In this document: positions 1 to 64,000 of the stretch, in pieces
How positions within the stretch are numbered: the stretch's first letter is position 1
Layout: each line of letters opens with the position of its first letter
Origin: Candidatus Aenigmatarchaeota archaeon
GTDB taxonomy: Archaea > Aenigmatarchaeota > Aenigmatarchaeia > GW2011-AR5
Assembly (NCBI GenBank): GCA_016187335.1
Contig: JACPJW010000001.1
Coordinates: 288,001-352,000, forward strand
Length of the DNA: 64,000 nucleotides
Direction of reading: 5' to 3'
Made by a program: the position numbers and the translations under genes
The notes under the pieces: generated by a model
Databases searched by the model: none
What the model saw: only the letters and a program-made list of their open reading frames with translations
What the model was told of the DNA's origin: nothing

Positions 1-128
1 AGGGTATTTATAGGTTTGATTTTTGAGAAAGCCAAGCTCGTTCATATTTCAGCTTTATGGGTTAGTGGGGGCGGCGGGCTGGTTTCCGACTTTTAATACC
101 CTCAGAGCCAATTATATCCAGATACGGC

Positions 129-437
129 ATGAAAAAGAGTCTTGAAAGGCTCACGAGGATGTCCTTTGTTCTGCTCATCTTATTTGTCATATTCCTCCTT
201 GTGGCTGTTTTCAACGTGTTCCTGAAAAGCCTGCCGCTGGTTGTTTCCATATCAATTCTCATCGTCGCCGTTGCCGTGACAATCCTTACATTAGGGGAGA
301 TAGAGGGCTTCCTGCTTTTCGTCGCCGCGATAATCGTTGCCGTCGTCTTCATTCTTACTTTCAATTTAGAATTCACGCTGACGTCCTCGGCTGTCATAAT
401 CGGCGCCATAGTCGTGCTGATAACTTTAGTGTCGTAA
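129..437 (+). CDS. Hypothetical membrane protein (102 aa, 3-4 TM)
   Basis: ATG-started, almost entirely hydrophobic ORF with a basic N-terminus; no family motif recognised. Confidence 0.7.
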   Translation: MKKSLERLTRMSFVLLILFVIFLLVAVFNVFLKSLPLVVSISILIVAVAVTILTLGEIEGFLLFVAAIIVAVVFILTFNLEFTLTSSAVIIGAIVVLITLVS

Positions 438-567
438 GAATAATGGAATAGCTGCCTAGAGCCCGGAAATGCTTGATGCAGGCGCTTGGCGGACTTCGTT
501 CTGTTGTGAAAAAGCGAGTTGCTGAGTTCAGTATTTAAGAGTAGTGTGGATATTTCTAAAAGATTTT

Positions 568-852
568 ATGGTGTTCCACAAAATCCTGTCGTTTGCAGAC
601 ATGGTAGCAGCCGCGATAATCATTCTGTACCTGGTGAAGTTCCTGCCGCTGGCGCTCGTGAAGGACGTTGCCTTCTATTTGATAATCAAGGGAGCGGTCT
701 TCCTGCTTTTTTCCAGGGACTTTGCCAGCTCTGTTGACGTCGTTTTCGGGATTTATTTATTAATACTCGCCTCGGGGATATATACAAGCAATTTCATAAC
801 AATTCTTGCAGCAGTATGGCTCCTGCAAAAGTCTGTATTCGGGTTGATGTGA
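568..852 (+). CDS. Hypothetical membrane protein (about 94 aa)
   Basis: Hydrophobic ORF. The track starts at GTG 544; ATG 568 is preferred because the TATA-like TATTTAAG at 533-540 sits about 28 nt upstream of it (leaderless geometry). Confidence 0.65.
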   Translation: MVFHKILSFADMVAAAIIILYLVKFLPLALVKDVAFYLIIKGAVFLLFSRDFASSVDVVFGIYLLILASGIYTSNFITILAAVWLLQKSVFGLM

Positions 853-876
853 AAGTAATAAAACGGTGATTGGCAA

Positions 877-984
877 ATGTCGGCAATGGCATCGGATTCG
901 GTAATAGTCGCCTCAATGGTGGCGCTGATAATCCTGGGAGCGCTTTCCGTGGGGCTTTTTGTCAAGCTTGCCGCAGGGCTTTAG
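877..984 (+). CDS. Small single-pass membrane protein (35 aa), not in ORF track
   Basis: GGTGA RBS at 865-869, ATG 877. Translation MSAMASDSVIVASMVALIILGALSVGLFVKLAAGL. Stop overlaps the convergent gene by 4 nt. Confidence 0.55.
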   Translation: MSAMASDSVIVASMVALIILGALSVGLFVKLAAGL

Positions 985-1646
985 GCCACCGGCTCCAGAA
1001 CCTTCAGCACGATTCCTTTTCCTGCCAGGGCTTTTGCTAAGGGCGAAATATCGTTGTCCAGCTGCAGCCCGTACTTGTCTGACCTGTAATGCATAGGAAT
1101 GAGAAATTTGGGCTTTATCACCGCCGCGGCTTCTCCAGCCTCGGACGCCGTCATGGTGTAAGTCCCCCCGACAGGCATCAGGGCGGCGTCAATCCTGTGC
1201 AGTTCATGCATCTCCGTTATGTTGTCCGTGTCGCCGGCGTGATAGATTCTTTTTCCGTCTATCTCAACAACAAAGCCCAGCCCGGCGCCCTTCGGATGGA
1301 AAGGCATGTCCGGCGACCTGAATTTGTCCACATTGTAAGCGGGAACAGCTTCCACCTCGATGCCATGCTTGTAAACGTCGCCCGGTTTCATGACAACCTG
1401 GGCTTGTATTTTTTCCGCAGCAGCCTTTGAAGAAATTATTATGGTGCTGTCCTTTCTTACCTGCTTTATCTTCTCCGCATCGCAGTGGTCGTAGTGGTCG
1501 TGCGTTACCAAGATATAGTCGGCTTTTTCCGGGCTGCTCGGCAGGACGAAGGGGTCTATGTAGATTACCTTGCTGCCCTTTATCAGAAAGGAAGCGTGCC
1601 CGAGCCATGTTATTTCTACGTTATCAAGAACGAGTGTGCTTGGCAT
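981..1646 (-). CDS. Metallo-beta-lactamase-fold hydrolase (UPF0173-like)
   Basis: ITWLGHASF, THDHYDH, YHAGDT and PMHY motifs. Confidence 0.9.
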   Translation of the reverse strand: MPSTLVLDNVEITWLGHASFLIKGSKVIYIDPFVLPSSPEKADYILVTHDHYDHCDAEKIKQVRKDSTIIISSKAAAEKIQAQVVMKPGDVYKHGIEVEAVPAYNVDKFRSPDMPFHPKGAGLGFVVEIDGKRIYHAGDTDNITEMHELHRIDAALMPVGGTYTMTASEAGEAAAVIKPKFLIPMHYRSDKYGLQLDNDISPLAKALAGKGIVLKVLEPVA

Positions 1647-1686
1647 AGTAAGAATAAGTCACGAACGTTTAAAAATCAGAATAATT

Positions 1687-2163
1687 TCAAATTTTCCTTT
1701 TCCTTAGTTTATTCATAGCTACCTTTGCCTGTGCCGCACTAGTCATTTCAAAAATCAAGGGATCGTTATAAAAATCTAAAATTGACTTCTTTTCGAGGTA
1801 TTCCTTTAGAACAAACCAAAAAAGCAAAACAAACAATATTCCAGATATTATAAGAGTCTGCATATAATATCCTTTTTCGATAAGATAAAGCGACGTCAAA
1901 GACGAAATAAGACTTCCCAAGACACCAATCGTTATACCCATAAGAAGAAATTTTATTTCTTTTAATTTTTGTTCGTGTTCATGTGCATACAATTTTGAAT
2001 GAACTCTTGACATCTCAAGCAATTCTTTGGGCACGCCTTCTTGTATTTTTTCAATAACCTTTTTGATATCTGCCTCAACTTCTGTAAGATGCATTGATTT
2101 CTTGGTTATAAACCGCATTGCTATTCTTGTGAAAAATCCAAGTTTTTTCGGTTTCTTATCCAT
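1687..2163 (-). CDS. Hypothetical membrane protein (158 aa, 2 TM, AT-rich)
   Basis: Open frame with two hydrophobic segments; visibly more AT-rich than its neighbours. Confidence 0.7.
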   Translation of the reverse strand: MDKKPKKLGFFTRIAMRFITKKSMHLTEVEADIKKVIEKIQEGVPKELLEMSRVHSKLYAHEHEQKLKEIKFLLMGITIGVLGSLISSLTSLYLIEKGYYMQTLIISGILFVLLFWFVLKEYLEKKSILDFYNDPLIFEMTSAAQAKVAMNKLRKRKI

Positions 2164-2199
2164 AAAATACCTCGATAAAGAAGTTCTACAGTTACTTCT

Positions 2200-4398
2200 T
2201 CACTTTTCCGCTTTTGCTTCGGCCTTGTGGCTTTTCATGTGCAGCGTTAAGGCGCGCTGCGAGCTGTAGCTTTTGCTGCACACCTCGCACTTCAACTGCT
2301 GCGCAAGCTTGGACGCCTTTCTGCTGTCCGCCTGGACCTGCTTTAATTTCTTCTTGTCCAGCCATTCCTTCTTCGTCGGGCAGTTGGGGTCAAGGCACAT
2401 CCTGAAAGGCCGCCTTCCGGGCACGCTGACCTGAATCATCGGCGTCTTGCATTCCTCGCATACCTTGTCCAGAGCCATTATCGTTCCCTCGCGCGGCAGC
2501 GGAAATCCCGTCCTGCACCCTTTCTTGTATCCCGTGCATCCGACGAAGCGCTTCTTTGTTCTCCATGACTTGTGCACCTTCAGCGTGCCTCCGCATTCCC
2601 TGCATGTTCCGAGGATGCTCTGCTTGTCCTGCGTTGCGATGACGGCATTGGTCAGTTCCTCGCCGATTTTCTTTTCCTTTTTTCTGAATTCTTCGGATAT
2701 CTTTATCAGACGCTTCTTCGAGTCTTCAACAACGTCTTCCCTTTTCATCTTCCCTTCCTGCACAGCTTCCGTAGATTCCTCAAAATGCCTGGTAAGCTTT
2801 TCAGAAACTACATCAGGTATGTTCTTCTCCAGGATTTCCGCCAGCTGCATGCCCAGCTCGGTTACTTCAATGCTTTTTCCGATGAGATATCCTCGGTCGT
2901 ATAGTATCTGCAGAATATTCGCACGTGTTGCCTGGGTTCCCAAGCCGGCTTGTTCCATTGCCTTGAGAACTGAGCCTTGCGAGTATCGGGGCGGCGGCTG
3001 CGTTTCCTTTTCCGCCTGCTGGACATCCTTTATGGCAAGCTTGTCGCCAACGTGTATTTCAGGGAGTATTACTTCTTCCCGGCCGGCGTATTTGCCGTAA
3101 AGCGCCGTCCATCCAGGCTCTATTGTCTTCGTCCCGCGCAAAAAGAAATCTTCTCCGTTGGCGTCCAGTTTTACGTTCATGAACTCCCTTTTTGCCGGGT
3201 CGCCGAAAACCGCTAAAAATCTTCTTACAACTAAATCATACACTTTCATCTGCTTGTCCCCCAGTTTTTTGTACAAGCCCGTCGGATAGATAGCCGGGTG
3301 CGCCGCTGAGGTTGCCTTTCCTGACGTCGGCTTCAGCTCCTTTCTGCCCAGAAGGAATCCCGTGTCCTTGCTGTAAGCCGGCTGTTTTGCCAGAGACGAC
3401 AGGATTTTCTTGTAGTTGATGTCCGGCGGCAGCTGCTGGCTTCCTGTTCTGGGATAAGAAATAATCCCTGCCTGATAAAGCGATTCCGCTATGCTCAGGC
3501 CCTGCTGCGGGGAATATCCGAAGTAGCGGTAGATGTCCGCAAGGAACGCCGTGGTATTGTAAGGCACAGGCGGCTTCTGCGTCATTAATTTCTTTTTGAT
3601 GTCCTTTACAGCGGCAGAAGCTGTTTTTGCTTTCTTCAAGATGCTGTCGGCTTCGCCCCTGCTCCATATCTTGTCCTTGGCGTGCATCGCCTTGAGTCCG
3701 CCTTTCAGTTCAAGCGTTATTTCCCAGAAAGGCTTCGGCTTGAAAGCGCGCACCTTCTTTTCGTGTTTCGCGAGCATGTGAAGAACCGGGCCCTGGACGC
3801 GCCCCGTGGAAAGTATCCTGAACCTTTTTGCCGCTGCTTTTATGGAAAGCGTCAGCGCGCGGGTAAGGTTTATGCCCCACATGTTGTCCAGATAATGACG
3901 GGTCAGGCCGGATTCTATCTGGCTGAAGTCCAGGTGCTTTAGCGGCTTTTCATAGCTTTCCAGCAGCTCTTCCTTTGTCATCGTGCTGAATTTCATGCGT
4001 AGCGCGTCGTTCCTGTTGCACAAAAACCGCAAAATATTGTAGCCGATGACGCTGCCCTCGTCGTCATAGTCCGTGCAGACGATGTATTCGTCGCCGTTTC
4101 CTACGACCTTCTGCACGACGTCAAAATATTTCTTGCTGAACATCGCCGTCCTTGTTGCCTGGAAAGAAGGAATCCATTCAACGTCAAAAACAGGATAAGT
4201 CCATCCCCTGCCTTTCTGCTTTAACGTGAACAAATGGCCGACAGCCGCGACTACCACGTGGTTTTTTCCGCCTTTCCTGAACTCGTAATAGCGCACTTTC
4301 TGCTCGTTCTCGTGCGTTTTCATTGAGCCCTTGTCGGCAAGCGCCTCGGCTATCGCTTTCGCGGCGCTGGGCTTCTCCGCTATCATCACTATTGTCAT
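2200..4398 (-). CDS. topA: Type IA DNA topoisomerase with C-terminal Zn ribbons and a terminal C2H2 finger
   Basis: TOPRIM motifs AEKPS and DYDDEG, STGRVQ, catalytic SYPRT, CxxC repeats. Start moved to ATG 4398 (GAGG RBS upstream) from the track's GTG 4497. Confidence 0.95.
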   Translation of the reverse strand: MTIVMIAEKPSAAKAIAEALADKGSMKTHENEQKVRYYEFRKGGKNHVVVAAVGHLFTLKQKGRGWTYPVFDVEWIPSFQATRTAMFSKKYFDVVQKVVGNGDEYIVCTDYDDEGSVIGYNILRFLCNRNDALRMKFSTMTKEELLESYEKPLKHLDFSQIESGLTRHYLDNMWGINLTRALTLSIKAAAKRFRILSTGRVQGPVLHMLAKHEKKVRAFKPKPFWEITLELKGGLKAMHAKDKIWSRGEADSILKKAKTASAAVKDIKKKLMTQKPPVPYNTTAFLADIYRYFGYSPQQGLSIAESLYQAGIISYPRTGSQQLPPDINYKKILSSLAKQPAYSKDTGFLLGRKELKPTSGKATSAAHPAIYPTGLYKKLGDKQMKVYDLVVRRFLAVFGDPAKREFMNVKLDANGEDFFLRGTKTIEPGWTALYGKYAGREEVILPEIHVGDKLAIKDVQQAEKETQPPPRYSQGSVLKAMEQAGLGTQATRANILQILYDRGYLIGKSIEVTELGMQLAEILEKNIPDVVSEKLTRHFEESTEAVQEGKMKREDVVEDSKKRLIKISEEFRKKEKKIGEELTNAVIATQDKQSILGTCRECGGTLKVHKSWRTKKRFVGCTGYKKGCRTGFPLPREGTIMALDKVCEECKTPMIQVSVPGRRPFRMCLDPNCPTKKEWLDKKKLKQVQADSRKASKLAQQLKCEVCSKSYSSQRALTLHMKSHKAEAKAEK

Positions 4399-4487
4399 TT
4401 TGAAAACCTCGTTACAGATTGAAGTTGCAAAGCAACTTCGGTTTGCTTTACAAAAGAAATGTTCTTTATTTTGATTGGACATTTCAT
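4395..4487 (-). other. Possible 30-aa upstream ORF coupled to topA
   Basis: AGGTG RBS 7 nt before ATG 4487. Translation MKCPIKIKNISFVKQTEVALQLQSVTRFSK. Its TGA overlaps the topA ATG (ATGA). Confidence 0.3.
4421..4439. promoter_or_regulatory. Perfect 8-bp inverted repeat upstream of topA
   Basis: GAAGTTGC-AAA-GCAACTTC, about 22 nt upstream of the topA ATG. Confidence 0.35.
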
Positions 4488-4614
4488 TTTGAAACACCTG
4501 GACAGAATTTAATCCGGCCTGTATTCAGGAAGAATTTAGAAAAACACTTCATCGCTTTACAGCTCCACTGTCCTTTTAATATAGGAGAAAAGGTTTAAAT
4601 CGTTAAAGTCCCTT

Positions 4615-4770
4615 TCACGCCTTCGTTACAAGGTCGTCTATGATGTCAATGATGACGGCGAAAAGAAACCAGTTAACGGTAAACTTCACTCCCATCATCA
4701 GTACGAGAAGGATGTAAAGTATCGTTGCAGTCGGGAACGACCCTATGAATTTCAGCAGGAATTTCTTCAT
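4615..4770 (-). CDS. Small membrane protein (51 aa), not in ORF track
   Basis: ATG 4 nt after the serS stop. Translation MKKFLLKFIGSFPTATILYILLVLMMGVKFTVNWFLFAVIIDIIDDLVTKA, two hydrophobic segments. Confidence 0.6.
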   Translation of the reverse strand: MKKFLLKFIGSFPTATILYILLVLMMGVKFTVNWFLFAVIIDIIDDLVTKA

Positions 4771-4774
4771 TGAA

Positions 4775-6052
4775 TCATTTCTCCATCTTGTCAAAGCCGG
4801 TGTAAGGCCGCAGCGCTTTCGGGATGAGCACGGAGCCGTCCTTCTGCTGGTGCTGCTCTATGATTGCCATCATGGTCCGGCTTGTAGCAATGGCAGTGTT
4901 GTTCAGCGTGTGGACAAAGCCCTTTGGCGGGGTTCCTTCCTTTTCGCGGAATTTTATGTTCAGCCTGCGCGCCTGGAAATCCGTGCAGTTGGAATTGCTG
5001 CCGGCTTCACGGAAAACGCCGTCGGCCATCCAGACCTCCGTGTCGTATTTCTTCGCCGCTATGATTCCTATATCGCCCGTGCACACGCTGACGACGCGGT
5101 GGTGCAGCTCCAGCTGCTGGTAAAGCTGCTCGCTGTTTTGCTGCAGCTCTTCGTGCAGTGCCCATGACTGCTCCGGCGCTGAAAAAATGAACTGCTCGAC
5201 CTTGTTGAACTGGTGCATCCTGAACAGCCCTTTTGTATACTTTCCGTGAGCGCCGACCTCCTTTCTGAAGCACGGAGAAACGCCCGCGATTTTCAAAGGC
5301 AACTCCTGCTCCAGCAGCGTTTCGTCCATCAGCATCGCCCCTATCGGATGCTCTGATGTCGCTATCAGATGCAAATCCTCGCCTTCTATTTTGTACAATA
5401 CGTCAATGAAATCCGCAAGCGATGTCACCCCTTCGTAAGGCTTCCTGTTGAGCATGTAAGGAGGATTCACTACAACAAAGCCTCTCTTCCTCAGGAAGTC
5501 CAGGGCAAAACGCTGCAGCGCCATGTCAAGAAGCACCAGCTCGTTTTTCATGTAGAAAAAACCGTGCCCCGCGACCTTTGCCGCGCGCCCGCTGTCAATA
5601 AGCCCTAAATTTTCAAGAAGCTCCGCATGCCCTTTCGGCTTAAAGTCAAATTTCGGTGCTTCGCCGTAACGCCTTATTTCCACGTTGTCCTTGTCATCAG
5701 CGCCTATTGGCACTGATTCGTGCAGCACGTTAGGCAGCTGCATCAGAATCAGCCTGCACTGCTCGTTTAGCTGGTTAAGCTTTGTATCGTTTTTCCTTAT
5801 CTTTTCGGGTATTTCCTTTATTTCTTTCATCCTCGCTGCTATCGGCTTCTTTTTTGCCTTCAGCTCCGCGATCTCTTTTGTCACGACATTCCTTTTGTAT
5901 CGCAGTTCTTCCGTTTTTTTCAGCAGCCCTAATCTTTCCGAATCTTTCTTGATAAGCTCGTGCAGCAGCTTTATCTTCGCCTCGTCCCTGCGCTTTTTCA
6001 GGTCATTTTCAACGACAGCCGGGTTTTCCCTGATGAGTTTTATGTCAAGCAT
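4775..6052 (-). CDS. serS: Seryl-tRNA synthetase (bacterial-type class II)
   Basis: MLDIKLIRENP start, coiled-coil arm, LIATSEHP, FRKEVGAHG...GLFRMHQFNKVEQF, SNCTDFQARRL, HTLNNTAIA. Confidence 0.97.
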   Translation of the reverse strand: MLDIKLIRENPAVVENDLKKRRDEAKIKLLHELIKKDSERLGLLKKTEELRYKRNVVTKEIAELKAKKKPIAARMKEIKEIPEKIRKNDTKLNQLNEQCRLILMQLPNVLHESVPIGADDKDNVEIRRYGEAPKFDFKPKGHAELLENLGLIDSGRAAKVAGHGFFYMKNELVLLDMALQRFALDFLRKRGFVVVNPPYMLNRKPYEGVTSLADFIDVLYKIEGEDLHLIATSEHPIGAMLMDETLLEQELPLKIAGVSPCFRKEVGAHGKYTKGLFRMHQFNKVEQFIFSAPEQSWALHEELQQNSEQLYQQLELHHRVVSVCTGDIGIIAAKKYDTEVWMADGVFREAGSNSNCTDFQARRLNIKFREKEGTPPKGFVHTLNNTAIATSRTMMAIIEQHQQKDGSVLIPKALRPYTGFDKMEK

Positions 6053-6693
6053 GTTGTTCCCCAAAAATGCCAATCAATTCCCAAAGGTCCTTTGATTCTA
6101 TAAGGTAATCAGTGTATTTTCTTACAATGTCCTTGGGGGCAATCCCTACAGCGATATCCGCTTCCTCAAACATTGCAATATCGTTTGCGCCGTCTCCGAC
6201 GGCTATCACTTTTCCAAAATTGTATTCTTTTCTAAGGGCTTTAATAGGCTCTGATTTGTCAATTAGAGGGATAAACCGTTTCAATGTGCTGCCCGCCAAA
6301 AACTGTTCCTGTTGCGAACACAACATCTGCGTATAAGCCGTTTTTTCTTACCAGGTGTTCAACTATGAAATCAAGCCCTCCGGTAACAACAGCTATTGCA
6401 TAGTCTTCTTTTACACGCTCCAGTGTTTTCTTTGCGTTTGGCATAAGCGATATGTCATCAACAGCGCGCAATATTTGATCCCTTGTCAAGTGTTTTATTT
6501 TTTCAACCCTGGCTCTTAGTGACTCTTCAAAACAGATCTTTCCTTCCATGCCTGCTCTGGTCACTTCCTTCATGTAAGCCTCCTGGCCGGCGTATCGGCC
6601 TATATGTTCCATCGTCTCGCCGTCAAGGAGCGTTCCCTCAAAATCAAACACGACAAGCCTAGGTTTACCTAAAGAAAAAGCATTGCTCAGCAA
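6045..6693 (-). pseudogene. serB: Phosphoserine phosphatase SerB-like HAD hydrolase, frameshifted
   Basis: The N-part (6259-6693: FDFEGTL, FEESLRARV, VVTGG) and C-part (6045-6326 frame: AVGDGANDIAM) are in different frames. Removing one C from CCC at 6268-6270 gives a 215-aa protein. There is no in-frame ATG. Confidence 0.75.
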
Positions 6694-6729
6694 ACGGATT
6701 GGTACGGCATCGCCATCACTTTATTTTGA

Positions 6730-7194
6730 TTATTTTGATCGCAACATTTTTAAAGCTTCTGTGGCATAGAAGCGCAGCGCCGGGCTCATGAGCGTTTTTT
6801 TCAGTTCTGTTTTATCAAACCATCTTATCTCGTTGTGCTCGTGTTCTTTCAGTTTTATTTTGTCTTTTTTTGAACTCATAAAATAAATCAGGACGATATG
6901 CCTGTGGCTGCCTCTGATTTCGTGTATGTCAACATACTGCGGAGTGAGCAGGAATTTTGTGCCCTTGCTCCTGATCCTGGGCCTGTTGTCGCTGATTGTC
7001 AGATCCTTTTCCGATAAGCCGCACTCCTCTTTTATTTTCCTGAACAATGCTTCGTCTGCGTCCTCGTTCAGCTCTATGTGGCCGCCTATGGGAAGCCATT
7101 TGCTTAGCTCTTTGTGGTGTATCAGCAGCACTTTGTCTTTATGGACAATATAAGCGGCTATGGTGAAGTCTATCTTTTCATGAATATGGGGCAT
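6730..7194 (-). CDS. NUDIX hydrolase
   Basis: Nudix box GGHIELNEDADEALFRKIKEECGL; start at ATG 7194 (MPHIHEKIDF). Confidence 0.88.
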   Translation of the reverse strand: MPHIHEKIDFTIAAYIVHKDKVLLIHHKELSKWLPIGGHIELNEDADEALFRKIKEECGLSEKDLTISDNRPRIRSKGTKFLLTPQYVDIHEIRGSHRHIVLIYFMSSKKDKIKLKEHEHNEIRWFDKTELKKTLMSPALRFYATEALKMLRSK

Positions 7195-7243
7195 GCTTAA
7201 CCTTACCAAAAAACTTTTATAAATTCGCTGCCAAAATGCTGAA

Positions 7244-7537
7244 ATGCACAAGGCTTTGCTTCTGCTCAGGAAAATACCAAAGGGAAAGGTCACCACTTAT
7301 GGCGCTCTGGCAAAAGCCTGTAATTCTTCACCAAGGGCAATAGGCTCTGTCATGCGAAGCAATCCAAGGCCCGACCTCTATCCGTGCTACAAAGTAGTGG
7401 CAAGCGACGGCGGGATAGGCGGCTACGCCGGATGCGTGAAGGGAAAGAAAATTGCTGAGAAGATTTCACTGCTGAAGAAAGACGGGATAAGAATCAGGAA
7501 CAGAAAAATTGAGGATAAGTATATTTATAGGTTTTAA
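7244..7537 (+). CDS. ogt: O6-alkylguanine DNA alkyltransferase family (MGMT DNA-binding domain only)
   Basis: IPKGKVTTYGALA, PRAIG, active-site variant PCYKVV, GGYAG, KISLLKKDG. Confidence 0.85.
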   Translation: MHKALLLLRKIPKGKVTTYGALAKACNSSPRAIGSVMRSNPRPDLYPCYKVVASDGGIGGYAGCVKGKKIAEKISLLKKDGIRIRNRKIEDKYIYRF

Positions 7538-7538
7538 A

Positions 7539-7889
7539 ATGACGCGTGTTCTCACAGGCGGCACTTTTAATAAAATTCACAAAGGTCATGTAGAACTTTT
7601 GAAACGTGCCAAAAAACTCGGGCATCTGATAGTTGTGATTGCGCATAATAATCATAACAAAAAACCTTATACCATTCCTGCTGAGAAAAGAAAGAAAATA
7701 GTAGAGAAACTAAAAATTGCTGAGAAAGTGATAATAGGCGATCATGATAGATTTGCAGGGGTAATAGAAAGAGAAAAGCCTGATGTAATCGTTCTGGGCT
7801 ACGACCAAAATCTTCCTGACAAAGAAACCAAAGAATTGGTAGCGAAAATGGGCATAAAAGTTATAAGATTGAAAAAATTTAGCGTGTAA
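7539..7889 (+). CDS. Cytidylyltransferase-family protein, FAD synthase RibL-like
   Basis: VLTGGTFNKIHKGH (HxGH motif), KPDVIVLGYDQ. Confidence 0.8.
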   Translation: MTRVLTGGTFNKIHKGHVELLKRAKKLGHLIVVIAHNNHNKKPYTIPAEKRKKIVEKLKIAEKVIIGDHDRFAGVIEREKPDVIVLGYDQNLPDKETKELVAKMGIKVIRLKKFSV

Positions 7890-8958
7890 CTTCCTGCTTC
7901 CTCACAAAATCATAAAGCTCCTTCGCCTTGCCCTTTTCGAAATGGATCCTTATCGGCTTTATCATTTTGTCGATGTAAACGGCAGCGGCATTTTTAAGGT
8001 CAGCAGGATGCAAATCTCCTTTTGCAAACGCCTGCTCTAATTCGTTGTAAGAGGAAAAAACAGCATCGCCGCCGAACTTTGCAGGGCGCTCTATCTTCAT
8101 TTTGTCAAATTTCCTGAAAACAAGATATTTGCAGTATTCCAGGACCGGATTATTGTGTATTTCTTTCGCCGGGCAAAAAGCATTGTTTAATTTCTTTTTG
8201 ATTTCATCGGCGCTGTCGTGGACAAAAACAGCTGTGGACGGCTTGCTCTTGCTCATTTTTGAGCTTATCTCAGCGTCCTTCTTTTTGTCATCCTCAAAGC
8301 CTTCGGGCTGCTTTATTCCTTCCAGACCCATCAGCATGTGGTGGGAAACAATCACAGGCGACCACCAGCCAAGCTTAGGTCCTACTTCGCGCGCAAGCAT
8401 GTTCGCCCTGCGCTGGTCAAGCCCAAGCTGGCATATATCTGCCTCTAGTTCAAATATGTCCGCGGTCTGCATCATCGGGTAGAAGTATTGCGCTACTTCT
8501 TTCATTTCCCCTTCCTTCCTGCCCATTATTGTCAGCGCACGCGTGGCCCTCTGCACTGTCGTGTGCTTCGCAATCAGTATTACTTTTTTCCAGTATTCCG
8601 TCCTGCTCGCTATGTCCGAAGCCCAGACATATTCAGCGTTTTTCACGCCCGCGGCTTTCCACACTTCTATGAAATACTTGCCGACGGTTTGTATTTTTTC
8701 CAGGTCGCCGCCCATCTTGTTGTTGACCCATGCGTGCCAGTCGGCAATGAATAGTTTGAATCTAACGCCTGCCTTGTGCATGTCCTCAAGAAGCAGCGGC
8801 CTGAATACTCCGAACGCTATATGGGCCTCGCCTGAAGGTTCGAATCCGTCATAAGCTATTGGATGCTTTTTTTGTTCAAGAAGCGATTTTAGCTCCTCCT
8901 TGGTTACTATTTCCTCGCCGACGCTTTCGATGTATCTAAGCCTTTGTTCGGTAGTCAT
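7879..8958 (-). CDS. tyrS: Tyrosyl-tRNA synthetase (archaeal type)
   Basis: AYDGFEPSG, YPMMQTADIF, GLDQRRA, KMSKS, LHPADLK. Confidence 0.96.
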   Translation of the reverse strand: MTTEQRLRYIESVGEEIVTKEELKSLLEQKKHPIAYDGFEPSGEAHIAFGVFRPLLLEDMHKAGVRFKLFIADWHAWVNNKMGGDLEKIQTVGKYFIEVWKAAGVKNAEYVWASDIASRTEYWKKVILIAKHTTVQRATRALTIMGRKEGEMKEVAQYFYPMMQTADIFELEADICQLGLDQRRANMLAREVGPKLGWWSPVIVSHHMLMGLEGIKQPEGFEDDKKKDAEISSKMSKSKPSTAVFVHDSADEIKKKLNNAFCPAKEIHNNPVLEYCKYLVFRKFDKMKIERPAKFGGDAVFSSYNELEQAFAKGDLHPADLKNAAAVYIDKMIKPIRIHFEKGKAKELYDFVRKQEVTR

Positions 8959-9011
8959 TATAGCACCTTTTTAAATTATGATTTAAGTGTATAAATAAAA
9001 CTGTGATACAC

Positions 9012-10256
9012 ATGAAAATCAAACTTCTTGGCAGCGGCGACGAAGTCGGAAAAAGCTGCCTTATTGTTTCCGACAAAAGCAAAGGCGTAGTGCTTGACTG
9101 CGGCGTGAAGCTGCAGCCGGAGCCGCCGACGTACCCGCGCGTCGCCGGCGAAGACATTAATGCCTTGATTTTAAGCCACGCGCACCTTGACCATAGCGGC
9201 GCGGTGCCCACGCTTTACCGGAAAAATAAGATCCCTGCTTTCATGAACGACGTGACTTTCGAGCTGGCCCTGCTGCTGATAAAGGACAGCATGAAAGTAG
9301 GGCAAAAACAAGGGTACGGAGTCCCTTATTCAAAGAACGACTTGAAGCGGTTTGTGAAAAGCGCGAAAATTGTCAATTACCACGAAAAATTCTCGGCCGG
9401 AAACTTCCGCTGCTCCCTGTATCCGTCAGGGCATATCCCTGGTTCTTCTTCTGTGATGCTTCAGGGAAGCAAGAAAGTATTTTACACGTCGGATATCCAG
9501 ACGCTGGAAAGCCATCTTCTCAACCCGTGCAAGCTCCCTGACAAGGTCGATACTCTCGTTATAGAAAGCACTTACAGCTACAAGAGCCATCCTCCGCGCG
9601 AAATCGAGGAGAAAAAACTCGTCGCTGCCGTTGAGGAGGCTTTGGCCCGGGAAGAAGCCGCCCTGATACCTGTTTTTGCCGTCGGCAGGGCGCAGGAGAT
9701 ATTGCTCATTCTTTCTGATTACGCAGGCAAAATATCCTTGGACGGCATGGCGAAAGGCGCTTCAGAAATCATAATGTCTTATCCGCGGTACCTCAAAGAG
9801 CCTGAAAAATTGCGCAAGGTTTTGAAAAAGGTTAATTTCGTTCGCAGCCAGAAAGACAGGGAAGATGCGCTGAAAAGAAATCCGATAATTATCTCGTCTG
9901 CCGGGATGCTCGGCGGCGGCCCTGCAATCAGTTATTTGAGGAGCATCAGGAAAAGGCCGGAATCCAAGGTGCTTTTCTGCGGCTTCCTTGTGGAGGAATC
10001 GCCAGGAAGGAATTTAATAGAAACAAAGATATTCAAGACAGCCGAGGAGCAGTTTGACGTTCACTGCGATGTGCAGAGGTTCGAGATGAGCGCCCATGCC
10101 GACAGAAGCGGGCTGTTCAAAATCATTGAGAAAACAAGGCCGGAAACGGTTGTCTGCGTGCACGGCGAGCACTGCAGGGATTTTGCCAAGGAAATTTCTT
10201 CCAGATTTTCAATAAACGCCTTTGCTCCGAAAGACGGGGAAGAAATAAGGGTGTAA
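9012..10256 (+). CDS. MBL-fold beta-CASP ribonuclease (aCPSF-like)
   Basis: EVGKSC, LSHAHLDHSG, SGHIPGS, ESTYS, PVFAVGRAQE, MSAHAD, VHGE. Confidence 0.92.
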   Translation: MKIKLLGSGDEVGKSCLIVSDKSKGVVLDCGVKLQPEPPTYPRVAGEDINALILSHAHLDHSGAVPTLYRKNKIPAFMNDVTFELALLLIKDSMKVGQKQGYGVPYSKNDLKRFVKSAKIVNYHEKFSAGNFRCSLYPSGHIPGSSSVMLQGSKKVFYTSDIQTLESHLLNPCKLPDKVDTLVIESTYSYKSHPPREIEEKKLVAAVEEALAREEAALIPVFAVGRAQEILLILSDYAGKISLDGMAKGASEIIMSYPRYLKEPEKLRKVLKKVNFVRSQKDREDALKRNPIIISSAGMLGGGPAISYLRSIRKRPESKVLFCGFLVEESPGRNLIETKIFKTAEEQFDVHCDVQRFEMSAHADRSGLFKIIEKTRPETVVCVHGEHCRDFAKEISSRFSINAFAPKDGEEIRV

Positions 10257-10306
10257 ATTCCGTTTCCTTGTTCTTCTTTTAAAGATAATCAAAACTAGCA
10301 TTTATT

Positions 10307-11335
10307 ATGATAGAAATCCCAGGCGATTACGGCGAGGGCGGCGGCCAGATAATCAGAACAGCAATAGCGTTATCCGCTGTAACAGGAAAGCCGTGCAGAA
10401 TCAGCAGCATAAGAGCGAAGCGGGCGAAGCCGGGTCTGCAGACGCAGCATCTTGAAGGTGTAAAAGCACTGGCAAAATTATGCGGTGCGGATGTCAAAGG
10501 CGCGCATCTCGGTTCTACTGAACTGGCTTTCAGCCCGCAGAAAATAAAGGGCGGCAACATTTCCATAAGCATTCCTACAGCCGGAAGCACCGGGCTTGTT
10601 CTGCAGGGTTTGATGATAGCCGCAATCCATGCTGACAAAGCCGTTAATATTTCAATCAGCGGGGGCGCGACAAACGGCAAGTGGGCAATGCCGCTGAACT
10701 ACGCAAAGCAAGTCCTGCTGCCGCTGCTTGGAAAAATGGGCTATAAAGCTGAGATTGATGTGGAGCGCTACGGATATTATCCGAAAGGCGGTGCGGTTGT
10801 CTCTGTAGTTATTGAACCGTGTAAGCTTTCGCCGCTGGTGTTGCTGGAAAGGGGGGAAATTGTTTCTGTTAATGGCGTATCCCACGCCTCCAAAGAACTG
10901 ACGAAAAACAACGTGGCGGAACGCCAGCAGAAAGCTGCGCGTGATGTGATTTTCAAGGAACTGAAAATTACAGCCGACGTCAGGTCGCGGTATAATGACA
11001 CGGCATGCCCAGGCTCTGCCATCGATCTGTGGGCAAAATGTGAAAACTCTGTTTTGGGCTCCGATGGATTAGGCGAGCGCGGAAAGCGCGCCGAGGATGT
11101 TGGCAAGGAAGCTGCTGAAAAATTGGTGCAGCAGCTGCGGAGCGGCGCTGCTGTGGATGAGCATGCCGAGGACCAGCTGATACCTTACATGGCTCTGGCG
11201 GCAGAAAGCGGCACAAGCAGCATCAAGGTGCCTGTGCTGACTGAACACACGCAGACAAACATCTGGGTCGTCGAGAAATTTCTGGACGTGAAGTTTGAAA
11301 TGGAAGGAAGCGTGCTTCATTGCAAGAAATTGTAA
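10307..11335 (+). CDS. rtcA: RNA 3'-terminal phosphate cyclase
   Basis: GEGGGQIIRTAIALS, PGLQTQH, GYYPKGG, VDEHAEDQL (catalytic His), TEHTQTN. Confidence 0.93.
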   Translation: MIEIPGDYGEGGGQIIRTAIALSAVTGKPCRISSIRAKRAKPGLQTQHLEGVKALAKLCGADVKGAHLGSTELAFSPQKIKGGNISISIPTAGSTGLVLQGLMIAAIHADKAVNISISGGATNGKWAMPLNYAKQVLLPLLGKMGYKAEIDVERYGYYPKGGAVVSVVIEPCKLSPLVLLERGEIVSVNGVSHASKELTKNNVAERQQKAARDVIFKELKITADVRSRYNDTACPGSAIDLWAKCENSVLGSDGLGERGKRAEDVGKEAAEKLVQQLRSGAAVDEHAEDQLIPYMALAAESGTSSIKVPVLTEHTQTNIWVVEKFLDVKFEMEGSVLHCKKL

Positions 11336-11399
11336 AGATGAAGCCATGCGCCAGATTACTTTTTGAATTTCTAATAATATTTTCTTTTCCGTAGAGGCT

Positions 11400-11416
11400 T
11401 TTCTTTTCAAAAGAAA
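11400..11416. terminator. Palindrome with T-rich flanks between convergent rtcA and hsp20-like genes
   Basis: TTTCTTTT-C-AAAAGAAA, 8-bp arms. Confidence 0.3.
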
Positions 11417-11422
11417 GGGCTC

Positions 11423-11638
11423 TTAGAACATGAACCTCTTCTGCTTCTTCTTGGACATTTTTATGGTAAGCATATTCTTGTCAAGAAACGCGTCAAGCTT
11501 TTTGTGGTCTATTGTTTCCGGCAGCGTTATGCGCATTATTACCTCGTCGTTGTTCTCTTCCACGTCCACGGGCAGGTCAATAAAATGCCTGAAGTCCTTT
11601 TCCCAGTAGAATATATACTCGTTTTTTTTCCTTGGCAT
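11423..11638 (-). CDS. Hsp20/alpha-crystallin-like mini protein (71 aa, half domain)
   Basis: PVDVEENNDEVIMRITLP followed directly by IDHKKLDAFLDKNMLTIKM; CAGGTG RBS upstream. Confidence 0.7.
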   Translation of the reverse strand: MPRKKNEYIFYWEKDFRHFIDLPVDVEENNDEVIMRITLPETIDHKKLDAFLDKNMLTIKMSKKKQKRFMF

Positions 11639-11657
11639 CCAGACACCTGATTTCTCT

Positions 11658-11694
11658 GTTCAAAGTGTATCATATTTGAACTTATACTTAAAAT
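11658..11694 (-). promoter_or_regulatory. TATA box followed by an inverted-repeat operator for the hsp20-like gene
   Basis: Minus strand reads TTTTAAGTATAA, then GTTCAAA-N10-TTTGAAC (11658-11681) over the expected transcription start. Confidence 0.5.
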
Positions 11695-11766
11695 AATTTT
11701 TGCTTTCCTCCTTCTTGGTAAACTTTATATTTCAGACTGTTTGGAATCATGTTTCACTTTGCTGCT

Positions 11767-12579
11767 CTATACGGCTGCGGTGGAATATAATTCCATTTCC
11801 CTTCCTATTAAGTCATGGGCATTTATCGCGTGATAATGTCCGTTCTCCACGATAATAAGGTTGCCCTTTGCCGCTACGACCGTGCCGGATATTTCTTTTC
11901 CGCTGCCGACTGCGAATTTCTTCGGGTGGCTGGGAACCCTGTCAAGGCGGTAATGTTTCCTGAAGTCGTGTATTTCGGGGTATATCATGTGCTGCGCAAA
12001 ATCAGTTTTTTTAAGCCTGCTTATGGCGTTGAACAAGGCAACAGCCGCGTTGTTGGGGTTGCCGAAAATCAGTTCGTGCTTTTTGTCGCCCCATACCCTG
12101 TCGACGACGCCGATGGATTTCATTATTTCGTGTTCCAGTTTTCTTGCAATGAAACCGTCCTTGACAACGCCCACCTTGGCGGCCATGTCCGCTCCCTGCT
12201 CCACCAGCCTTTCAAGAACGCGGAACTCCATGCTTATGCCTACCTTGACCAGGGAATCAAAAGCGGCAAGGTACACAAAATACCTCTCTTCCTTGCAGTC
12301 CTCCCTTCTTTTCAGGTTGATGCACTGCGACCCGTCGCACTGGACGCAGAGAAAGAAGTCGTCGCGCAGCCTGCATTCGTTGCAGTAATATCCCTTTTCG
12401 ATTACGGCGCTGTTGGGGCACTTCACGTGCTTTCCCTTGGCAAAATGGCCTATGCATTTCTTCTCGCCTATCTTCAAAGAAATTCTAGAATCAAATAACC
12501 GCAGCCTTTCAAACCCGTTGCCGTTGTTGAATACCAGGAACGGCTCCCAGTTCTCCCATTTGTATTTTACTGCCTGCAT
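11767..12579 (-). CDS. DUF2797-like Cys-rich protein
   Basis: CIG...CP...YCNEC...CVQC...C pattern and FVYLA...VKVGIS...RLVEQGA. Confidence 0.8.
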   Translation of the reverse strand: MQAVKYKWENWEPFLVFNNGNGFERLRLFDSRISLKIGEKKCIGHFAKGKHVKCPNSAVIEKGYYCNECRLRDDFFLCVQCDGSQCINLKRREDCKEERYFVYLAAFDSLVKVGISMEFRVLERLVEQGADMAAKVGVVKDGFIARKLEHEIMKSIGVVDRVWGDKKHELIFGNPNNAAVALFNAISRLKKTDFAQHMIYPEIHDFRKHYRLDRVPSHPKKFAVGSGKEISGTVVAAKGNLIIVENGHYHAINAHDLIGREMELYSTAAV

Positions 12580-13153
12580 CCAATCGCCTGTACTTCTTCA
12601 GCGCCTTTTCGAGGTTGCTGTCAATCCATAAGTTTCTCTTTAGCGCTTCAAATAAGCTTTTCGCTTTTGCTTCGTATGCTTTATTCCTTGTCAGCTGGTG
12701 CAGCATCTCGGCTGCCGTGCTGTCCACGGCGTAAAAGGCAACCCACGGCGCGCTCAGGCTTAGGTAATCAGCGAAGCTTTCAGGCTTCCTGCCGGCTGTT
12801 TTTGCGTACATGTAGTACAGGTAATCGTCCTTCAGCAGCTTTGCCGTTTCCCTGAATGCCATGACATCCTCGATGAGCTGCGGCAGCCCCATCGGCCTTA
12901 TGAATATCCTGTTCAGGCTTTCGGTGAACATGGAGCGCAGCGCCTTCCTGTCATGCTCCGCGAGGAATGCGTTCATCCTGCTTACTGATAATGTCGCCCT
13001 GCTTTCCTCAATTATCAGCGCGTCTATTTCTGCTATCCTGAATTCTATTGTGTCAAGAGGGATCTTGTTCGGGAATTTCTTTATGCTTTCATCAAATAAA
13101 GAAGAAGCGAATGCCTCGTTTTTATTCCGCCTGACTTTTTTCACGATTCGCAT
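12509..13153 (-). CDS. Hypothetical protein (214 aa)
   Basis: Long open frame in operon orientation; its 3' end overlaps the DUF2797 gene by 71 nt. Confidence 0.65.
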   Translation of the reverse strand: MRIVKKVRRNKNEAFASSLFDESIKKFPNKIPLDTIEFRIAEIDALIIEESRATLSVSRMNAFLAEHDRKALRSMFTESLNRIFIRPMGLPQLIEDVMAFRETAKLLKDDYLYYMYAKTAGRKPESFADYLSLSAPWVAFYAVDSTAAEMLHQLTRNKAYEAKAKSLFEALKRNLWIDSNLEKALKKYRRLDAGSKIQMGELGAVPGIQQRQRV

Positions 13154-13169
13154 AATTTATTATTGCCGG

Positions 13170-14015
13170 TTACTTAATATCTTTCCACTGCTTGATTGCC
13201 CGCTCGTAGCCGTCCGTCGTGCTCACGTCTATGCTGGTCCCGTCGTGGACAAAGCCGCACAGGTGGCCTTCTTTTGCCAGCCTGTCGAAAAGGTCTTCTA
13301 TCATGAATTTTCCTTTCTGGACGTATTTGATTATGTCCGGCTCGAAAATATGGAATCCCGTGCTTATCAGGTTCGAAGGCGCCTCGCTTTTTCTCGGCTT
13401 CTCGACGAATTCAAGTATCTGGTTGCCCCTCATTTTCACGACGCCGAAGGAGCTTATGTCGTCGCTCGTTCTGAGGAGCAGCGTTGCGGCGCTTCCCTGC
13501 TTTTTGTGAAAATCAAGCACTGACTGTATGTCCGGGTCCATAAGCGTGTCCACGTTAAGCATGCCGAACGTGTCGGTTATGTGCTCCTCTGCGAGCTTCA
13601 GGGCGCCTGCCGTCCCCAGGGGCTTCTGCTCCACTATGTAATTTATGTTCACGCCGAATTTTGACCCGTCGCCGAAATAGTCCACGATTTTTTCGTACAT
13701 GTAGCCTACGGCAATTATGAGGTTCCTCACTCCGTTTTTCTTCAGCATGCTTATCTGGTGCTCTAGAATGGGTTTTCCATGTATCGGTATGAGCGGCTTC
13801 GGAATTTCATAGGTGATCGGCCTCAGCTTTACACCTTCGCCGCCTGCCATTATAAGCACGGTATCCAGCTGCGGTATGTCCATGGATTTCAGGACCAGCT
13901 GCTCGATTGCGTGCGACCTGTTTCTTACGTCCTTGCCGTTGACGAGCCTGTCGACTTTCCTCAGAACAGAAGAATCAAGGGTTATCGTTATTCTTTCCTT
14001 TTTATCCCTTTTCAT
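13170..14015 (-). CDS. Ribbon-helix-helix (CopG/NikR-like) domain fused to a sugar-phosphate nucleotidyltransferase domain
   Basis: N-terminal RITITLD...VDRLV...NRSHAIEQLV, then IMAGGEGVKLRPITYEIPKPL, PLGTAGAL, FVEKP. Confidence 0.88.
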   Translation of the reverse strand: MKRDKKERITITLDSSVLRKVDRLVNGKDVRNRSHAIEQLVLKSMDIPQLDTVLIMAGGEGVKLRPITYEIPKPLIPIHGKPILEHQISMLKKNGVRNLIIAVGYMYEKIVDYFGDGSKFGVNINYIVEQKPLGTAGALKLAEEHITDTFGMLNVDTLMDPDIQSVLDFHKKQGSAATLLLRTSDDISSFGVVKMRGNQILEFVEKPRKSEAPSNLISTGFHIFEPDIIKYVQKGKFMIEDLFDRLAKEGHLCGFVHDGTSIDVSTTDGYERAIKQWKDIK

Positions 14016-14072
14016 AGTATGAAAAAGTATGAAAAGTATTTAAGGATAGGTAAATTATGTGAAAAAGTATGA
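14016..14072. repeat. Direct-repeat array (GAAAAAGTAT-like) around the shared promoter of the RHH gene and heptose operon
   Basis: AGTAT at 14016, 14026, 14035 and 14066; GAAAAAGTAT at 14021 and 14061; GAAAAGTAT at 14031; TATA-like TATTTAAG at 14037-14044. Confidence 0.6.
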
Positions 14073-14102
14073 TAATTTCCTTGCTGTGTCGGAGACGATA
14101 AA

Positions 14103-15677
14103 ATGATTTCAAAAGCCAAGGCGCCTGTGCGCATATCCTTCGGTACCTGCGGCGATACCGATTACTATATAGACCTCATAAAATGGGGCAATGGCATCAA
14201 CGCAACCGTAGACCTGTATTCTTACTGCGAGGTTCATAAAAGGGACGACAAAAAAATTGTCTTGCGGTCGCTGGAAACAGGGCAGGTCATTGCCTTTGAT
14301 TCCGTGGAAGATATAGAGCCGGGCGGCAGGGAACTGAACCTGATGAAGGCTGTTGTGAAGCATTACAAAAACGGCGGGGTTGAAGTGATAACCCACACCG
14401 ATGCCCCTCTGGAAAGCGGGCTTGGAGGGAGTGCTGCGCACGCCGTTGCGATGATAAGGGCATTTGACCAGCTCAACGGCATAAAAAGAACCCCCGAAGA
14501 AGTTGCAAAGCTTGCGTACGATATTGAAAGGAATGTCGTCGGGATTGAAGGCGGGTACCAGGACCAGTGGTCATCCTCTTACGGCGGCATGAATTACATG
14601 GAATTCACTGCAGAAGGGGTAAAGATAACCCCGCTGAAGCTCAACGGATCTGAGCTGAATTTTCTTGAGAAAAATACTATCCTTGTTTTCGTTCCCAGGG
14701 AAGGCGAGGGAAAAGCGGTGCATTTTGAGCAGAGAAAGAAGGGACAGGAAAGCGTTCCTCTCCTGATGATGAAAAGAGAAAACGTGCTGAGGCTGAAAGA
14801 TGCGCTGGAAAGGAGGAAATTCGGCGAGATCGGAAGCATTCTGCATTTTGACTGGAAAATAAAAAAACAGCTTGCGCCGGGCATATCAAACAAGCGCATA
14901 GACGAGATTTATGATGCCGCTATAGGTGCCGGCGCGCTGGGCGGCAGGTTCATAGGAGCGGGTGCCGGAGGCTCTGCTATTTTCTTTTGCCCGGATAAAA
15001 GGGAGGAAGTCTTAAGGGCTCTGGAGAAGGCCGGCACGAAAGAAATCAGGTACGGCTTCGAGAGGCATCACGCCCAGAAGGATTATAAAGAGCCGATAAA
15101 TGAAAGGATTGCGGAACATGCCTCGCTGATGGAAAAGATCCTGCAGGACGGGGAAATAACGGAAAAGGCGCACCAGATAACAAACAAGATAGTAGAATGC
15201 TACAAGAACGACGGCAAGGTCGTCGTCTTCGGGAACGGCGGCTCCGCGGCCGACGCGCAGCATATTGTTGCGGAGCTCGTGAACAAGTTCAAGATTGACA
15301 GGCCGATGCTGAATGCGATCGCGCTTACTGTGAACACGTCAATACTCACGTCAATAGCCAACGATTCCACGTACGACGAGGTGTTTTCCCGCCAGATAGA
15401 GTTCCTCGTTGATTCCCGGGATGTTGTCATAGGGATAAGCACAAGCGGAAAGGCGGTAAACGTCATGAAAGCGCTGAAAAAAGCGAAGGAAAGGGGAGCT
15501 GTGGTTGTTTATTTCACCGGCAAGGACGGCGGCATGATAAGCAATATGTGCGAAAAAGACGGCACCATAGACATTTCGCTGAAAGTTCCCCACACAAAAA
15601 CGGAAAGGATACAGGAAGGCCACATGATTTTCGGTCATATAATATGCGAGCTCGTTGAAAGCGAGCTTTACGGCTGA
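14103..15677 (+). CDS. hddA-gmhA: Fusion of heptose-7-phosphate kinase (HddA, GHMP) and sedoheptulose-7-phosphate isomerase (GmhA, SIS)
   Basis: PVRISFG, PLESGLGGSA, GYQDQW and GAGAGG in the N-part; GNGGSAADAQHIVAEL, GISTSG and RIQEGH in the C-part. Confidence 0.9.
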   Translation: MISKAKAPVRISFGTCGDTDYYIDLIKWGNGINATVDLYSYCEVHKRDDKKIVLRSLETGQVIAFDSVEDIEPGGRELNLMKAVVKHYKNGGVEVITHTDAPLESGLGGSAAHAVAMIRAFDQLNGIKRTPEEVAKLAYDIERNVVGIEGGYQDQWSSSYGGMNYMEFTAEGVKITPLKLNGSELNFLEKNTILVFVPREGEGKAVHFEQRKKGQESVPLLMMKRENVLRLKDALERRKFGEIGSILHFDWKIKKQLAPGISNKRIDEIYDAAIGAGALGGRFIGAGAGGSAIFFCPDKREEVLRALEKAGTKEIRYGFERHHAQKDYKEPINERIAEHASLMEKILQDGEITEKAHQITNKIVECYKNDGKVVVFGNGGSAADAQHIVAELVNKFKIDRPMLNAIALTVNTSILTSIANDSTYDEVFSRQIEFLVDSRDVVIGISTSGKAVNVMKALKKAKERGAVVVYFTGKDGGMISNMCEKDGTIDISLKVPHTKTERIQEGHMIFGHIICELVESELYG

Positions 15678-15688
15678 AGGGTGATTTC

Positions 15689-16267
15689 ATGATTGCGACT
15701 TTTCTTGACAGGGATGGCGTTATAAACAAGGAAACAACTCTGGGGCCCGATAAAAAAATAACTGTTTTCAGTAACGCCGCCGAAGCTGTAAAGATGCTCA
15801 ACAAAATAGGCAAGGTCATTGTCGTCACCAACCAGCCCTGGATAGCCAGGGGGATGCTGACCGAGGAAGAGCTTGAAGGCGTCCACAGAGAAATGGTGGA
15901 AAAATTGGCTGCCAGCGGCGCGAAAATTGACAGCGTTTATTACTGCCCGCATCACCCGGAAATCCATCATAAGGATGTTCCTGACTGGGCAAGGAAATAC
16001 CGTGTTGACTGCAGTTGCAGGAAGCCGAAAACAGGCATGCTGGAACAGGCTGCACTGGACTTCAAACTGGACCTCAAAAAATGCTTTCTTGTCGGCGACA
16101 GAACCGTTGACATACTGGCTGGAAGAAACGCCGGGTGCACGACAATTCTTGTCAGGACGGGAGAAGCCGGCATGGATGGGAAATATGAAGCCAGTCCTGA
16201 CTATGTATGCGAAGACATCTACGATGCCGCGCTGATTATATCAGGAATAATGAAGGGTGAAAAATAA
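15689..16267 (+). CDS. gmhB: D,D-heptose 1,7-bisphosphate phosphatase
   Basis: FLDRDGVIN, VVTNQ, YCPHHP, CSCRKPKTGM, VGDRTVD. Confidence 0.92.
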   Translation: MIATFLDRDGVINKETTLGPDKKITVFSNAAEAVKMLNKIGKVIVVTNQPWIARGMLTEEELEGVHREMVEKLAASGAKIDSVYYCPHHPEIHHKDVPDWARKYRVDCSCRKPKTGMLEQAALDFKLDLKKCFLVGDRTVDILAGRNAGCTTILVRTGEAGMDGKYEASPDYVCEDIYDAALIISGIMKGEK

Positions 16268-16977
16268 TGCAATGCGTTATTCTGGCAGGAGGCCGCGGCG
16301 AGCGCTTGAGGCCCTTGACGGATTCACTGCCGAAGCCGATGCTGCCTTTTGGCGGCAAGCCCCTGCTGGAATATCATTTGTCTTTGCTGAAAAGGCACGG
16401 GATAACTGACGTTGTCATATGCGGCCATTATCTTTTTGACTCGATAAAAAACCATTTCGGCAACGGCGGCGCTTTCGGCGTGAAGATAAGCTATGTTCAT
16501 GAAGAAAAGCCTCTGGGAACCGGCGGCGCGGTGAAAAATGCCGCCGGCGAAATAAAGGAAGATTTCATCCTTCTCAGCGGCGATGTTGCCACAAACCTTG
16601 ACATAACCGCCTTGGCAGGATTTCATAAGGAGAAAAACGCTCTGGCTACGCTTGTCTTGAGGAAAACCGACCATCCGGAAGACAGTGACACAGTGCAGAT
16701 TGACGGGCAGAGCAGAGTCACCAATTTCTTTTTCAAGGATGAAAAAATCAAGAAGGGAAATTTAGGCAACACGGGGCTTTTTGCTTTCAAAAAAAGCATT
16801 CTGGACCGCATACCCGAAACCCCTTGCAACATGGAGAAAGATGTGGTAGCCGGCCTTATTCATGATTTTCCTGTTTACGGCTATGTGAGCGGCGATTACA
16901 TAAAGGATATGGGAACTTTTGAAAGATATGAAAAAGTAAGGAAAGATATTGAAAGCGGTGCTTTAACATGGGAATAA
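16267..16977 (+). CDS. hddC: Heptose-1-phosphate guanylyltransferase HddC-like nucleotidyltransferase
   Basis: LAGGRGERLRPLTDSLPKPM, PLGTGGA, DMGT; lies within the hddA/gmhA/gmhB operon. Confidence 0.8.
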   Translation: MQCVILAGGRGERLRPLTDSLPKPMLPFGGKPLLEYHLSLLKRHGITDVVICGHYLFDSIKNHFGNGGAFGVKISYVHEEKPLGTGGAVKNAAGEIKEDFILLSGDVATNLDITALAGFHKEKNALATLVLRKTDHPEDSDTVQIDGQSRVTNFFFKDEKIKKGNLGNTGLFAFKKSILDRIPETPCNMEKDVVAGLIHDFPVYGYVSGDYIKDMGTFERYEKVRKDIESGALTWE

Positions 16978-17618
16978 TTGTGGTTAATTTTAAGGCTTAC
17001 AGGGAGTCCGTGGGCAGGAATGCAGTGGAACTGGCGAAGAAGATTTGTTCCAGAAGATTTGACGGCGTTCATATCTCAGCTGCCGTCCAGCCCTCGGACA
17101 TAAGCGGCGTGAGCATGATAATGCCAGTGCTTGCGCAGCATGTCGATGCCGCGGATTTCGGCGCGTTCACAGGTCATTTCATCCCGGAAGCGGCGAAAGA
17201 AAGCGGCGCCGAAGGTGTCGTGATAAACCATTCTGAAATGCCGCTGGACTTGAAGACTATAGAAAAAACCATTGCACGGTCAAAATCCTGCGGCCTGAAA
17301 ACGCTCGTGTGCGCCGCCACGCCTGAGATGGTCAGTGCTGTTTCGTTTTTTAATCCGGATATAATTTCCATAGAGCCGCCCGCGCTTATCGGGACGGGGA
17401 AGGCCTCGTCGCAGTTCATGCCCGGGATAATTTCCGGTGCCGTGAAGGGAAGCAGGGGCATACCGCTCATTTGCGGCGCGGGAATAGCAGCAGCCGATGA
17501 CGTCAGAAAAGCCGTGGAGCTTGGATGCGCAGGCATCATGCTTTCAAGCGCTGTTGTCAAGTCGGAGAAGCCTGAAGAAAAAATAAAAGAGCTGGCGGAG
17601 GGCTTGTCTGGAAAGTGA
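16968..17618 (+). CDS. tpiA: Triosephosphate isomerase (archaeal type)
   Basis: VNFKAY, QHVD, INHSE, EPPALIG, GAGI. Confidence 0.9.
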   Translation: MGIIVVNFKAYRESVGRNAVELAKKICSRRFDGVHISAAVQPSDISGVSMIMPVLAQHVDAADFGAFTGHFIPEAAKESGAEGVVINHSEMPLDLKTIEKTIARSKSCGLKTLVCAATPEMVSAVSFFNPDIISIEPPALIGTGKASSQFMPGIISGAVKGSRGIPLICGAGIAAADDVRKAVELGCAGIMLSSAVVKSEKPEEKIKELAEGLSGK

Positions 17619-17622
17619 TTTT

Positions 17623-18066
17623 ATGAAAATCGCAATAGGCTCCGACCACGCCGGCTTCGCCCTGAAAGAAGCCTTGAAAAAGCATCTTGTCAAAGAAGGG
17701 CATTCCGTTGAGGATTTCGGCTGCGGCAGCGAAGAGCCTGTTGATTACCCTGATGTATCAAAAAAAGTTTCTCAAGCAGTTGCCGAAGGGAAATATGATT
17801 TCGGCATACTTCTGTGCGGTACAGGGATCGGCACGTCCATAACAGCGAATAAGGTCGTGGGGATACGGGCCGCTTTGTGCTATGACAAATACACCGCCGA
17901 GATGAGCAGGGCTCATAACGATGCAAACATCCTGACAGTTGGAGGCAGGACGACTTCTTTCAGCAGAGCAGCGGAAATAGTTGACACGTTCCTGAAGACG
18001 AAATTTGAAGGCGGCAGGCACGAAAGGCGCGTAAAAAAGATAAGAGAGATTGAAAAAAATGGTTAA
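17623..18066 (+). CDS. rpiB: Ribose-5-phosphate isomerase B
   Basis: GSDHAG, VDYPD, CGTGIG, HNDANIL, FEGGRHERR. Confidence 0.94.
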   Translation: MKIAIGSDHAGFALKEALKKHLVKEGHSVEDFGCGSEEPVDYPDVSKKVSQAVAEGKYDFGILLCGTGIGTSITANKVVGIRAALCYDKYTAEMSRAHNDANILTVGGRTTSFSRAAEIVDTFLKTKFEGGRHERRVKKIREIEKNG

Positions 18067-18694
18067 GGTCGGCGCATCAATACTTGACGCGGATTTCTCC
18101 ATCCTCGGGGAGGAAATAAGGAGATTGGAGAAAGCCGGGATTGATTTCATATCGTTTGACATAATGGACGGCCGTTTCGTCCCGAATCTGACTTTCGGTC
18201 CTGACCTGATTAAATCCCTCAGGGATAAAACGGGCCTGCCTTTTGAGGCGCATCTTATGGTGGAGAGCCCGGAAAAGTATATCGGCAGGCTTGTTGATGC
18301 AGGCGTTGACATCATAAATATTCACGCGGAAAGCCGCGGAAAAATAGAAGACGTGATAAAATCTATAAAGGCTGGAGACAAAAAAGCCGGCATTGCCATT
18401 AATCCGGGAACTCCTCCGGAATCAATAGGAAAATTTGTTGACGCAATAGACATGGTTCTCGTGATGGCAGTAGAGCCCGGGTTTTCCGGCCAGAAATTCA
18501 TCGACATGTCCGGTAAAATAAAATACCTGAGGGGTCTGGAAAAGGGATTTGACATATGCGTTGACGGGGGAATAAATGAAACGACAGCAAAGCAGGCTGC
18601 AGGCGCCGGGGCGACCATGGTCGTTTCGTCTTCGTACATTTTCAGCCATAAGGACTATTCAGAAGCCGTGAGAAAGCTGAAGACAGCCAGATGA
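18059..18694 (+). CDS. rpe: Ribulose-phosphate 3-epimerase
   Basis: DIMDGRFVPNLTFG, EAHLMV, MAVEPGFSGQKF, VDGGI. Confidence 0.92.
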   Translation: MVKVGASILDADFSILGEEIRRLEKAGIDFISFDIMDGRFVPNLTFGPDLIKSLRDKTGLPFEAHLMVESPEKYIGRLVDAGVDIINIHAESRGKIEDVIKSIKAGDKKAGIAINPGTPPESIGKFVDAIDMVLVMAVEPGFSGQKFIDMSGKIKYLRGLEKGFDICVDGGINETTAKQAAGAGATMVVSSSYIFSHKDYSEAVRKLKTAR

Positions 18695-18742
18695 TGCCCT
18701 GATGATATGCTCTAATAAAGACTATGATTGCAGATGATAGGT

Positions 18743-19669
18743 ATGCGTGTGTTGGTGACAGGCGGAACTGGCTTCATTGGCAGCAACATAGCGGAAGCCT
18801 TGGCCGGGAAAGGTCATGAAGTGGTTGTTCTTGATAATTTCTCCCTTGGAAGGAACGAGAATGTAAGGGAAATAACCGGCAATGTAGAGGTTGTAAACGG
18901 CGATATAAGGGACTTTGAACTGCTGAAAAAAATAACAGCGGGATGTGATGCCATACTTAACCAGGCGGCGGCTTCCTCTTCGCCGATGTTCCGCTCTGAC
19001 CTCCGCAGCGCCGTCGCCGTGAACGTTGACGGATTCGTGAATATACTTAATGCAGCCAGGATGAATGACGTAAAAAGATTGGTTTATGCTTCCAGCTCTT
19101 CCATATACGGCAACAGCGCCCCGCCGCTCCGCGAGGACATGCCTGTTGTCCCTGTTAATTTTTACGCCTCCACAAAGCTTCTCAACGAGCATCTTGCTGT
19201 CCTGTTCGGCGCAGAGTACGGAATAGAAACCGTGGGCTTCCGTTACATGTCCGTGTATGGAAAAAACGAGAAATCAAAAGGTATGTTTGCAAACCTCGTG
19301 ACGCAGTTCCTGTGGGCGATGATGGAAGGAAAGCAGCCGGAAATCTACGGCGACGGCGAGCAGACCAGGGATTTCACCTATGTCAGGGACGTTGTCCGCG
19401 CTAACGTTTTAGCATTGGAGTCAAGAAAGCGCCTTCTCGGCGAAGTCTTTAATGTAGGCACGGGAAAAGCGCACTCCCTGAACGAGCTCGTCGCAATCAT
19501 AAACAAAATCCTTGGCAAAAACATAAAGCCGAAATACGTTCCTGTGCCGGTGAAAAACTACATTGCAGTGCAGCAGGCTGACATAACGAAGATTTCAGCA
19601 GCCTTGGGCTACAGGCCTGAATACCCACTGGAATCAGGCATCAGGGACATGCTTCCGCATTATTCGTGA
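18743..19669 (+). CDS. NAD-dependent nucleotide-sugar epimerase/dehydratase (HldD/GalE-like SDR)
   Basis: GGTGFIG, YASSSSIYG, YASTK, FRYMSVYG, GDGEQTRDF. Confidence 0.88.
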   Translation: MRVLVTGGTGFIGSNIAEALAGKGHEVVVLDNFSLGRNENVREITGNVEVVNGDIRDFELLKKITAGCDAILNQAAASSSPMFRSDLRSAVAVNVDGFVNILNAARMNDVKRLVYASSSSIYGNSAPPLREDMPVVPVNFYASTKLLNEHLAVLFGAEYGIETVGFRYMSVYGKNEKSKGMFANLVTQFLWAMMEGKQPEIYGDGEQTRDFTYVRDVVRANVLALESRKRLLGEVFNVGTGKAHSLNELVAIINKILGKNIKPKYVPVPVKNYIAVQQADITKISAALGYRPEYPLESGIRDMLPHYS

Positions 19670-20301
19670 TTCTTCCTGCACAGGAACGTGAAATGGCAGC
19701 AATAGCGTTTTGGTATCCATTCCAGAAAGAACCGCGTGTTGTATTTATGCGCCTTTTCTATAACGAAATATTTTCCTATGATGCTGCGCCATTCTTCTTC
19801 CGTAGCCAGACGCTCGTTTATCTGGCCTTGGGTATTTATGCCGAGTATTTTATGCACCAGATACCGGGAATTCGGGACATGAATCAGTATTTTCGCTCCT
19901 TTCTTGGCAACGCGCCTCATCTCTTTCAGCGCTTTGTTGATGTCAACGAAATGTTCCAGGCTGCCCATGCATGTTATGTAGTCAAAGTATCCGGAAGGAA
20001 ACGGGATTTTTTCTGCCTCAGCTACCCTGAACTTTGATTTCCCTGAGATTTTCTCTGCCTTCTTTATCGCTTCCTTGCTTATGTCTACTCCGTACGTTTC
20101 CACGTATTTCTCCGCGGCAGCAAGCAGCGTTCCCTGCCCGCAGCCTACGTCAAGCAGTCTTGCGTTTTCTTTCTTCAGCCCGAGAATTTTAAGGGCCCGC
20201 CTGTTGAAATTGCTGCCGGATATATAACCGCCTTTTTCGTATATTCTGTCGTAGAACTTTCCTACTTTGTTTTTGCTTTTGGTTCTTATCCTTTCAATCA
20301 T
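19660..20301 (-). CDS. Class I SAM-dependent methyltransferase
   Basis: LLDVGCGQG, GVDIS, SLEH. Confidence 0.88.
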   Translation of the reverse strand: MIERIRTKSKNKVGKFYDRIYEKGGYISGSNFNRRALKILGLKKENARLLDVGCGQGTLLAAAEKYVETYGVDISKEAIKKAEKISGKSKFRVAEAEKIPFPSGYFDYITCMGSLEHFVDINKALKEMRRVAKKGAKILIHVPNSRYLVHKILGINTQGQINERLATEEEWRSIIGKYFVIEKAHKYNTRFFLEWIPKRYCCHFTFLCRKNHE

Positions 20302-21401
20302 GCTATTTCCTCGTAAATTTTATGCAGCTTTTTTACAACAATCTTGGTGTCAAAATTCTCTTTTACATGCGCCGAGCCTTCCCTGCCCATTTTTTCCGCT
20401 TCCTTGGAGTTGTCAAGAAGGTAATCTATTTTTTCTTTCATTTCATCCCATTTCCCGTAATCAACCAGAAATCCGCTTTTGCCGTTTCTGACAACTTCAG
20501 GAATGCCCCCTACATTGGTGGCAACAATGGCGCATCCGCAGGATTCCGCTTCCGCTATCACCCTGGAAAATGCCTCGTACTTTGAAGGCAGCATCATGAC
20601 CAAGGACCGCTGGTACCACTCGATGAGCCTTCCCAGCGGCAGGTTTTTCAGGAATTTCACGTTCCTGTTCCTGCTTAATTGCTCTATTTTAGGCAGCAGC
20701 GCATGCTGGTAAGGATTCCCTATGAAAACGAATTTTACATCGTCCCTTTCCTTGAGCAGCTGCCCTGCTATGTCCATTGCTGTATGGGCTCCTTTCTCAA
20801 AGAGCAGGTTGCTGACAAAAAGGACTGTCTTTTCCCTTTTTTTATTTGTTTTCTTTGGCCTGAACCTTCTCGTGTCAACTATGTTCGGCAGTATGTCCAT
20901 GTTGTCCTCGCGCCCGCCTATTCTCATCAGCATCCTTTTTTCGTATTCCGTGTGGGGCAGAACCCTGCCGGAAAATCTCAGCAGCGGCAGTCCCTGGGTT
21001 ATGTGATAGGCGGAGAACATCAGCCATCTTTTTCTGCCGTAAACCGGCGGATGGTAGTAAGGCCCGAAAACATGCGGCGTCTTTCTGAGCTTGGCCGCGA
21101 TAAGCCCTGCTGTCGCAGGGAAATATCCGTAGTGGTGCGAGTGGATGACGTCAAATTTTTCCCTGGCAACGGCCTTGATCATCTCCGCTGAAACGTAGTA
21201 GCTTTCCGTGATCTGCGTCTTTTTCGGCCTTGTTATTTCTATGCCGTCTATTTCCTCCTTTTCCTTGAGGCCGTGCATAAGCGGGGTGAATATCTTTACT
21301 TCATGCCCTTTCTTTGCAAGGTTTTCAGCAAGCTCCTTTGAGTAAAGCGCAGCCCCCATAAGTGCCGGATAGTATGCGGGTGTAACGAATGCGATCTTCA
21401 T
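20298..21401 (-). CDS. Glycosyltransferase family 4
   Basis: PSKYEAFSRVIAEAESCG, ATNVGGIPE. Confidence 0.9.
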   Translation of the reverse strand: MKIAFVTPAYYPALMGAALYSKELAENLAKKGHEVKIFTPLMHGLKEKEEIDGIEITRPKKTQITESYYVSAEMIKAVAREKFDVIHSHHYGYFPATAGLIAAKLRKTPHVFGPYYHPPVYGRKRWLMFSAYHITQGLPLLRFSGRVLPHTEYEKRMLMRIGGREDNMDILPNIVDTRRFRPKKTNKKREKTVLFVSNLLFEKGAHTAMDIAGQLLKERDDVKFVFIGNPYQHALLPKIEQLSRNRNVKFLKNLPLGRLIEWYQRSLVMMLPSKYEAFSRVIAEAESCGCAIVATNVGGIPEVVRNGKSGFLVDYGKWDEMKEKIDYLLDNSKEAEKMGREGSAHVKENFDTKIVVKKLHKIYEEIA

Positions 21402-21403
21402 GC

Positions 21404-22345
21404 TCAGCCACCGGAACGCTTAAAAATACTCTTCAAGCCTGCCATAATTCCCAGGAAATATGCGATTTCACGAACGAAAACAATCAAAATCATATGCGGA
21501 TAAAATACGAATTCTTTCGTTTTAACTATGTAAAGTAATGGCTTCGATAAAAAATAGAAAGCTGTAGTTGTTATCGTTGTTGTGATAAACCATGAATCTC
21601 CTTTTAGCAAATAAATAACCGATATTAGAAATAAAATTGTATAGAGAAATGTCAAAACATCGTACGCAGATATCATGTCCTTGTGCATCTTTATGAGCTC
21701 TATCTTCGCTTTTCCGTTCCTGTATATCTGCGTGAAGATGTCCTTGAGCGAGTTTCTTCTCTTGTGGTAAACGTAAAGAGCAGGGTCAAATTTCATCCTG
21801 AAGCCTTTTTTGAAGAGCCGGTGATGGAATTCCGGCTCCTGCAGTCCTGTTAGTGAGGGGTTAAAGCTTTCCTTTTCAAAAACCTTTTTCCTGTACGCGA
21901 TGTTGGCAGCCCTCAGCCTGTTTTTAGCCTTCTCGCCGTAGACGGCTGTTTTCATTATCCTTGCCTTGTCTATCTGGTAAGCGGCTTTCTGGAAGAACGA
22001 GGAGTTGTCGGGAAGTATGTCCTCGCCGCTTACGACGTCGATGTCCTCTTCAAACTCTTTTTCTATTTTTTCCAGCCAGTTCTCAGGCACTACGCAGTCG
22101 TCGTCTGTAAACGCCGCGATATCGCCTCTGGCTGATGATGCGCCGGCATCGTAGGCTCCCCCTATGGTTCCGTTTGTATCAAAAACCGCGCGGGCTCCGT
22201 ATTTTCCGGCAAGTTTTATGTTATTGTCTGATTTGCTGTCAAATACGACTATAATCTCCTTCGGCTTCCTGGTCTGCCTGCTCAGGCTTCTTAGGCAGTC
22301 TTCAAGGTCTGGGCTGCCTTTTGTAGGCACAACTACAGAAATCAT
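21404..22345 (-). CDS. Glycosyltransferase family 2 with C-terminal TM segments
   Basis: ISVVVPT, AFTDDD; hydrophobic, AT-rich C-terminus. Confidence 0.88.
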   Translation of the reverse strand: MISVVVPTKGSPDLEDCLRSLSRQTRKPKEIIVVFDSKSDNNIKLAGKYGARAVFDTNGTIGGAYDAGASSARGDIAAFTDDDCVVPENWLEKIEKEFEEDIDVVSGEDILPDNSSFFQKAAYQIDKARIMKTAVYGEKAKNRLRAANIAYRKKVFEKESFNPSLTGLQEPEFHHRLFKKGFRMKFDPALYVYHKRRNSLKDIFTQIYRNGKAKIELIKMHKDMISAYDVLTFLYTILFLISVIYLLKGDSWFITTTITTTAFYFLSKPLLYIVKTKEFVFYPHMILIVFVREIAYFLGIMAGLKSIFKRSGG

Positions 22346-22349
22346 TTGC

Positions 22350-23297
22350 TCACCCTTTATTCAGGAGGTTTTTGATTGATATCCTTATCGCTTCCTTTGA
22401 ATTGTGCCTTGGTTTCCATCCCAGCTTCCTTATTTTTCTCGTGTCCAGGAGAAAACGCGGCACGTCGCCGGGCCATCCCCTGTCCCCGCCCGTGTACCTG
22501 AACTTTACATTTTTCAGCCCCATTTCTTCTGTCACAATTGAAGCTATTTCATTGACTGTCAAAAAATCTTCCGGCCCGACGTTGTATATATTTAATTCGA
22601 CTTTGGACTTGTTCAGTGCGGTGATGATGCCTTCAATGCAGTCGTCTGCAAGAAGGTATGATTTGCTTTGCCTGCCGTTGCCGAGTATCTCGAGCTCTCC
22701 TTGATTCTGTTTCAGTTTTTCAATGAAATCCGTGAGAACTGTTTTTCCCTTCTTCCTGCTCTTGCCGCTTATGATATTTGCAAGCCTGAGAATCCATCCC
22801 TGCACGCCAAACATGCTGGAATAAGCGCCTATCATGGCTTCGCATGCCGCTTTGCTTGCGGCGTATAGGGATATAGGCCTTAACGGGTAATCCTCAGGCG
22901 TGGGTATCTTCCCGGCTTCGCCGTAAACGGATGAGGAAGACGTGAACACGATTTTCTTTACCCCGTTAACGCGCATGGCTTCCAGGACATTATAAGTTGC
23001 TATTGTGTTGAGGCGCAGGTCCTCGTCGGTGGGGTCGCCTTCCTTGTATTTTATGTCTGAGTTTGCCGCGAGATGAAAAACAATGTCGATGTTCTTGCAC
23101 GCGTCCCCTATCTGCTTCCTGTTGAGAAGGTCCGCCCGTATGAACCTGAATTTGCCGTTTTTAAGAAGTTCCTTCAGATGCTCCTGCTTGCCGCTGCTCA
23201 GGTTGTCAAAAACCGCGACTTCGTATCCGTCTTTAACCAGCCTTCCAGCCAGATCAGAACCTATGCAGCCCGCACCGCCGGTCACTAACGCGCGCAT
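22350..23297 (-). CDS. NAD-dependent epimerase (UDP-glucose 4-epimerase-like)
   Basis: TGGAGCIG, FHLAAN, FTSSSSVYG, YAASK, GWPGDVP. Confidence 0.9.
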   Translation of the reverse strand: MRALVTGGAGCIGSDLAGRLVKDGYEVAVFDNLSSGKQEHLKELLKNGKFRFIRADLLNRKQIGDACKNIDIVFHLAANSDIKYKEGDPTDEDLRLNTIATYNVLEAMRVNGVKKIVFTSSSSVYGEAGKIPTPEDYPLRPISLYAASKAACEAMIGAYSSMFGVQGWILRLANIISGKSRKKGKTVLTDFIEKLKQNQGELEILGNGRQSKSYLLADDCIEGIITALNKSKVELNIYNVGPEDFLTVNEIASIVTEEMGLKNVKFRYTGGDRGWPGDVPRFLLDTRKIRKLGWKPRHNSKEAIRISIKNLLNKG

Positions 23298-23356
23298 AAT
23301 TACCTTTAGATTCAATAATCGGATACCTTTAAAAAACGTCCGTTTTGAGAATAAAT

Positions 23357-24313
23357 ATGAGCCGCTTATTTGTCACAAACAGGCCCAATTATTGCCATAA
23401 AAAATTTGCCGAATCGGTGGGCTGCAGTTTTTATCACGTGAAGCACTTTATGCCCGAGAATATACCATTGCTGTCGCTGCCAGTAAACGGCATGCTGAAT
23501 TCCTTTTTTCTGGGAAACGCCGAAGTTTTTTTTGCGGAAAGCGTGATGGACTACTACCCGGTTTACTACAAGCATACTGGAGGCAAGAAAATCATCCTGA
23601 TAGCCGAGGACACTTTGTTCAAGCTTGGTTCAATGAACGGAATAAGGAAAAACTACATAATAAAACTGTTCAGGTCGGCTGACGGCTTCATGGCTGTTTC
23701 AGACTTGTGCAAAGACATGATTCTCGGTTATGCAGAAAAGCCCGTGAGAGTGGCTTACCCGTTTCCGCACAAGGAATTCTTCCATGTCCGCTCGGATATA
23801 AAGAGCAGGAAAATACTGTTCATAGGGCGCAATGACAAAACAAAGGGGTTCCCGGAGCTTGTTGATGCCGTGAAGATTTTAAGGAAAAGCGACCCCGGAT
23901 GGGAGCTGTTCTTGATCGGGGAATGCAGCAGGGCGGTGAAGAAGGAAGACGGCATACATCCCTTGGGATTTGTCAGGAACATCGAACCTTACATGAAATC
24001 GTGCGCGTATTACGTGCATCCGGCGCGTTTTGACCCGTGCCCTGCAACCGTTTTTGAAGCCATGAACGCCGGCATGATAACTGTAATATCGGATAACATC
24101 GGCCAGACCAGGATTTTCAGGGAAAACGGCCTGGGCGGCCTTGTACTGGACGACAACGCACCGGAAGCAATCGCGAAAAAACTGGATGAGCTTTCAGGGA
24201 AAGGCAACGTAAAACTGTCCCTTAAGTTAAGGAACCTTAGCAAGGAATACAGGGAAGATAGAATGATTAAAATATTCAAAAGGGAGTTTGAATCCCTTCT
24301 GGAAGAGGTGTGA
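23357..24313 (+). CDS. Glycosyltransferase family 4
   Basis: LFIGRNDKTKG, YVHPARFDPCPATVFEAM. Confidence 0.85.
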   Translation: MSRLFVTNRPNYCHKKFAESVGCSFYHVKHFMPENIPLLSLPVNGMLNSFFLGNAEVFFAESVMDYYPVYYKHTGGKKIILIAEDTLFKLGSMNGIRKNYIIKLFRSADGFMAVSDLCKDMILGYAEKPVRVAYPFPHKEFFHVRSDIKSRKILFIGRNDKTKGFPELVDAVKILRKSDPGWELFLIGECSRAVKKEDGIHPLGFVRNIEPYMKSCAYYVHPARFDPCPATVFEAMNAGMITVISDNIGQTRIFRENGLGGLVLDDNAPEAIAKKLDELSGKGNVKLSLKLRNLSKEYREDRMIKIFKREFESLLEEV

Positions 24314-25290
24314 ATCCTGTGACAACCCACGTTACGTACAGGCCTCATTATTGCGACAAAAGGTACGGGGAATACGTAGCCGACAGGATATACCACATGA
24401 GGCTTTTCAATATACCCAGAAACATCCCGGCCGTTTCAAACATAGTCATAGGCAGGATAAACTCATTCCTGCTGCCAAAGGATTCCGTATATCTGTGCAA
24501 CGGGGCGTTTGAGCTGTACCCGGTTTACTACAGGAAGCCTGGAGCGAAGGTCGTGACGATGATGAAGGAGCTCACTTTCTGGGCTTTTGATTCGATGCCA
24601 AGGTACAAGCAGGACTTTTTGAAAAAACTCTTCTCCGTCAACACTGGAATCATAACAGACACCGAAATGATGAAGGCGCTGATAGAAAGGCACATAGACG
24701 TCCGCATAGAAGTGGTGAATCCTTTCTGCGCGCAGCCGTTTCTTGAAAACAAGCCGGACCTTGAGGCGAAAAGGATTGCTTTCATAGGCTCTTTTGAATC
24801 TCCCAACAAAGGCTACAGTGAACTTCTGGATGCGTTCAAGCTGCTGAGGAAAGGCGATAAAGAATGGGAGCTCTACATGATAGGAAAGCGCGGGACAGAC
24901 TTTGTAAAGGAAAGTGTGGACGGGCTTCATGTGACAAACTTTGTGCCGTCGTTAAGGCCGTACCTGTCCAGATGCTCCATATACGTCCATCCGGCGCGTT
25001 TTGAGCCTTTCGGCATCAGCGTTTTGGAGGCCATGAGCGCCGGAGTCATCCCTGTTGTAACAAAGGCTACAGGGACTTCCGAGGTTCTGGAAAAAAACGG
25101 CCTGAAAAACCTTGTCATTGAAAGCAACAAACCTGGAGAAATCGTGTCGAAAATAAATGAAATACACAATTACAGCAAAGCCAGGAAAAAAGGCATTTCG
25201 GCAAAATGCAAGAAAATAATAAAGTGTGCGTATCTGGAAAAGGAAGGCCTGAAGGATTTCAAGAAGAAGTTCGTCCGCATCATACAGTGA
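24310..25290 (+). CDS. Glycosyltransferase family 4 (tandem paralog of the previous gene)
   Basis: GTG start overlapping the previous stop; YVHPARFEPFGISVLEAM; shares YPVYY with the previous gene. Confidence 0.87.
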   Translation: MNPVTTHVTYRPHYCDKRYGEYVADRIYHMRLFNIPRNIPAVSNIVIGRINSFLLPKDSVYLCNGAFELYPVYYRKPGAKVVTMMKELTFWAFDSMPRYKQDFLKKLFSVNTGIITDTEMMKALIERHIDVRIEVVNPFCAQPFLENKPDLEAKRIAFIGSFESPNKGYSELLDAFKLLRKGDKEWELYMIGKRGTDFVKESVDGLHVTNFVPSLRPYLSRCSIYVHPARFEPFGISVLEAMSAGVIPVVTKATGTSEVLEKNGLKNLVIESNKPGEIVSKINEIHNYSKARKKGISAKCKKIIKCAYLEKEGLKDFKKKFVRIIQ

Positions 25291-25311
25291 ACCAAATATT
25301 CCGTTGTATTG

Positions 25312-26601
25312 CTATAAATTAGCTTTAGGATTTGAGATGAATTCGTCAAAGCTTTCCCGGACGTACTTCATCTTCTCTTCGTTTATTCCGGGGTACACGC
25401 CGATGAAAAAGGAGTCGGTGAAGACCTTGTCGGAATTGGCCAGGCTTCCTGATGTCCTGAACTTGATTTTTGAATACGCCGAATGCCTCATTATGTTCCC
25501 GGCAAGGATGTATCTTGCCTCTATCTTCTTTTTGAAAAGAAAATCCATCAGCTGCTCTCTGGTGAAGAGTTTTTTCGCTTTCTCAGTCATCGTCAGCGGG
25601 AATGCAAACCATGACGGCTTTGCGCGGTTGTTGACCGTTCTTGGAAGAATGAAATAATCTTCATATTTTTTGAAAAACCTAAGAAGCAGTCCGAAATTTT
25701 CCTGCCTGATTTTGTTGAACTCGCCCAGTTTTCCCATCTGGACTATTCCTTTGGCTGCCTCAATTTCGCTGGCGTTAAAATTATATCCTATAGCTTCGTA
25801 AGTGTACTGCTGTATATAGTCGCTTCTTATCAGTCCCTGGTTAGGTATGTAATCAACGCTGGAATATTGCCTTCCCCAGTTTTTCAGGGACAGCGCCCTG
25901 ACGTAGAGTTCTTCGCTGTTCGTGATGAACATGCCGCCGCCCGCAGCCGAGATGTGATGGGAAGGGAAGAAAGAAAATGCCGCCGTATCGCCAAAAGTTC
26001 CCAGCATCCTGTTTCCGTAAAACGAGCCCAGCGCCTCGCAGCAGTCTTCCAGAAAAATCAGGTCGTGCTCTTCGACCAGATCCATTATCCTGTCCATGTC
26101 GGACATGTTGCCCAGAAGGTGCGGAATAATTATTGCCTTCGTTTTTTTAGTGACCGCGTTTTCCATCTGCTCGACATTTACATTGTATGTTCCTATGTCG
26201 CTGTCAGCAAGGACTATGTCCATTCCCTGCCTGATCGCCGGGTTTATTGTTGTAGGGAACGTCAGAGCCGGCGTGATTATCTCGCTTCCTTTTTCCAGCC
26301 CTAAGGATTCAAAAGCCAGGATCAGTGCAGACGATCCCGAATTGCAGAATATGGAATGCTTTGCATTAAAAAATTTCTCCATTATGTTTTCAAATTCTTT
26401 GGTCCGCCTGCCGTTAACCCACCATCCGTCAAGAACTGCGTTTATCATTTCAACCAGCTCTTTTTCGTCGTGCAGGGAGCCGCCGTAGCGAACAGGGGTA
26501 AGGCCGGGCTTGTTTGTTATTTCAAAATATTTCCTCGTTAAGTCGCCTATCTGCGACTTTATTTTTTCTGCTTCTGCATCGTTTTCTTTCTGTTCTTTCA
26601 T
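25312..26601 (-). CDS. PLP-dependent DegT/DnrJ family enzyme, RfbH/ColD-like 3-dehydratase
   Basis: NSGSSA, PHLLGN, EDCCEALG, SFFPSHHIS (His at the Schiff-base Lys position), GYNF. Confidence 0.85.
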   Translation of the reverse strand: MKEQKENDAEAEKIKSQIGDLTRKYFEITNKPGLTPVRYGGSLHDEKELVEMINAVLDGWWVNGRRTKEFENIMEKFFNAKHSIFCNSGSSALILAFESLGLEKGSEIITPALTFPTTINPAIRQGMDIVLADSDIGTYNVNVEQMENAVTKKTKAIIIPHLLGNMSDMDRIMDLVEEHDLIFLEDCCEALGSFYGNRMLGTFGDTAAFSFFPSHHISAAGGGMFITNSEELYVRALSLKNWGRQYSSVDYIPNQGLIRSDYIQQYTYEAIGYNFNASEIEAAKGIVQMGKLGEFNKIRQENFGLLLRFFKKYEDYFILPRTVNNRAKPSWFAFPLTMTEKAKKLFTREQLMDFLFKKKIEARYILAGNIMRHSAYSKIKFRTSGSLANSDKVFTDSFFIGVYPGINEEKMKYVRESFDEFISNPKANL

Positions 26602-26633
26602 TCTTATCGCCTTGCGGAATTATACCAATAATC

Positions 26634-27758
26634 TTACACCGAAACTTTTTTATAGAAAGCCTGCCTTGTCTTCCTGAAATCAACTTCCTTTCTGGCTTTC
26701 ATGGAGTTTTCCTTGAGTTTTTTGTATAGCTTTTTGTCGTCAATTATTTTGACTATAGCGTCAGCCATGTCATGCTCATTTGGCTCTACAAGAATTCCGG
26801 AGCCGAACGACTTGACAACATCAGCATGCTGGCCGGTATTTGTTATCAGAATCGGGTTCCCGCACGCCATGTACTCAAAGGGCTTGATGGACAGTGTTTC
26901 CTTAAGGATAGGGTCGTCCCTGAACGGGACAACGGTCAGGTCAGATCCTTTCAGATATTCTATGGCTTTGTCGTGGTTTATGTAGCCTGTAATATGAATG
27001 TTTTTGTCGTTGCCGGCAAGCCCTCTTATGGATGCTTCTTGCGACCCTCCCCCTAAAAGCAGCAGCCTGGATTTTCTTTTTTTCTCGACTTTTTTGAATG
27101 CCTTTACGAGCATGTCAACGCCGCGCCAGGGGTCAAAAGACCCGAAGTAAGCGATTGTGAATTCTTTCCACATCCTTTTGGGCTTTATTTTTTCTATCGA
27201 AGCCAGGTCGGCGCCGTTCATGGCGAGAAATACGTTTTCATTATAGCGGGAATATTCTTTTTTGAGGTGCTCAGAGACGACAAAAACAGAATCGGCCGTT
27301 CTTACCGCCATTATTTCCAGGTATCGTGAAAACATCCAGTATAAGCCTATTAAGGGCGATTTTCTTTTCTGGTAAGTATGGTATAAAGCTGTCTGAGGGT
27401 CTACGCATACCACGTATACCTTTTTCCCGAACAGCTTCAGGAATGGCATCGTAAGCGCTGTAAAAAATGTCGGCGTCATGAAAATTATGAGGTCCTGCAA
27501 AAGCAAAAGCGGCAGTAAAAGAAATAGCGTGAAAGTGTAAACTAGGTGGTCGGCAGGGCCGACTTCTGTTATTTTCCTGCCTCTCAAAGGGAAGGGTATG
27601 ATAATCTTCCTGACATGCGCGTCGCTGTAGGAAGTATAGGACTTTATGGACATCCTTTTCCCTTTCCTGAAAAGCATTACAGTTACCTTGCCTTCCAGCG
27701 GCCCGAGCCACTCGTTAACGTAATCCGATTCATGCACGCCAAATATTCTCTTTTTCAT
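26634..27758 (-). CDS. Glycosyltransferase family 4
   Basis: YFGSFDPWRG, SIKPFEYMACGNP. Confidence 0.87.
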   Translation of the reverse strand: MKKRIFGVHESDYVNEWLGPLEGKVTVMLFRKGKRMSIKSYTSYSDAHVRKIIIPFPLRGRKITEVGPADHLVYTFTLFLLLPLLLLQDLIIFMTPTFFTALTMPFLKLFGKKVYVVCVDPQTALYHTYQKRKSPLIGLYWMFSRYLEIMAVRTADSVFVVSEHLKKEYSRYNENVFLAMNGADLASIEKIKPKRMWKEFTIAYFGSFDPWRGVDMLVKAFKKVEKKRKSRLLLLGGGSQEASIRGLAGNDKNIHITGYINHDKAIEYLKGSDLTVVPFRDDPILKETLSIKPFEYMACGNPILITNTGQHADVVKSFGSGILVEPNEHDMADAIVKIIDDKKLYKKLKENSMKARKEVDFRKTRQAFYKKVSV

Positions 27759-28933
27759 TTCAAACGCCCCGCACCTATGCGGTCATACATTTTTTCGTAT
27801 TCTTTCATTATTTTTTTAATTTCAAACGCCCTTGACCGCTTCAGTGATTTTTGAGCCATCTTCTTTCTTGTCTTTTCATCTTCAAGAAGGAGAATTACCT
27901 TGCCTGCAATATCTTTGAAATCCTTGGGCCTTGCAAGCATTCCATTATCGCCTACAATCTCCCTTAAAACATCCATATCCGTTGTTATTACGGGCAGTCC
28001 TGATGACATTGCCTCTGCTATGACCATTCCAAAGGACTCCCGGAGGGTTGGGAAGCAGAATATGTCCGAAGAAGCGTAGGCTGACGAGAGGCTTTCCTCG
28101 CTCAGGCCGCCCGTGAAGACGACGTTTTTCTGCAGGCCCAGCTCCTTGACCAATTCAAGCCACCTGTTCATGGCATCGTATTCAAAGCTGCCCGGTCCTA
28201 CGACAAGAAATTTGACTTCGGGGTGTTTTTTCCTGACGATGCTTGCCGCCCTGAGAAGGTATTCCACGCCTTTGTTGGGAATTAGTTTCCCTACAAAAAT
28301 AACTTTCGGCGGGCCTTTTTTTTCTTCCTTTTTCGGGGAGAATTTTCTGTTATCGACAAAGTTGTATATTCTCTGTATTTTCCGCGGATCCATCCCGGTT
28401 CTTCTTATTATGTTTTTTCTCATCGTATCCGAAACTGTCGTGACAAAATCCGACCTTTTCATGACAAAGCTTTCAATGGCAAGTATTACCCCGTTGAACA
28501 GGTCCATTTCCTTTTCCGGGACATTCCATGCGGGGTTGTGGCATGTGTAGACCAGTTTGCTGCCTGAAGGAAGAAGGAATTTCGCCGTTGCTATGGGCAG
28601 CGCGGAAAACACGGTGTGTGCATGGACTATATCGCACCTGTTCTTGCTGTTTATTTTCCTTATCTCCCTGACCGCGCGGGCGCCGAAAACAAGTTCCGTC
28701 AGCCTGAGAAGGAAAACGTTGCCGAATTTTGGCACCTTGTACCTCAGGTAAACCGCCCCGTCAACGATTTCCTTTTCTTTGCTGCTGCTTTCCTTTCTGT
28801 CCAGAACATAAACATCGAACTTGTTTTTCGGCATGAACCTTGAAATCTCGTAAATTATGATTTCCGTGGCGCCGCCTCTTTTCGGCGGTATCGGGACTAC
28901 TCCGGAGCCTATCATGACAACTGTTTTTTTCAT
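27755..28933 (-). CDS. Glycosyltransferase family 4
   Basis: PPKRGGATE, FVGKLIPNKG, ESFGMVIAEAMSSG. Confidence 0.9.
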   Translation of the reverse strand: MKKTVVMIGSGVVPIPPKRGGATEIIIYEISRFMPKNKFDVYVLDRKESSSKEKEIVDGAVYLRYKVPKFGNVFLLRLTELVFGARAVREIRKINSKNRCDIVHAHTVFSALPIATAKFLLPSGSKLVYTCHNPAWNVPEKEMDLFNGVILAIESFVMKRSDFVTTVSDTMRKNIIRRTGMDPRKIQRIYNFVDNRKFSPKKEEKKGPPKVIFVGKLIPNKGVEYLLRAASIVRKKHPEVKFLVVGPGSFEYDAMNRWLELVKELGLQKNVVFTGGLSEESLSSAYASSDIFCFPTLRESFGMVIAEAMSSGLPVITTDMDVLREIVGDNGMLARPKDFKDIAGKVILLLEDEKTRKKMAQKSLKRSRAFEIKKIMKEYEKMYDRIGAGRLK

Positions 28934-30090
28934 CGCATCACGCTCTCGTACACTTCAATATATTTCTTTGCGACGTTTTTCCAGTCGTATTGAGCTGCTT
29001 TTTTCAGGTTGTTCTCCCTTATTCTGCCGGCCGTTTTCCTGCTTTCCAGCAATTCTATGCATGCCTTTGCCACGGCTTTGCTGTCCTTTGGTTTGACCAA
29101 GAAGCCGTTTTTCCTGTTCCCGATAATTTCCTTGTTGCCGGCAACGTCCGTTGTCACGACGGGCAGGCCGGATGCCATGGCTTCAATAAGGGTGATGCCG
29201 AATCCCTCATACAATGTCGGGAAAACAAACAAGTCCGACGACTTCAGCGCGCCTATTTTTGCTTCTTCAGGCAGAAACCCCAGAAATCTGGCGTTGTTTT
29301 CTATGCCGAGATTCCTGCATTTGTCCTCCAGATCCTTGTTCTGCCTGTAGCCTATGAAAACCGCCTTTGCTTCAGGGAATTTATCCAGTATTTCCGGCAT
29401 CGCTTCAAGAAAATATTTCCACCCCTTCCGGCGCGTAGGCTGGCCGACAAAAAGGAGTATCTTGCCCTCTATATCCATCTTTTTGAAATAGTTTTTTCCG
29501 GCCTTCCTGTATTTTTCAAGGATTATTCCGTTTGGTACAACGGATATTTTGCCGGCATTTACGCCAAGCTTTATCAGTTCTGCCTTTTCCCATTCTGTCA
29601 GGGCAGTTATTTTGTCCGCCTGCAAAGGCAGATGTGCTAGCCAGTTTGCCGTGCGCCACGGGGATAAAAACGGGAAGCCTGCCTGTATATTTCCATTTAT
29701 TCCCGCGGAAAACGGGTCCTCTGTGTCCATTACAATATAGGGGTCGTGGAAAATGCCGTGGACAGTGAAAACCGTCGGTATGTTTTTTATTTTTTTTCTT
29801 ATAGTTGCGTAGCTCGATATAGGGGCCAGATGCCCGAGATGGTGCATGTGCACAAGGTCAAAATCCCTGCCGAGCATGTACAGGAGCGACGAGGGCAGGA
29901 CGGGGCTGAACCGCCTGACTTTTATGCCCTCGATTGTCTCTTCTGAAAGGGCATCATGCTTCTTCATCACGGAAGATGATGATATAACAGTGACATCGTG
30001 TCCCTTTCTGACAAGCTCTCTTGCAAGCCCGTATTCCGGAGTGTTCAAGTTCCTTATGACGCCCCCGCCTGAGGTCATCAGAATTTTCAT
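28930..30090 (-). CDS. Glycosyltransferase family 4
   Basis: FVGQPTRRKG, EGFGITLIEAMASG. Confidence 0.9.
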   Translation of the reverse strand: MKILMTSGGGVIRNLNTPEYGLARELVRKGHDVTVISSSSVMKKHDALSEETIEGIKVRRFSPVLPSSLLYMLGRDFDLVHMHHLGHLAPISSYATIRKKIKNIPTVFTVHGIFHDPYIVMDTEDPFSAGINGNIQAGFPFLSPWRTANWLAHLPLQADKITALTEWEKAELIKLGVNAGKISVVPNGIILEKYRKAGKNYFKKMDIEGKILLFVGQPTRRKGWKYFLEAMPEILDKFPEAKAVFIGYRQNKDLEDKCRNLGIENNARFLGFLPEEAKIGALKSSDLFVFPTLYEGFGITLIEAMASGLPVVTTDVAGNKEIIGNRKNGFLVKPKDSKAVAKACIELLESRKTAGRIRENNLKKAAQYDWKNVAKKYIEVYESVMR

Positions 30091-30141
30091 AGAAATAGTT
30101 TCAGGGCAAGACTTAAATCCTGTTTAAATGATGTTTTCTTT

Positions 30142-30714
30142 ATGAATTTGTTCAGCACGCTTGTCAAGCCTTTGTGCCTCTGCAAGGCCAAGAAAATAGG
30201 AAAGCACTGCGGCCCTTACGTTAATGGAAGGGTTCTTGACGTGGGATCCGGCCGCTGCCTTATAGCAAAGGAGTTGCAGGAAAACTACAATGTCAGGATG
30301 ACCTGCATTGATGTTGATGACCTGAACGAAACCAGCCTGCCGCTGATTGTTTACGACGGCAAAAAAATACCCTTCGGCGGCGGCAGGTTCGATACAGTCC
30401 TGCTTGTGTACGTCCTCCACCACTGCGAAGACCCTGTTGCCGTTCTCAAAGAATGCAGGCGTGTCTGCAAAAACGGCGGGAAAATAATAATCTTTGAGGA
30501 TTTTGGTTTCATCTGGCTTACTTATTTTATGGACATTGTAGCAAACAGGCTCCATAACGTTGCAACGCCGCTTAACTTCAGGAGCAGGAAAGAATGGGAA
30601 AAAACGTTCAGAAGGCTCGGTTTCAGCCTGATTTATTCAGAAGACGGCGTGGAAAAACAGGTCTTCTATCCTTTTGTTGAGCATACGATGTTCGTGCTGA
30701 GGGTGAGGAAATGA
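30142..30714 (+). CDS. Class I SAM-dependent methyltransferase
   Basis: VLDVGSG, YVLHH. Confidence 0.87.
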   Translation: MNLFSTLVKPLCLCKAKKIGKHCGPYVNGRVLDVGSGRCLIAKELQENYNVRMTCIDVDDLNETSLPLIVYDGKKIPFGGGRFDTVLLVYVLHHCEDPVAVLKECRRVCKNGGKIIIFEDFGFIWLTYFMDIVANRLHNVATPLNFRSRKEWEKTFRRLGFSLIYSEDGVEKQVFYPFVEHTMFVLRVRK

Positions 30715-32534
30715 AATTTAAAGTCCGGAACTATCTGCCGGAAAACAAATTTCTCATATTGCTGATTATAGTTCTTTCATTAACAGGACCTGCCCATTAC
30801 GCCTTAAACTATTTCTTTCCTCCGGAAGGTACTGTCTTTGTCGGCTATACCGATGATGCTTACATGCTGACACTGATGAAATCTTGGGGAAATGATTTTA
30901 ACGACCCGTGGAGCTTTGACGGAGGGAAAGTATGGCATAATCCTCTTATAGGCTCCACGTATTTGTTCCTGATTCTTGGCCTGATCCCCTGGCTGCTTAA
31001 AATAAACTTGTATGTAGCCTTCGTTTTCTTCAAATTTCTTTTTGCCCTCATCTATTACATTGTTGTTTACAACCTGATTTCCGTTTTTGTGAAAGACACG
31101 AATAGGAGGAATATTGCCTTTGTTTTGTTTGCCCTCTCAGCAGGCATCGGTGGAATAATTTATATCTTGGCAAGATTGATTTTCGGCCCGACAGAATATT
31201 TAGGTTTGATAGGCTATGCTTTTACCAGAGAGTTTGACGAACTCGGGGCAGTTGCGCATTCGCTGACCCATGTATTCAGGCTTTATTATGTTATTCCTGA
31301 GACGACAGCTTACCTTTCGCTGCTGTTTTTTATTAATAACAGAAAGCTGATTTCAGGCTTCTTTCTCGGGCTTACATTCCTTTTGTATCCCATGCATGCC
31401 GTCTCTATGGCGATTGTGCTGCTCTTGTACGTTGTAATAAAAAATGGTTTCCGGGTCAAAGAAACTTTGCAGCAGTTATGGCCGGTTTATGGCATGGCCG
31501 CGCCGTTTGGTTTTGCATGGATAATACCCAGCCTGCAGAGGCCTTACTATTACGAGGCAACGAAGCTGGCATATGAAAATGTCCCGACATTAAACATAGC
31601 AGTAAGCTTTTTCTTTTCCCTGATGCTGGCAGCTTACTATTTTTATAAAAACCGTCCGGGGATATTTCCAAACAAGTTTTCTATCGGAATTCTTGCTGGT
31701 CTTCTGGTTTTGTTCTCGGTTGAGAACATGTACAAATATGTTTTATTTGCAGAAACTGCAGGCAATCCTTTTTTCAAGAACTTCATATCAGGCTTGGGTA
31801 TAAAATGGATTTTTGACGGCGCCTATAGTTACTCGTTTATCATAGAAATTTTGATGCTTGCAGCGGCGGTGGCCGTGGTATTTCAGCTGATAAAATCAAA
31901 ACTGGGTTTTGAAGCGAAATTTTTCGCTTCCTGGGCCGTTTCGTTCGTAGTCTTGTCGGGACTGGCTCCGCAAAACTTTGGTTACATCCTGAATCCCCTT
32001 CGTTTCGGGCCTTATCTCTTGTTCCCGTTGTCTATGCTTGCTCTTTACGGGCTGCTGGAATTATCGAAGAACGTGAAAATAAACTTTTTCAGAAACCCTT
32101 TGATTGTCCTGCTGCTCATAATTTTGCTGTCGCTGCCATCCATAGCGGGGTACAATTTATGGCTCCAGAAATCTGCCAGAACATCTGATGCGTTTTATTC
32201 AATGGATGAGTATAATGCACTTCTTTTCCTCAAAAACCAGCCGGATGGCGTTGTGTTTAGCTCGACAAGATATGGGCCCTACATTCCTTACTACACCGGA
32301 AAGTACGGGTTCATTTTCTCCGGTAGAAGGAAGCCTGAAGGCCTGTTGTCCAATGTGAACCGGGATTCAGATAATTTCTATAATGTATCTACTTCCGTTC
32401 AGCAGCGTGAAGAAATTCTTGGTGCTTACAACATAACTTATGTCATTGTCGGTCCCAATGAAAAGGGCATTGAACTGCCATCAAGCTTGGTCAGAATCAG
32501 AAGCGGAGGAGCGGAGGTTTATGCCAGATATTGA
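30711..32534 (+). CDS. Multi-pass membrane protein, putative GT-C-type glycosyltransferase
   Basis: Many TM segments; acidic TDD in the first external loop; C-terminal soluble domain with ALLFLKNQPDGVVFS...YNITYVIVG; paralog of 35106-36857. Confidence 0.6.
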   Translation: MKFKVRNYLPENKFLILLIIVLSLTGPAHYALNYFFPPEGTVFVGYTDDAYMLTLMKSWGNDFNDPWSFDGGKVWHNPLIGSTYLFLILGLIPWLLKINLYVAFVFFKFLFALIYYIVVYNLISVFVKDTNRRNIAFVLFALSAGIGGIIYILARLIFGPTEYLGLIGYAFTREFDELGAVAHSLTHVFRLYYVIPETTAYLSLLFFINNRKLISGFFLGLTFLLYPMHAVSMAIVLLLYVVIKNGFRVKETLQQLWPVYGMAAPFGFAWIIPSLQRPYYYEATKLAYENVPTLNIAVSFFFSLMLAAYYFYKNRPGIFPNKFSIGILAGLLVLFSVENMYKYVLFAETAGNPFFKNFISGLGIKWIFDGAYSYSFIIEILMLAAAVAVVFQLIKSKLGFEAKFFASWAVSFVVLSGLAPQNFGYILNPLRFGPYLLFPLSMLALYGLLELSKNVKINFFRNPLIVLLLIILLSLPSIAGYNLWLQKSARTSDAFYSMDEYNALLFLKNQPDGVVFSSTRYGPYIPYYTGKYGFIFSGRRKPEGLLSNVNRDSDNFYNVSTSVQQREEILGAYNITYVIVGPNEKGIELPSSLVRIRSGGAEVYARY

Positions 32535-32536
32535 TG

Positions 32537-33421
32537 TTATTTCAGTCGTATTTTTTTCATGATGAATTGCAAATCATGTATGTCCTTGTAAGATACGTAT
32601 TTTGAAGGCTCTCTTGTTCTGATGCAGAAAGGAAGCCCCCTGATGGCATCAAAAAGCCCCTTAAAATAAGAAGGCAGTGTTCTGTTCCTTGACGCCTTGC
32701 TGTAAAAAACCAGGGCCATGATAAAGGAGCCTAAAACAGCATCCAGCGGCTTGCCGTTCCTCCAGTAATGCCATATGGAGTTTCTTGTCATGTAGTAGGT
32801 CGTGAAAGGCGTTACTCTTGTAGTGTTCTTTTTGTGAAAAACTTTCCATTCAGGATAAAATAAAATCCTGAACCCCCTGTTAAGCAGCCTCGAAGATAAA
32901 TCTGCTTCGTTGTTGTAGCCGAAAAATTCTTCGCAGAATCTCATCTGCTCCCTGTGCTTATTCCTGTAAGCGAAGCATGAGCCGTGAAAATCCCTGGTGT
33001 AGCCTTCTTTCAGTGCCAAGGATTTTATCAAAGGCTCTTCTATGTCGCCGGCTATGATTATTGTTGAAGGCGGCTCTTTCTCGAATTTTTCAGCGACCCT
33101 TTTTATATGGTCCTTGCCGACCAGAACATCCTGATCCAGGGCGGCAACGTAATCTATGTTTTCTGACACAGACGAAAACGCTTTATTGTATCCGGCAGCA
33201 TATCCGTAGTTTTTATTCAGCTGGATGAAGCGCACAAACGGGAATTCCTTTTTTATCATTTCTTCGGTGCCGTCAGAGGAGGCATTGTCAACGACTATGA
33301 CTTCGTCCGGCTTCAGCGACTGTTTTTTAACGCAATTAAGCAGCTCTCTTAAGTCATTCTTCGCGTTCCAGCTCAGGGTTATTGAAGCTATTCTCGGCTT
33401 TCTTTTGGGTTTTGCATGCAT
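32537..33421 (-). CDS. Glycosyltransferase family 2
   Basis: VVDNASSDG, NYGYAAGYN, ALDQD, YNNEADL. Confidence 0.88.
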   Translation of the reverse strand: MHAKPKRKPRIASITLSWNAKNDLRELLNCVKKQSLKPDEVIVVDNASSDGTEEMIKKEFPFVRFIQLNKNYGYAAGYNKAFSSVSENIDYVAALDQDVLVGKDHIKRVAEKFEKEPPSTIIIAGDIEEPLIKSLALKEGYTRDFHGSCFAYRNKHREQMRFCEEFFGYNNEADLSSRLLNRGFRILFYPEWKVFHKKNTTRVTPFTTYYMTRNSIWHYWRNGKPLDAVLGSFIMALVFYSKASRNRTLPSYFKGLFDAIRGLPFCIRTREPSKYVSYKDIHDLQFIMKKIRLK

Positions 33422-33462
33422 GCAATAAATAGGAAAAATAAGGTTTAAATGCTCTGAAAAAA

Positions 33463-34314
33463 TCACGGGTTTCGTGCCATATAAACGACTCCGCCAGGCG
33501 AAATCTCGAACGAATCATGGTCGTTAGGAACGTAAACATTTACGCCTCTTTCTCTCGCTCGTTGACTATGGTAGGCAATTTCCGAGGTCGTCTTCCGCGC
33601 AGGATTATCCATATGAACAAGGGCGACGTGGGGTATTCCGGCAGAAATGCAGAAATCAACAAGTTCTTCTATTCCCTGGTGGGTTCTTGTTGATTCCCCG
33701 AAGTGGAATGCCTCGTATGCAAGGAATTTTACTCTCCCGCCGTATAGTTTCTTTGTTCCGTCTCTCAGACGGCCGTCTCCACCGATGCCGAAGGAGTAGT
33801 TTCCACAGTCGAAGAAATATGCAAGATTCGGGGCGCTGTGGTCCGTTTCAGCAGCTTCAATGTTCTTGAATCCTAGTTTTAGTGCCAGACGCCTAAAGGC
33901 TTCTTCATCCGTCGGTTTCAGGGGGATTCTTTCAACGTCCAGATATCCTTCTCCGTATTGCGGGAGAAAGTCGTAATCAGCTTGAACCCTGCTGCCTAGA
34001 TTTTCTATTGCAGTTTGTTCCCCGGCTACAATTAATTTCCTTCTTTTTGCGGCGGGTCGCAATTCATTTATTATTGCAAGCTCTTCGCCGGAAACGCCTC
34101 CGGCATGGTCCCAGTGGGTATGCGTGAGAAGAATCGCATCAGGTCTTGTGAGGAATTTTTCACGGCCGTATAATTTGCAGAATGAATCCGGGACGTTCGC
34201 GCCGCAATCAACCTGTGCGGTAGTTTTTCCGTTGTCTATCATATACGAGGTGTTTCTCCTTCCCTCGTCATCGACAAACACGCCTGTGCCTAAAAGAGTC
34301 AGTCTGACTGTCAT
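33463..34314 (-). CDS. MBL-fold hydrolase (RNase Z/phosphodiesterase-like)
   Basis: LLGTG, VDCG, LTHTHWDHAGG, DHS, YEA, LVHM. Confidence 0.8.
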   Translation of the reverse strand: MTVRLTLLGTGVFVDDEGRRNTSYMIDNGKTTAQVDCGANVPDSFCKLYGREKFLTRPDAILLTHTHWDHAGGVSGEELAIINELRPAAKRRKLIVAGEQTAIENLGSRVQADYDFLPQYGEGYLDVERIPLKPTDEEAFRRLALKLGFKNIEAAETDHSAPNLAYFFDCGNYSFGIGGDGRLRDGTKKLYGGRVKFLAYEAFHFGESTRTHQGIEELVDFCISAGIPHVALVHMDNPARKTTSEIAYHSQRARERGVNVYVPNDHDSFEISPGGVVYMARNP

Positions 34315-34418
34315 TTTCGTTGACTATCCTGAAAGGGGATTTAAAGATAATTCCTGTTGTTTTATCGTGGTTATCATAAGGCACCGCGTGAACAACTTCA
34401 TCGTAACGTGATAAAGAA

Positions 34419-35111
34419 ATGGGAAAACTGATAGTGGCTTTTGATGTCGACGGCAACTTGGTAAGATCCGTTGATGCGTATCAGGAAGTATTTTCCGAGG
34501 TAGCTGGAAATTACGGTGTTCCAAAAGAAAGGCATTATGGTCATCTTATCAGAACAACCGGAGACCCTATAGAAAAACAGTTTGGCGCCGTCATGGATTT
34601 GCCTTGTGAACATCCTCAGGTCCTTGAAGCTGTGGCAGGATGGAGAAGAATGGCGTATTCTCCGGATAAGATAGCTCCTCTTTATGGGGACGTATTGCCT
34701 TGTTTTGAAGCTCTGAAAACCGCCGGGTATCGGCTTTGTGCGACAAGCAGCATGAAACAAGACCATTTAGAAAGGACTGCCCGTGCGCACGGATTTGGTC
34801 AGTGGCTTAGTTTTTGGCTGGGGACAGACGACCGTTTAATCGATAAATCACACCACAAGCCGATGATTATAGGGCGTTTCGGTATTACACCAGCTGAATT
34901 TGAAGGCTGCTCGTATTTATCAGGCGACGGCAAGGTTGATATGAGGATAGCAAAGAGATGGGGCTCCAGAGGTGTTTTCACGGTTCGCCGGGGCTATGAA
35001 GGCAAGTCTTCCGAAGAAGTTCTTGGTCTTCTGGGAGAAGAAGGATACGAAGCGTTTGCCGTTGTTAAATCGCTGACAGAACTGCCTGATGTGATTTTTA
35101 GCGATTCATAA
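34419..35111 (+). CDS. HAD-superfamily hydrolase
   Basis: AFDVDGNL, ATSS, SGDGKVDM. Confidence 0.82.
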   Translation: MGKLIVAFDVDGNLVRSVDAYQEVFSEVAGNYGVPKERHYGHLIRTTGDPIEKQFGAVMDLPCEHPQVLEAVAGWRRMAYSPDKIAPLYGDVLPCFEALKTAGYRLCATSSMKQDHLERTARAHGFGQWLSFWLGTDDRLIDKSHHKPMIIGRFGITPAEFEGCSYLSGDGKVDMRIAKRWGSRGVFTVRRGYEGKSSEEVLGLLGEEGYEAFAVVKSLTELPDVIFSDS

Positions 35112-36857
35112 CGATGAAGTCAGCATCGCCTTGTTTACCCTGTATATCCGGGCCCCGTTGTCGTAAATCTTTTCCAGGTACGGATAAGAATCGAAATTGA
35201 TGTTTTCTCCGCTCCTTCGAAAAACGAAACCGACGTTGTTTTTTGATATGAATTCAGCCGCCCCCTGTGAGGTAGCTTTCCCTGAATAAATCTCGGCTAT
35301 CACCTCCTTCTTCTCGGCCCTGCCAGGCCCGCCGCCCTGGTATTGGGATTCCGCGGGATGGTAAAGCGCGTAATGGCCTGACCACACTGGAAGGAAGTAA
35401 TTAGTATCGTCAGAAGCCATGACGATGCCTTTTGGCTGCTTTTCCAGGAATATCATTGCGTCCTTGTCTGCCTTGTCAAAATAAGTCTGGCCTATTATCC
35501 TGTCCGCCATCTGGAACCGGTAGTTGTATGCAAGGAAAGACGTAACAGCTAAAATTCCAAGAAAGATAAAAATCGCGTTTCTGCTTATATTGTAAGATTT
35601 CGCCTTCGCGGCGAATGAGTCAAAATACAGGGCGGCGAGCATCGCAAGCGGTATGTGCAATATGTACCCCATCCTGTACTGCTGCCAGAAAGCGTATTTC
35701 GGGTTGAAAATCGACAGAGGGAAAAATGCCAGCGCGAACAACAGGGTAAATTTATGCCTTCTGTCCATGTTCGATTCAAGGACAAACCACGCGACGGCAA
35801 AAAGAGACAGGAGCATGATTTCCGTTACGTCCACGGCAAGCGTGGGGAGGTTTATTGAATTGAAAGGCGGCACTGAAAGCGATTTTAGTTCGGAAACCAT
35901 CAGTATTGTTGAAAGGACGCCGGCAATTCCCGCTATCTTCCAGTGCTTTTTCAGCAGTTCAGTGTTCGCAAGGAAAATTATGAGCAGCAGGAAGAAATAG
36001 CTGCCTGCTATCCCTACCAGATGCGCCCTCCACCAGAGGCTGTTCTGGCTGTAAAGGGTGAAGTATTCCGGGTGGCTGAACCTTGCGTAGAGCCACGGTA
36101 CGAGAAATGCTGACGCTATCAGGCACGGCTTCCACGCCTCGTCAAAGGATTTTTTCGCCTTTTCGCTTATCGAACCGTTCTTTCCTGAAATGCTGTAGAG
36201 GAGTAGGAGTCCGGCAAAAGCAAATCCGAAGAACGGGTAGAAAAAGAAAGTCGCGCCTAAAGCCAGTGCCGCTTCCGTTTTCCTGCCCTTGCTGAAAAGT
36301 AAAAGCGAAACCAGGCCTGTTATAAGGGGCAGGTAATAGTAGACGCGGGAGATGTTGCTCAGTATGGAAAATTCAAAGCTGAATCCCTCCGCAAATCTTT
36401 CGATGCCTGTAAAAATATAAACAGCGTACCCGAAAGTCATAAGGCCAAGGGGCAGCAGGAAAAATACAAACGCAAGCTCATGATTCCTAGGCATAAGGGC
36501 TTCCATTGTTTTGAACAGGACAGCAAGGAATATGATAAAGAGGACGAATTTTGCAATTATGTTCATGAGAAGTGCGTCTATTCCAAGGAGCATGCGCAAA
36601 TAGCCTAAAGGTATGTAAGCGTAGGGCGATGCGAGTGCGCCATTGAAAAACACCTTCTCTCCCGGAGACCACGGGTTGTCAAAGCCGTATTCAGGCGAGC
36701 GCATAATGCCCATCACCAGTGCTTCATCACTGTCATAGGCCATGAACGTCTTGCCGGGCGGCGGGTAATTTATCAGAAGGAAGTAATGCAAAGGCTCTAT
36801 GAGCGCGGCAACCAGGATTACGACAAGCCATTTCTTGTCAATGAAGCGTGTTTTCAT
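35106..36857 (-). CDS. Multi-pass membrane protein, putative GT-C-type glycosyltransferase
   Basis: DSDE in the first loop, many TM segments, C-terminal AMIFLEKQPKGIVMAS...NNVGFVF; paralog of 30711-32534. Confidence 0.6.
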   Translation of the reverse strand: MKTRFIDKKWLVVILVAALIEPLHYFLLINYPPPGKTFMAYDSDEALVMGIMRSPEYGFDNPWSPGEKVFFNGALASPYAYIPLGYLRMLLGIDALLMNIIAKFVLFIIFLAVLFKTMEALMPRNHELAFVFFLLPLGLMTFGYAVYIFTGIERFAEGFSFEFSILSNISRVYYYLPLITGLVSLLLFSKGRKTEAALALGATFFFYPFFGFAFAGLLLLYSISGKNGSISEKAKKSFDEAWKPCLIASAFLVPWLYARFSHPEYFTLYSQNSLWWRAHLVGIAGSYFFLLLIIFLANTELLKKHWKIAGIAGVLSTILMVSELKSLSVPPFNSINLPTLAVDVTEIMLLSLFAVAWFVLESNMDRRHKFTLLFALAFFPLSIFNPKYAFWQQYRMGYILHIPLAMLAALYFDSFAAKAKSYNISRNAIFIFLGILAVTSFLAYNYRFQMADRIIGQTYFDKADKDAMIFLEKQPKGIVMASDDTNYFLPVWSGHYALYHPAESQYQGGGPGRAEKKEVIAEIYSGKATSQGAAEFISKNNVGFVFRRSGENINFDSYPYLEKIYDNGARIYRVNKAMLTSSL

Positions 36858-36872
36858 CTGTATCCCCGCAAG

Positions 36873-37907
36873 CTAAAAGTAAAAGCTGACCTTGGAAAAT
36901 TCAAAGCGTTTGAAGTGCATGTCTTCTATTACCTGCTTCGCCTCGCTCAGGTGAAAGCCGTGTGTTATTACGGGCAGCGGGTTTATTTTCTTTTCTTTTA
37001 TGGCGTTGAGCGATTCGTCCCATTCGTTTGCAGACGTGAGCGAATTCCACGAACCTGTTATTGATATTTCCCTTCTCAGGATGCGGGAAAAGGCGCTCTG
37101 GTCGAGGATGAAATTTTTCATTGGGTTGCCTAAAAATACCACCTTGCCTCCTTTTGCCGCCGACAGGACGCTTTGCGTCTGCAGCTCGTCAGAGCCCGAG
37201 CACTCGAAAACCGTGTCCGCTCCCGAGCCGTCGGTGGCTTCGTTTATGGCCGTGGACGCCTCCGCATCTCTTGTATCGACCAGATGGTCCAGGCCTAATG
37301 TTTTTGCTATCTTGAATCTGTGGTCATTTCTGTCGACGCATATGATTTTTTTTGCGCCCAATGTCCTTGCCCATTGGGCAGTCATGATGCCTATCGGCCC
37401 GAGCCCCATTACGGCAACCGTCTCGCTGTTGCCCGTTATTCTGTGGGCATGCAGTGTTACTGCTGCAGGCTCCGTCATTACCGCTTCCTCAAAGGAGACT
37501 CCGCGCGGGATTTTCACGGCGTTTTCCGCGGGGCATTTTACAAACTCGGCGTATCCGCCGTCGCTTCTGGACCCTAAATAATCATACTTGTCGCACAGGT
37601 TATACTTGCCTTTAATGCATTGATGGCATTTCTTGCACGGTATTATGGGGTAAACCGCGACCCTGTCGTCTATTTCAACGTTTTGCACGTTCATGCCTTT
37701 TTCAGCCACGGCGCCGCAAAATTCGTGGCCGGGTATTACAGGATAGAAGTAGAAGCCCGTCCTCATCGACCTCACGACATCTGTGCTGCATATCCCTGAT
37801 CTTTTTGTCTGTACAATTATTTCGTTGTCCCCGCATTCCGGTATTGGCACTTTCTTGTAGTTCCAGTTCCCCAGTCCTTCCAGAACGGCGGCGTACATCG
37901 TTTCCAT
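36873..37907 (-). CDS. Zn-dependent alditol(-phosphate) dehydrogenase (galactitol-1-P 5-dehydrogenase-like)
   Basis: GICSTD, GHEF, CKKCHQC..GKYNLC, GLGPIG, GSWNS. Confidence 0.88.
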   Translation of the reverse strand: METMYAAVLEGLGNWNYKKVPIPECGDNEIIVQTKRSGICSTDVVRSMRTGFYFYPVIPGHEFCGAVAEKGMNVQNVEIDDRVAVYPIIPCKKCHQCIKGKYNLCDKYDYLGSRSDGGYAEFVKCPAENAVKIPRGVSFEEAVMTEPAAVTLHAHRITGNSETVAVMGLGPIGIMTAQWARTLGAKKIICVDRNDHRFKIAKTLGLDHLVDTRDAEASTAINEATDGSGADTVFECSGSDELQTQSVLSAAKGGKVVFLGNPMKNFILDQSAFSRILRREISITGSWNSLTSANEWDESLNAIKEKKINPLPVITHGFHLSEAKQVIEDMHFKRFEFSKVSFYF

Positions 37908-38001
37908 GAAGGATAGTAACTGCAGAAATGTTTTAAACGTTAAAAAGCTGTCACTGTTTTTAGATTTTAGTTATTTAAGTATTTCTTGTTTAGATGCTTT
38001 C

Positions 38002-39033
38002 ATGAAAGCTGCTCTCCTTGAAGGACCGAAAAATATACGCGTTGCCGACATTCCTAAGCCTGCTGCGGGGAAAGGAGTCCTCCTCCGCGTCCGTGCGTGC
38101 GGTATATGCGGCTCCGACATGAAGTTCTACAATTATGGCGACCGTGTCAAAAAATTCCCGCAGATACTCGGGCACGAGGTGGCTGGTGAGGTTGTTGAAG
38201 TAGGCAGCGGCGTTGATTCTCTTGCTGTCGGCGACAGAATTGCATTGAGAAACGAAGTGCAGTGCGGCCGCTGTCCTGCCTGCCTGAAGGGGCTTGAGAA
38301 CGTCTGCGAGAACATAGAAGATGTAATAGGCGTTACGATACCGGGCGGGCTGGCAGAATACATGCTGCTCACCGAAGAAATTATAGAAAAGGGTCTTGCA
38401 AACAAGATGCCTGAAAAAATGGCTTACGAGGAAGGCGCGCTTGCAGAGCCGCTTGGCTGCGTTGTCAACGGCCTGGAGTTCGCAAGGATGGAGGAAGGCA
38501 AAAGCGTTCTTGTCATTGGAGCCGGCCCTATAGGCTGCATGATAATAAATCTTGCAAGAATTATGGGGGCTTCAGAGATTGTTGTTGTTGACAAAAACCA
38601 GAAAAGGCTTGACATGGCACGCCCGTTCGGGGCGGACCATTATGTGTATGGCGAAAACTTTCTTGATGATGTTCTCGGCCTGAGTAAGGGTGGATACGAC
38701 GTCGTGATGTCTGCATGCAGCGACAGCAAGGCCCATGAAAAAGCGATACTTGCCGCTGGGCGGGGCGGCTTCGTGAATCTTTTCGGCGGCATCGCAAAAG
38801 GCCTGGACGACGCTGTCTCGTTCCCGAACAATTTTATCCATTACAGGCAGTGCTCTGTCGGCGGGACATTTTCCCAGACGCGCCATCATCATAAGAGGGC
38901 TCTGCAGTACCTTGCAGCAGGAAAAATAAAGGCCGGTGAAATAATTACCCATAAGTTCGGGCTTGATGAAGCTGAAAAGGCGATAAAAACCGTCCAGAAC
39001 CAGGAATGCCTCAAGGTAATGGTGTTGCCGTAA
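38002..39033 (+). CDS. Zn-dependent alditol dehydrogenase (sorbitol/L-iditol DH-like)
   Basis: GICGSD, GHEV, CGRCPACLKG.ENVC, GAGPIG; start moved to ATG 38002. Confidence 0.88.
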   Translation: MKAALLEGPKNIRVADIPKPAAGKGVLLRVRACGICGSDMKFYNYGDRVKKFPQILGHEVAGEVVEVGSGVDSLAVGDRIALRNEVQCGRCPACLKGLENVCENIEDVIGVTIPGGLAEYMLLTEEIIEKGLANKMPEKMAYEEGALAEPLGCVVNGLEFARMEEGKSVLVIGAGPIGCMIINLARIMGASEIVVVDKNQKRLDMARPFGADHYVYGENFLDDVLGLSKGGYDVVMSACSDSKAHEKAILAAGRGGFVNLFGGIAKGLDDAVSFPNNFIHYRQCSVGGTFSQTRHHHKRALQYLAAGKIKAGEIITHKFGLDEAEKAIKTVQNQECLKVMVLP

Positions 39034-39605
39034 TGATAATTGCAATGCACCGTGTCAATACAATAGAAGACTTGAAAAAAACACCCGTAGGCTTGGGTGT
39101 TGAAACCGACCTGAGGTCGGACGGCAAGGACATAATACTTCATCACGAGCCTTTCTTTGGCAACGGCGAGAAACTTGAGGACTTCATTTCCCGTTACAGC
39201 CATGAATTCATAATCCTTGATATAAAATCCGAAGGAATTGAAAGGCGTGCCATAGATATAGTTGAAAACGCCGGCATAAAGGATTACTACCTGCTTAACG
39301 TTAACTTTCCGTTTATAATGAAGCTGGCCAAAACCGGGTTCAGGAAAATGTCCGTGCGTTTTTCTGATTTTGAATCCGCTGATGCGTGTCTGGCAATGAA
39401 AAACAAAGCAGATTTCGTCTGGGTCGAGTCCTTCAGCAAACTTGCGCTGACAAAGGAAGTGTGCAAAAAACTGTCCAGGCATTTCAGGCTGTCTCTGGTA
39501 TCCCCCGAGCTTTACGGAAGGAACGAAATAGAAATATACAAGAAAAAACTGAAAGGCATGGATATACACAGCGTCTGCACGGACTATCCGGACAAGTGGA
39601 GATAG
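39033..39605 (+). CDS. Minimal glycerophosphodiester phosphodiesterase-like TIM-barrel protein
   Basis: HRVNT, GVETDLR, HHEPF, DIKSEG, VCTDYP; TAATG overlap with the upstream stop. Confidence 0.7.
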   Translation: MIIAMHRVNTIEDLKKTPVGLGVETDLRSDGKDIILHHEPFFGNGEKLEDFISRYSHEFIILDIKSEGIERRAIDIVENAGIKDYYLLNVNFPFIMKLAKTGFRKMSVRFSDFESADACLAMKNKADFVWVESFSKLALTKEVCKKLSRHFRLSLVSPELYGRNEIEIYKKKLKGMDIHSVCTDYPDKWR

Positions 39606-39607
39606 CC

Positions 39608-41152
39608 ATGAAAATCGTAATCCCCATGGCGGGCTTCGGCGAAAGGTTCCATAAAGCTGGTTACAGGGAAATAAAGCCGCTGATAAAAATAGGCGGCAAG
39701 CCCATGATACAGCATGTCGTTGAAGCCTTTCCTGGCGAGGAAGAATTTATTTTCATCTGCAACAATGGGCATTTGAAGAGCACAAACCTTGAATCTGTCT
39801 TGAAAGGTCTTAAGCCGCGCTCTGTTATTGTCGGAATAGATCCGCACCGCGGCGGCGCCGTGGACACGTTTCTTGCTGCGCAGCAGTTCATCCCGGACGA
39901 CGAGGAAATAATCTTCAATTACTGCGATTTTACAATGGACTGGGACTACAACGGCTTTCTTAGTTCAGCAAGATCTGCGGATGCATCGCTGCCGTGCTTC
40001 ACAGGATTTCACCCGGCGTCCTTGGGCAATGTCTATTATTGCTATGTAAGAGTGGATGACAAAAAAAATGCCCTTGAGTTAAGGGAAAAAATGTCTTTTA
40101 CGGGGAGCAAGATGAAGGAATTTGCTTCCACCGGGACGTTCTATTTCAGGAAAGGCTCTTTGGCAAAGAAATATGCAAAAAGGCTTGTTGATTCCGGCAT
40201 AGTTGCGGAAAACGGGGAGCGCTATTTCTCGCTCATGTTCAATATAATGATTGGCGACGGCCTTGGTGTCAATGTATACGAGGTGAAGAAATTCGTATGC
40301 TTCGGCACGCCGCGCGATGTGCAGCAGTACGAATTCTGGCGCGGCGTCTTTAGGGACCATGGACAATTACACAAGAAAGTTCATGACTGGACTACCCTTA
40401 TACCCGCCGCAGGACGGGGAAAGAGGTTTTCCGACGCCGGTTACGAATTGCCGAAGCCCATAATTCCTGTTGACGGCCAGCCGATGATTGCCAAAGCCGT
40501 GAAAGACCTGCCTCAGAGCGAAAAAACAATTTTCGTGTGCCTTGAAGACCAGCTGAAAAACGGACTGGAATCTGTTTTGAAAAAAGAATTCCCGGGATGC
40601 GACATCGTTTCATTAAAGGAAACGACTCCCGGCATGGTGAACACGTGCCTGCTTGCGAAGGATTTATGGAATCCAGGAAAGCCGCTGCTTATATCCGCGT
40701 GCGACTACGGCCTTCATTATGACATAGACAAGTTCGAGTCTCTGGCGAACGACCCTTCCATAGACGCGATCATATGGACATTCAAAAATCATGAGTGCGT
40801 TCTCCGCAACCCGAAAGCATACGCATACGTTGCCGTTGACGGAAATGGCAACGCCGCAGGAATATCCGAGAAGGCAGCGATAAGCGATAATCCCGGCAGC
40901 GACCATGCTGTCGTGAGCGTTTTCTGGTACAGGACCGCCGGACTGTTTGAAAAGGGCGCAAGAAGTCTTTTGGAAAAGGGAAAGACGGTTGGCGGCGAGT
41001 ATTACGTTGCCACCAGCATCAATGGGCTGATAGAAGAAGGTCACAGGGTCGTGCCTTTTGAAGTGGAGAAATTTGTATGCTGGGGGACGCCTGACGACCT
41101 GAAAGAATACGAGTACTGGAAGGGATATTTCTCGAAGCTTAGTCCTGCCTGA
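39608..41152 (+). CDS. Tandem two-domain sugar nucleotidyltransferase (GT-A fold)
   Basis: Two homologous halves: IPMAGFGERF..AGY..IKPLI...FGTPRD and IPAAGRGKRF..AGY..PKPII...WGTPDD. Confidence 0.82.
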   Translation: MKIVIPMAGFGERFHKAGYREIKPLIKIGGKPMIQHVVEAFPGEEEFIFICNNGHLKSTNLESVLKGLKPRSVIVGIDPHRGGAVDTFLAAQQFIPDDEEIIFNYCDFTMDWDYNGFLSSARSADASLPCFTGFHPASLGNVYYCYVRVDDKKNALELREKMSFTGSKMKEFASTGTFYFRKGSLAKKYAKRLVDSGIVAENGERYFSLMFNIMIGDGLGVNVYEVKKFVCFGTPRDVQQYEFWRGVFRDHGQLHKKVHDWTTLIPAAGRGKRFSDAGYELPKPIIPVDGQPMIAKAVKDLPQSEKTIFVCLEDQLKNGLESVLKKEFPGCDIVSLKETTPGMVNTCLLAKDLWNPGKPLLISACDYGLHYDIDKFESLANDPSIDAIIWTFKNHECVLRNPKAYAYVAVDGNGNAAGISEKAAISDNPGSDHAVVSVFWYRTAGLFEKGARSLLEKGKTVGGEYYVATSINGLIEEGHRVVPFEVEKFVCWGTPDDLKEYEYWKGYFSKLSPA

Positions 41153-41861
41153 TTCCGCTGAACGCGAGATCTTTCATCTGGCTTATGGATTTCTCAAAAG
41201 GTATGTCTTTCCTGAAAAGCCCGGTAGTTCCCAGGACAAAAACATCCGCTCCTGAACTGGAAATCTTCTCGATGTTGTGCCTGCCTATGTTTCCGTCTAC
41301 TCCTATTCTTATCGGCCTGCCGCCTGTCATGTCCCTGGCTTCTTTGATTTTAGGATAGACGTGCTCGACGAACTTGTTGCCAGCGAATCCAGGCTTAACG
41401 CACATTATTGTTATCATGTCAATATCGTCGAGGGAATTTTTAAGGGCAGCTACAGGCGTTTCCGGATTTATTGCAACCCCGGTGTGCCTGCCCAGGGATT
41501 TTATTTTTTTCAGGGCTGCCGCGAGGTCTTTGCACGCCTCGTAATGTATCGTGATTATGTCGGCGCCGCTTTCCGCAGCCTTTTCGATTATCCATTCCGG
41601 GTTTTCCACCATGAGGTGCGCTTCAAAGGGCTTTTCCGTAAGGTTCCTGAGGTCTTTAACGTGCTGGTGGCTCATGACAATGTTGGGGACGAAGCGGCCG
41701 TCCATTATGTCGAAATGAAACCAGTCTATGCCTGCCTGCTCGAGTTCTTTGACTGTTTCTGCGAGCTTTCCCGAGTCTGCGCACATCATGGATGCGGACA
41801 TTACGAGGAAATTTTCCCTTGTCCTGTGGATTTTGTTTGCATTTACGAATGTATATTCCAT
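41139..41861 (-). CDS. Second Rpe-family epimerase, allulose-6-phosphate 3-epimerase (AlsE)-like
   Basis: ASMMCAD, HFDIMDGRFVPN, EAHLMV, PGFAG, VDGNI; GAGGT RBS. Confidence 0.8.
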   Translation of the reverse strand: MEYTFVNANKIHRTRENFLVMSASMMCADSGKLAETVKELEQAGIDWFHFDIMDGRFVPNIVMSHQHVKDLRNLTEKPFEAHLMVENPEWIIEKAAESGADIITIHYEACKDLAAALKKIKSLGRHTGVAINPETPVAALKNSLDDIDMITIMCVKPGFAGNKFVEHVYPKIKEARDMTGGRPIRIGVDGNIGRHNIEKISSSGADVFVLGTTGLFRKDIPFEKSISQMKDLAFSGIRQD

Positions 41862-41885
41862 GAATGAACCTCTTTTCCCAGCTTT

Positions 41886-42794
41886 TTAATCTTTAACGTA
41901 TGTTCTCCAGTAATCTACTGAAGCTTTTATGCTGTCAAGGAATGTGCTTTCCCACGGCTCCCTTCCGGGGGCGTTTATTTCCAGCGCAAGCATGACATCG
42001 GCTGCCGCGGCTTCTTTCAATGCAGCAAGGATTTTTTCCGGCCTCACGATGCCGTCTTTGTTGTAATCCGCGGTGAAAGGAAAAGGCCCTCCTTTTGCCC
42101 CGTACGTCTGTTTTATGTGCATGACAGGGGTTTCTTTTCCGAATGCCCTTATCCATGCATAAGGGTTTATGTCATCAGCATTCCCGGAAGTTTTCAGCCC
42201 GTGGTCAACGTCCAGGCACATTTTCATCGGGATTGACGTAACCTTGTTCAATGCCTTGTGTATTCTTTCCGCCTCTTTTATTGTTTCTCCCTGCTCCCTC
42301 GGGATGCTCATTGGTTCCCATGTCAGGTACTTAAGGCCAGCGGCTTTTGCATGGTCGGAGATTTCAGCCCATCCGCGCAGGGTTTCCTTAAAAACAAATT
42401 CTCTTCTTTTCGGGTCCTTTATATCCCTGACTGAAAAAATTCCCAGATGGCTTCCCGTGCTTTCGGCGCCCAACTCGGCCGATATCTCCGCGAACTTCTT
42501 GAACCATCCGACCCAGTATTTCCTCGTATCTTCGTCTGGGTGGGCAAGGTGGTTCAGCTGCGTATACGCGTCGGTGAATGTGTGCTGTATCCTGATCCCG
42601 TGTTCTTCTGATGCATTCCTTATTTTTTTTGTCTGGCTCAAAATTATTTTTTCCGGCAAGGAGGGGTTGAGCAGCGTTGCCGTCAGCTGGACATACCTAA
42701 GCCCTAAAAATTCCCCGGCTATCCTTGTCCATTCCTCGGGTTCAGGGTACCGGTTGGCAGCAAAGCCGGTGTTTATTCCCAGGCGCGCTTTCAT
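41886..42794 (-). CDS. Sugar-phosphate epimerase, EryC (erythrulose-1-phosphate 3-epimerase)-like TIM barrel
   Basis: NRYPEP, LNHLAHPD, WEPMSIPREQGET, DVDHG, PYAW, HIKQ and PFTA match the EryC motif order as I recall it. Confidence 0.75.
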   Translation of the reverse strand: MKARLGINTGFAANRYPEPEEWTRIAGEFLGLRYVQLTATLLNPSLPEKIILSQTKKIRNASEEHGIRIQHTFTDAYTQLNHLAHPDEDTRKYWVGWFKKFAEISAELGAESTGSHLGIFSVRDIKDPKRREFVFKETLRGWAEISDHAKAAGLKYLTWEPMSIPREQGETIKEAERIHKALNKVTSIPMKMCLDVDHGLKTSGNADDINPYAWIRAFGKETPVMHIKQTYGAKGGPFPFTADYNKDGIVRPEKILAALKEAAAADVMLALEINAPGREPWESTFLDSIKASVDYWRTYVKD

Positions 42795-42914
42795 AAAGAG
42801 CTATCTGAACGCAATCGTTAAAAGTGTTTAGAAAGCATCCCTAAAACTTCGTATGGATTCATTTTTCTAAAGAATATTGTGACTGATTTAAAGTTTGTTT
42901 CTTGTAATTTTTGT

Positions 42915-43601
42915 ATGCTCTCCGTAATCGTGCCGTGCTACAATGAGGAGCGGAATCTGCCGCTTCTTGCGGAGCGGTTCAGCAAGGCGCTGAAGGGCAT
43001 CAGTGCAGAGCTTGTCCTTGTCAACAACGGATCCACGGACGATTCGCAGCTGGTTATTGGCAGGCTGATGAAAAAATACAGCTTCGTGAAATGCGTAAGA
43101 ATAAAGAAAAATATAGGATACGGCCACGGCATCATAATGGGCCTTAAGCATGCCAGAGGCAGAGTTCTGGCCTACACGCATGCGGACATGCAGTGCGACC
43201 CGTTTGACGTAAGGAAGGCTTATCAGATATTTCAGCAAAGCAAAAGCAGCAAGGTGCTTGTCAAGGGCAACAGGAAAGGCAGGTTTTCTATCCTCACTGC
43301 AGGCTTCCACACGCTTGCTGCGCTGCTTTTCTTGAAGAAATACGATGATGTCAACGGCCAGCCAAAACTGTTTCACAGGGACCTGATGAAAACATTCAGG
43401 CAGCCGCCTCTGGGCTTTCAGCTTGATTTCTATGTCCAGCACAAGGCGCTTGACAGCGGCTGCGCCATAGTAAGCTTTCCCGTGAAATTCGGCGTCAGGA
43501 AATACGGCTATTCTAAATGGGCGGCGACGCTGCCGTCAAAAGCAAGGAACATCTCAAGATTTCTTGGTTACATGATAAAAATCAGGATATTTGGGAAATA
43601 A
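42915..43601 (+). CDS. GT2 glycosyltransferase, polyprenol-phosphate glycosyltransferase-like
   Basis: VIVPCYNEE, NNGSTD, GYGHGI, THADMQ. Confidence 0.85.
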   Translation: MLSVIVPCYNEERNLPLLAERFSKALKGISAELVLVNNGSTDDSQLVIGRLMKKYSFVKCVRIKKNIGYGHGIIMGLKHARGRVLAYTHADMQCDPFDVRKAYQIFQQSKSSKVLVKGNRKGRFSILTAGFHTLAALLFLKKYDDVNGQPKLFHRDLMKTFRQPPLGFQLDFYVQHKALDSGCAIVSFPVKFGVRKYGYSKWAATLPSKARNISRFLGYMIKIRIFGK

Positions 43602-43604
43602 AAT

Positions 43605-44126
43605 TCACGGGCTTTTTAATGAAAATTTTTTTATTACCGTCCATTTCTTTTCCTTTTCGTTGTTGAAAACAAAAAATATCCGCCTGGCTTCGAATGATTC
43701 ATGAAAGTTTCTTCCTGTTTTCTTTATTATTTCTTCTTTTGTTGCCCTGCTGAAATCGCCGTAAATAAGGCTCATGTGCGGAAGATAACCGTGATTTTCG
43801 GGCAAATCAAAAACCTCTCTGGATTTTTCATAGGCATCCATGTATTCGGGCGTTTTTTTGACGGCGATAAACAGTGACCTGAAAAATTCGTCAAGGTAGC
43901 GTACACGGCCCAAATGGACTGTAAAAGGCTTCAGCGTTTTCGAGAGTTTTTCCGCCTTTCTGGTTAATTCTTTCTCGCTGCCGGCAATTCCTCCTGCTAA
44001 AGTGACATGCGGCCTGAACGTCGGTGAGCTGTATTTTTTGCTTAGGCTGGAAATTATTTTGGAAAGTTTCTCCTTTGTCCTTCCTGCAGGCATTAACCAG
44101 ACAGAATAAGAGAGTTCTTTTCTCAT
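43605..44126 (-). CDS. 2H phosphoesterase (cyclic phosphodiesterase-like)
   Basis: Two HxT/S motifs: PHVTL and PHMSL. Confidence 0.85.
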   Translation of the reverse strand: MRKELSYSVWLMPAGRTKEKLSKIISSLSKKYSSPTFRPHVTLAGGIAGSEKELTRKAEKLSKTLKPFTVHLGRVRYLDEFFRSLFIAVKKTPEYMDAYEKSREVFDLPENHGYLPHMSLIYGDFSRATKEEIIKKTGRNFHESFEARRIFFVFNNEKEKKWTVIKKFSLKSP

Positions 44127-44130
44127 ATAA

Positions 44131-44454
44131 TCACTGCACGGCAAAGGTTATTCCGAGAATTATGAAAACCACTGAAGCTACTTTCCACCTGTTAATTTTT
44201 TCGCCCAGAAATTTCCATGACAGCAGCATGACCCATATGTATGTAAGCGATGTTATAGGAAACAGCAGAGACAGTTCTTCTTTCTGCAGTGCCAGTATCA
44301 TGAGCACGGTCCCAAGAACAAACAGTATGCCGCCTGCGATGAACTGCGGGCTAAGCAGTTTTTGCTGCTTTGCCGCGAGCTTGAAAAATAGCATGCCGAC
44401 AGCGGCGGCTATAGTGGAGGAAGCAGCAAGCAGGACAGCGGCAGGATCAGCCAT
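44131..44454 (-). CDS. Small multidrug/EamA-family membrane protein, ArnE/ArnF-like
   Basis: About 107 aa, 4 TM, LSLLFPITSLTY, GEKI. Confidence 0.8.
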   Translation of the reverse strand: MADPAAVLLAASSTIAAAVGMLFFKLAAKQQKLLSPQFIAGGILFVLGTVLMILALQKEELSLLFPITSLTYIWVMLLSWKFLGEKINRWKVASVVFIILGITFAVQ

Positions 44455-44794
44455 TCTTGGCACCTCTTCCGGCCAGTGATACGCCGGCCATTATCAGAAT
44501 GATGCCGAACCAGTTAAGCAGCGTTACCGTTTCTTTCAGCAGCATCGATGAAGCCAGAAACACCCATACAAAGCTCAGTGACCATATGGGGTAGAGCACT
44601 GAAAGCTGGCCGTCCCGCAGGGCGTGAAGAAAAAGAAGCGCTGCGATGCCGTAAGCGAGAAATCCTGCTATGACGATAACGTTGACGGGAAAAGGCCCTA
44701 TGTAAAAGCCCTGCGCATTCGCGCCGAGCTTGAACGATAATTGTGCCACAGCTGTGAAAAGTGTTGCAGTCACGACTAAGGCTTCATTTTTCAT
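44447..44794 (-). CDS. Small multidrug/EamA-family membrane protein, ArnE/ArnF-like
   Basis: AQLSFKLG, LSVLYPIWSLSF; paired with the adjacent paralog. Confidence 0.8.
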   Translation of the reverse strand: MKNEALVVTATLFTAVAQLSFKLGANAQGFYIGPFPVNVIVIAGFLAYGIAALLFLHALRDGQLSVLYPIWSLSFVWVFLASSMLLKETVTLLNWFGIILIMAGVSLAGRGAKNG

Positions 44795-45726
44795 TGCCAA
44801 AACCACGTGTTATTTGCATACCATTCGATTGTCTTTTTCAAGCCCTGCTCAAAGCTGTGCTTTGGCTTCCACCCCAGTTTCTTTATTTTTGCTATATCCA
44901 AAGCGTACCTGAAATCATGGCCCGGCCTGTCCGGAACAAAATGTATAAGTGTCTCAGGCTTTTGCAGTATTCTTAGTATTGTCTTCACGACATCCGTGTT
45001 TTTTTTCTCGTTTCCGCCGCCTATGTTGTAAACTTCCCCTGATTTTCCATTTTGGATGACTTTGAGAATTGCTGAGCAGTTGTCTTCTACAAACAGCCAG
45101 TCCCTTATGTTCGTGCCCTTTCCATAAACAGGCAGCGGCCTGTTTTTCATCGCGTTCGTGATCATCTTGGGTATCAGCTTTTCAGGATTCTGGTAAGGCC
45201 CGTAATTATTGGAGCTTCTTGTAACAACTGCGTCAATGCCGTAAGTATTTGCATAAGAAAGTGCCAGATGCTCGGCAGCCGCCTTCGTTGCAGAGTAAGG
45301 GTTTCCGGGGCTGAGAGGATCCGATTCTTTGAAGAATCCTGAATCGGAAGAGCCGTAAACCTCGTCCGTGGATATGTGGATAAATTTTTCCGTGTTGTTT
45401 TTTCTTGCAGCTTCCAGGAGCATGTATGTCCCGAAAACGTTTGTTCGTATGAACGGCTCCGGGTCTTCGATTGACCTGTCTACGTGCGTTTCTGCCGCGA
45501 AATTTACGACTATATCGCATCCTTTCATGGATTTTTCGGCGTCGCTCCTGTTTGCTATGTCGCCTTTCGTGAAATTTATTTTGTTTTTGACGCCCTCAAG
45601 GCTCTTCATGTTTCCGGCGTACGTAAGCTTGTCAAGAACAGCCACGTCGTGGCCTTCGCTGACAAGGAAATGGACGAAATTGCACCCTATGAAGCCGGCT
45701 CCTCCGGTAACGAGCACACTAGACAT
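44791..45726 (-). CDS. rmlB: dTDP-glucose 4,6-dehydratase
   Basis: FAAETHVDRSI, ISTDEVYG, YSATK, SNNYGPYQNPEKLIP, DRPGHDFRY. Confidence 0.93.
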   Translation of the reverse strand: MSSVLVTGGAGFIGCNFVHFLVSEGHDVAVLDKLTYAGNMKSLEGVKNKINFTKGDIANRSDAEKSMKGCDIVVNFAAETHVDRSIEDPEPFIRTNVFGTYMLLEAARKNNTEKFIHISTDEVYGSSDSGFFKESDPLSPGNPYSATKAAAEHLALSYANTYGIDAVVTRSSNNYGPYQNPEKLIPKMITNAMKNRPLPVYGKGTNIRDWLFVEDNCSAILKVIQNGKSGEVYNIGGGNEKKNTDVVKTILRILQKPETLIHFVPDRPGHDFRYALDIAKIKKLGWKPKHSFEQGLKKTIEWYANNTWFWQ

Positions 45727-46174
45727 AGTTTGAAACACCATACCCTATGATAATCCCGATGGCGGCGCCAGCAATTACATCGGCATAATAATGCCTTTTC
45801 AGGTAAATTCGTGAATAAGCGACTGCCAGTGACAAAATAGCCAGTATAACTGAAGTTGCGATGTTATTGAAAACAGGTATCAGCACGGAAGATATAAAAA
45901 ATATCCTCATCGTATGCACGCTTGGAAATGACGAAGCCTCTATTTTTTCTATTATGTTTTTATGTCTCATTTTTTCAGGTCTGTTCTTGAAAAGGACAAT
46001 TTTTATCGGCACAGAAATGAAATACATTATTATCTGTCCGGCAGCAAGCTTGTAGGCAAGTGGGTTCTGATTGAATGCGACAAGAACGGCTATAAGCACC
46101 GCAAGATGATAGACCGTGCCGAAGGCAGTGATGTCCTGCATGAATGAATTCAGGTAAAATTTTTTCAGGTTCAT
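45719..46174 (-). CDS. PAP2-family membrane phosphatase
   Basis: K...NRP, SFPSVH, SRIYLKRHY..DV. Confidence 0.87.
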   Translation of the reverse strand: MNLKKFYLNSFMQDITAFGTVYHLAVLIAVLVAFNQNPLAYKLAAGQIIMYFISVPIKIVLFKNRPEKMRHKNIIEKIEASSFPSVHTMRIFFISSVLIPVFNNIATSVILAILSLAVAYSRIYLKRHYYADVIAGAAIGIIIGYGVSNYV

Positions 46175-46695
46175 TTTATCTTCCTCAAAACGAACTGGAT
46201 CTCCTGGATGCCCCCGAACTTGTACAAAAGAAACCTCTCGCTGAACCAGTGGTTTATGTTCAGGATTTTATTCCAGAAACGGCAGAACGGCTTGAATAAT
46301 ATTTTCCCTTTTCTGAAGTTATCCGGGTCGTCCCACACAAGCCTTGCCGATACGGGCTCAAAAAAATCCTTTGTATCCGTCAGAACGGACCATATGCTAA
46401 AGCCTTTTTCATGAACGTGGACGCCATAGCTGCGGGAAAAATGCGGGACATTGAGGCGGAAAATCCCGCCTTTCTTGAGAATTCTGCCTGTCTCTTTCAT
46501 GGCTCTGCTCGGGTCTTTCAAATGCTCAATAACGTGGTTCATGAATACTTCTTCCGCGCTGCTGTTCCTGAATGGCCACGGATATTTGTTGAGGTCTGCA
46601 TTCCTGTCTATCTTTGCTCCGGGGCATTCCGAAAGGTTGTCAACGTTCACGTAGCCCTTGAGATAAGCGTACCCGCACCCTAAATGTAGCTTCAT
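46171..46695 (-). CDS. SAM-dependent methyltransferase (type 11-like)
   Basis: LHLGCG, HVIEHL, VPH. Confidence 0.82.
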   Translation of the reverse strand: MKLHLGCGYAYLKGYVNVDNLSECPGAKIDRNADLNKYPWPFRNSSAEEVFMNHVIEHLKDPSRAMKETGRILKKGGIFRLNVPHFSRSYGVHVHEKGFSIWSVLTDTKDFFEPVSARLVWDDPDNFRKGKILFKPFCRFWNKILNINHWFSERFLLYKFGGIQEIQFVLRKIK

Positions 46696-46710
46696 ATTTA
46701 CCAAATCGCT

Positions 46711-47442
46711 TTATTCAAGCCCTTTCTTGAACCTGCTCAGTTTCAGGTTGGCCTCGAACAATTCGTCAATAGTTCCCGCATCAAGCCAGTGGCCGTCTAT
46801 AACTGAAGCCTTGAGCGCTCCTTTCTTCAGGAAATAGCTGTTGAGCTCTGTTATCTCTGTTTCACCCCTTGCAGAAGGCTTGAGATGCCTGATAACTTCG
46901 AACACCGAGGGGGCGTACATGTTAACGCCTATGGATATCATCGTTGTGGGCGGGTTTTCGGGTTTTTCTATGAGCTGCACAACCCTGTCGCCGTCAAGCA
47001 CTGCCACGCCGGATTTCCTCGCCTGTTCTACGGTGCCTTTGTAAAGAAGAATCCTTGCCTCTTCGTCGCCCTTTTCAAACTCGTCCACGAATTTTTTGAT
47101 AGGATGCGTCAATATATTGTCGCCGTTTATTGCTACGAATTTGTCGCCATCCACAAAATCCTCGGCTATGCCGATAGCTGAAGGGATTCCTGAAGCCTCG
47201 TCCTGCAGCTTGTACGTGAAATTGACCCCAAGATCCTTCCCGGAACCCAGCAGCGAAAAAACGGCACCGCCGTGATGCGGGCTTGTTATGACAAGTATGT
47301 CCTTTATGCCGGCTGATTTCAACGCCTCTATCGGATAGAAAATCATGGGCATGTCAAAAACAGGCAGTAAGTGCTTGTTTGTTACCTTTGTCAGCGGCAT
47401 AAGCCTTTTTGCAGTGCCTCCCGCAAGTATTACCCCTTTCAT
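46711..47442 (-). CDS. rmlA: Glucose-1-phosphate thymidylyltransferase (short form)
   Basis: LAGGTAKRLMPLT...KHLLPV, GDN, EKP, SARGETEIT, WLDAGT. Confidence 0.9.
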   Translation of the reverse strand: MKGVILAGGTAKRLMPLTKVTNKHLLPVFDMPMIFYPIEALKSAGIKDILVITSPHHGGAVFSLLGSGKDLGVNFTYKLQDEASGIPSAIGIAEDFVDGDKFVAINGDNILTHPIKKFVDEFEKGDEEARILLYKGTVEQARKSGVAVLDGDRVVQLIEKPENPPTTMISIGVNMYAPSVFEVIRHLKPSARGETEITELNSYFLKKGALKASVIDGHWLDAGTIDELFEANLKLSRFKKGLE

Positions 47443-47511
47443 GCCAAAAGGTTACAGCGAAAACTTTTAATTCATACTTAATTCTTAAGCTTGTTTTTAC
47501 TAACTACACTC

Positions 47512-48204
47512 ATGATTTCGCTGATAGTTCCTTCTTTCAACGAGCAGGATTATATCGAAACCGCCATAAGGAAAATAACCGGATTTATGAAAGGATATGA
47601 CTACGAGCTCATCGTCGTTGAGGAGAGCACCGACAGGACGCCGGAAATCGTTGAAAGGCTGTCAGCGAGAAACAAAAGGATAAAACACATGCATTTTGAC
47701 GTTCGCCTTGGGAAGGGCGGGGCCATAGAAAAGGGCGTTGAAGCAGCCAGAGGCGAATATGTGGTTTTCATGGATGCTGACTTGTCCACGGACCTTTCTT
47801 CAATAAAGCTTATTGTTGAAAACCTGCCAAAATATGACGTTGTCGTCGGGTCCAGGTATCACCCGCTCTCCAGGTCCGACAGGACGGTTTTGCGGCTGCT
47901 GCTGAGCAAGGCGTATTCTGTATGCGTGCGTGCGCTTCTGGGGCTGTTCAGGCCGAACGACCTGCAGTGCGGCATGAAAGGCTTCAAGCGAAGCAAAGCC
48001 ATGAAAATTATTCCATTAAGAAACAGGGGGTTTTTCTGGGACACCGAATTCATCTTTTATGCAAAAAGGCTTGGCTTCAGCATAGGCGAAGTGCCTGTGG
48101 TATGGGTCGAGAAGAAGGTCAGGGGCAGCGGCTCGGGAAAATTAAAGAACATTATATATATGGGAAAGTCCCTGGTAAAGCTGTTTATCAGGAATTTATG
48201 GTAA
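47512..48204 (+). CDS. GT2 dolichol-phosphate glycosyltransferase-like
   Basis: VPSFNE, GKGGA, FMDADLST, GSRY, DLQCGMK, FWDTE. Confidence 0.87.
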   Translation: MISLIVPSFNEQDYIETAIRKITGFMKGYDYELIVVEESTDRTPEIVERLSARNKRIKHMHFDVRLGKGGAIEKGVEAARGEYVVFMDADLSTDLSSIKLIVENLPKYDVVVGSRYHPLSRSDRTVLRLLLSKAYSVCVRALLGLFRPNDLQCGMKGFKRSKAMKIIPLRNRGFFWDTEFIFYAKRLGFSIGEVPVVWVEKKVRGSGSGKLKNIIYMGKSLVKLFIRNLW

Positions 48205-48218
48205 GAATCAGATGAAAT

Positions 48219-49151
48219 TCAGGCGATATTGTTTCTCCAGTAGTCCAGCGTGTCCTGCAGGGTTTTTTCCAGGGGTATCTCAGGCTTCCATCCCAGGCTG
48301 CGCAGCTTCGTGTTGTCGCCGATGAATATGGGGTCGTCGGCGGGGCGGAATTTTGCTTTGTCCGTGATAACTTTTATTTTCGCTGTGCTCAGTGACGTCA
48401 TCTTTTCTAAAATTTCTTTCATTTTATGGCCTTTGCCGCTGCAGATGTTGTAAGCGTCTCCCCACCTGCCCTTTTTTGTGAGCGTCCAGATAGCTTTTAC
48501 GGAGTCCCTGACGTCAGTAAAATCCACTACGGGTTCGAGGTTTCCCACTCCCAGCTCTTTTCTGGTGCCTGCCTCTATTTCTGCAATTCCTTTCGCCCAG
48601 TCGGCTACGGCTGAGCCGGTCTTTCTCGGGCCTATTGTGTTGAAGAACCGCAGCCGGAGGATTTTCATTCCGTAGCTCCGCCAGTAAAGAAACCCAAGCA
48701 TATCAGTGGCTGCCTTGCTCACTGCGTAAGGGGATGACGGCCTGAATTCTTTCGTTTCTTTTATGGGTATTTCTTCCGGATGGCTGAGCCCGTAGGCAGC
48801 CGAGCTTGAAGCAATGCAAACCACAGCGCCGCTTTCTTTCAGCGCTTCCAGCAGGTGGTGAGTCCCGATTACGTTTATTTCATAGGTTTTCTCGGGGTCT
48901 TGCCATGACGGTATCACAAAGCTCTGGGCGGCCATATGAAATACGTAGTCCGGCTCTGTTTTTTTTACGAGATTTTCTATGTCGTTTTTGTCTGAAAAAT
49001 CGCACGCCGTTATTTTTATTTTTTTCTCGCTTTGCCTCAGGTTGTCCTTGTTTTTGTGAACGGTTGCGCAAACTTCCGCTCCTTCCTCTACGAGGAAATC
49101 TGTGATATATGAGCCTATAAATCCGCCGGCGCCTGTAACTAATGCCTTCAT
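48219..49151 (-). CDS. Gmd/Rmd/DmhA-family GDP-sugar SDR (probably a reductase)
   Basis: HMAAQSFV, SSSAAYG, PYAVSK, GNLEPVVDFTDVRD, RPAD. Confidence 0.8.
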   Translation of the reverse strand: MKALVTGAGGFIGSYITDFLVEEGAEVCATVHKNKDNLRQSEKKIKITACDFSDKNDIENLVKKTEPDYVFHMAAQSFVIPSWQDPEKTYEINVIGTHHLLEALKESGAVVCIASSSAAYGLSHPEEIPIKETKEFRPSSPYAVSKAATDMLGFLYWRSYGMKILRLRFFNTIGPRKTGSAVADWAKGIAEIEAGTRKELGVGNLEPVVDFTDVRDSVKAIWTLTKKGRWGDAYNICSGKGHKMKEILEKMTSLSTAKIKVITDKAKFRPADDPIFIGDNTKLRSLGWKPEIPLEKTLQDTLDYWRNNIA

Positions 49152-49212
49152 AATTTTCAGAAAAGCATTATAGTGAAACATTAAAAAACTTGTTTGGACG
49201 ATTAATACAGCT

Positions 49213-49938
49213 ATGATTAGGAATACTGATTTGCTGAGGAGGGCCGGGAAGATAGAAGGCATGCTTACGGACAGGGAAATGCTTCTCCTCCGCAGCCTTG
49301 CGAAAAACGGGCCCGGAAAAGGGGCGATTGTCGAGATAGGAAGCTACAAGGGGAAGTCCACAGCATGCCTTGCCCTCGGGACGAAGGAAGCAAAAAGAGA
49401 GAAAGTGTTTGCGGTGGACTGGCATAAGGGATGGAAAAACGCGGTAAAGGGCGGGACATTCGGCGAGTTTTCAGAAAACATGAAAAAACTGGGCGTTGAA
49501 GATTACGTCATGCCTGTTGTAATGAAGTCCGAGGATGCGGCAGTGATATGGAGGAAAAAAAATGCGCCAATAAGGCTTCTTTGGATAGACGGGTCTCATG
49601 ATTACAAGGATGTCAGGAAAGATTTTGTCCTGTGGAACAGGTTTCTTGTGGAAGGCGGTATTGTGGCCTTTCACGATTCTTTCTGGGAGGGGCCTTACAG
49701 GGTTGTAAACGAATATCTGCTTAAATCCGGAAGGTTTTCCTGCGCGGGAATGGTGGATTACATAGCATTTGCCGTTAAGTCAAAGGCTGACGCCAAAGAA
49801 AGGAACAGGAACAGGAGAATGCTTTTGCTGCGTTCGCTGCTGAAGTACCCCATGAGAGCCGAGCATCTTCACCCCGCGTTCATAAACAGGATTATTAAAA
49901 ACAGGCTTCTCAGCGGCTTCAGGTCAGAAAAGTTTTAG
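49213..49938 (+). CDS. Class I SAM-dependent methyltransferase (Methyltransf_24-like)
   Basis: VEIGSYKGKS, WIDGSHDY, VAFHD. Confidence 0.87.
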   Translation: MIRNTDLLRRAGKIEGMLTDREMLLLRSLAKNGPGKGAIVEIGSYKGKSTACLALGTKEAKREKVFAVDWHKGWKNAVKGGTFGEFSENMKKLGVEDYVMPVVMKSEDAAVIWRKKNAPIRLLWIDGSHDYKDVRKDFVLWNRFLVEGGIVAFHDSFWEGPYRVVNEYLLKSGRFSCAGMVDYIAFAVKSKADAKERNRNRRMLLLRSLLKYPMRAEHLHPAFINRIIKNRLLSGFRSEKF

Positions 49939-51423
49939 CAGAAATTCCGGGACGGGTATCCCGGATTTTTTAAGGATGAGCAGCTCGTCTTTTTTCACCG
50001 TTTTCGTCAGGTACAGGGACGCCAGGTACACAACGGATCCCAGGAACAGCGCAATTACTGCTTCATGCCACGGGTCTGCTGAAACAAGATGCTTTGTGAA
50101 AGTTATTGCGGCAAAAGCGGCTGCGCCGCAGAAAAACGCCTTCACAATATCATGAGCATAAACATCCACAAGCGACATTTTTTTCAGGTAGCTTACGGCT
50201 AGAACAGTACCTATGAAATATGATACGAGGGTGGCAACCGCCGCTCCTGTTATTCCGACCGACGGTATCAGCAGGAGGTTGATCAGTATATTTGCGGCGC
50301 TTAGGGTTAGCACAATCCTCATGTTCTCTCTTGTTTTGCCGATTCCTATGATTGATATCGAGGTTACGGAAAAAACAGTGTAAAATATGGAATTAATAGC
50401 CAGTATTTGCAGCGCTGTTGACGCCCCCGCATACTTGGAGCCGAAAAGCATGGTTATTATAACTTCCGGAAATGCCACGATTGTTATAACAAAGGGTATC
50501 GCTACTATGAATGAAAATTTCAGCATAAGGCTCAATATTCGTGATATCGTGGCCGCGTCGCCTTTTGCCCAGAGTTCCGAAACTATCGGGAGTATGACAA
50601 TGGATACGGACCCCAGTAAAACCCATAATATCTGGGAGGTCGGCAGTGCAACTTGGTACAATCCCACGTCGGACACGGACAGAAAGGCTGTTATCATTAT
50701 CGTGTCTGCATAGCCGAGAAAAACGCCTCCTATGTTTGAAAAAAACAGCGGCTTCCCGAAATCGACTATCTCTTTTGTCAGTTTCCTGTCAAAATGCCCC
50801 TTCACGGAAAAAAACGGGAATGACTTCAGGATCATCAGGAACAGGATTATCGTCAGGGCTATTGTGCTGAACAAATAGCTGTATGAAACGCCCAGCAGCC
50901 CCATTGGAAGAAGAACTACGGCAAAAGCCAGTGTGATTATGTTTCTGAAAGGCTCTACTAAAGAATAAAGCTCTATTTTTCCCAGTCCCTGAAGAACGTA
51001 TTGAAGGGACACGAAAACCCCGAAAATAAAGGAAACCAGTATCGGGAATATTATAGTTTCAGCCTTGGCTGACTTGAAGAACGCCGAGGCAAGATAAGGC
51101 GATAAAACGAAAAATACGGAGGAAAAAATTAATGCCAGAAAAAGCTGCATCGCAATGACGGAATAAATCACCGACTTTATCGATTCGCTGTCATTTTTAG
51201 CCCTGAACTGCGCGATGAATCTTGTCATGGCTGAGGAAAACCCTATGTCCTTGAAGACGACAAGGAATCCAACAGCCGACAAAACTGCGTACAGCAGCCC
51301 GAAATCTTCCACGCTCAGGTTCCTTGCCAGATAAACCCTCAGGAGCGTGCTGAAGAAGCCGCCGATGAAATACATCGTGAATATCCAGAAGCTTCCCTTT
51401 ATGATTCTTTCGGCGTAATTCAT
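49924..51423 (-). CDS. Oligosaccharide flippase (Wzx/MOP family)
   Basis: 12-14 TM segments; DTIMIT...VGLYQVA; GAAVAT. Confidence 0.88.
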   Translation of the reverse strand: MNYAERIIKGSFWIFTMYFIGGFFSTLLRVYLARNLSVEDFGLLYAVLSAVGFLVVFKDIGFSSAMTRFIAQFRAKNDSESIKSVIYSVIAMQLFLALIFSSVFFVLSPYLASAFFKSAKAETIIFPILVSFIFGVFVSLQYVLQGLGKIELYSLVEPFRNIITLAFAVVLLPMGLLGVSYSYLFSTIALTIILFLMILKSFPFFSVKGHFDRKLTKEIVDFGKPLFFSNIGGVFLGYADTIMITAFLSVSDVGLYQVALPTSQILWVLLGSVSIVILPIVSELWAKGDAATISRILSLMLKFSFIVAIPFVITIVAFPEVIITMLFGSKYAGASTALQILAINSIFYTVFSVTSISIIGIGKTRENMRIVLTLSAANILINLLLIPSVGITGAAVATLVSYFIGTVLAVSYLKKMSLVDVYAHDIVKAFFCGAAAFAAITFTKHLVSADPWHEAVIALFLGSVVYLASLYLTKTVKKDELLILKKSGIPVPEFLLKLF

Positions 51424-52508
51424 TGCAATCCCTCGTATAGCTTTTCCACGCTCTTGGCAACGCTATCCCATGAGTATTTTTTTGCCGTATTAAGCCCGTT
51501 CTTTATGACCTGCCTTCTGCTTTTTTTGGATGTCAGCATCTCCATTATTTTTTCCTTCAGTTCGGATTCGCTGCTGTATAAACGCGAGTTGCCGCTGTTG
51601 CAGAAAAAATAGGCATCAAGGTTTTTTGCCACGACAGGAACTCCTGCTGCCATGGATTCAAGCAGGATCAGGCCCAGCCCTTCCACGGAAGACGGGTTGA
51701 CGAGCAGGTCCGAGGATTTTATTATGCCGAATTTTTCCTCCTCGCTCACATATCCGAAAAATTTGGCGTCCACTCCCAGGCGCTGGGCGAGCCGTTTCAG
51801 CTCGTATTCGTCGGTTCCGGACCCTATGATGTTGAGCCTTATGCCTTTGATTTCAGAAGAAATCTCGCCTATTATTTTTATCAGCGTGTCGACATTCTTG
51901 TATTTTACAAGCCTTCCTACGTAAGTGATGCTTAGCTCTCTTTTTTTTGCCCTGATTTTTTTTATAAAATTTAAGTCAACTCCGCTCGGTATTACTTCCA
52001 CGTTTCTGAACCCCAGGATGGAAAGTTTTTTTGCCGTCGTTGGCGAGTTGGCTATGACCCTGTTATAAGGCGTTACTGACCAAAGGACTTCCATCGTTTT
52101 GCCCGCGGAAGAAAGGGGGAACGGAAAGTACTCGTTCCACTGGTTCCAGTAGATGTCGTGGAATGTTGCGACTACAGGAGTTTTTATGAGCGGCTTAAGC
52201 AGTCCTGCAAAGGATGATATTCCCTGATTGGCGTCTATTACGTCGCTGCGGGAAGAAGCAGCCTTGAGCAGCGCCGGGAAATAAGTTGCCAGCGCCGGGA
52301 CGCTCCTCTTGTCAAGGGGATGCGACGAGCCGACTCTCGTTATTTCAACGCCTTTGTGCTCCTCTTTCCTTTCGTGCCCGTCAAATCTCAGCGAGAAAAC
52401 AGTGACTTCATGCCTTTTTGCCAGCCTTATGGCTATTTCATAGTATCTTCTTTCGGCTCCTCCAAGAAGGTACGGGTAGAAAAGCTCCGAAAGCATGCAT
52501 ATTTTCAT
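51420..52508 (-). CDS. Glycosyltransferase family 4
   Basis: GGAERR, YVGRLVKYKN, EGLGLILLESMAAG. Confidence 0.9.
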   Translation of the reverse strand: MKICMLSELFYPYLLGGAERRYYEIAIRLAKRHEVTVFSLRFDGHERKEEHKGVEITRVGSSHPLDKRSVPALATYFPALLKAASSRSDVIDANQGISSFAGLLKPLIKTPVVATFHDIYWNQWNEYFPFPLSSAGKTMEVLWSVTPYNRVIANSPTTAKKLSILGFRNVEVIPSGVDLNFIKKIRAKKRELSITYVGRLVKYKNVDTLIKIIGEISSEIKGIRLNIIGSGTDEYELKRLAQRLGVDAKFFGYVSEEEKFGIIKSSDLLVNPSSVEGLGLILLESMAAGVPVVAKNLDAYFFCNSGNSRLYSSESELKEKIMEMLTSKKSRRQVIKNGLNTAKKYSWDSVAKSVEKLYEGLQ

Positions 52509-52556
52509 GGTAACTCTTCAGAACTAATTTTTTATATGCTTATCTCGGATACGTTG

Positions 52557-53720
52557 TCATTCGCCAAATTTTACCCTGAAGAGCTTGACTTCCCCGCCCC
52601 AGTCCCTTATGAATTCGAATTTTTCCAGGCCGAAGCCGTTGAAAAAGAACATTCTTGTAAACATTGACTGCTCCAGTTCAGGCTGGATAAATACAATGGT
52701 TCTCCTCGACCCGTCAAGCCACAGTAGCCCTTTGACATCCGATTCCTGTTCAAACGTCAGCGCCCCGTTCCCTTCCCTGTCAAAGTAAAACAGTTTCTCT
52801 ACTTTCAGCAGCTGCCCCTGCTGCTGAAGGAACGCCTTGATGGTGTTGTTGGTTTCGTAAAGGACAAACGCCTGCTGGGGACCCAGGCGGTAAGTGTATG
52901 CCAGGGCGTTCTGGCCTAGAATAGGCCTTGTGCTTTCCAGCGGCACCATGACGTATACGTACCTGCTGCCGTAGTTTGGCGGGTTTGTTGGATCCCATGT
53001 GGCAAAATAAGACCACCACTGGCTTTTGCTTATCAGGTCAGAAGACGCTATGTAATACATTTCGTCGCAGCCGGGCTTCATGTAATCTTTCAGAATGCTG
53101 GCCGCCAGCGTTTCGTTTGTTGTGAGCAGTGTGGTCCCGATGTCCTGTATCCTTGCTCTTACTACGTTGTCGCCCTTGTACTGGAAGACGCGCGATATCC
53201 CGTTCTCATGCCTTTCGATGAATATGCCTGTTTTATTGCCAGTGTTCGGCTGGTAGAAAACCTCGCTCTGTGAGGCGCCGTCAAAAATCACGGACCTTTT
53301 TGCTATGCCGGTTATGAAGTGCCCCGGATCCCAGTACGTAGCCACGACGGCGCACCCCTTTGTGTTGTTCTTTATCCAGTTCAGCGCCTCCCACCAGTTG
53401 TCGCTCAGCACAGTTCCGGAGCACTCGGATATGATTACGCTCTGCATGTAAAACACGTTTATGAAAAATACGAAAATCAGCACGAGTATCAGCATTGTCA
53501 CCGTTTCCCTCGTGCTCAGGTTATTCCTGAACCTGAGCGCCGCCAGCAAAGCCAGGACGACGAATGTCCCTATGTACAGTTGCATGCCGTAGGAACTTTG
53601 CCATGACGCGTCGCTGACCAGGTTGCATGTGGTCTTGGTCGGCAAATAAAGAAATACCAGAAAATAAACTATTGCAACTGCCAAAACAGCTGCTGTCGTC
53701 CTGTTCATCCTGAATTCCAT
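52557..53720 (-). CDS. aglB: Oligosaccharyltransferase AglB/STT3, C-terminal half
   Basis: Three TM segments, then WWEALNWIKNNT, YWDPGH (WWDxG motif variant), FDG, DLISK (DK-type motif), SMFTRM. Confidence 0.85.
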   Translation of the reverse strand: MEFRMNRTTAAVLAVAIVYFLVFLYLPTKTTCNLVSDASWQSSYGMQLYIGTFVVLALLAALRFRNNLSTRETVTMLILVLIFVFFINVFYMQSVIISECSGTVLSDNWWEALNWIKNNTKGCAVVATYWDPGHFITGIAKRSVIFDGASQSEVFYQPNTGNKTGIFIERHENGISRVFQYKGDNVVRARIQDIGTTLLTTNETLAASILKDYMKPGCDEMYYIASSDLISKSQWWSYFATWDPTNPPNYGSRYVYVMVPLESTRPILGQNALAYTYRLGPQQAFVLYETNNTIKAFLQQQGQLLKVEKLFYFDREGNGALTFEQESDVKGLLWLDGSRRTIVFIQPELEQSMFTRMFFFNGFGLEKFEFIRDWGGEVKLFRVKFGE

Positions 53721-53730
53721 GGTAACCCAC

Positions 53731-54906
53731 TCAATCGGCCAGTGACTTGTCCTCTCCGGATGCCATCCTTAAAAGCTTTGAAAAGAGGATGCCCGTGCCT
53801 ATTGCCATCGGCGCGGCGAAAAGTATTGTAAACCTTATTGCAACTATTGTTGCAAGGAAAGGCCCTACGAACCATATCCCCAGAAGTATCAGCGTATCGA
53901 GGTGTTTTTTCGTCCTGATGTAAGAATACGACAGGTAAATCAGCGATGCAATGAGCAGGAAAAAGGGAAGGCCTGTCCTGTTTATTATGTCGCGCGGGCC
54001 TTCGGGATTCTGCAGCTCCGCTACGGAAACGTACACATTGGGGAAAGTCCCGCCTTCGGCTTTTATCGAGGGGAATTCGAGGGGTCCCGTGACCGTGGCA
54101 TTGACTATGCTGAATCCGAATATGGGTATGGCCAGAATGAAGAAAGTGAGCAGAATCAATATGTAGGATTTGATGATCACGTTGTTTTCCTGCCATAATT
54201 TCCTCAAATCCCTGGTTTTTATGTATTTTGAAAGCATTTTCAAAAAAAGGAATCCTGATATTAGCCACAGGACGTACCAGAATCCGCCCCATGTCAGTCT
54301 CCACGCAACAAGCGTGGCGCCTGTTAAAATGGAAAGGGCGCCTATTTTCCATGTTAATCTTTCCGCTCTTTCGGACAGCCTGTGCGTGACAAGGTAGAGT
54401 GCTATTATGACAAGGGGCATAAGCAACACTATCCCGTCGTTGTCGGGGTCGCCGCCGAGCGTCCTTGCTATTATGAACGTGTCAAAAATTATCATGGCTG
54501 CCGCAAAAATTCCGGCCTTCCTGTCGTAAAGCATTTTTGTTATGAAATACATGGGCACTGCCATCAGCGACGCAAGCAGGGCGGGAAACCATACAAGGTA
54601 TTGCCAGAGGGTCATTCCTGGTATCAGCAGCCTGAGAAACATGTAAAAATATGCCCCGACATATGCGTAGAAATCCTGGCCGCGTTTTGTGCCGTACGGG
54701 GCAAGCTTCAGCACGTCAACTCCCGGCAGTGTCCCGTTGTTCTCGGTTATTTCTTCCATTTCCTTGGCAAAATTGTACGAGTCTATGTTTCTCAGGTAGG
54801 GCCATCTGTAGTCCAGCGTTCTTACCGTCGTGCCGAGATAAATCAGGAAAATAAGGACGATATAAGGCCAGTATTTTTTTATCATTTCAGCAGTTCTTTC
54901 CTTCAT
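53731..54906 (-). CDS. aglB: Oligosaccharyltransferase AglB/STT3, N-terminal membrane half
   Basis: DSY (metal ligand), RTLGGDPDND (DxD), SVAE (TIXE/SVSE motif), AIRF. Confidence 0.85.
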   Translation of the reverse strand: MKERTAEMIKKYWPYIVLIFLIYLGTTVRTLDYRWPYLRNIDSYNFAKEMEEITENNGTLPGVDVLKLAPYGTKRGQDFYAYVGAYFYMFLRLLIPGMTLWQYLVWFPALLASLMAVPMYFITKMLYDRKAGIFAAAMIIFDTFIIARTLGGDPDNDGIVLLMPLVIIALYLVTHRLSERAERLTWKIGALSILTGATLVAWRLTWGGFWYVLWLISGFLFLKMLSKYIKTRDLRKLWQENNVIIKSYILILLTFFILAIPIFGFSIVNATVTGPLEFPSIKAEGGTFPNVYVSVAELQNPEGPRDIINRTGLPFFLLIASLIYLSYSYIRTKKHLDTLILLGIWFVGPFLATIVAIRFTILFAAPMAIGTGILFSKLLRMASGEDKSLAD

Positions 54907-54959
54907 TATCCGTTATCTCAAGAACAATCTTCTTAAAAGTTAAATTCAAAACATCCCCT

Positions 54960-55892
54960 ATGAAAAAAAGATACGCGCTTGTTCTGCTGAGCGTTCTGAT
55001 TCTCGCCGGTTTGCTTTTCTATTCTGATCCGCAGAAAGTGTACGGCATTTTCCTGCTTAGTGACAAGTCATTTCTGCTTTACGCCTTTCTCATATCGAGC
55101 GCGGGCGTTTTCTTAAGGGTCATGAAATGGAAGCTGCTTCTGAAAAATGCCTCTTTTTTTGATGTTATGCCTGTGCAGTTCCTGGGGTCGACCATAAGCA
55201 ACTTTACTCCGGGGAAGTTCGGCGAGCCTGCAAAAGCGGTTATAATGAAGGCAAAAACCGGCATTCCGGTTTCCCGCACGCTTTCCTCAATAATCTGGGA
55301 AAGGATCATGGACATACTCGTCCTTCTCCTGTTTTCCGCCGTATTCATAGGCAGGTTTTCTTCCGGCCTTTTTGCAGCGGGTGTGTTCAGCGCATTTTTT
55401 TTCGCTGGTGTACTTGTCTTCTTTTTTTCTGTTCTTTACTCCAAAAGATTCGGGATGAAAGTTTTCGGCGTCCTGAAAAAGATGCCGCTGGCGGACAGGA
55501 TATCCGGCGAGTTTATAGAGACTTTTTACAGGGAAAAAATAAATAAAAAATTCCTGATGATGTCGTTTTTCATTACGCTGTTTGCGTGGGTAACCGACGG
55601 CCTTGTATTTTATCTTTCCTTCCGCTCTGTCGGCATTGATTTGGACCCTGTATTTTTTGTCGGGCTGGTCTCGGTGTCAGCCCTGATAGGGATTGCGTCA
55701 TTCCTGCCAGGCGGGCTGGGTTCGACTGATGTCGTGATGGTCCTGCTGCTTTCCGCGTTTATGGATGGTTCCCTAGCAGTTACAGGCGTTTTCGTGGCCA
55801 GGATTATGACTTTCTGGTATTCGTCGCTTCTGGGATGGGCTTCCTTTGTTTACCTTGGCAGGAATATAGAACTGGGAAAAATTCTGGATTAG
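54960..55892 (+). CDS. UPF0104/lysylphosphatidylglycerol-synthase-TM flippase-like protein
   Basis: RVMKW, TPGKFGE, ERIMD, LPGGLG. Confidence 0.85.
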   Translation: MKKRYALVLLSVLILAGLLFYSDPQKVYGIFLLSDKSFLLYAFLISSAGVFLRVMKWKLLLKNASFFDVMPVQFLGSTISNFTPGKFGEPAKAVIMKAKTGIPVSRTLSSIIWERIMDILVLLLFSAVFIGRFSSGLFAAGVFSAFFFAGVLVFFFSVLYSKRFGMKVFGVLKKMPLADRISGEFIETFYREKINKKFLMMSFFITLFAWVTDGLVFYLSFRSVGIDLDPVFFVGLVSVSALIGIASFLPGGLGSTDVVMVLLLSAFMDGSLAVTGVFVARIMTFWYSSLLGWASFVYLGRNIELGKILD

Positions 55893-56992
55893 CTGGATAT
55901 TTCTTTCCTGAACAGGTGCGGCACGGAAGAAATTATAAATGAAAGCAGCTTGATTTTGGGCATTTTCTTCCATGAAACGGTGAACTTGTCGTAGTCAAAG
56001 TCGTGCAGTTCCTGCAAAGATGGGCCGAAATCCCTGAACAGTCCGTCGACATCCTTGTTTGTAAGCCACCTGTAGATGCGCCGGAATAAAAGCTGCCTCC
56101 TTATCTCGGCGCCGTAGTCCTTTTTCCATTTCCTTTCATAAGACGACAGGAAATTCTCGCCAAAAAGATTTTTCTCGAATGCCTCCTGAATGACAGCAGC
56201 GGCATGTTTCGCCGCCCTCATGGAAAACATGATGCCGCCGCCGGTTATCGGCTTGTTCTGTCCGCACGCGTCTCCTATCAGCAAAGCCCGGTCCGCAAAG
56301 GATTTCGTGGTTCCAAGGCACATCGGGAATCCGTAAACTGTCCCGTTGCCTAATGCCTGCTTTTGCCTGAAATATTCCAGATATTCATTGGGCCTTAACG
56401 ACGATATGAGCCCGTATTCGTCGTTCTGCGGTATGACCCATGAGAAAAAGTCCGGTGAGAAGTATTTATTGAAAAAGACCCTTATTTCCCCTTCCATTAC
56501 GCTGTCTGCTCTCACCATAAGGCCGAATACCATCCTGGGATCGGCTATGCCAAGGGATTTTCTTACAAAGGAATTTGCCCCGTCGCATCCGACGAGAAAT
56601 TTTGCGTTGATGCTCTCGCCGTTGACGCTGACGGAATAGTGGCCGTCGCGGTATTCAACGCTTTTTACGAAGCCGTTGATGAAATCCGCGCTTCTCATCG
56701 CCCTGCTCCGCATGTAGTCAAGGAACATTTCCCTTTTTAGTATGTAGGCAAAGGGGGCTTCCGACGAAATTTCTATTTCACTGCCGGACGGCGAGACCAG
56801 GTTCATCCTTGTTATCCTGTTTTTTATGAAGTGCCTTGAAGGAAACAGCTTTTCAAAACCCGTCGATACGATTCCCGAGTCTTTTGGAAGCACTTTCCTG
56901 TCCTTTTCTATTACAGCTATGTCCAGGCCCCTGAGCGCGGATGCTAAATAGCTTCCGCCTATTCCTGACCCTACGATTGCGACATCGTACAT
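55889..56992 (-). CDS. Geranylgeranyl reductase-family FAD oxidoreductase
   Basis: VGSGIGG, VGCDGANS, FSWVIP, IGDACGQNKPITGGGI. Confidence 0.87.
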   Translation of the reverse strand: MYDVAIVGSGIGGSYLASALRGLDIAVIEKDRKVLPKDSGIVSTGFEKLFPSRHFIKNRITRMNLVSPSGSEIEISSEAPFAYILKREMFLDYMRSRAMRSADFINGFVKSVEYRDGHYSVSVNGESINAKFLVGCDGANSFVRKSLGIADPRMVFGLMVRADSVMEGEIRVFFNKYFSPDFFSWVIPQNDEYGLISSLRPNEYLEYFRQKQALGNGTVYGFPMCLGTTKSFADRALLIGDACGQNKPITGGGIMFSMRAAKHAAAVIQEAFEKNLFGENFLSSYERKWKKDYGAEIRRQLLFRRIYRWLTNKDVDGLFRDFGPSLQELHDFDYDKFTVSWKKMPKIKLLSFIISSVPHLFRKEISS

Positions 56993-57076
56993 TGGTTAAA
57001 CTAAAGCCGTAAAATTATTAAGACTGAGCATTTCATGCCGCTTAAGAATGTAACCGACAATTATTCTGCGGGGATT

Positions 57077-57913
57077 ATGGTCTACGAAATTTTTGAAAAT
57101 TACTGGAAACCCCTGATGTTTTTCACGCTTATGCTTCTCGTGGCTTCGTCAGCTGTCCTGATCAACAACCTTCTTACGAAAGGCTCTATTCTGGAAAGGG
57201 ATACCGAGCTTTCAGGCGGCAAGATGATAAGCATGGAAGTGGATTCCGCTGACCTGCCGGCAATAACCGCGGAGATTCCTTACGCTTCCGTCCGCATGGC
57301 TTCGGGCCAGACGAAAAACCTCATTGTGGAAATACCTTTTGACAATGACGAGTCAGCTGTTATAGAAATTGTGAAAAAGCACGCCAATGTCATCGGCGAG
57401 CCCAGCATCAGGACAGTGGGCCCTGTTCTGGGCGACATATTTTTCCAGCAGGCGATGTTCGCGCTCGCCGTGGCTTTCCTCGCCATGGTCGTCATAGTAT
57501 TCATGCTCTTCAGGTCGTTGGTGCCGGCGGGAATAGTTATCCTAGCTGCGGTCACTGACATAACCGTGAGCCTGGGTATACTTCACCTCATCGGCGTCAA
57601 GCTTTCGTTGCCTGTCATCGCCGCTCTGCTGGCGCTCATAGGATATTCGGTGGATACGGACATACTGCTTACTTCCGAGATACTGAAGACCGGCAGGAAA
57701 AATATAGCCGAGAGCATTGACAAGGCGATGAGGACCGGGCTGACCCTTACAGGAACCACTCTTGTCGCGCTGCTCGCCATATATTTCGTCTCCGGCTCCG
57801 TGGTGCTGCAGCAGATATCGCTCGTCATGATGATAGGCCTGCTCGTGGACGTTCCTGCAACATGGTTCACCAATGCGGGGCTCCTCCGGTGGCATTTTGA
57901 GAAAAAGGTGTAA
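57077..57913 (+). CDS. secF: Protein translocase subunit SecF
   Basis: ELSGG, VGPVLG, IGYSVDTDILL; GGGGA RBS before ATG 57077. Confidence 0.9.
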   Translation: MVYEIFENYWKPLMFFTLMLLVASSAVLINNLLTKGSILERDTELSGGKMISMEVDSADLPAITAEIPYASVRMASGQTKNLIVEIPFDNDESAVIEIVKKHANVIGEPSIRTVGPVLGDIFFQQAMFALAVAFLAMVVIVFMLFRSLVPAGIVILAAVTDITVSLGILHLIGVKLSLPVIAALLALIGYSVDTDILLTSEILKTGRKNIAESIDKAMRTGLTLTGTTLVALLAIYFVSGSVVLQQISLVMMIGLLVDVPATWFTNAGLLRWHFEKKV

Positions 57914-57915
57914 GC

Positions 57916-59655
57916 ATGGACTACAAGTTTCTGCTCTGGGCCGCTTCGATCCTGCTGGCTGCTGCCATAGTTGTGTACGCAAAACTGCCTTTCGTTGTTT
58001 TCATAATTGTTTCGCTGCTCTCTTCAGCGGCATTGCTGCCGAAGGATATCACCAGGAATCCAAGGGTTATCATACTTGTATTTTTCATCGTCGTGTCGCT
58101 GCTTTTCATAAACCCTAACACGAATCCCCAGGGAATGAAGGTCACGCATGTAAGCAAGGAATCCCAGCTCAGCGGCGTCAGCACGGGTGATGTTATTATT
58201 TACGTGAACGGGAAGGAAGCCACGCCTGAAGTCCTGAACCTGAACTATTCCGGCACTGTCATTGTGCAGACAAACAAAGGCATCAGGTATTCCAATGTGA
58301 ACGGTTCTCTCGGCATAGCAGCGGAAAACGTGGAATTCAGCAACATCAGGTTCGGCCTTGACCTGAAAGGCGGGGTGCGGGCTGTCATCGAGCCGAATAC
58401 AAGCGACAAAGCAGAAGTGGAGCAGATAATATCAACGCTCCAGACGAGAATAAATGTTTACGGGCTGAGAGAAGCTGTATTCCGCCCTGTTTATTATGAA
58501 AACAAAGCGTTCATAGAAGTGAGCATCGCCAGCGGCAATGATGATGAGCTGCGCTCGCTGCTGGAAAGCCAGGGAAAGTTCGAGGCAAAAATACCTCTTA
58601 TTCTCCGCATACGCGGAAACGAATCTTCAATAAGGCTTAAAGATGACCACAAAATTTCCGTTGGCAATGCAACTGTTTCTATAGAAGGCAAGGAGTACTT
58701 TGCAGGCGGCAGGCTTGTCCTTGACGAGATTCCCCTCGAGGTAGGCGATGTCACGAAGGATTATGTGAACCTGACATCCACGGTTTTCACGGGCAGCGAC
58801 ATAAAGGTGGTTTTCTTCGACCCGCAGCGCTCAAGGATAGAAAATGCCGGGGATTTCTACAGGTGGTCGTTTGCCGTCCAGCTGAGCAAGGAAGGCGCGG
58901 AAAAATTCGCCGCGGTGACGCAAAACCTGGGAATCGTTCCGGGAGGGTATCTTGACTCGCCGATAGTTCTTTACCTGGACGGCAACTTCATTGACGCCCT
59001 GTCAATTTCATCTGACTTGAGGGGAAAGGTAGTTACGGAAGTCTCCATCAGCGGCGCAGCGCCTACTGTGCAGCAGGCATCCGCAGAAAGGTCGCGCATA
59101 CAGTCCATACTCCGCTCAGGTGCCCTGCCTGTTTCAATATCAATAGTCCAGCTTGAAAATATATCGCCAAATCTTGGAGTAGGATTTATCAGAAACGCCT
59201 TGGCAGCGATGGCCGTGGCCATAGCAGGCGTGGTTGCGATCGTATCGCTGCGTTACAGGAAAATGAAGATTGTCTTTCCCGTGGTGGTGATATCGCTGAG
59301 TGAAATTCTGATAATTCTGGGCTTCGCCGCGCTTGTCGGCTGGACAATAGACCTGTCAGCGATAGCGGGCATCATAGCTTCTGTCGGAACCGGCATAGAT
59401 GCCCAGATTATAATGATTGACCAGGCCCTTCGCAGGGAGGAAGAGGAACGCCTGCTGACGCTCAAGGAAAAATTAAGCCGGGCTTTCTTCGTGATTTTCG
59501 GCTCAGCCGGCACCGTCATTGCCGCAATGTTGCCGCTGATGATACTTGGCTTCGGCCTGCTGCGCGGCTTTGCGATCACAACCGCTGCCGGTGTCATCAT
59601 AGGCATAGCGATAACAAGGCCCGCCTTCGGCGCAATCATCGAGAAGATAGTTTGA
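57916..59655 (+). CDS. secD: Protein translocase subunit SecD
   Basis: GLDLKGG, RINVYGL, SGALP, GTGIDAQI, GLLRGFA. Confidence 0.92.
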   Translation: MDYKFLLWAASILLAAAIVVYAKLPFVVFIIVSLLSSAALLPKDITRNPRVIILVFFIVVSLLFINPNTNPQGMKVTHVSKESQLSGVSTGDVIIYVNGKEATPEVLNLNYSGTVIVQTNKGIRYSNVNGSLGIAAENVEFSNIRFGLDLKGGVRAVIEPNTSDKAEVEQIISTLQTRINVYGLREAVFRPVYYENKAFIEVSIASGNDDELRSLLESQGKFEAKIPLILRIRGNESSIRLKDDHKISVGNATVSIEGKEYFAGGRLVLDEIPLEVGDVTKDYVNLTSTVFTGSDIKVVFFDPQRSRIENAGDFYRWSFAVQLSKEGAEKFAAVTQNLGIVPGGYLDSPIVLYLDGNFIDALSISSDLRGKVVTEVSISGAAPTVQQASAERSRIQSILRSGALPVSISIVQLENISPNLGVGFIRNALAAMAVAIAGVVAIVSLRYRKMKIVFPVVVISLSEILIILGFAALVGWTIDLSAIAGIIASVGTGIDAQIIMIDQALRREEEERLLTLKEKLSRAFFVIFGSAGTVIAAMLPLMILGFGLLRGFAITTAAGVIIGIAITRPAFGAIIEKIV

Positions 59656-59686
59656 ATTTTTAATTTGTATATGGCATTAACTATTC

Positions 59687-60175
59687 ATGTCTATTTCAGT
59701 GGAAGAATTTCGAAGGCTTTATTTCGAAAATCAGACTGTTATTGATAACGCTCGAGCAGAAATAATAAAATTCGCTATTGACTTAGATGTGTTTTTGGAA
59801 AGAATTATAACAATTTATTTTGTAGAAAATTCGACAAAACAGAAGCAATTTTCAAGTTATATTGGTAAGAAAGAATTTTTCTCGTTTCACAGAAAGATAG
59901 AAGTCTTTAGAAAATTGGGTTTAGATAAAAAAGAAAAATACGAAGGTAAATTTAACGAATTAGTCTCTAAGCTTTACTATATCAAGAGTATGCGAAACAT
60001 TGTAGCGCACAATGTTCCTATGATTCATACGCCTGAAATTTGGTATACTGGTGATGATGATAAAGAAAAATTATTATCACTACCTAAAGAACTTCCACAA
60101 TTAAGAGAATCACATGAATTTTGTATGGATGCTCTTGATACTATTTTTTCTGATTTACTAAATGAAAAGAAATAA
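59687..60175 (+). CDS. Hypothetical protein (162 aa, strongly AT-rich)
   Basis: Open frame; composition differs from its neighbours; helical charged sequence with RNIVAH. Confidence 0.65.
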   Translation: MSISVEEFRRLYFENQTVIDNARAEIIKFAIDLDVFLERIITIYFVENSTKQKQFSSYIGKKEFFSFHRKIEVFRKLGLDKKEKYEGKFNELVSKLYYIKSMRNIVAHNVPMIHTPEIWYTGDDDKEKLLSLPKELPQLRESHEFCMDALDTIFSDLLNEKK

Positions 60176-60182
60176 TGCCGGA

Positions 60183-60518
60183 TTATTCCCCCGCTTCCTT
60201 CAGATCCATTATCGCCCGCGCAAGGTCGTTGTTCAGTTCCTCAAGCTTTTTCACAACTGTTTCCCTGTCTTTGCCTGTTTTAGTCATAACGATTTTTACG
60301 TCCTCTTCGTTTACAGGAGCCTTTTCATAGACGTCCCCGGTTATCTGGTAGACTTCCTTGCCCATCATGTCTGCAATCATTATCTGGGGGTTGCTGATAA
60401 TTATTTCCCTGTCCTTTCCCTGGATGATAACCCTGTTCGCCTCCACTTCGCGCACCTTCATGTTCAGTTTCTTCATCATCTCCTGGACCTTTTTCGGGTC
60501 GTGCTTGCCGAACATCAT
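60183..60518 (-). CDS. nac: Nascent polypeptide-associated complex protein
   Basis: MMKKLNM, VIIQG, YQITG, EEDVKIVM..TG, NDLARAIM. Confidence 0.92.
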   Translation of the reverse strand: MMFGKHDPKKVQEMMKKLNMKVREVEANRVIIQGKDREIIISNPQIMIADMMGKEVYQITGDVYEKAPVNEEDVKIVMTKTGKDRETVVKKLEELNNDLARAIMDLKEAGE

Positions 60519-60555
60519 ATCACGTTTATAATTTGCCCGGACAATTTAAATATAC

Positions 60556-61731
60556 ATGTTCGCTGAGATGCTGTTTTTCGCTGCTGCCGGCATATTCTTC
60601 GGTGTTGTTTTTGGCCTTGTTCCGGGGCTGCACCCGAACACGATAATACTTTTCACTCCCGTCATCGTTTCTGTTATAAGCAATCCTTTGTACGCCGTTG
60701 CGTTTCTGGTTTCCATGGGGATTTCCAACGTGATTATAGATTTCATTCCGTCAATAATTCTCGGTGCTCCTGACGCCGAGAAGGAGCTCGCCGTCCTGCC
60801 CGGCCACTCTTTCCTTCTTCAGGGGCGCGGATATGGAGCTGTGAAGCTTTGCGTCACCGGCGCCGTGCTGTCCATGATTTTATGCGTTGCTCTGCTGCCT
60901 CTCATCGTTCTTGCCGTGCCGCTTCTTTACGCCTTGATAAAGGAATACGTCTGGCTGATTCTTGTGTTCGCCGTGTCCTTTATCATATTGAGCGGCGACA
61001 AGATGCTTCTGTCGCTGGCGTGCTTTGTTTTTTCCGGGCTCATCGGCGTTTTCGTTTTCAGGCTGCCGATTAATCCTGTTATGGTCTTGTTTCCGGTTCT
61101 CTCCGGCCTTTTCGGCGTGAGCATGATTTTCTTTTCTTCCGGGCAGAAAATCCCTGGACAGCGCATGTCTGACATAGAAATATCTTCAAGAGCGAGGAAC
61201 CGCTCGGCGGTTGCGGGAACGCTGGGCGGCATAGTTTCCGGTTTCCTGCCCGGCCTGGGTTCCAGCCAGGTGGCATCTTTCATGAGCGTTGACAAAAGCA
61301 AAGAGTCGTTCCTTGTTTCAATGGGCGCCATATCCCTTTCAAACCTGTTTCTTTCGTTGATTTCGCTGTGGCTTATTGAAAAGTCAAGAAGCGGCGTTGC
61401 CGTGGCTATCAGCTATGTTTCGCCCGTCGGATTCAAGGAATTCCTTCTGATAGTCTCTGTTTCGTTGCTTTCTTTAGGTGTTTCCTGCATTCTTGCATTG
61501 TTCATCGCGGGTAAATTTTCATTGCTGGTCGGAAAAATAGATTACCGTGTCATGAGCATGGCAGTCGCTGTTCTGATTGTTTTCATGAGCTTTGTTTTCA
61601 CCGGCTTTTACGGGCTCTTTGTTCTTTTCGTGTGCACGTCCCTGGGGATTTTTGCAAATGCCGCAGGCGTCAGGAGAGGGCTTCTTATGGGCGTCCTCAT
61701 AGTGCCCACGATTTTGTATTTCATTTACTAA
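60556..61731 (+). CDS. Tripartite tricarboxylate transporter TctA-family (DUF112) permease
   Basis: GLVPGLHPNT, IPSIILGAP, VLPGH.LLQG, FLPGLG. Confidence 0.85.
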   Translation: MFAEMLFFAAAGIFFGVVFGLVPGLHPNTIILFTPVIVSVISNPLYAVAFLVSMGISNVIIDFIPSIILGAPDAEKELAVLPGHSFLLQGRGYGAVKLCVTGAVLSMILCVALLPLIVLAVPLLYALIKEYVWLILVFAVSFIILSGDKMLLSLACFVFSGLIGVFVFRLPINPVMVLFPVLSGLFGVSMIFFSSGQKIPGQRMSDIEISSRARNRSAVAGTLGGIVSGFLPGLGSSQVASFMSVDKSKESFLVSMGAISLSNLFLSLISLWLIEKSRSGVAVAISYVSPVGFKEFLLIVSVSLLSLGVSCILALFIAGKFSLLVGKIDYRVMSMAVAVLIVFMSFVFTGFYGLFVLFVCTSLGIFANAAGVRRGLLMGVLIVPTILYFIY

Positions 61732-61785
61732 TCGGCGTTTGCAAAAGTATATATATTCCGGCGTGAAATTAATTACTGTGATGAA

Positions 61786-61989
61786 ATGGCTAACAGGCAT
61801 ATAAAAATAATAAACGGCCGGAGATATTATTACGAGTCCATCAGGAAGGGCAAGAAGGTATTAAGCAAGTATCTTGGTCCTGTCGACGAAAGAAAAAGAA
61901 AGCCCAAGATGCAGCCTGCTGAGCAGCAGCCCGCAACGCAGGTGGAACAGCAGTCGGAGCAGGCGCCCGAAGAAACCTACATCGGCTAG
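61786..61989 (+). CDS. Small basic putative nucleic-acid-binding protein (67 aa)
   Basis: KIINGRRYYY..IRKGKKVLSKYLGP, followed by a Q/E/P-rich tail. Confidence 0.7.
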   Translation: MANRHIKIINGRRYYYESIRKGKKVLSKYLGPVDERKRKPKMQPAEQQPATQVEQQSEQAPEETYIG

Positions 61990-62033
61990 TGCATCAACTG
62001 GTTCTTCAGAATAAAGAAAGCATAATTAAGTTA

Positions 62034-62058
62034 GAAAAAAAATGCCGGGACATTTTCC
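62034..62058. terminator. Hairpin with T-tract downstream of the histone gene
   Basis: Minus strand reads AAAATGT-CCCG-GCATTTT followed by a T run, immediately after the histone stop. Confidence 0.5.
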
Positions 62059-62059
62059 T

Positions 62060-62236
62060 TCAGATGTCCCTGCCCTTGATGGTTGTCCTTCTGTTCGCCT
62101 TTGCCCTTTCGGATGCGCGTTCCACGAGCCTGTGAACTTCCTTGCTCAAAGCCTCGGTAGCGTCCCCACCAAGATTCATCTTTTTCTTCTTGGCAAGCTC
62201 CCTTACCTTGCTCCTTACGACAAGCATGTCTGCCAT
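62060..62236 (-). CDS. Minimal histone-fold protein (58 aa, short-alpha2/DUF1931-like), not in ORF track
   Basis: AGGTGA RBS 5 nt before the ATG. Translation MADMLVVRSKVRELAKKKKMNLGGDATEALSKEVHRLVERASERAKANRRTTIKGRDI, with the RxTxxxxD clamp motif. Confidence 0.9.
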   Translation of the reverse strand: MADMLVVRSKVRELAKKKKMNLGGDATEALSKEVHRLVERASERAKANRRTTIKGRDI

Positions 62237-62298
62237 TCATATCACCTGATTTATTTTTGTAACGAGGCTTTTTAACATTTACGTGCGTATAAGTATCG

Positions 62299-62697
62299 AT
62301 GGTTTATTTCGTAAGGGGCGTTTATTCCTTCCGTGGGGATGAAAATCCATACAGCGGAATTTTCACGATAGAAAAAAACCTGATTATTGGCTGGATTCTG
62401 GACTATACTTCACAATCCCCTCTTCATAGGGTTAAAGGGAAAGTAACGCATTCGGATGGTAAAATTAGTCTGAAGTTTGTAAAGCGGCCCGAATCTTCAT
62501 TGCTTATTCCTATCATTTACAATTTAGAAAAGCCTGCCGAAGGCGGAATACCAGGCAGATACGAGGGTCTTTGGAAGCATCAAGAGCCGGGAATTGAACT
62601 GGATATTGGATACGAACGCGGGATTGGAGAAATTGCAACTATTTCGAGAGTAGAAAGTACAAATAAAACGCGCCTTGTTCTGGATTCAAAAATTTAA
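62299..62697 (+). CDS. Hypothetical protein (132 aa, beta-rich)
   Basis: Open frame, more AT-rich, inserted between the histone gene and polB. Confidence 0.6.
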   Translation: MVYFVRGVYSFRGDENPYSGIFTIEKNLIIGWILDYTSQSPLHRVKGKVTHSDGKISLKFVKRPESSLLIPIIYNLEKPAEGGIPGRYEGLWKHQEPGIELDIGYERGIGEIATISRVESTNKTRLVLDSKI

Positions 62698-62750
62698 TTT
62701 TCTAGACCTCTGAGAAGGTCTGTCGTTTTGATTAAACTTTTCTGAAAAGT

Positions 62751-64000
62751 TTACTTCATCACAACTCTGTCGCCGGAACTGCCGTGGTACGTTATCTGCA
62801 GTTCTCCGCCGCACTCGCAGCTGCCTGACAAAGGCGGCCTTGAAAAGGATTTGGAGCATTTCTTGCACTCAAACCCTTCGTATCCTTCCAGCGTCTGGTT
62901 ATAATCAACGCTTATCTCGTGCTTCATCTTTCTCTTGTTTCCGTTCATGAGGTCGCCCAGGCTTATCTGCCTGCCTAATCCAAGCACCTCGCTTTTGTCT
63001 ATCCCTAACGACATGAAAATCCTTTCCACAGGAGGGAAAACCTGGCTGTTGATGTAGTAGTCCGAATCTATGTGCAGGCTGTTTGTCCTGGTGTATTCCG
63101 GATCCTCTGCTCTTTTCGAAAGCATCTGGTTTCCGCGGATAATGACGAAGCCGAGCCTGTCGCCTATTTTCGGCGGGCTGTGGGGGTTGCGCGCCTTCAG
63201 TTTCTTGGCCAGTTCGATGTGGGGAAGCATGCCTTCATAGGAGTCTATGCTTTTTGTGACTCCCTTGACTATCGTCAGCTTCTCCAGCGGCACCCTGTTG
63301 CTGCGGAGGTCTTCAATGACAGCCCTTACTTTTTCTATCGCCTTCTGAAGGTCGCCCTCTTTTAAGATGGTTTCAATCACGTTTTCCATGATTTCTGGAA
63401 CCAGCAGGCACCAGTCACGTCTCACCGTCTCGATTCCCTTCATCTCTATGTTGTCAACCCATCCGCTGTCCGTCATCTCGAACTTCCATCCTGCATACCG
63501 CTTTTTTGACAGGATGAGGAATGTCCTGTATATTTTCTCGAACTGCAGCTCCAGATGGCCTGGCAGGTTCTTTGTAACGTGCTCGGCGATTTTATCGCCT
63601 AGGTTCTTCGCTTCGTCCAGTTTTTTTATTTTTGTTTTCAAAAAGATGCTGTCGGTGTCGCCGTAAACGACCTCAACGTCAAAATTTTTTTCTATGAGGT
63701 CCTTTGTTTTCATTATGTTCTCGCGGCCGTAGGCTGTTATAGCGTTAGCGACTTCGATGATGTAAAGCCGCGCCCGTATGTATCCGGTGTAGCCGTAGAA
63801 CGAGTTATGCAGCACAATCCCCTGTGCTGTAACAAACATCTCTGTATCGCGCACCGACAAATCATACACATAATCGGAAGAGGCGTAGCGTGATATTTCA
63901 GGTCTTTGGCCAAAGAGGTCGCCGGATATTATCTTATGTCCATGGGAGGTCTTTCTTCTTGATATGCGGTATAGCCCGTCGAAAGAGTTATGCTGCACGC
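62751..64000 (-). CDS. polB: Family B DNA polymerase, 3' part (5' end beyond the window), intein-containing, with a C-terminal Zn finger
   Basis: SFYGY, YGDTDS, KRYAG, KGIETVRRDW, YYINSQV, PIP-like QISLGDLM. Confidence 0.95.
   Translation of the reverse strand, partial: VQHNSFDGLYRISRRKTSHGHKIISGDLFGQRPEISRYASSDYVYDLSVRDTEMFVTAQGIVLHNSFYGYTGYIRARLYIIEVANAITAYGRENIMKTKDLIEKNFDVEVVYGDTDSIFLKTKIKKLDEAKNLGDKIAEHVTKNLPGHLELQFEKIYRTFLILSKKRYAGWKFEMTDSGWVDNIEMKGIETVRRDWCLLVPEIMENVIETILKEGDLQKAIEKVRAVIEDLRSNRVPLEKLTIVKGVTKSIDSYEGMLPHIELAKKLKARNPHSPPKIGDRLGFVIIRGNQMLSKRAEDPEYTRTNSLHIDSDYYINSQVFPPVERIFMSLGIDKSEVLGLGRQISLGDLMNGNKRKMKHEISVDYNQTLEGYEGFECKKCSKSFSRPPLSGSCECGGELQITYHGSSGDRVVMK
63804..64000 (-). 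mobile_element. C-terminal part of an intein at the PolB motif-B (N/SFYGY) site
   Basis: Block F YVYDLSV, block G VLHN, +1 Ser of SFYGY. Confidence 0.88.

Follow-up and report, generated by a model that had tools for sequence, protein, structure and literature searches.

A NikR-like ribbon-helix-helix domain fused to a nucleotidyltransferase fold in Aenigmatarchaeota: a candidate autoregulated regulator and its predicted operator in the promoters of heptose and sugar-phosphate genes

The stretch of Candidatus Aenigmatarchaeota DNA analysed here (64,000 nucleotides, hereafter the window) carries at positions 13170-14015 of its minus strand a gene of 281 codons with an ATG start, called here RHH-NT, in which the ORF listing together with the Pfam families RHH_1 and NTP_transferase reveal a ribbon-helix-helix (RHH) domain fused to a complete sugar-1-phosphate nucleotidyltransferase (NT) fold. 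The NikR-like RHH domain spans approximately residues 6-47 (13875-14000, minus strand) and includes the beta-strand R8-x-T10-x-T12. RHH_1 (PF01402) matches residues 8-41; its score is 21.7 bits for the full-length protein and 26.9 bits for the domain by itself, the Pfam cut-off being 20.5 bits, and the same model is matched by 22 of 25 family members. The NT fold, which is the proposed ligand sensor, follows at residues 52-279 (13179-13862, minus strand; Pfam and Foldseek), with NTP_transferase (PF00483) covering residues 54-279 at an E-value of 6.4e-44. An AlphaFold2 model built on an alignment of 69 homologs reached a mean pLDDT of 94.4, and its RHH part consists of an extended segment (residues 8-13) and two helices (15-24 and 33-45), followed by a Rossmann-like NT domain. 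The top Foldseek matches are sugar-1-phosphate nucleotidyltransferases, human GMPPB and plant VTC1 among them, with TM values of 0.72-0.78 for 8x7s, 7d74 and 7x8j, whereas a sequence search of the PDB placed the UGPase 8x7s and the GMPPB of 7d72 nearest to the NT domain, and also matched GMPPA (7d72_A) with an E-value of 1.8e-19. The equivalog model for HddC, a heptose-1-phosphate guanylyltransferase (NF049965), gave 114.7 bits for RHH-NT and 114.9 for the NT paralog of the neighbouring operon, its cut-off being 300. The original prediction, made from the sequence of the locus, of an RHH domain of about 45 amino acids fused to a full NT domain and divergent from a heptose operon is therefore confirmed by Pfam, AlphaFold2 and Foldseek.

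The divergent operon, which is the predicted target of the protein, lies at 14103-19669 of the plus strand and comprises, according to Pfam and NCBIfam, an hddA-gmhA fusion, gmhB, an hddC-like NT gene, tpiA, rpiB, rpe and an SDR epimerase gene. The HddA-GmhA fusion protein of 524 amino acids starts at 14103, and the hddC-like paralog (16267-16977) keeps a canonical GGRGERLRP signature. Downstream of RHH-NT, and also on the minus strand, the ORF listing and synteny place two genes within 11767-13153, one for a 214-aa protein of unknown kind (12509-13153) and one for a DUF2797 protein (11767-12579). The first is separated from RHH-NT by a gap of 16 nt and overlaps the second, and both are probably co-transcribed with RHH-NT. 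When the 23 closest loci were compared, hddA and/or gmhA were found upstream on the opposite strand in 22 of them, while the remaining locus is truncated by the end of its contig, so that the foreseen association with sugar-nucleotide genes holds, a heptose kinase or isomerase gene being the divergent neighbour. Larger stretches of the genomes G195 and G208 carry a full operon of hddA-gmhA, gmhB, hddC and SDR genes beside RHH-NT; the canonical hddC-like NT present there and in the window indicates that a catalytic NT is already encoded in the regulated operon. In a more distant family (f39), the neighbours of RHH-NT are rpiB/rpe or a second NT gene.

The signature loop of RHH-NT, GGEGVKLRP, occupies residues 58-66 (13818-13844, minus strand), and in place of the Arg of the G-x-G-x-R-L signature it shows Lys63 (13827-13829, minus strand). 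The difference between this loop and the GGRGERLRP of the paralog had been read correctly in the original prediction, but the Arg that contacts the phosphates is the one in the sixth position (GxGxR) and not the one in the third. The Glu found in the third position is no defect, as it also occurs there in 36 of the 78 unfused homologs. The other functional residues, namely the Lys of the P-K motif (K73), the metal-binding Asp residues (D156 and D263) and the sugar-phosphate Lys of the E-K-P motif (K206), are all present, and their conservation in the family is 87-99%.

Between the two divergent genes, a predicted operator (O1, TCATACTTTTTCATAC, an exact 16-mer at 14017-14032, minus strand) lies between a TATA-like element and the ATG of RHH-NT. 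The TATA-like element, as read from the sequence, maps to 14036-14044 (CTTAAATAC on the minus strand, GTATTTAAG on the plus strand), and on its other side a second predicted operator (O2, TCATACTTTTTCACAT, a motif match with 2 mismatches at 14057-14072, minus strand) is found 40 bp from O1. Since O1 fills the space from the TATA-like element to the ATG, the RHH-NT mRNA is probably leaderless, and O2 covers the expected transcription start of the heptose operon if that operon shares this TATA element. A conserved candidate operator is thus present in the shared promoter, within the intergenic region (14016-14102) where binding of the protein had been proposed.

Apart from a TATA-like element and the tandem repeat TCATAC-N4-TCATAC, the sequences upstream of RHH-NT at the 23 closest loci have little in common; the usual form of the repeat among them is TTCATACTT(C/T)TTCATAC. 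In 21 of these loci the 160 nt that precede the start codon contain an exact repeat, and the TATA-like element precedes the operator by 12-18 nt in most related loci. As for the two exceptions, G208 has the gene as a tandem pair with the site in front of the upstream copy, and the site of G168 lies 875 bp upstream. TCATAC was counted 49 times in these 23 upstream regions, for 1.3 expected and a maximum of 7 after shuffling. Across 371 genomes of the phylum, 98 exact sites were found; a control with the reversed pattern is not independent, as CATACT-N4-CATACT matches the same sites with a shift of one base. An RHH-NT gene begins no more than 150 bp downstream of 37 of the 98 sites, which are spread over 34 genomes, and the operator precedes RHH-NT even in the distant families f20, f38 and f5, at 35-43% protein identity. 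Family f39 shows a related direct repeat, RTRTGA-N4-RTAWTA, at -22 in 4 of 7 loci; one more locus has it at -45. Altogether, the comparative evidence indicates that TCATAC-N4-TCATAC is probably the binding site of the RHH-NT protein, its own promoter included. The predicted binding site can be given as TTCATACTTYTTCATAC, and the tandem operator sequence as TTCATACTTTTTCATAC.

Two further motif matches in the window, at 3236-3251 and 47585-47600, were set aside as chance occurrences, being located inside coding regions (for a topoisomerase and a GT2 glycosyltransferase, respectively). A role of the TCATAC repeat as a general promoter element was also ruled out, given that the 16-mer occurs only four times in the genome.

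The fusion itself is far from being a peculiarity of this genome. A word-indexed search with RHH-NT returned 3044 matches, and the best 120 of these cover 90-100% of the query, RHH domain included, at 49-100% identity, with source names of Aenigmarchaeota/Aenigmatarchaeota or simply "archaeon". An exhaustive HMMER search of representatives clustered at 50% identity found the alignment to start at query residue 5-8 in dozens of separate clusters, and six-frame searches of the 371 genomes of the phylum gave full-length matches in many families. According to the family HMM, the RHH domain is present in 171 of 269 fetched proteins, and 166 of those 171 are full length. Judged by these sequence comparisons, the RHH-NT fusion is a large conserved family across the Aenigmatarchaeota, a DPANN lineage, with hundreds of full-length homologs. 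Leads to a wider range come from the ESM Atlas, where clusters of similar length, some of them with RHH_1, are listed for Woesearchaeota, Altarchaeota, CPR bacteria and Methanobacteriota.

A first alternative to be weighed is that RHH-NT would be an ordinary enzyme using its RHH domain for oligomerisation only, with the TCATAC sites bound by another factor, either a 128-aa NikR_C protein or the 214-aa neighbour. The family RHH profile matches a single gene in the genome of the window (G000), which is RHH-NT, but this genome does encode a separate NikR_C protein (G000:C2:53668-54063) that could in principle bind such sites. Its strand, however, reads K-I-I-S-V-S-L instead of R-x-T-x-T, and no TCATAC repeat was found in the upstream region of its gene. 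NikR_C occurs in 20 of 44 genomes of the family, and its distribution does not match that of the motif, since it is absent from the motif-bearing G195 (97% complete), G208 and G184 and present in the motif-less G175 and G188. Neither this RHH family nor the motif was found in G172, G175 and G188. With regard to the 214-aa gene, it adjoins the site in many family-f1 genomes, some of them lacking a type-A RHH-NT like the one in the window, but it lies 32 kb away from the site in G195, and the query used gave no match to it in G313, G060 and G284, where the site still precedes RHH-NT; this neighbour was therefore rejected as the binder. Those family-f1 genomes with the motif and without the type-A gene (genera g11, g13, g15 and g16) carry a type-B sister RHH-NT, whose NT domain aligns with the Pfam profile no earlier than position 16-30, the glycine-rich GxGxR loop having gone. 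The type-B gene is flanked by two GT9 heptosyltransferase genes, and its own promoter shows an inverted repeat, GTATGA-N4-TCATAC. These co-occurrences indicate that the motif tracks this RHH family, and not NikR_C or the 214-aa gene. Moreover, conservation along the fused protein is highest in the RHH domain, where R33, S34, H35, A36 and E38 are kept in 95-100% of 166 fused proteins, so that an enzyme with a merely structural RHH domain seems very unlikely.

The closest known relative of the RHH domain is the nickel regulator NikR. A profile of 25 family RHH domains matches E. coli NikR (1q5v) with an E-value of 1.6e-8, followed by P. horikoshii NikR (0.003) and CopG (0.01), and in the alignment the DNA-reading strand R-V-T-I-T-L of NikR faces R-I-T-I-T-L in RHH-NT. 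In the structure of NikR bound to DNA (Schreiter et al. 2006), the strand residues Arg3 and Thr5 reportedly read the bases. The RHH-NT half-site TCATAC, which was derived by comparative genomics before the likeness to NikR was known, is the half-site of E. coli NikR, whose operator is GTATGA-N16-TCATAC (PMC7055735), as also described in the enterobacterial consensus for this regulator (PMC545781). Both proteins would thus share an N-terminal RHH domain, an R-x-T-x-T strand, a GTATGA/TCATAC half-site and a one-component design in which the C-terminal ligand-binding domain would also join RHH dimers. Unlike NikR, which ends in the ACT-like nickel-binding tetramerisation domain NikR_C, RHH-NT has a C-terminal NTP_transferase fold; its predicted half-sites are in tandem at a spacing of 10 bp and a further operator lies 40 bp off, whereas those of NikR form an inverted pair with a separation of 16 bp; and its predicted targets belong to sugar metabolism and not to nickel uptake. 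The type-B strand, K-x-A-x-S, apparently goes with the same half-site, so that the simple correspondence of residue and base taken over from NikR is not a strict one. These data also bear on the idea that the RHH domain could be an antitoxin-like or plasmid-type CopG module unconnected with metabolism, for which a weak match to HicB_lk_antitox, below the Pfam cut-off, can be quoted. The toxin partner is absent, however, the gene keeps its chromosomal place beside heptose genes from genus to genus, and the best structural-sequence relative is NikR and not an antitoxin, all of which makes this origin extremely improbable.

With these two alternatives set aside, the reading that we favour, and hold to be rather probable, is that RHH-NT is an autoregulated one-component transcription factor whose NT domain acts as a sensor of nucleotide-sugars. 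RHH domains are obligate dimers whose two-stranded sheet enters the major groove of DNA. The RHH domains of the fusion would pair, with each dimer reading one TCATAC half-site, and two dimers on the tandem repeat, phased by 10 bp, would make up the operator complex, held together by the NT domains. A two-copy homodimer prediction gave a score of 0.05, which speaks neither for nor against dimerisation. O1 and O2, 40 bp apart, would bracket a TATA box common to the leaderless RHH-NT gene and the GDP-heptose operon, and the protein bound either beside TATA or between TATA and the start site would block TBP/TFB or the RNA polymerase. Repression and autorepression are therefore predicted, from the position of the sites only. 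As for the signal, the NT domain keeps a pocket for nucleotide, sugar-phosphate and metal that would sense a nucleotide-sugar (most likely) or its precursors, and whose occupation by a nucleotide-sugar would modulate the affinity for DNA. The likeliest ligand would be the product of the pathway, that is, GDP-heptose in this genome and ADP-heptose where the operon is of the HldE type, probably working as a co-repressor. From the comparative data we infer the DNA binding, the oligomeric state, the sign of regulation and the identity of the ligand.

Whether the NT domain is an enzyme or a sensor can be approached through its residues. Among the 166 fused proteins, the pocket residues K73, G134, D156, G191, K206 and D263 are conserved at 87-100%, but the column of the catalytic Arg contains R in only 56 (34%), followed by K (33), N (19), H (11), S (11), gaps (9), D (5) and others, whereas 76 of 78 unfused homologs (97%) from the same searches have R. 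At least 25 changes between R and non-R are needed on a tree built without the loop columns, and in some members part of the loop is deleted. This pattern suggests a ligand-binding, non-catalytic domain resembling GMPPA, whose catalysis is impaired but which continues to bind the NDP-sugar product and acts in feedback control. RHH-NT would share with GMPPA a PF00483 fold with apparently impaired catalysis; however, GMPPA acts allosterically on GMPPB in a protein complex, while RHH-NT would act on DNA and lacks the C-terminal left-handed beta-helix. The impairment of catalysis, as originally proposed, fits a family that is relaxed at the catalytic Arg while keeping the pocket, but is less clear for the protein of the window itself, in which the only change at the catalytic site is Arg to Lys; as the other catalytic and pocket residues are intact, residual catalysis is possible.

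Such residual activity leads to the remaining alternative, a bifunctional enzyme-repressor or trigger enzyme, in which the NT domain would still be active while the RHH domain represses, and its own substrate or product may be the effector. There are known precedents for this kind of protein. PutA joins an RHH domain to a proline dehydrogenase, and NadR a helix-turn-helix to an NMN adenylyltransferase. RbkR provides the archaeal precedent of an enzyme-regulator fusion (PMC5397151). Like BirA, PutA, NadR and RbkR, RHH-NT combines a DNA-binding domain with an enzyme fold of the pathway that it would control. Furthermore, K73, D156, K206 and D263 all remain in place, Lys63 is a conservative replacement, and the loop stays canonical in members of family f39 (GGKGTRLRP, with its GxGTR core). 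The known fusions are active enzymes, however, whereas in RHH-NT the catalytic Arg appears unconstrained, varying freely (N, H, S, D, G and gaps) in fused but not in unfused homologs, and the type-B sisters lack the signature loop entirely. In addition, a canonical NT paralog already sits in the regulated operon. We thus regard a bifunctional protein as unlikely at present, although less so than the alternatives discussed above, and the ancestor was probably an enzyme-repressor that was still active, as BirA, PutA and RbkR are. The family would then show a stepwise conversion from enzyme to sensor, starting with a canonical GxGTR, passing through a variable Arg and ending with the loss of the loop.

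Full-text literature searches gave no paper on an RHH-nucleotidyltransferase regulator or on heptose regulation in Aenigmatarchaeota, and in the searchable literature no report was found of an NT fold (PF00483) as the sensor of an enzyme-repressor fusion, in line with the initial impression that no regulator of this architecture has been characterised. RHH-NT would be a one-component regulator of the RHH type in which the sensor domain is new and the half-site of NikR has been reused beyond metal regulation.

The operator also offers a view of the genes that such a regulator may control. The exact 16-mer TCATACTTTTTCATAC is present four times in the 1.01 Mb of G000, for approximately 5e-4 occurrences expected for a given 16-mer in 1 Mb, and a second site is found 39-40 bp off at three of the four loci. 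Besides the site at position 302017 of contig C2 (window position 14017), which serves the RHH-NT gene and the heptose operon, the same contig has a pair at 195868 and 195907, located 43 nt before the gene for an FBP aldolase/phosphatase (FBPase_3, E-value 2.7e-140), which is followed by PGK and GAPDH genes and has a small membrane ORF as divergent neighbour; a site at 503453, between a subtilase gene and that of a 72-aa wHTH protein, with a gene for a 1385-aa protein coming next, large surface proteins being the company of the small wHTH protein at this locus; and a pair at 697215 and 697255, upstream of a phosphoribosyltransferase gene and with a nucleoside diphosphate kinase gene nearby. 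The site is kept at all four loci in the sister genome G191. The occurrence of the same operator at the FBP aldolase/phosphatase-PGK-GAPDH genes and at two more promoters places them in the predicted regulon, which would couple the supply of sugar-phosphates to the synthesis of a heptose glycan. Among other genera, the site is found in front of heptose operons of the HldE or HddA type; aldolase-GlpX-PGK-GAPDH, FBPase_3-PGK-GAPDH or PGK-GAPDH-TIM clusters; a PEP synthase gene divergent from a GHMP kinase gene; rpiB-rpe followed by heptose genes; or an SDR epimerase gene. The common theme of these predicted targets is the supply of sugar-phosphates and their conversion into nucleotide-heptose. 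Beyond the glycan precursors originally proposed, the predicted regulon reaches into gluconeogenesis and the pentose-phosphate branch. In these reduced genomes, FBPase, PGK, GAPDH, PEP synthase and the rpiB/rpe supply thus appear to be co-regulated with heptose glycan synthesis. A parallel can be drawn with TrmB/TrmBL1 (Tgr), the sugar-sensing regulators of archaeal glycolysis and gluconeogenesis, given the predicted control of FBPase, PGK and GAPDH promoters by a sugar-derived ligand from sites at or beside TATA; the fold of TrmB (wHTH plus a sugar-binding domain) is unrelated, though, and its motif and ligands are different.

In its broadest form, the proposal is that regulators derived from NikR, present throughout the phylum and possibly in DPANN and CPR at large, recruited an NT enzyme and progressively turned it into a pseudoenzyme sensor of NDP-heptose or another NDP-sugar, and that this sensor would be the master switch coupling gluconeogenesis and the pentose-phosphate branch to a surface heptose glycan; we consider its chances to be about even. 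To our knowledge, gene regulation in DPANN archaea is almost unknown, and RHH-NT offers for them a concrete hypothesis of transcription factor, operator and regulon with a precise predicted site (TTCATACTTYTTCATAC). If true, it would be the first such set reconstructed for these archaea, and hundreds to thousands of database entries named "sugar phosphate nucleotidyltransferase" would be transcription factors.

The genes for a 214-aa protein and a DUF2797 protein that lie downstream of the RHH-NT gene (window 11767-13153, minus strand) probably constitute one operon with it. In genera g13, g15 and g16, the operator is followed first by homologs of these two genes and then, in conserved order, by genes for an MBL-fold protein, a small Hsp20-like protein and RtcA. 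At the other end of the RHH-NT gene, an imperfect inverted repeat of 19 nt, 84% complementary (window 14010-14036), spans both the start codon and the predicted operator O1. The repeat unit recurs a third time, in weaker form, within the first codons (14010-14025).

Further predicted targets of the regulator lie elsewhere in the window's own genome (G000). An exact copy of the tandem site maps about 80 nt upstream of a gene for a 72-aa wHTH protein (L093:4549-4767), which is followed by the gene of a 1385-aa protein without any Pfam domain (L093:4804-8961; together, G000:C2:503549-507961), and this locus is also kept in the sister genome, G191. The gene pair is divergent from that of a 1351-aa subtilase, and the whole locus may be a surface-protein branch of the predicted regulon. 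In the case of a phosphoribosyltransferase gene (L094:3660-4175 = G000:C2:696660-697175), paired operator sites (697215-697270) occur 40-95 nt upstream with a TATA box between them; on the opposite strand beyond the operators there is no obvious gene, just a 40-aa ORF, and a convergent nucleoside diphosphate kinase gene lies near this locus. In genus g13 (loci L062, L066 and L069), the operator is located between a PEP synthase gene and a GHMP kinase / IPP isomerase pair of the mevalonate pathway, so the predicted regulon may extend to isoprenoid-carrier supply as well. Elsewhere in G000, a 1-Mb DPANN genome, and likewise outside the window, there is a gene for a small NikR-like protein with RHH and NikR_C domains (C2:53668-54063; E-value 6.1e-14), which has no TCATAC repeat upstream.

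Type-B relatives (L083:1501-2268 in G197 and L081:1501-2238 in G206, as well as at loci L082 and L091) join the same RHH to an NT domain lacking the glycine-rich signature loop. Their genes are adjoined on either side by GT9 heptosyltransferase genes, and carry in their own promoter an inverted GTATGA-N4-TCATAC directly 3' of a TATA-like AATTTAA. A third RHH-NT type (L086:1501-2310 in G198; also L087 in G197) shows the strand R-I-S-L-S-L and a loop starting AGGGDY, and is preceded by phased ATTAC repeats in place of TCATAC, which suggests an operator specificity different from that of the TCATAC-associated types. Finally, a related genome, G208, harbours a tandem duplication of the RHH-NT gene (L099 = G208:C25:115481-117149), in which the operator belongs to the upstream copy, whose loop is degenerate, and the downstream copy shows the canonical GGKGTRLRP together with the strand R-I-S-V-T-V.

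Follow-up and report, generated by a model that had tools for sequence, protein, structure and literature searches.

To our knowledge, the characterized AglB enzymes, archaeal oligosaccharyltransferases (OSTs) of the STT3 family, all consist of one chain. In AglB-L of Archaeoglobus fulgidus (PDB codes 3WAJ, 3WAK, 5GMY, and 7E9S), a GT-C core bearing external loops 1 and 5 (EL1 and EL5) as well as acidic residues and a conserved arginine is followed by a last transmembrane (TM) helix that leads into an external globular domain with a WWDYG motif. The locus described here shares this organization, including a candidate motif of the WWDYG type, but departs from the single polypeptide with 13 TM helices that typifies both the A. 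fulgidus enzyme and the STT3/AglB/PglB family in general: it comprises two ORFs, with 12 and 3 TM helices, that are cut in the loop between TM12 and TM13. Moreover, it has YWDPG in place of WWDYG and a much smaller external domain (about 290 aa). PglB of Campylobacter (PDB codes 3RCE, 5OGL, and 6GXC; C-terminal domain, 3AAG) is bacterial, is a single chain, and has an MI-type pocket motif, as opposed to the candidate DK-type motif seen here; yet the C-terminal half has its best structural match in this enzyme. Its TM domain binds the metal and the lipid-linked oligosaccharide, whereas its periplasmic domain binds the +2 Ser/Thr, and by analogy we propose that the same division might apply to the two halves of the present protein. 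Fused AglB proteins from other families of Aenigmatarchaeia (about 690 to 740 aa, with a WWDPGH motif) show 25 to 35% identity to it and share the proline-containing WWDPG but are encoded by one gene.

Split genes are found in Nanoarchaeum equitans, for example, those for reverse gyrase, AlaRS, and others, and resemble the present case in that a single-chain enzyme is encoded by two genes, sometimes unlinked, in a reduced archaeal genome. Among the split genes of DPANN archaea, no polytopic membrane glycosyltransferase is known to us. Unlike in those genes, the cut here parts a membrane core from the last TM helix and the domain contributing to the catalytic site, and it appears to have been repeatedly fused and split. 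A comparable history, with fission followed by independent refusions of an enzyme of the N-glycosylation pathway, has been described for Alg13/Alg14 and EpsE/EpsF versus the fused, MurG-like Agl24 (PMC8993221 and PMC4973528), although these are GT-B enzymes of the cytoplasmic face rather than OSTs.

The gene pair and its junction

The window, i.e., the whole stretch of 64,000 nucleotides that was analyzed, belongs to the metagenome-assembled genome of a tiny groundwater archaeon of the Aenigmatarchaeota. The genome (1.01 Mb, 90.8% complete) has a single STT3 locus, the aglB-N/aglB-C pair, which very probably represents a real, inherited two-gene archaeal OST of the AglB type (STT3 family, GT-C fold). 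The initial annotation had described the STT3/AglB motifs as being split over two same-strand ORFs lying 10 nt apart in different frames, with DSY, DxD, SVAE, and AIRF in the N-half and YWDPGH and a candidate DK-type motif in the C-half. Both ORFs and all of these motifs were located, the genes being arranged as follows.

53731..54906, minus strand: aglB-N (N-half), ORF of 391 aa; predicted to carry EL1, EL5, and TM1 to TM12 of the GT-C core of STT3/AglB
53721..53730, minus strand: 10-nt spacer from the TGA stop of aglB-N to the ATG of aglB-C, the genes being in different frames
52557..53720, minus strand: aglB-C (C-half), ORF of 387 aa; predicted extra TM hairpin, TM13 equivalent, and external globular domain
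51420-52508, minus strand: GT4 glycosyltransferase gene, 3' of aglB-C (Pfam Glycos_transf_1, E = 6e-29)
49924-51423, minus strand: Wzx/MurJ-like flippase gene (Pfam Polysacc_synt, E = 3e-28)

The initial annotation did not mention that both ORFs are on the minus strand. The GT4 gene is separated from aglB-C by 48 nt and overlaps the flippase gene by 4 nt; these two genes probably share an operon with the aglB pair.

Neither half contains an internal stop. The initial annotation had also noted that in-frame read-through of the N-half stop leads into nonhomologous sequence and that the C-half frame is open for about 48 nt 5' of its ATG; we indeed find an unrelated 69-aa ORF (53521..53730) in the former case and count 16 open codons (48 nt) in the latter. 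The N-half stops 8 residues past TM12, and the C-half begins 6 residues ahead of a TM helix. In canonical fused relatives, there are exactly two helices between the RF and WWDPG motifs, and the cut sits between the two (the count skips the window, L003, and L004, which have an ALRF within the C-half hairpin; the helices of the window were counted in AlphaFold2 [AF2] models). This position, taken together with an N-half that ends after TM12 in its 12-TM model, locates the split in the cytoplasmic TM12-TM13 loop, between the same two helices to which it had been assigned earlier. Split inteins were considered and rejected, as at the cut both halves lack additional length as well as any segment resembling an intein.

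Across 15 loci from the same order, the STT3 ORF stops and the C-half ORF starts at distances of -20 to +10 nt (+65 in one), and in most of them the N-half ends in ...EDKxLxD or a near variant. The geometry of the junction nevertheless varies among relatives, from in-frame TAA-ATG through gaps of 1 to 4 nt to overlaps, with frame offsets of 0, +1, and +2. Recoding of TGA was rejected, as the boundary stop in relatives is TAA, TAG, or TGA and the frames differ. Groundwater metagenome contigs from four runs in two studies (depths, 5 to 104, with one contig at a depth of 104) show 0 substitutions and 0 indels relative to the window and hence none of the frame-joining indels for which a check had been proposed; contigs X5 and X6, the low-depth ones from the independent study, extend 23 nt past the junction on the C side, with an uncovered hole at 53680-53697. 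No RNA data set turned up among the listed sequencing runs.

Predicted folds and active-site residues of the two halves

The N-half matches the Pfam STT3 profile (PF02516) with 68.6 bits (cutoff, 24.5; E = 1e-18) over profile positions 21 to 374 of 405. Its AF2 model (pLDDT, 89.9) has 12 TM helices and ends just past TM12. Foldseek searches with this model recovered AfAglB, STT3, and PglB at a probability of 1.00, the best match being AfAglB (7e9s; E = 2.7e-9); yeast STT3 was matched with a TMq of 0.73. The motifs expected of an STT3-type membrane core occur at the following positions.

54775..54798, minus strand: YLRNIDSY with Asp42 in EL1, the predicted first catalytic acidic residue; invariant in 70/70 N-halves
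54436..54453, minus strand: GDPDND (residues 152 to 157), DxD-type motif; D153, D155, and D157 invariant in 70/70
54010..54027, minus strand: SVAELQ with Glu297, EL5 motif of the TIXE/SVSE type; S294 and E297 invariant in the N-halves compared
53830..53841, minus strand: AIRF with Arg358 at the TM11/TM12 boundary; R358 and F359 invariant in the N-halves compared

In a phmmer alignment to human STT3A (6s7o_A), D155-N-D157 pairs with D-N-E of the latter. Residues 287 to 291, beside SVAE, have low AF2 confidence, as expected for a flexible EL5. Membership in the archaeosortase A-associated AglB subfamily (TIGR04154, archaeo_STT3) was ruled out, as both halves (N-half, 76.8 bits; C-half, 11 bits) fall far below its cutoff of 450 bits.

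Pfam and NCBIfam searches with the C-half alone returned just noise (DUF998, E = 0.056; HaoB, E = 0.029). A profile built from 12 C-halves, however, matched residues 465 to 555 of human STT3A at an E value of 4e-7 and also residues 465 to 516 of AfAglB-L. The AF2 model of the C-half (pLDDT, 94.4) consists of three N-terminal helices (7 to 29, 38 to 64, and 70 to 100) followed by a globular domain, and in Foldseek searches of the PDB, its top 36 matches were without exception catalytic subunits of OSTs or C-terminal domains of such subunits, with PglB as the best (5ogl; E = 2.9e-12); the isolated C-terminal domain of PglB was matched at an E value of 1e-9.

53514..53720, minus strand: extra TM hairpin (residues 1 to 69, helices 7 to 29 and 38 to 64 in the AF2 secondary structure), with TTC and Cys32 in its predicted external loop
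53421..53513, minus strand: TM13-equivalent helix (residues 70 to 100) with Cys100 at its end; counterpart, by alignment, of the final TM helix in STT3A and in AfAglB-L
53313..53342, minus strand: ATYWDPGHFI (residues 127 to 136), WWDYG variant (Y129, W130, D131, P132, G133, and H134); invariant in 70/70 C-halves
53010..53042, minus strand: SDLISKSQWWS, DK-type motif candidate; D228, K232, W235, and W236 all invariant

Alignment of YWDPG with the WWDYG motif of STT3A shows conservation of the central W-D and of the G, with changes at 2/5 positions (Y129 for W and P132 for Y). The candidate DK motif, with a D-x-x-x-K spacing, is assigned solely by its position and resemblance.

The initial annotation had credited the C-half with two extra N-terminal helices. 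This holds in that three N-terminal helices are predicted, of which the last is the TM13 equivalent, but the hairpin is no adaptation peculiar to this gene, as relatives have 1, 3, or 5 helices in the C-half and some fused proteins (G060 and G251) likewise contain hairpins. A crude hydropathy-based predictor called an odd number (1, 3, or 5) in 107 of 119 C-halves, about a tenth being called even. The two cysteines pointed out earlier are likewise present (TTCN, Cys32; SECSG, Cys100), and in the AF2 model, each is found at the outer end of a helix. They occur together in 9/9 members of the subclade to which this gene belongs and in 0/61 other sequences, a co-occurrence that counts as a single phylogenetic event. 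Hypothetically, a Cys32-Cys100 disulfide may staple the hairpin to TM13 in this subclade.

Cofolding of the two chains, a check that had been suggested along with the split, gave ipSAE values of 0.82, 0.81, and 0.82 in three runs, versus 0.00 for the best control, and thus passes a mark that is met by 58/80 solved complexes and 2/110 mismatched pairs; such a pass measures likeness rather than binding and could be explained by memory of solved single-chain OST structures. The runs share at least 98% of their contacts, with a partner pLDDT of at least 86. In the predicted interface, TM13 packs against TM1 and TM4, touching N-half residues 24 to 32 and 134 to 151, and the YWDPG region lies against EL1, beside Asp42.

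Distribution, history, and alternative readings of the split

The search of related genomes for the same split, also proposed earlier, recovered the 15 same-order loci with separate halves, and a stand-alone C-half frame is present in 55 of the 57 genomes of the order with a match. Three genomes of the genus g170, from another family, have the N-half (412 to 414 aa) and the C-half (329 to 331 aa) on different contigs with unrelated neighbors. Public data include >120 stand-alone C-halves and >120 stand-alone N-halves, several pairs having adjacent NCBI locus tags, versus only 3 fused proteins of at least 679 aa at an E value of ≤1e-20. Thus, the genes are separate, conserved, and coinherited. 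Comparison with a relative from the same genus gave dN/dS values of 0.14 for the N-half, 0.09 for the C-half, and 0.13 for the hairpin part, and at about 0.1 these point to purifying selection on both halves. A full-text literature search found no description of a split AglB or STT3; an earlier mention may exist in a dedicated survey (Nikolayev et al. 2020, Mol Phylogenet Evol).

In a tree of the concatenated halves (32 chosen rows; L025 [G354], which is partly masked, was left out), the fused AglB proteins of other Aenigmatarchaeia families form the sister group of a mostly split clade, within which further fused forms (G030, G060, and G356/G358) are nested among split ones. Sequence relationships suggest that the fused form is ancestral in the class and that fission and fusion have occurred at least four times at the TM12-TM13 loop. 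The nested fused forms show that fusion is tolerated, and the split therefore need not be adaptive. One of them bears on the initial annotation, which had held that a continuous AglB with the same extra helices in a close relative would speak against the split: G060, from the same order, does encode a continuous AglB with two extra helices, but it has no such pair of cysteines and branches within the split forms, and so looks like a secondary refusion rather than a refutation.

That the cut is inherited rather than an error is strongly supported by its clade-wide conservation with differing junctions, the unlinked halves, the purifying selection, and the identical independent contigs, the same grounds on which the earlier preference for an evolved heterodimer over an assembly error can be upheld. 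The metagenomic origin of the window would allow for a false indel at the junction, but the contigs from the two studies are identical and free of indels, and the same split recurs in dozens of independently assembled genomes, making such an artifact extremely improbable. It is also very unlikely that we are looking at a decaying pseudogene left by a recent frameshift in aglB. DPANN genomes are reduced and lose genes, and the frame changes right at the boundary; yet the low dN/dS extends to both halves, hairpin included, neither half has acquired an internal stop, and the same boundary is seen in several families at about 25 to 60% residue divergence. Programmed recoding, by ribosomal frameshifting or stop read-through, would yield one canonical polypeptide, and the short spacer and the open frame 5' of the aglB-C ATG would suit it. 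It is equally hard to credit, given that the junction geometry and stop codon differ in nearly every relative, that the relatives' junctions have no slippery sequence in common, that the halves are on separate contigs in g170, and that every C-half has its own Met followed at once by a TM helix.

A less remote, but still improbable, alternative accepts the halves as real separate proteins and holds that they no longer form one OST, the N-half serving on its own, for example, as a different GT-C transferase and the C-half binding glycans or peptides as a membrane-anchored protein. The unlinked halves of g170 and the change of WWDYG to YWDPG would be in keeping with this. However, every residue for one shared active site is kept in 70/70 sequences; the halves co-occur in the split loci examined and are tightly coupled outside g170; the cofold sets the YWDPG region on EL1 next to Asp42; and there is no second STT3 in the genome to account for OST activity. 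Furthermore, WWDPG is also present in fused enzymes of the class, which makes the proline variant older than the split.

Predicted working of the two-gene enzyme and its significance

The functional enzyme is most likely an assembly of the two chains, for which OST activity is predicted. In the working that we propose, aglB-N would supply the residues binding the metal and the lipid-linked oligosaccharide, namely, Asp42 (EL1), D155xD157, Glu297 (EL5), and Arg358, while aglB-C, translated on its own from the start 10 nt 3' of aglB-N, would bring the sequon-binding YWDPG and the candidate DK-type motif. Both polypeptides would insert independently with their cut ends in the cytoplasm, and the helix count of the C-subunit, which was 1, 3, or 5 in most calls, would hold the catalytic domain outside. 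The chains would then dock, TM13 on TM1 and TM4 and the external domain on EL1 and EL5, and thereby rebuild one active site; if so, neither half should glycosylate alone.

A more far-reaching interpretation is that the split is a maintained two-subunit design, with a C-subunit that is produced on its own and might be exchanged or regulated, that the clade-specific hairpin, through an extracellular Cys32-Cys100 disulfide, is a compensatory clamp replacing the lost covalent TM12-TM13 link, and that the loop is a natural "permissive site" of all STT3-family enzymes, at which the catalytic subunit can come apart and be put together again; we regard this as speculative and rather unlikely. The two-chain version itself implies that the membrane core and a unit made of the last helix and the sequon-binding domain may each fold and insert on their own and nonetheless be retained by selection. 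The TM12-TM13 loop would accordingly be a natural cut site, of potential use in OST engineering, labeling, and structural work. The locus and its relatives also offer a well-sampled case in which the gene of a polytopic membrane enzyme appears to have undergone fission and fusion repeatedly, one genus having the halves unlinked. Finally, most of the C-halves are labeled "hypothetical protein" at NCBI, and surveys requiring AglB at full length could thus miss or misscore N-glycosylation in Aenigmatarchaeota.

Two adjacent genes for the halves of AglB

The oligosaccharyltransferase (OST) AglB/STT3 is encoded in the window by two adjacent genes, which we regard as a real, conserved two-gene AglB, a form of this known enzyme that is itself new. 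The genes and those upstream of aglB-N are as follows.

52557-53720, minus strand: aglB-C (C-half), ORF of 387 aa, ATG at 53720
53731-54906, minus strand: aglB-N (N-half), ORF of 391 aa, stop codon TGA
54960-55892, plus strand: LPG_synthase_TM-family membrane protein
55889-56992, minus strand: geranylgeranyl-reductase-like FAD flavoprotein (FAD_binding_3 and Lycopene_cycl matches)

The sequence statements of the initial annotation all proved correct on re-reading: the two ORFs lie in different frames, with 10 nt between the aglB-N stop and the aglB-C ATG; in-frame read-through of that stop gives an unrelated 69-aa ORF; and no stop interrupts the C-half frame in the 48 nt that precede its ATG. 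The aglB-N product matches the Pfam STT3 family (PF02516; 68.6 bits, profile positions 21 to 374 of 405) and carries the motifs YLRNIDSY, GDPDND, SVAELQ, and AIRF. That of aglB-C, with the motifs ATYWDPGHFI (53313 to 53342) and SDLISKSQWW, recovered no match of its own when searched alone against Pfam. This is the single STT3 locus in the genome (assembly of 1.01 Mb in two contigs, 90.8% complete), for which the source names of homologues indicate Candidatus Aenigmarchaeota/Aenigmatarchaeota. Two ORFs overlapping aglB-N (53705-54352, minus strand, 215 aa; 54382-54936, plus strand, 184 aa) lacked homology support and were taken as spurious. On the 3' side and the same strand lie a GT4 glycosyltransferase and then a Wzx/MurJ-like flippase; the surroundings form a small glycosylation island, in which the geranylgeranyl-reductase-like protein could act on dolichol or membrane lipids. 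A full-text literature search, outside the reach of which lies the AglB survey of Nikolayev et al. 2020, recovered no description of a split AglB/STT3; split enzymes that are discussed in the N-glycosylation literature include Alg13/Alg14 and EpsE/EpsF (PMC8993221, PMC4973528).

The split in relatives and its history

An assembly error or a decaying pseudogene could produce the same picture, and the initial annotation had argued against the former. Contigs from four groundwater-metagenome runs of two studies, one of them at a depth of 104, showed zero substitutions and zero indels against positions 52400 to 55000; in the independent, low-depth study, coverage of the junction extends just 23 nt into the C side. 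Against a same-genus relative, dN/dS is 0.14 (N-half), 0.09 (C-half), and 0.13 (extra N-terminal hairpin of the C-half alone); these values are rough, dS being near saturation. The split recurs across the order: in each of 15 same-order loci that span the junction (L016-L019 and 11 from family f1), a stop codon terminates the STT3 ORF, whose last residues in most loci are ...(G)EDKxLxD or EKLED, and the C-half ORF starts -20 to +10 nt from its end (+65 in one locus). Junction geometry varies between genomes, with an in-frame TAA directly followed by ATG, gaps of 1, 2, 4, or 10 nt, or overlaps, and all three stop codons are in use. Thus, the split is neither an error nor a pseudogene.

Matches were recovered in 57 of the 70 genomes of the order, 55 of them with a stand-alone C-half frame (244 to 517 aa). 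In a collection of 5.8 billion proteins, we found >120 stand-alone C-halves (296 to 488 aa) and >120 stand-alone N-halves (316 to 519 aa, all with PF02516), several of them forming pairs with adjacent NCBI locus tags; only three proteins of at least 679 aa matched the C-half at an E value of ≤1e-20. The strongest single result for separate proteins comes from genus g170 of another family, f40, three genomes of which encode the halves on different contigs (L040-L042 and L021-L023): an unrelated ORF comes after the N-half (412 to 414 aa), and a gene for a YchF-like GTPase comes before the C-half (329 to 331 aa). Joining of the halves by frameshift or read-through is impossible there, and they must therefore be separate proteins in that lineage. 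In the congeneric genome G370 the halves are still adjacent, and the g170 arrangement looks like a recent rearrangement that parted an already split gene.

In a survey of 371 genomes of the class, fused frames (about 690 to 800 aa, 25 to 35% identity) are the form in most families, and stand-alone C-halves occur in the window's order and in families f40, f18, and f27. A maximum-likelihood tree of 32 concatenated or fused sequences (rows hand-chosen, locus L025 left out) united the order, f40, and f18 in a clade with 100/100 support, comprising 20 split and 4 fused rows, with the fused G030, G060, and G356/G358 nested within it; the f27 pair, also split, falls on the opposite side of the tree, among fused families. 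The starred branches require at least four state changes, and 0 of 200 bootstrap trees needed only one. The tree is most simply explained by an old fission together with several re-fusions and one or more further, independent fissions in the same loop, the directions of change depending on the midpoint root. Re-fusion is mechanistically easy with stop and ATG 0 to 10 nt apart. G060 (L014, 816 aa) and G030 (L015, 724 aa) have single fused genes within otherwise split families; G060 retains two extra helices, and G030 retains an 'EDK' remnant at the former boundary. These genes, each known from one metagenome-assembled genome, are probably secondary re-fusions. The initial annotation had named a relative with a continuous AglB bearing the extra helices as evidence against an evolved split; G060, of the same order, is such a case but is nested among split forms.

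Some relatives, the window's genome not among them, have additional weak matches (E = 1e-4 to 1e-7) to C-half residues ~54 to 160, i.e., the last TM helix and the WWDYG region, in open frames of 413 to 492 aa (G012:C2:27176-27472 and 24922-25140; G019:C14; G021:C61; G007:C21; G035:C40; G020:C64). These may represent a second, divergent STT3-like paralogue.

Folds, cut site, and the extra hairpin

AF2 models the N-half (pLDDT 89.9) with 12 TM helices, external loop 1 (EL1) being structured and EL5 of low confidence at 287 to 291; the best PDB matches of this model are Archaeoglobus fulgidus AglB-L (E = 2.7e-9), PglB, and the STT3 proteins of yeast and human (TMq up to 0.73). For the C-half, AF2 (pLDDT 94.4) predicts helices at 7-29, 38-64, and 70-100 and, after them, a domain of mixed alpha/beta structure; each of the 36 top-ranked PDB matches is an OST catalytic subunit or the isolated C-terminal domain of one (best, PglB 5OGL; E = 2.9e-12). 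A profile of 12 C-halves aligned the last TM helix and YWDPG region to human STT3A 465 to 555, including WWDYG (E = 4e-7), and to AfAglB-L 465 to 516. Invariant in 70/70 sequences are D42, D153, D155, D157, E297, and R358 of the N-half and Y129, W130, D131, P132, G133, H134, D228, K232, W235, and W236 of the C-half. The WWDYG motif is usually described as nearly invariant; throughout this class Pro replaces Tyr, an unusual variant that reads WWDPGH where the families are fused and YWDPGH within the split clade (loci L033-L039 and the 70 C-halves).

In the canonical fused enzymes that other families of Aenigmatarchaeia encode, the RF motif (AIRF in the window) and WWDPG are separated by 86 to 90 residues with two helices, TM12 and TM13. 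The gene boundary of the split forms falls between these helices. Taken with the 12 helices of the N-half model, this locates the cut in the cytoplasmic TM12-TM13 loop, as originally proposed. A crude hydropathy count covered 119 C-halves with the WDPG motif, apart from one further sequence without it.

Helices ahead of the domain in C-halves
1 helix: 42
3 helices: 59
5 helices: 6
Even number or 0: 12

The last group probably reflects threshold misses, since its lengths are typical of the three-helix class. The count is thus called odd in about nine-tenths of C-halves, which leaves the catalytic domain on the outside and the N terminus on the inside. Hairpins such as that of the initial annotation are not tied to the split: in fused G060 and fused G251 (family f31), RF and WDPG are likewise separated by four helices. 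In the window's subclade (≥57% identity), a long external loop joins the two extra helices, and exactly two Cys precede the domain in 9/9 aligned members, Cys32 (TTC) and Cys100 (xxC-S/T-G); neither place has Cys in any of 61 sequences outside it. Both lie at outer helix ends in the model, consistent with the possible disulfide suggested earlier, although their co-occurrence represents just one phylogenetic event.

Another pair, Cys123 and Cys218 of the external domain (53349-53360 and 53064-53075), is invariant in 70/70 C-halves, just ahead of the YWDPG strand and the DK-type helix, respectively, and may form a conserved structural disulfide in this AglB lineage.

Predicted assembly of the two chains

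Co-folding of the two chains, a check proposed in the initial annotation, was run with a 70-row alignment for each and gave ipSAE values of 0.82, 0.81, and 0.82 (best of three controls, 0.00), a mark reached by 58/80 solved complexes and 2/110 mismatched pairs. The runs share at least 98% of contacts, with partner pLDDT of at least 86.

Predicted interface, N-half with C-half
24-48 (end of TM1 and EL1, around D42): 125-154 (YWDPG region)
134-151 (TM4): 71-105 (TM13 equivalent)
284-294 (EL5): no partner listed
375-384 (C-terminal tail): no partner listed

Pairings were taken from the least-error pairs (N-half 44 with C-half 134-139, 141 with 86-94, and 28 with 91-98); further C-half segments are 187-192, 235-250, and the hairpin loop 24-32. 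Solved single-chain OSTs have exactly this arrangement, and the pass may therefore reflect likeness to them: the model shows that the halves fit the canonical OST architecture and speaks to fit, not binding. We infer activity as a two-chain OST, in which the N-subunit would supply metal and lipid-linked oligosaccharide binding and the C-subunit sequon recognition, so that both would be needed for activity.

Follow-up and report, generated by a model that had tools for sequence, protein, structure and literature searches.

What is a zinc finger resembling Zn-III of DP2, the large subunit of PolD, doing at the C-terminus of a family B DNA polymerase? The stretch of DNA analysed here (the window, 64,000 nucleotides, G000:C2:288001-352000) belongs to an Aenigmatarchaeota assembly of 1.01 Mb in two contigs, and it ends inside a PolB gene. 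The first-pass annotation, made from the sequence of the window, had proposed that this PolB continues for about 65 residues past a PIP-like motif, QISLGDLM, and closes with a DP2-like finger. The translation is as quoted there: 64 PolB residues follow QISLGDLM, and the protein ends in the finger FECKKCSKSFSRPPLSGSCECGGELQIT and a short tail (Table 1). The questions are whether the finger is related to DP2, and what it might bind.

The full PolB ORF is G000:C2:350751-354923 (L005:5752-9924) on the minus strand. It is uninterrupted on a 918-kb contig and encodes 1390 residues from a TTG, or 1382 residues from the first ATG, the latter being the version in public collections (P0005). The minus-strand translation of the part inside the window ends in GLGRQISLGDLMNGNKRKMKHEISVDYNQTLEGYEGFECKKCSKSFSRPPLSGSCECGGELQITYHGSSGDRVVMK, followed by the stop, and this part is matched by Pfam DNA_pol_B with E 3e-75. 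The full protein is matched by both DNA_pol_B (1.9e-112) and DNA_pol_B_exo1 (1.7e-38). The motifs Exo I-III and Pol A-C are all intact (FDIE, NINSFDIPY, YSKKD, DFKSLYPS, KDMSN/SFYG, YGDTDS and KKRY, where the slash marks an intein). This LAGLIDADG intein of 490 residues occupies residues 551-1040, inside polymerase motif B. It has Ser at position 1 (S551), ends in HN1040 and is followed by Ser at +1, and there is an intein-free homologue, P0006 (892 residues, tail 92% identical), in which KDMSNSFYG is contiguous. With P0006 as the query for the polymerase body, the solved structure that matches best is that of human Pol delta (E 5e-112; 379 bits), with a small lead over Thermococcales PolB (369 bits). 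The genome also encodes a second PolB of 766 residues, which is finger-less.

Table 1. Features at the 3' end of the PolB gene, in window coordinates. Residue numbers are those of the PolB protein.
Feature	Position	Strand	Remarks
PolB gene, 3' part	62751..64000	-	ORF at window 62751-63998, continues beyond window end
Intein, C-terminal end	63804..64000	-	Remainder past window; Pfam Intein_splicing and LAGLIDADG_3
PIP-like motif QISLGDLM	62946..62969	-	Residues 1319-1326; Q codon 62967-62969
Linker	62874..62945	-	Residues 1327-1350; conserved basic patch KRKMKHEI (alignment A1)
DP2 Zn-III-like C4 finger FECKKCSKSFSRPPLSGSCECGGELQIT	62790..62873	-	Residues 1351-1378; Cx2C-x12-CxC
Tail, 12 residues YHGSSGDRVVMK, and stop	62751..62789	-	Stop 62751-62753

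Is QISLGDLM a PIP box? The PIP box consensus is Qxx(L/I/M)xx(F/Y/W)(F/Y/W/L). QISLGDLM fails this consensus in its strict form: the Q and the L are kept, and the aromatic pair is replaced by the aliphatic L-M. The same is true of all 11 homologues in the tail alignment A1, where the motif is conserved as GxGRQxx(L/I)xD(L/I/V)(M/L/V). However, QISLGDLM aligns with the QKSLEGF or QKNLGDF at the end of the finger-less PolBs found in one family of the phylum, f11, and therefore the linker and finger are an extension beyond the normal PolB terminus. QISLGDLM is the counterpart of the C-terminal PIP that closes ordinary PolBs, and we refer to it as PIP-like. In an AlphaFold2 model of the last 95 PolB residues, the mean pLDDT is 60 and only the zinc ribbon is confident (about 75). 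The linker has pLDDT <50 and is predicted to be flexible or disordered. The end of the protein is modelled with two short strands, and there is no helix after the finger.

The finger resembles DP2 beyond chance, and it groups with Zn-III, apart from generic Zn ribbons. When the 91-residue tail was compared with 177,635 PDB sequences, the only significant match was to DP2 Zn-III, from P. abyssi and T. kodakarensis (E 5e-4), in the region of residues 1119-1150 of 1270. The other PDB rows were C2H2 fingers matching 'CxxCxKSFSR' and unrelated proteins, with E >0.5; the exception was a designed poly-finger protein with E 0.003, a value due solely to the summing of six weak repeats. Ten positions of the finger (C, C, R, P, L, G, C, C, G and G) are invariant across the 11 homologous tails of alignment A1, and a profile made from these tails gave DP2 in the PDB with E 5e-5, the next entry being HypA with E 0.5. 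In a library of 1.8 billion proteins, the useful matches of the tail were PolBs of about 900 residues, together with two true DP2s (P0060 and P0061) at Zn-III. The top scores in this library came from long Cys-rich surface proteins with HYR/Ig repeats, which have 5 to 24 matched stretches each and which we judged to be spurious; two of these were scanned with Pfam and contain HYR/Ig-like domains. CTDs of Pol alpha, delta and epsilon were not retrieved among the PDB sequence, profile or Foldseek matches of the tail.

The same relationship is found in the reverse direction. In about 100 related genomes, the full-length DP2 model TIGR00354 (1096 positions) finds matches only for its positions ~1013-1045, which correspond to Zn-III, and each of these matches falls within a PolB frame of about 900 residues. 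Against the finger of the present genome, TIGR00354 fell short of E 0.001. When four same-phylum DP2s were searched against this genome with tblastn, the finger was the top match for three of them, and nothing else was convincing. With one of the four f11 DP2s, the alignment reached upstream into the linker toward alpha1' (69 residues, 33% identity, E 0.005, gapped), and this was treated as not significant. Foldseek searches with the 95-residue model gave three P. abyssi DP2 chains at the top (32 columns, rmsd 1.1-1.2 Å, 47% identity), followed by generic Zn ribbons (Nob1, HypA and TFIIE-alpha). The Foldseek E for the DP2 chains is only 0.03, which is not significant because the domain is very small, and we take this structural match as supportive only. 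The Pfam model zf-DPOE, which scores 21-23 bits on the Zn-III of true DP2s, gives the tail 15.8 bits, under its 21-bit cut-off. Among solved structures, the sequence, profile and Foldseek searches all rank DP2 Zn-III first, and the reciprocal TIGR00354 and tblastn searches agree; the PolB-DP2 CTD chimera put forward in the first-pass annotation is borne out.

How much of the DP2 C-terminal domain does this PolB have? Our comparators were the DP2s of P. abyssi (6HMS, 6T8H and 8PPT) and T. kodakarensis (6KNB), which have Zn-III together with a helical bundle. The common part is the finger, FxCxxC...(R)RPPLxGxC..CGGxhxhT, with 45-47% identity over about 31 residues. From the DP2 pattern quoted in the first-pass annotation, the finger departs in two places. 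The last Cys pair is CxC (C-E-C) in the PolB finger and CxxC in DP2, and the RR pair is reduced to its second Arg (SRPPL). The RPPLxG of the loop is retained, whereas the K and first R of the DP2 KxRRxP are replaced (SFSRPP). This PolB thus has a single Arg in the loop where DP2 has two, although several of its homologues keep RR. The DP2 helical bundle, alpha1'-alpha3', has no counterpart in the PolB tail, where a linker predicted to be disordered precedes the finger and just 12 residues follow it; by contrast, the f11 DP2s run 55-60 residues beyond the finger. Furthermore, the PIP-like motif precedes the finger in PolB, whereas the PIP of DP2 is at the far C-terminus, a position with no equivalent in this PolB, and the two-barrel catalytic core of DP2 has no counterpart in PolB. 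The PolB module is the Zn-III knuckle only, a minimal form from which the DP2 bundle that also contacts DP1 is missing. In PolD, the OB/PDE groove of DP1 accommodates Zn-III and its KxRRxP loop, and a 20-residue Zn-III peptide has nanomolar affinity for DP1 (PMC6355029).

Is there a partner for such a knuckle in this genome? Directly upstream of PolB, and co-directional with it, is a gene for a 362-residue DP1 homologue (E 1e-15 to solved DP1s). This protein is without the N-terminal ~140 residues of canonical DP1. Four of the five phosphodiesterase motifs are kept, namely DxH, GDxxD, the motif-IV His and GHxH, and GNHD has become GEME. Motif III, GNHD, holds the catalytic His, according to the H451A construct named in PMC6355029. 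By its sequence, the upstream product is a B-subunit-like protein of DP1 descent, and not a canonical DP1. An Orc1/Cdc6 gene lies upstream of the DP1-like gene, and the gap beyond it, 630 bp without ORFs, contains an inverted ORB-like repeat of 25 nt. The cluster, an ORB-like origin followed by orc1/cdc6, the DP1-like gene and PolB, is probably origin-proximal. A check for an intact DP2 in the genome, suggested in the first-pass annotation, found none with PF03833, TIGR00354 or tblastn with same-phylum DP2s, in an assembly that is rated 90.8% complete, so that absence is not proven.

The fingered PolB and its neighbour are widespread in the phylum. The A1 tail profile, which covers the PolB end, the linker and the finger, has matches in 192 of 201 sampled phylum genomes, with the fingered tails in PolB frames of about 900 residues and the cysteines invariant, and a DP1 or DP1-like profile was found in 194 of the same 201. 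One of the homologues, P0010, is labelled Candidatus Aenigmarchaeota archaeon. Full-length DP2 was seen only in family f11, in all eight of its genomes (8/8); DP2 fragments occur on small contigs in two other genomes. The f11 genomes have a canonical DP1 of 450-512 residues with all five motifs. Their finger-less PolBs, of about 780 residues, are closer to the 766-residue second PolB of this genome than to its fingered PolB. We compared the positions of the genes in 20 genomes from about 18 families. The DP1-like gene is immediately upstream of the fingered PolB in 13 of these, immediately downstream in one, within about 6 kb in five and unlinked in one, and cdc6 precedes the DP1-like gene in most of them. 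Coordinate lists from several dozen further genomes, compared by eye, give the same PolB/DP1-like spacing. We also considered replacement of DP2 in situ, within an ancestral cdc6-DP1-DP2 operon, for which the f11 gene order gives no support. DP1 and DP2 are on different contigs in the five f11 genomes examined, and neither cdc6 nor PolB is present in the f11 DP1 loci examined (about 2.6-4.6 kb).

The DP1-like proteins of 16 genomes were aligned with the canonical DP1s of five genomes from the same phylum. In many other families, the DP1-like protein has lost nearly all of the motifs as well as a central segment. The OB fold has remained conserved, as have the LKKRHL, VPDIV, NYKG and TRE blocks at the C-terminus. 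The DP1-like protein of this genome is near the intact end of the decay series, among the least decayed seen.

The arrangement of a PolB with this finger is already known for the phylum, from comparative genomics in 2020 (PMC7544198) and from two-hybrid work in 2025 (PMC12680538). Kazlauskas et al. defined the 'B6-aenigma1' PolBs in Aenigmarchaeota, noted that most Aenigmarchaeota are without DP2 and have an inactive DP1, and put forward DP2 as the source of the finger, via recombination (PMC7544198). The similar fusions in uncultured archaeal PolBs that the first-pass annotation mentioned do exist in the literature, and B6-aenigma1 comes from exactly this lineage. In the later work, the Aenigmatarchaeota CTD was called degenerate and shorter, and the Aenigmatarchaeota DP1 was found, by yeast two-hybrid and AlphaFold3, to bind PolB-DP2CTD and not PolBs without the CTD (PMC12680538). 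The PolB described here has in common with B6-aenigma1 a single C4 motif at the C-terminus, with DP2 Zn-III as its closest relative, the phylum, the missing DP2 and the damaged active site of the DP1-like protein. Particular to this copy are the intein in motif B, 490 residues long, and a partner that retains four of the five phosphodiesterase motifs. As far as can be judged from these sequence features, this PolB is a member of the published B6-aenigma1/PolB-DP2CTD class, and nothing essential differs. A placement in PolB clade B6, which is sister to the Pol delta-like clade, would agree with the narrow lead of human Pol delta among the PDB matches.

Two other systems are close to this one. 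In the PolB3-DP2CTD of Baldrarchaeia, too, a CTD of DP2 origin is attached to a PolB; the lineage is without DP2 and keeps DP1, and the fusion is reported to bind DP1 by two-hybrid (PMC12680538). However, the Baldrarchaeial CTD is described there as full length and eukaryote-like, whereas that of Aenigmatarchaeota is shorter with a different predicted structure, and we set the two apart on this description. The eukaryotic polymerases Pol alpha, delta and epsilon likewise combine a PolB with a C-terminal metal-binding module and an inactivated DP1-type subunit. The eukaryotic CTD has CysA and CysB on a three-helix bundle, with an Fe-S site, whereas the PolB here has one C4 motif, no bundle and no Fe-S site.

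We suggest, with a probability of about 0.88, that the gene encodes a replicative Aenigmatarchaeota PolB with a knuckle derived from DP2 Zn-III, tethered to the DP1-like subunit, and that DP2 has been lost. The PolB would be a complete family B polymerase with its own exonuclease, active after the motif-B intein splices out. Past its PIP-like C-terminus, a flexible basic linker and one C4 knuckle from DP2 Zn-III would have been added. This knuckle, with its invariant R-x-P-L-x-G loop, would dock in the OB/phosphodiesterase groove of the DP1-like protein encoded upstream. We infer this docking from the PolD structure and the published two-hybrid data, and by analogy the finger may serve to tether PolB to the DP1-like subunit at that groove. 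The two proteins would then form a replicase with the layout of eukaryotic Pol delta or Pol alpha and the B subunit, and DP2 itself would have disappeared from the lineage. Since the DP1-like protein has lost the catalytic GNHD (GEME), proofreading would be left to the exonuclease of PolB. QISLGDLM would contact PCNA, a gene for which is present in the genome.

Could the finger have a different role? It might mainly contact DNA or the primer terminus, as Zn-III does in the PolD clamp-1, or act as a structural cap, with binding to the DP1-like protein absent or secondary. The conserved basic patch KRKMKH in the linker would suit a contact with DNA, and of the two arginines that contact DP1, this PolB has lost one. 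However, the DP1-like protein is kept in 194/201 genomes despite the loss of catalytic motifs, usually beside PolB, and this is hard to explain unless it has a partner role. A two-hybrid interaction has also been published for the phylum (PMC12680538), and contact with DNA and binding of the DP1-like protein are not mutually exclusive. We thus consider it improbable that contact with DNA or capping is the main function. Less probable again, to the point of being a slim chance, is recruitment of another replisome partner in place of the DP1-like protein, for example the primase PriL, which the Pol alpha CTD also recruits. Primase had been named as a possible partner in the first-pass annotation. 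An interaction of PriL with DP2CTD in Heimdallarchaeia is reported in PMC12680538, which cites the T. kodakarensis case, but in the same work the CTD of the Baldrarchaeial PolB3 showed no interaction with primase, Aenigmatarchaeota not being reported there. Furthermore, no primase gene is linked to the cluster within the window, and the portion of the DP2 CTD past Zn-III is missing from PolB.

The finger could also be an artefact, arising from mis-assembly, a contaminant chimera or a chance Cys-rich tail. Sequences from MAGs can be chimeric, and the 'B6-aenigma2' sequences set a precedent, being Baldrarchaeia contamination (PMC12680538). The ORF here, however, is continuous on its 918-kb contig, and the same tail with invariant cysteines is found in 192/201 genomes; an artefact is effectively refuted. 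Tethering of PolB to the DP1-like subunit by the Zn-III-derived knuckle is the reading that we prefer.

What does the present analysis add to the published class? The additions are the conserved order of cdc6, the DP1-like gene and PolB, the graded decay of the DP1 motifs across families, and one family that retains PolD. The conserved order of origin, cdc6, DP1-like gene and PolB has no mention in the main texts of PMC7544198 and PMC12680538, where the one 'operon' of the latter is that of RFC. It is conceivable, although we think it rather doubtful, that the phylum offers a so far unused before-and-after series for a replicase swap, with PolD in f11 and the fingered cluster in the others, and that the DP1-like protein here binds metal or keeps a residual or altered activity. 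If this is true, the DP1-like protein of this genome would be an intermediate toward the inert B subunit of the eukaryotic type, and the swap would be datable to a single event inside the phylum. A PolB and a dead DP1-type subunit joined by a DP2-derived finger would be an archaeal counterpart of the design of Pol alpha, delta and epsilon with their B subunit, and would thus bear on the origin of the eukaryotic replicases, as was pointed out for this phylum in both PMC7544198 and PMC12680538. This locus is a clean example, with the whole cluster of putative origin, cdc6, DP1-like gene and PolB intact on a 918-kb contig. Since the partner subunit is among the least decayed, the two proteins would be a reasonable pair for biochemistry or structural work. 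Across the aligned DP1-like proteins, the decay runs from four of the five motifs kept, in the order to which this genome belongs, down to almost none.

The B-subunit gene (DP1-like) that lies upstream of the fingered PolB, the family-B polymerase ending in a DP2-type zinc finger, retains DxH, GDxxD, and GHxH, while GNHD is changed to GEME. Across the families, the motif loss in this protein is graded, and the extreme is a near-total loss accompanied by a central deletion. The gene order also varies, as the DP1-like gene is directly downstream of the fingered PolB in one genome (G117:C1:13638-15093), and in another (G173:C6:27334-29168) the two genes are convergent, so that in neither is DP1-like upstream.

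Full PolD is still present in a single family of the phylum, f11, where it was found in all eight of the sampled genomes. All five motifs are present in the DP1 of this family, its DP2 ends at the C-terminus in a QFSLSSF PIP, and the two subunits are encoded on separate contigs in the five genomes examined. The fingered PolB is absent from the sampled f11 genomes. Outside f11, a DP1 with a DP2 fragment next to it is found in genome G091, which additionally has its own DP1-like gene and fingered PolB; this pair is a contaminant introduced by binning, or else it belongs to a second system. A comparable DP2 fragment is seen on G168:C78.

In the second PolB of the genome containing the window (G000), a search with simple patterns detected Pol motifs A and C and did not match the Exo motifs.

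The inverted repeat upstream of orc1/cdc6 contains TTTCTCATGGA / TCCATGAGAAA, with arms separated by 100 nt, and the surrounding DNA is AT-rich. It is plausible that this is an ORB-type replication origin adjoining the cluster of cdc6, DP1-like, and PolB.

Coordinates of the features (L, extracted locus; G, sampled genome; C, contig)
Feature	Position	Strand	Remark
orc1/cdc6	L005:11175-12398	-	
Inverted repeat, 25 nt	L005:12563-12712		in 630-bp gap upstream of orc1/cdc6
DP1-like B-subunit gene	L005:10018-11103	-	about 3 kb past window end
Second PolB, 766 aa, without finger	L002:25-2325 = G000:C2:270983-273283	+	upstream of window
DP1 with adjacent DP2 fragment	G091:C64:11-3058		small contig
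f11 DP2	L006-L009		
f11 DP1	L033-L037		
f11 PolB	L010-L012		
LAGLIDADG intein, 490 aa	window 63804-64000, continuing to L005:6805-8274	-	in PolB motif B
RNA polymerase A''-type gene (Rpb1 domain 5)	L003:604-3081	-	interrupted by LAGLIDADG intein

Motif B of the fingered PolB is split by its intein at KDMSN|SFYG. The closest homologue, P0006, is without this motif-B intein, and inteins are also present in some relatives (1308-1381 aa). The RNA polymerase A''-type gene carries a second intein of this 1-Mb genome, besides that in PolB.
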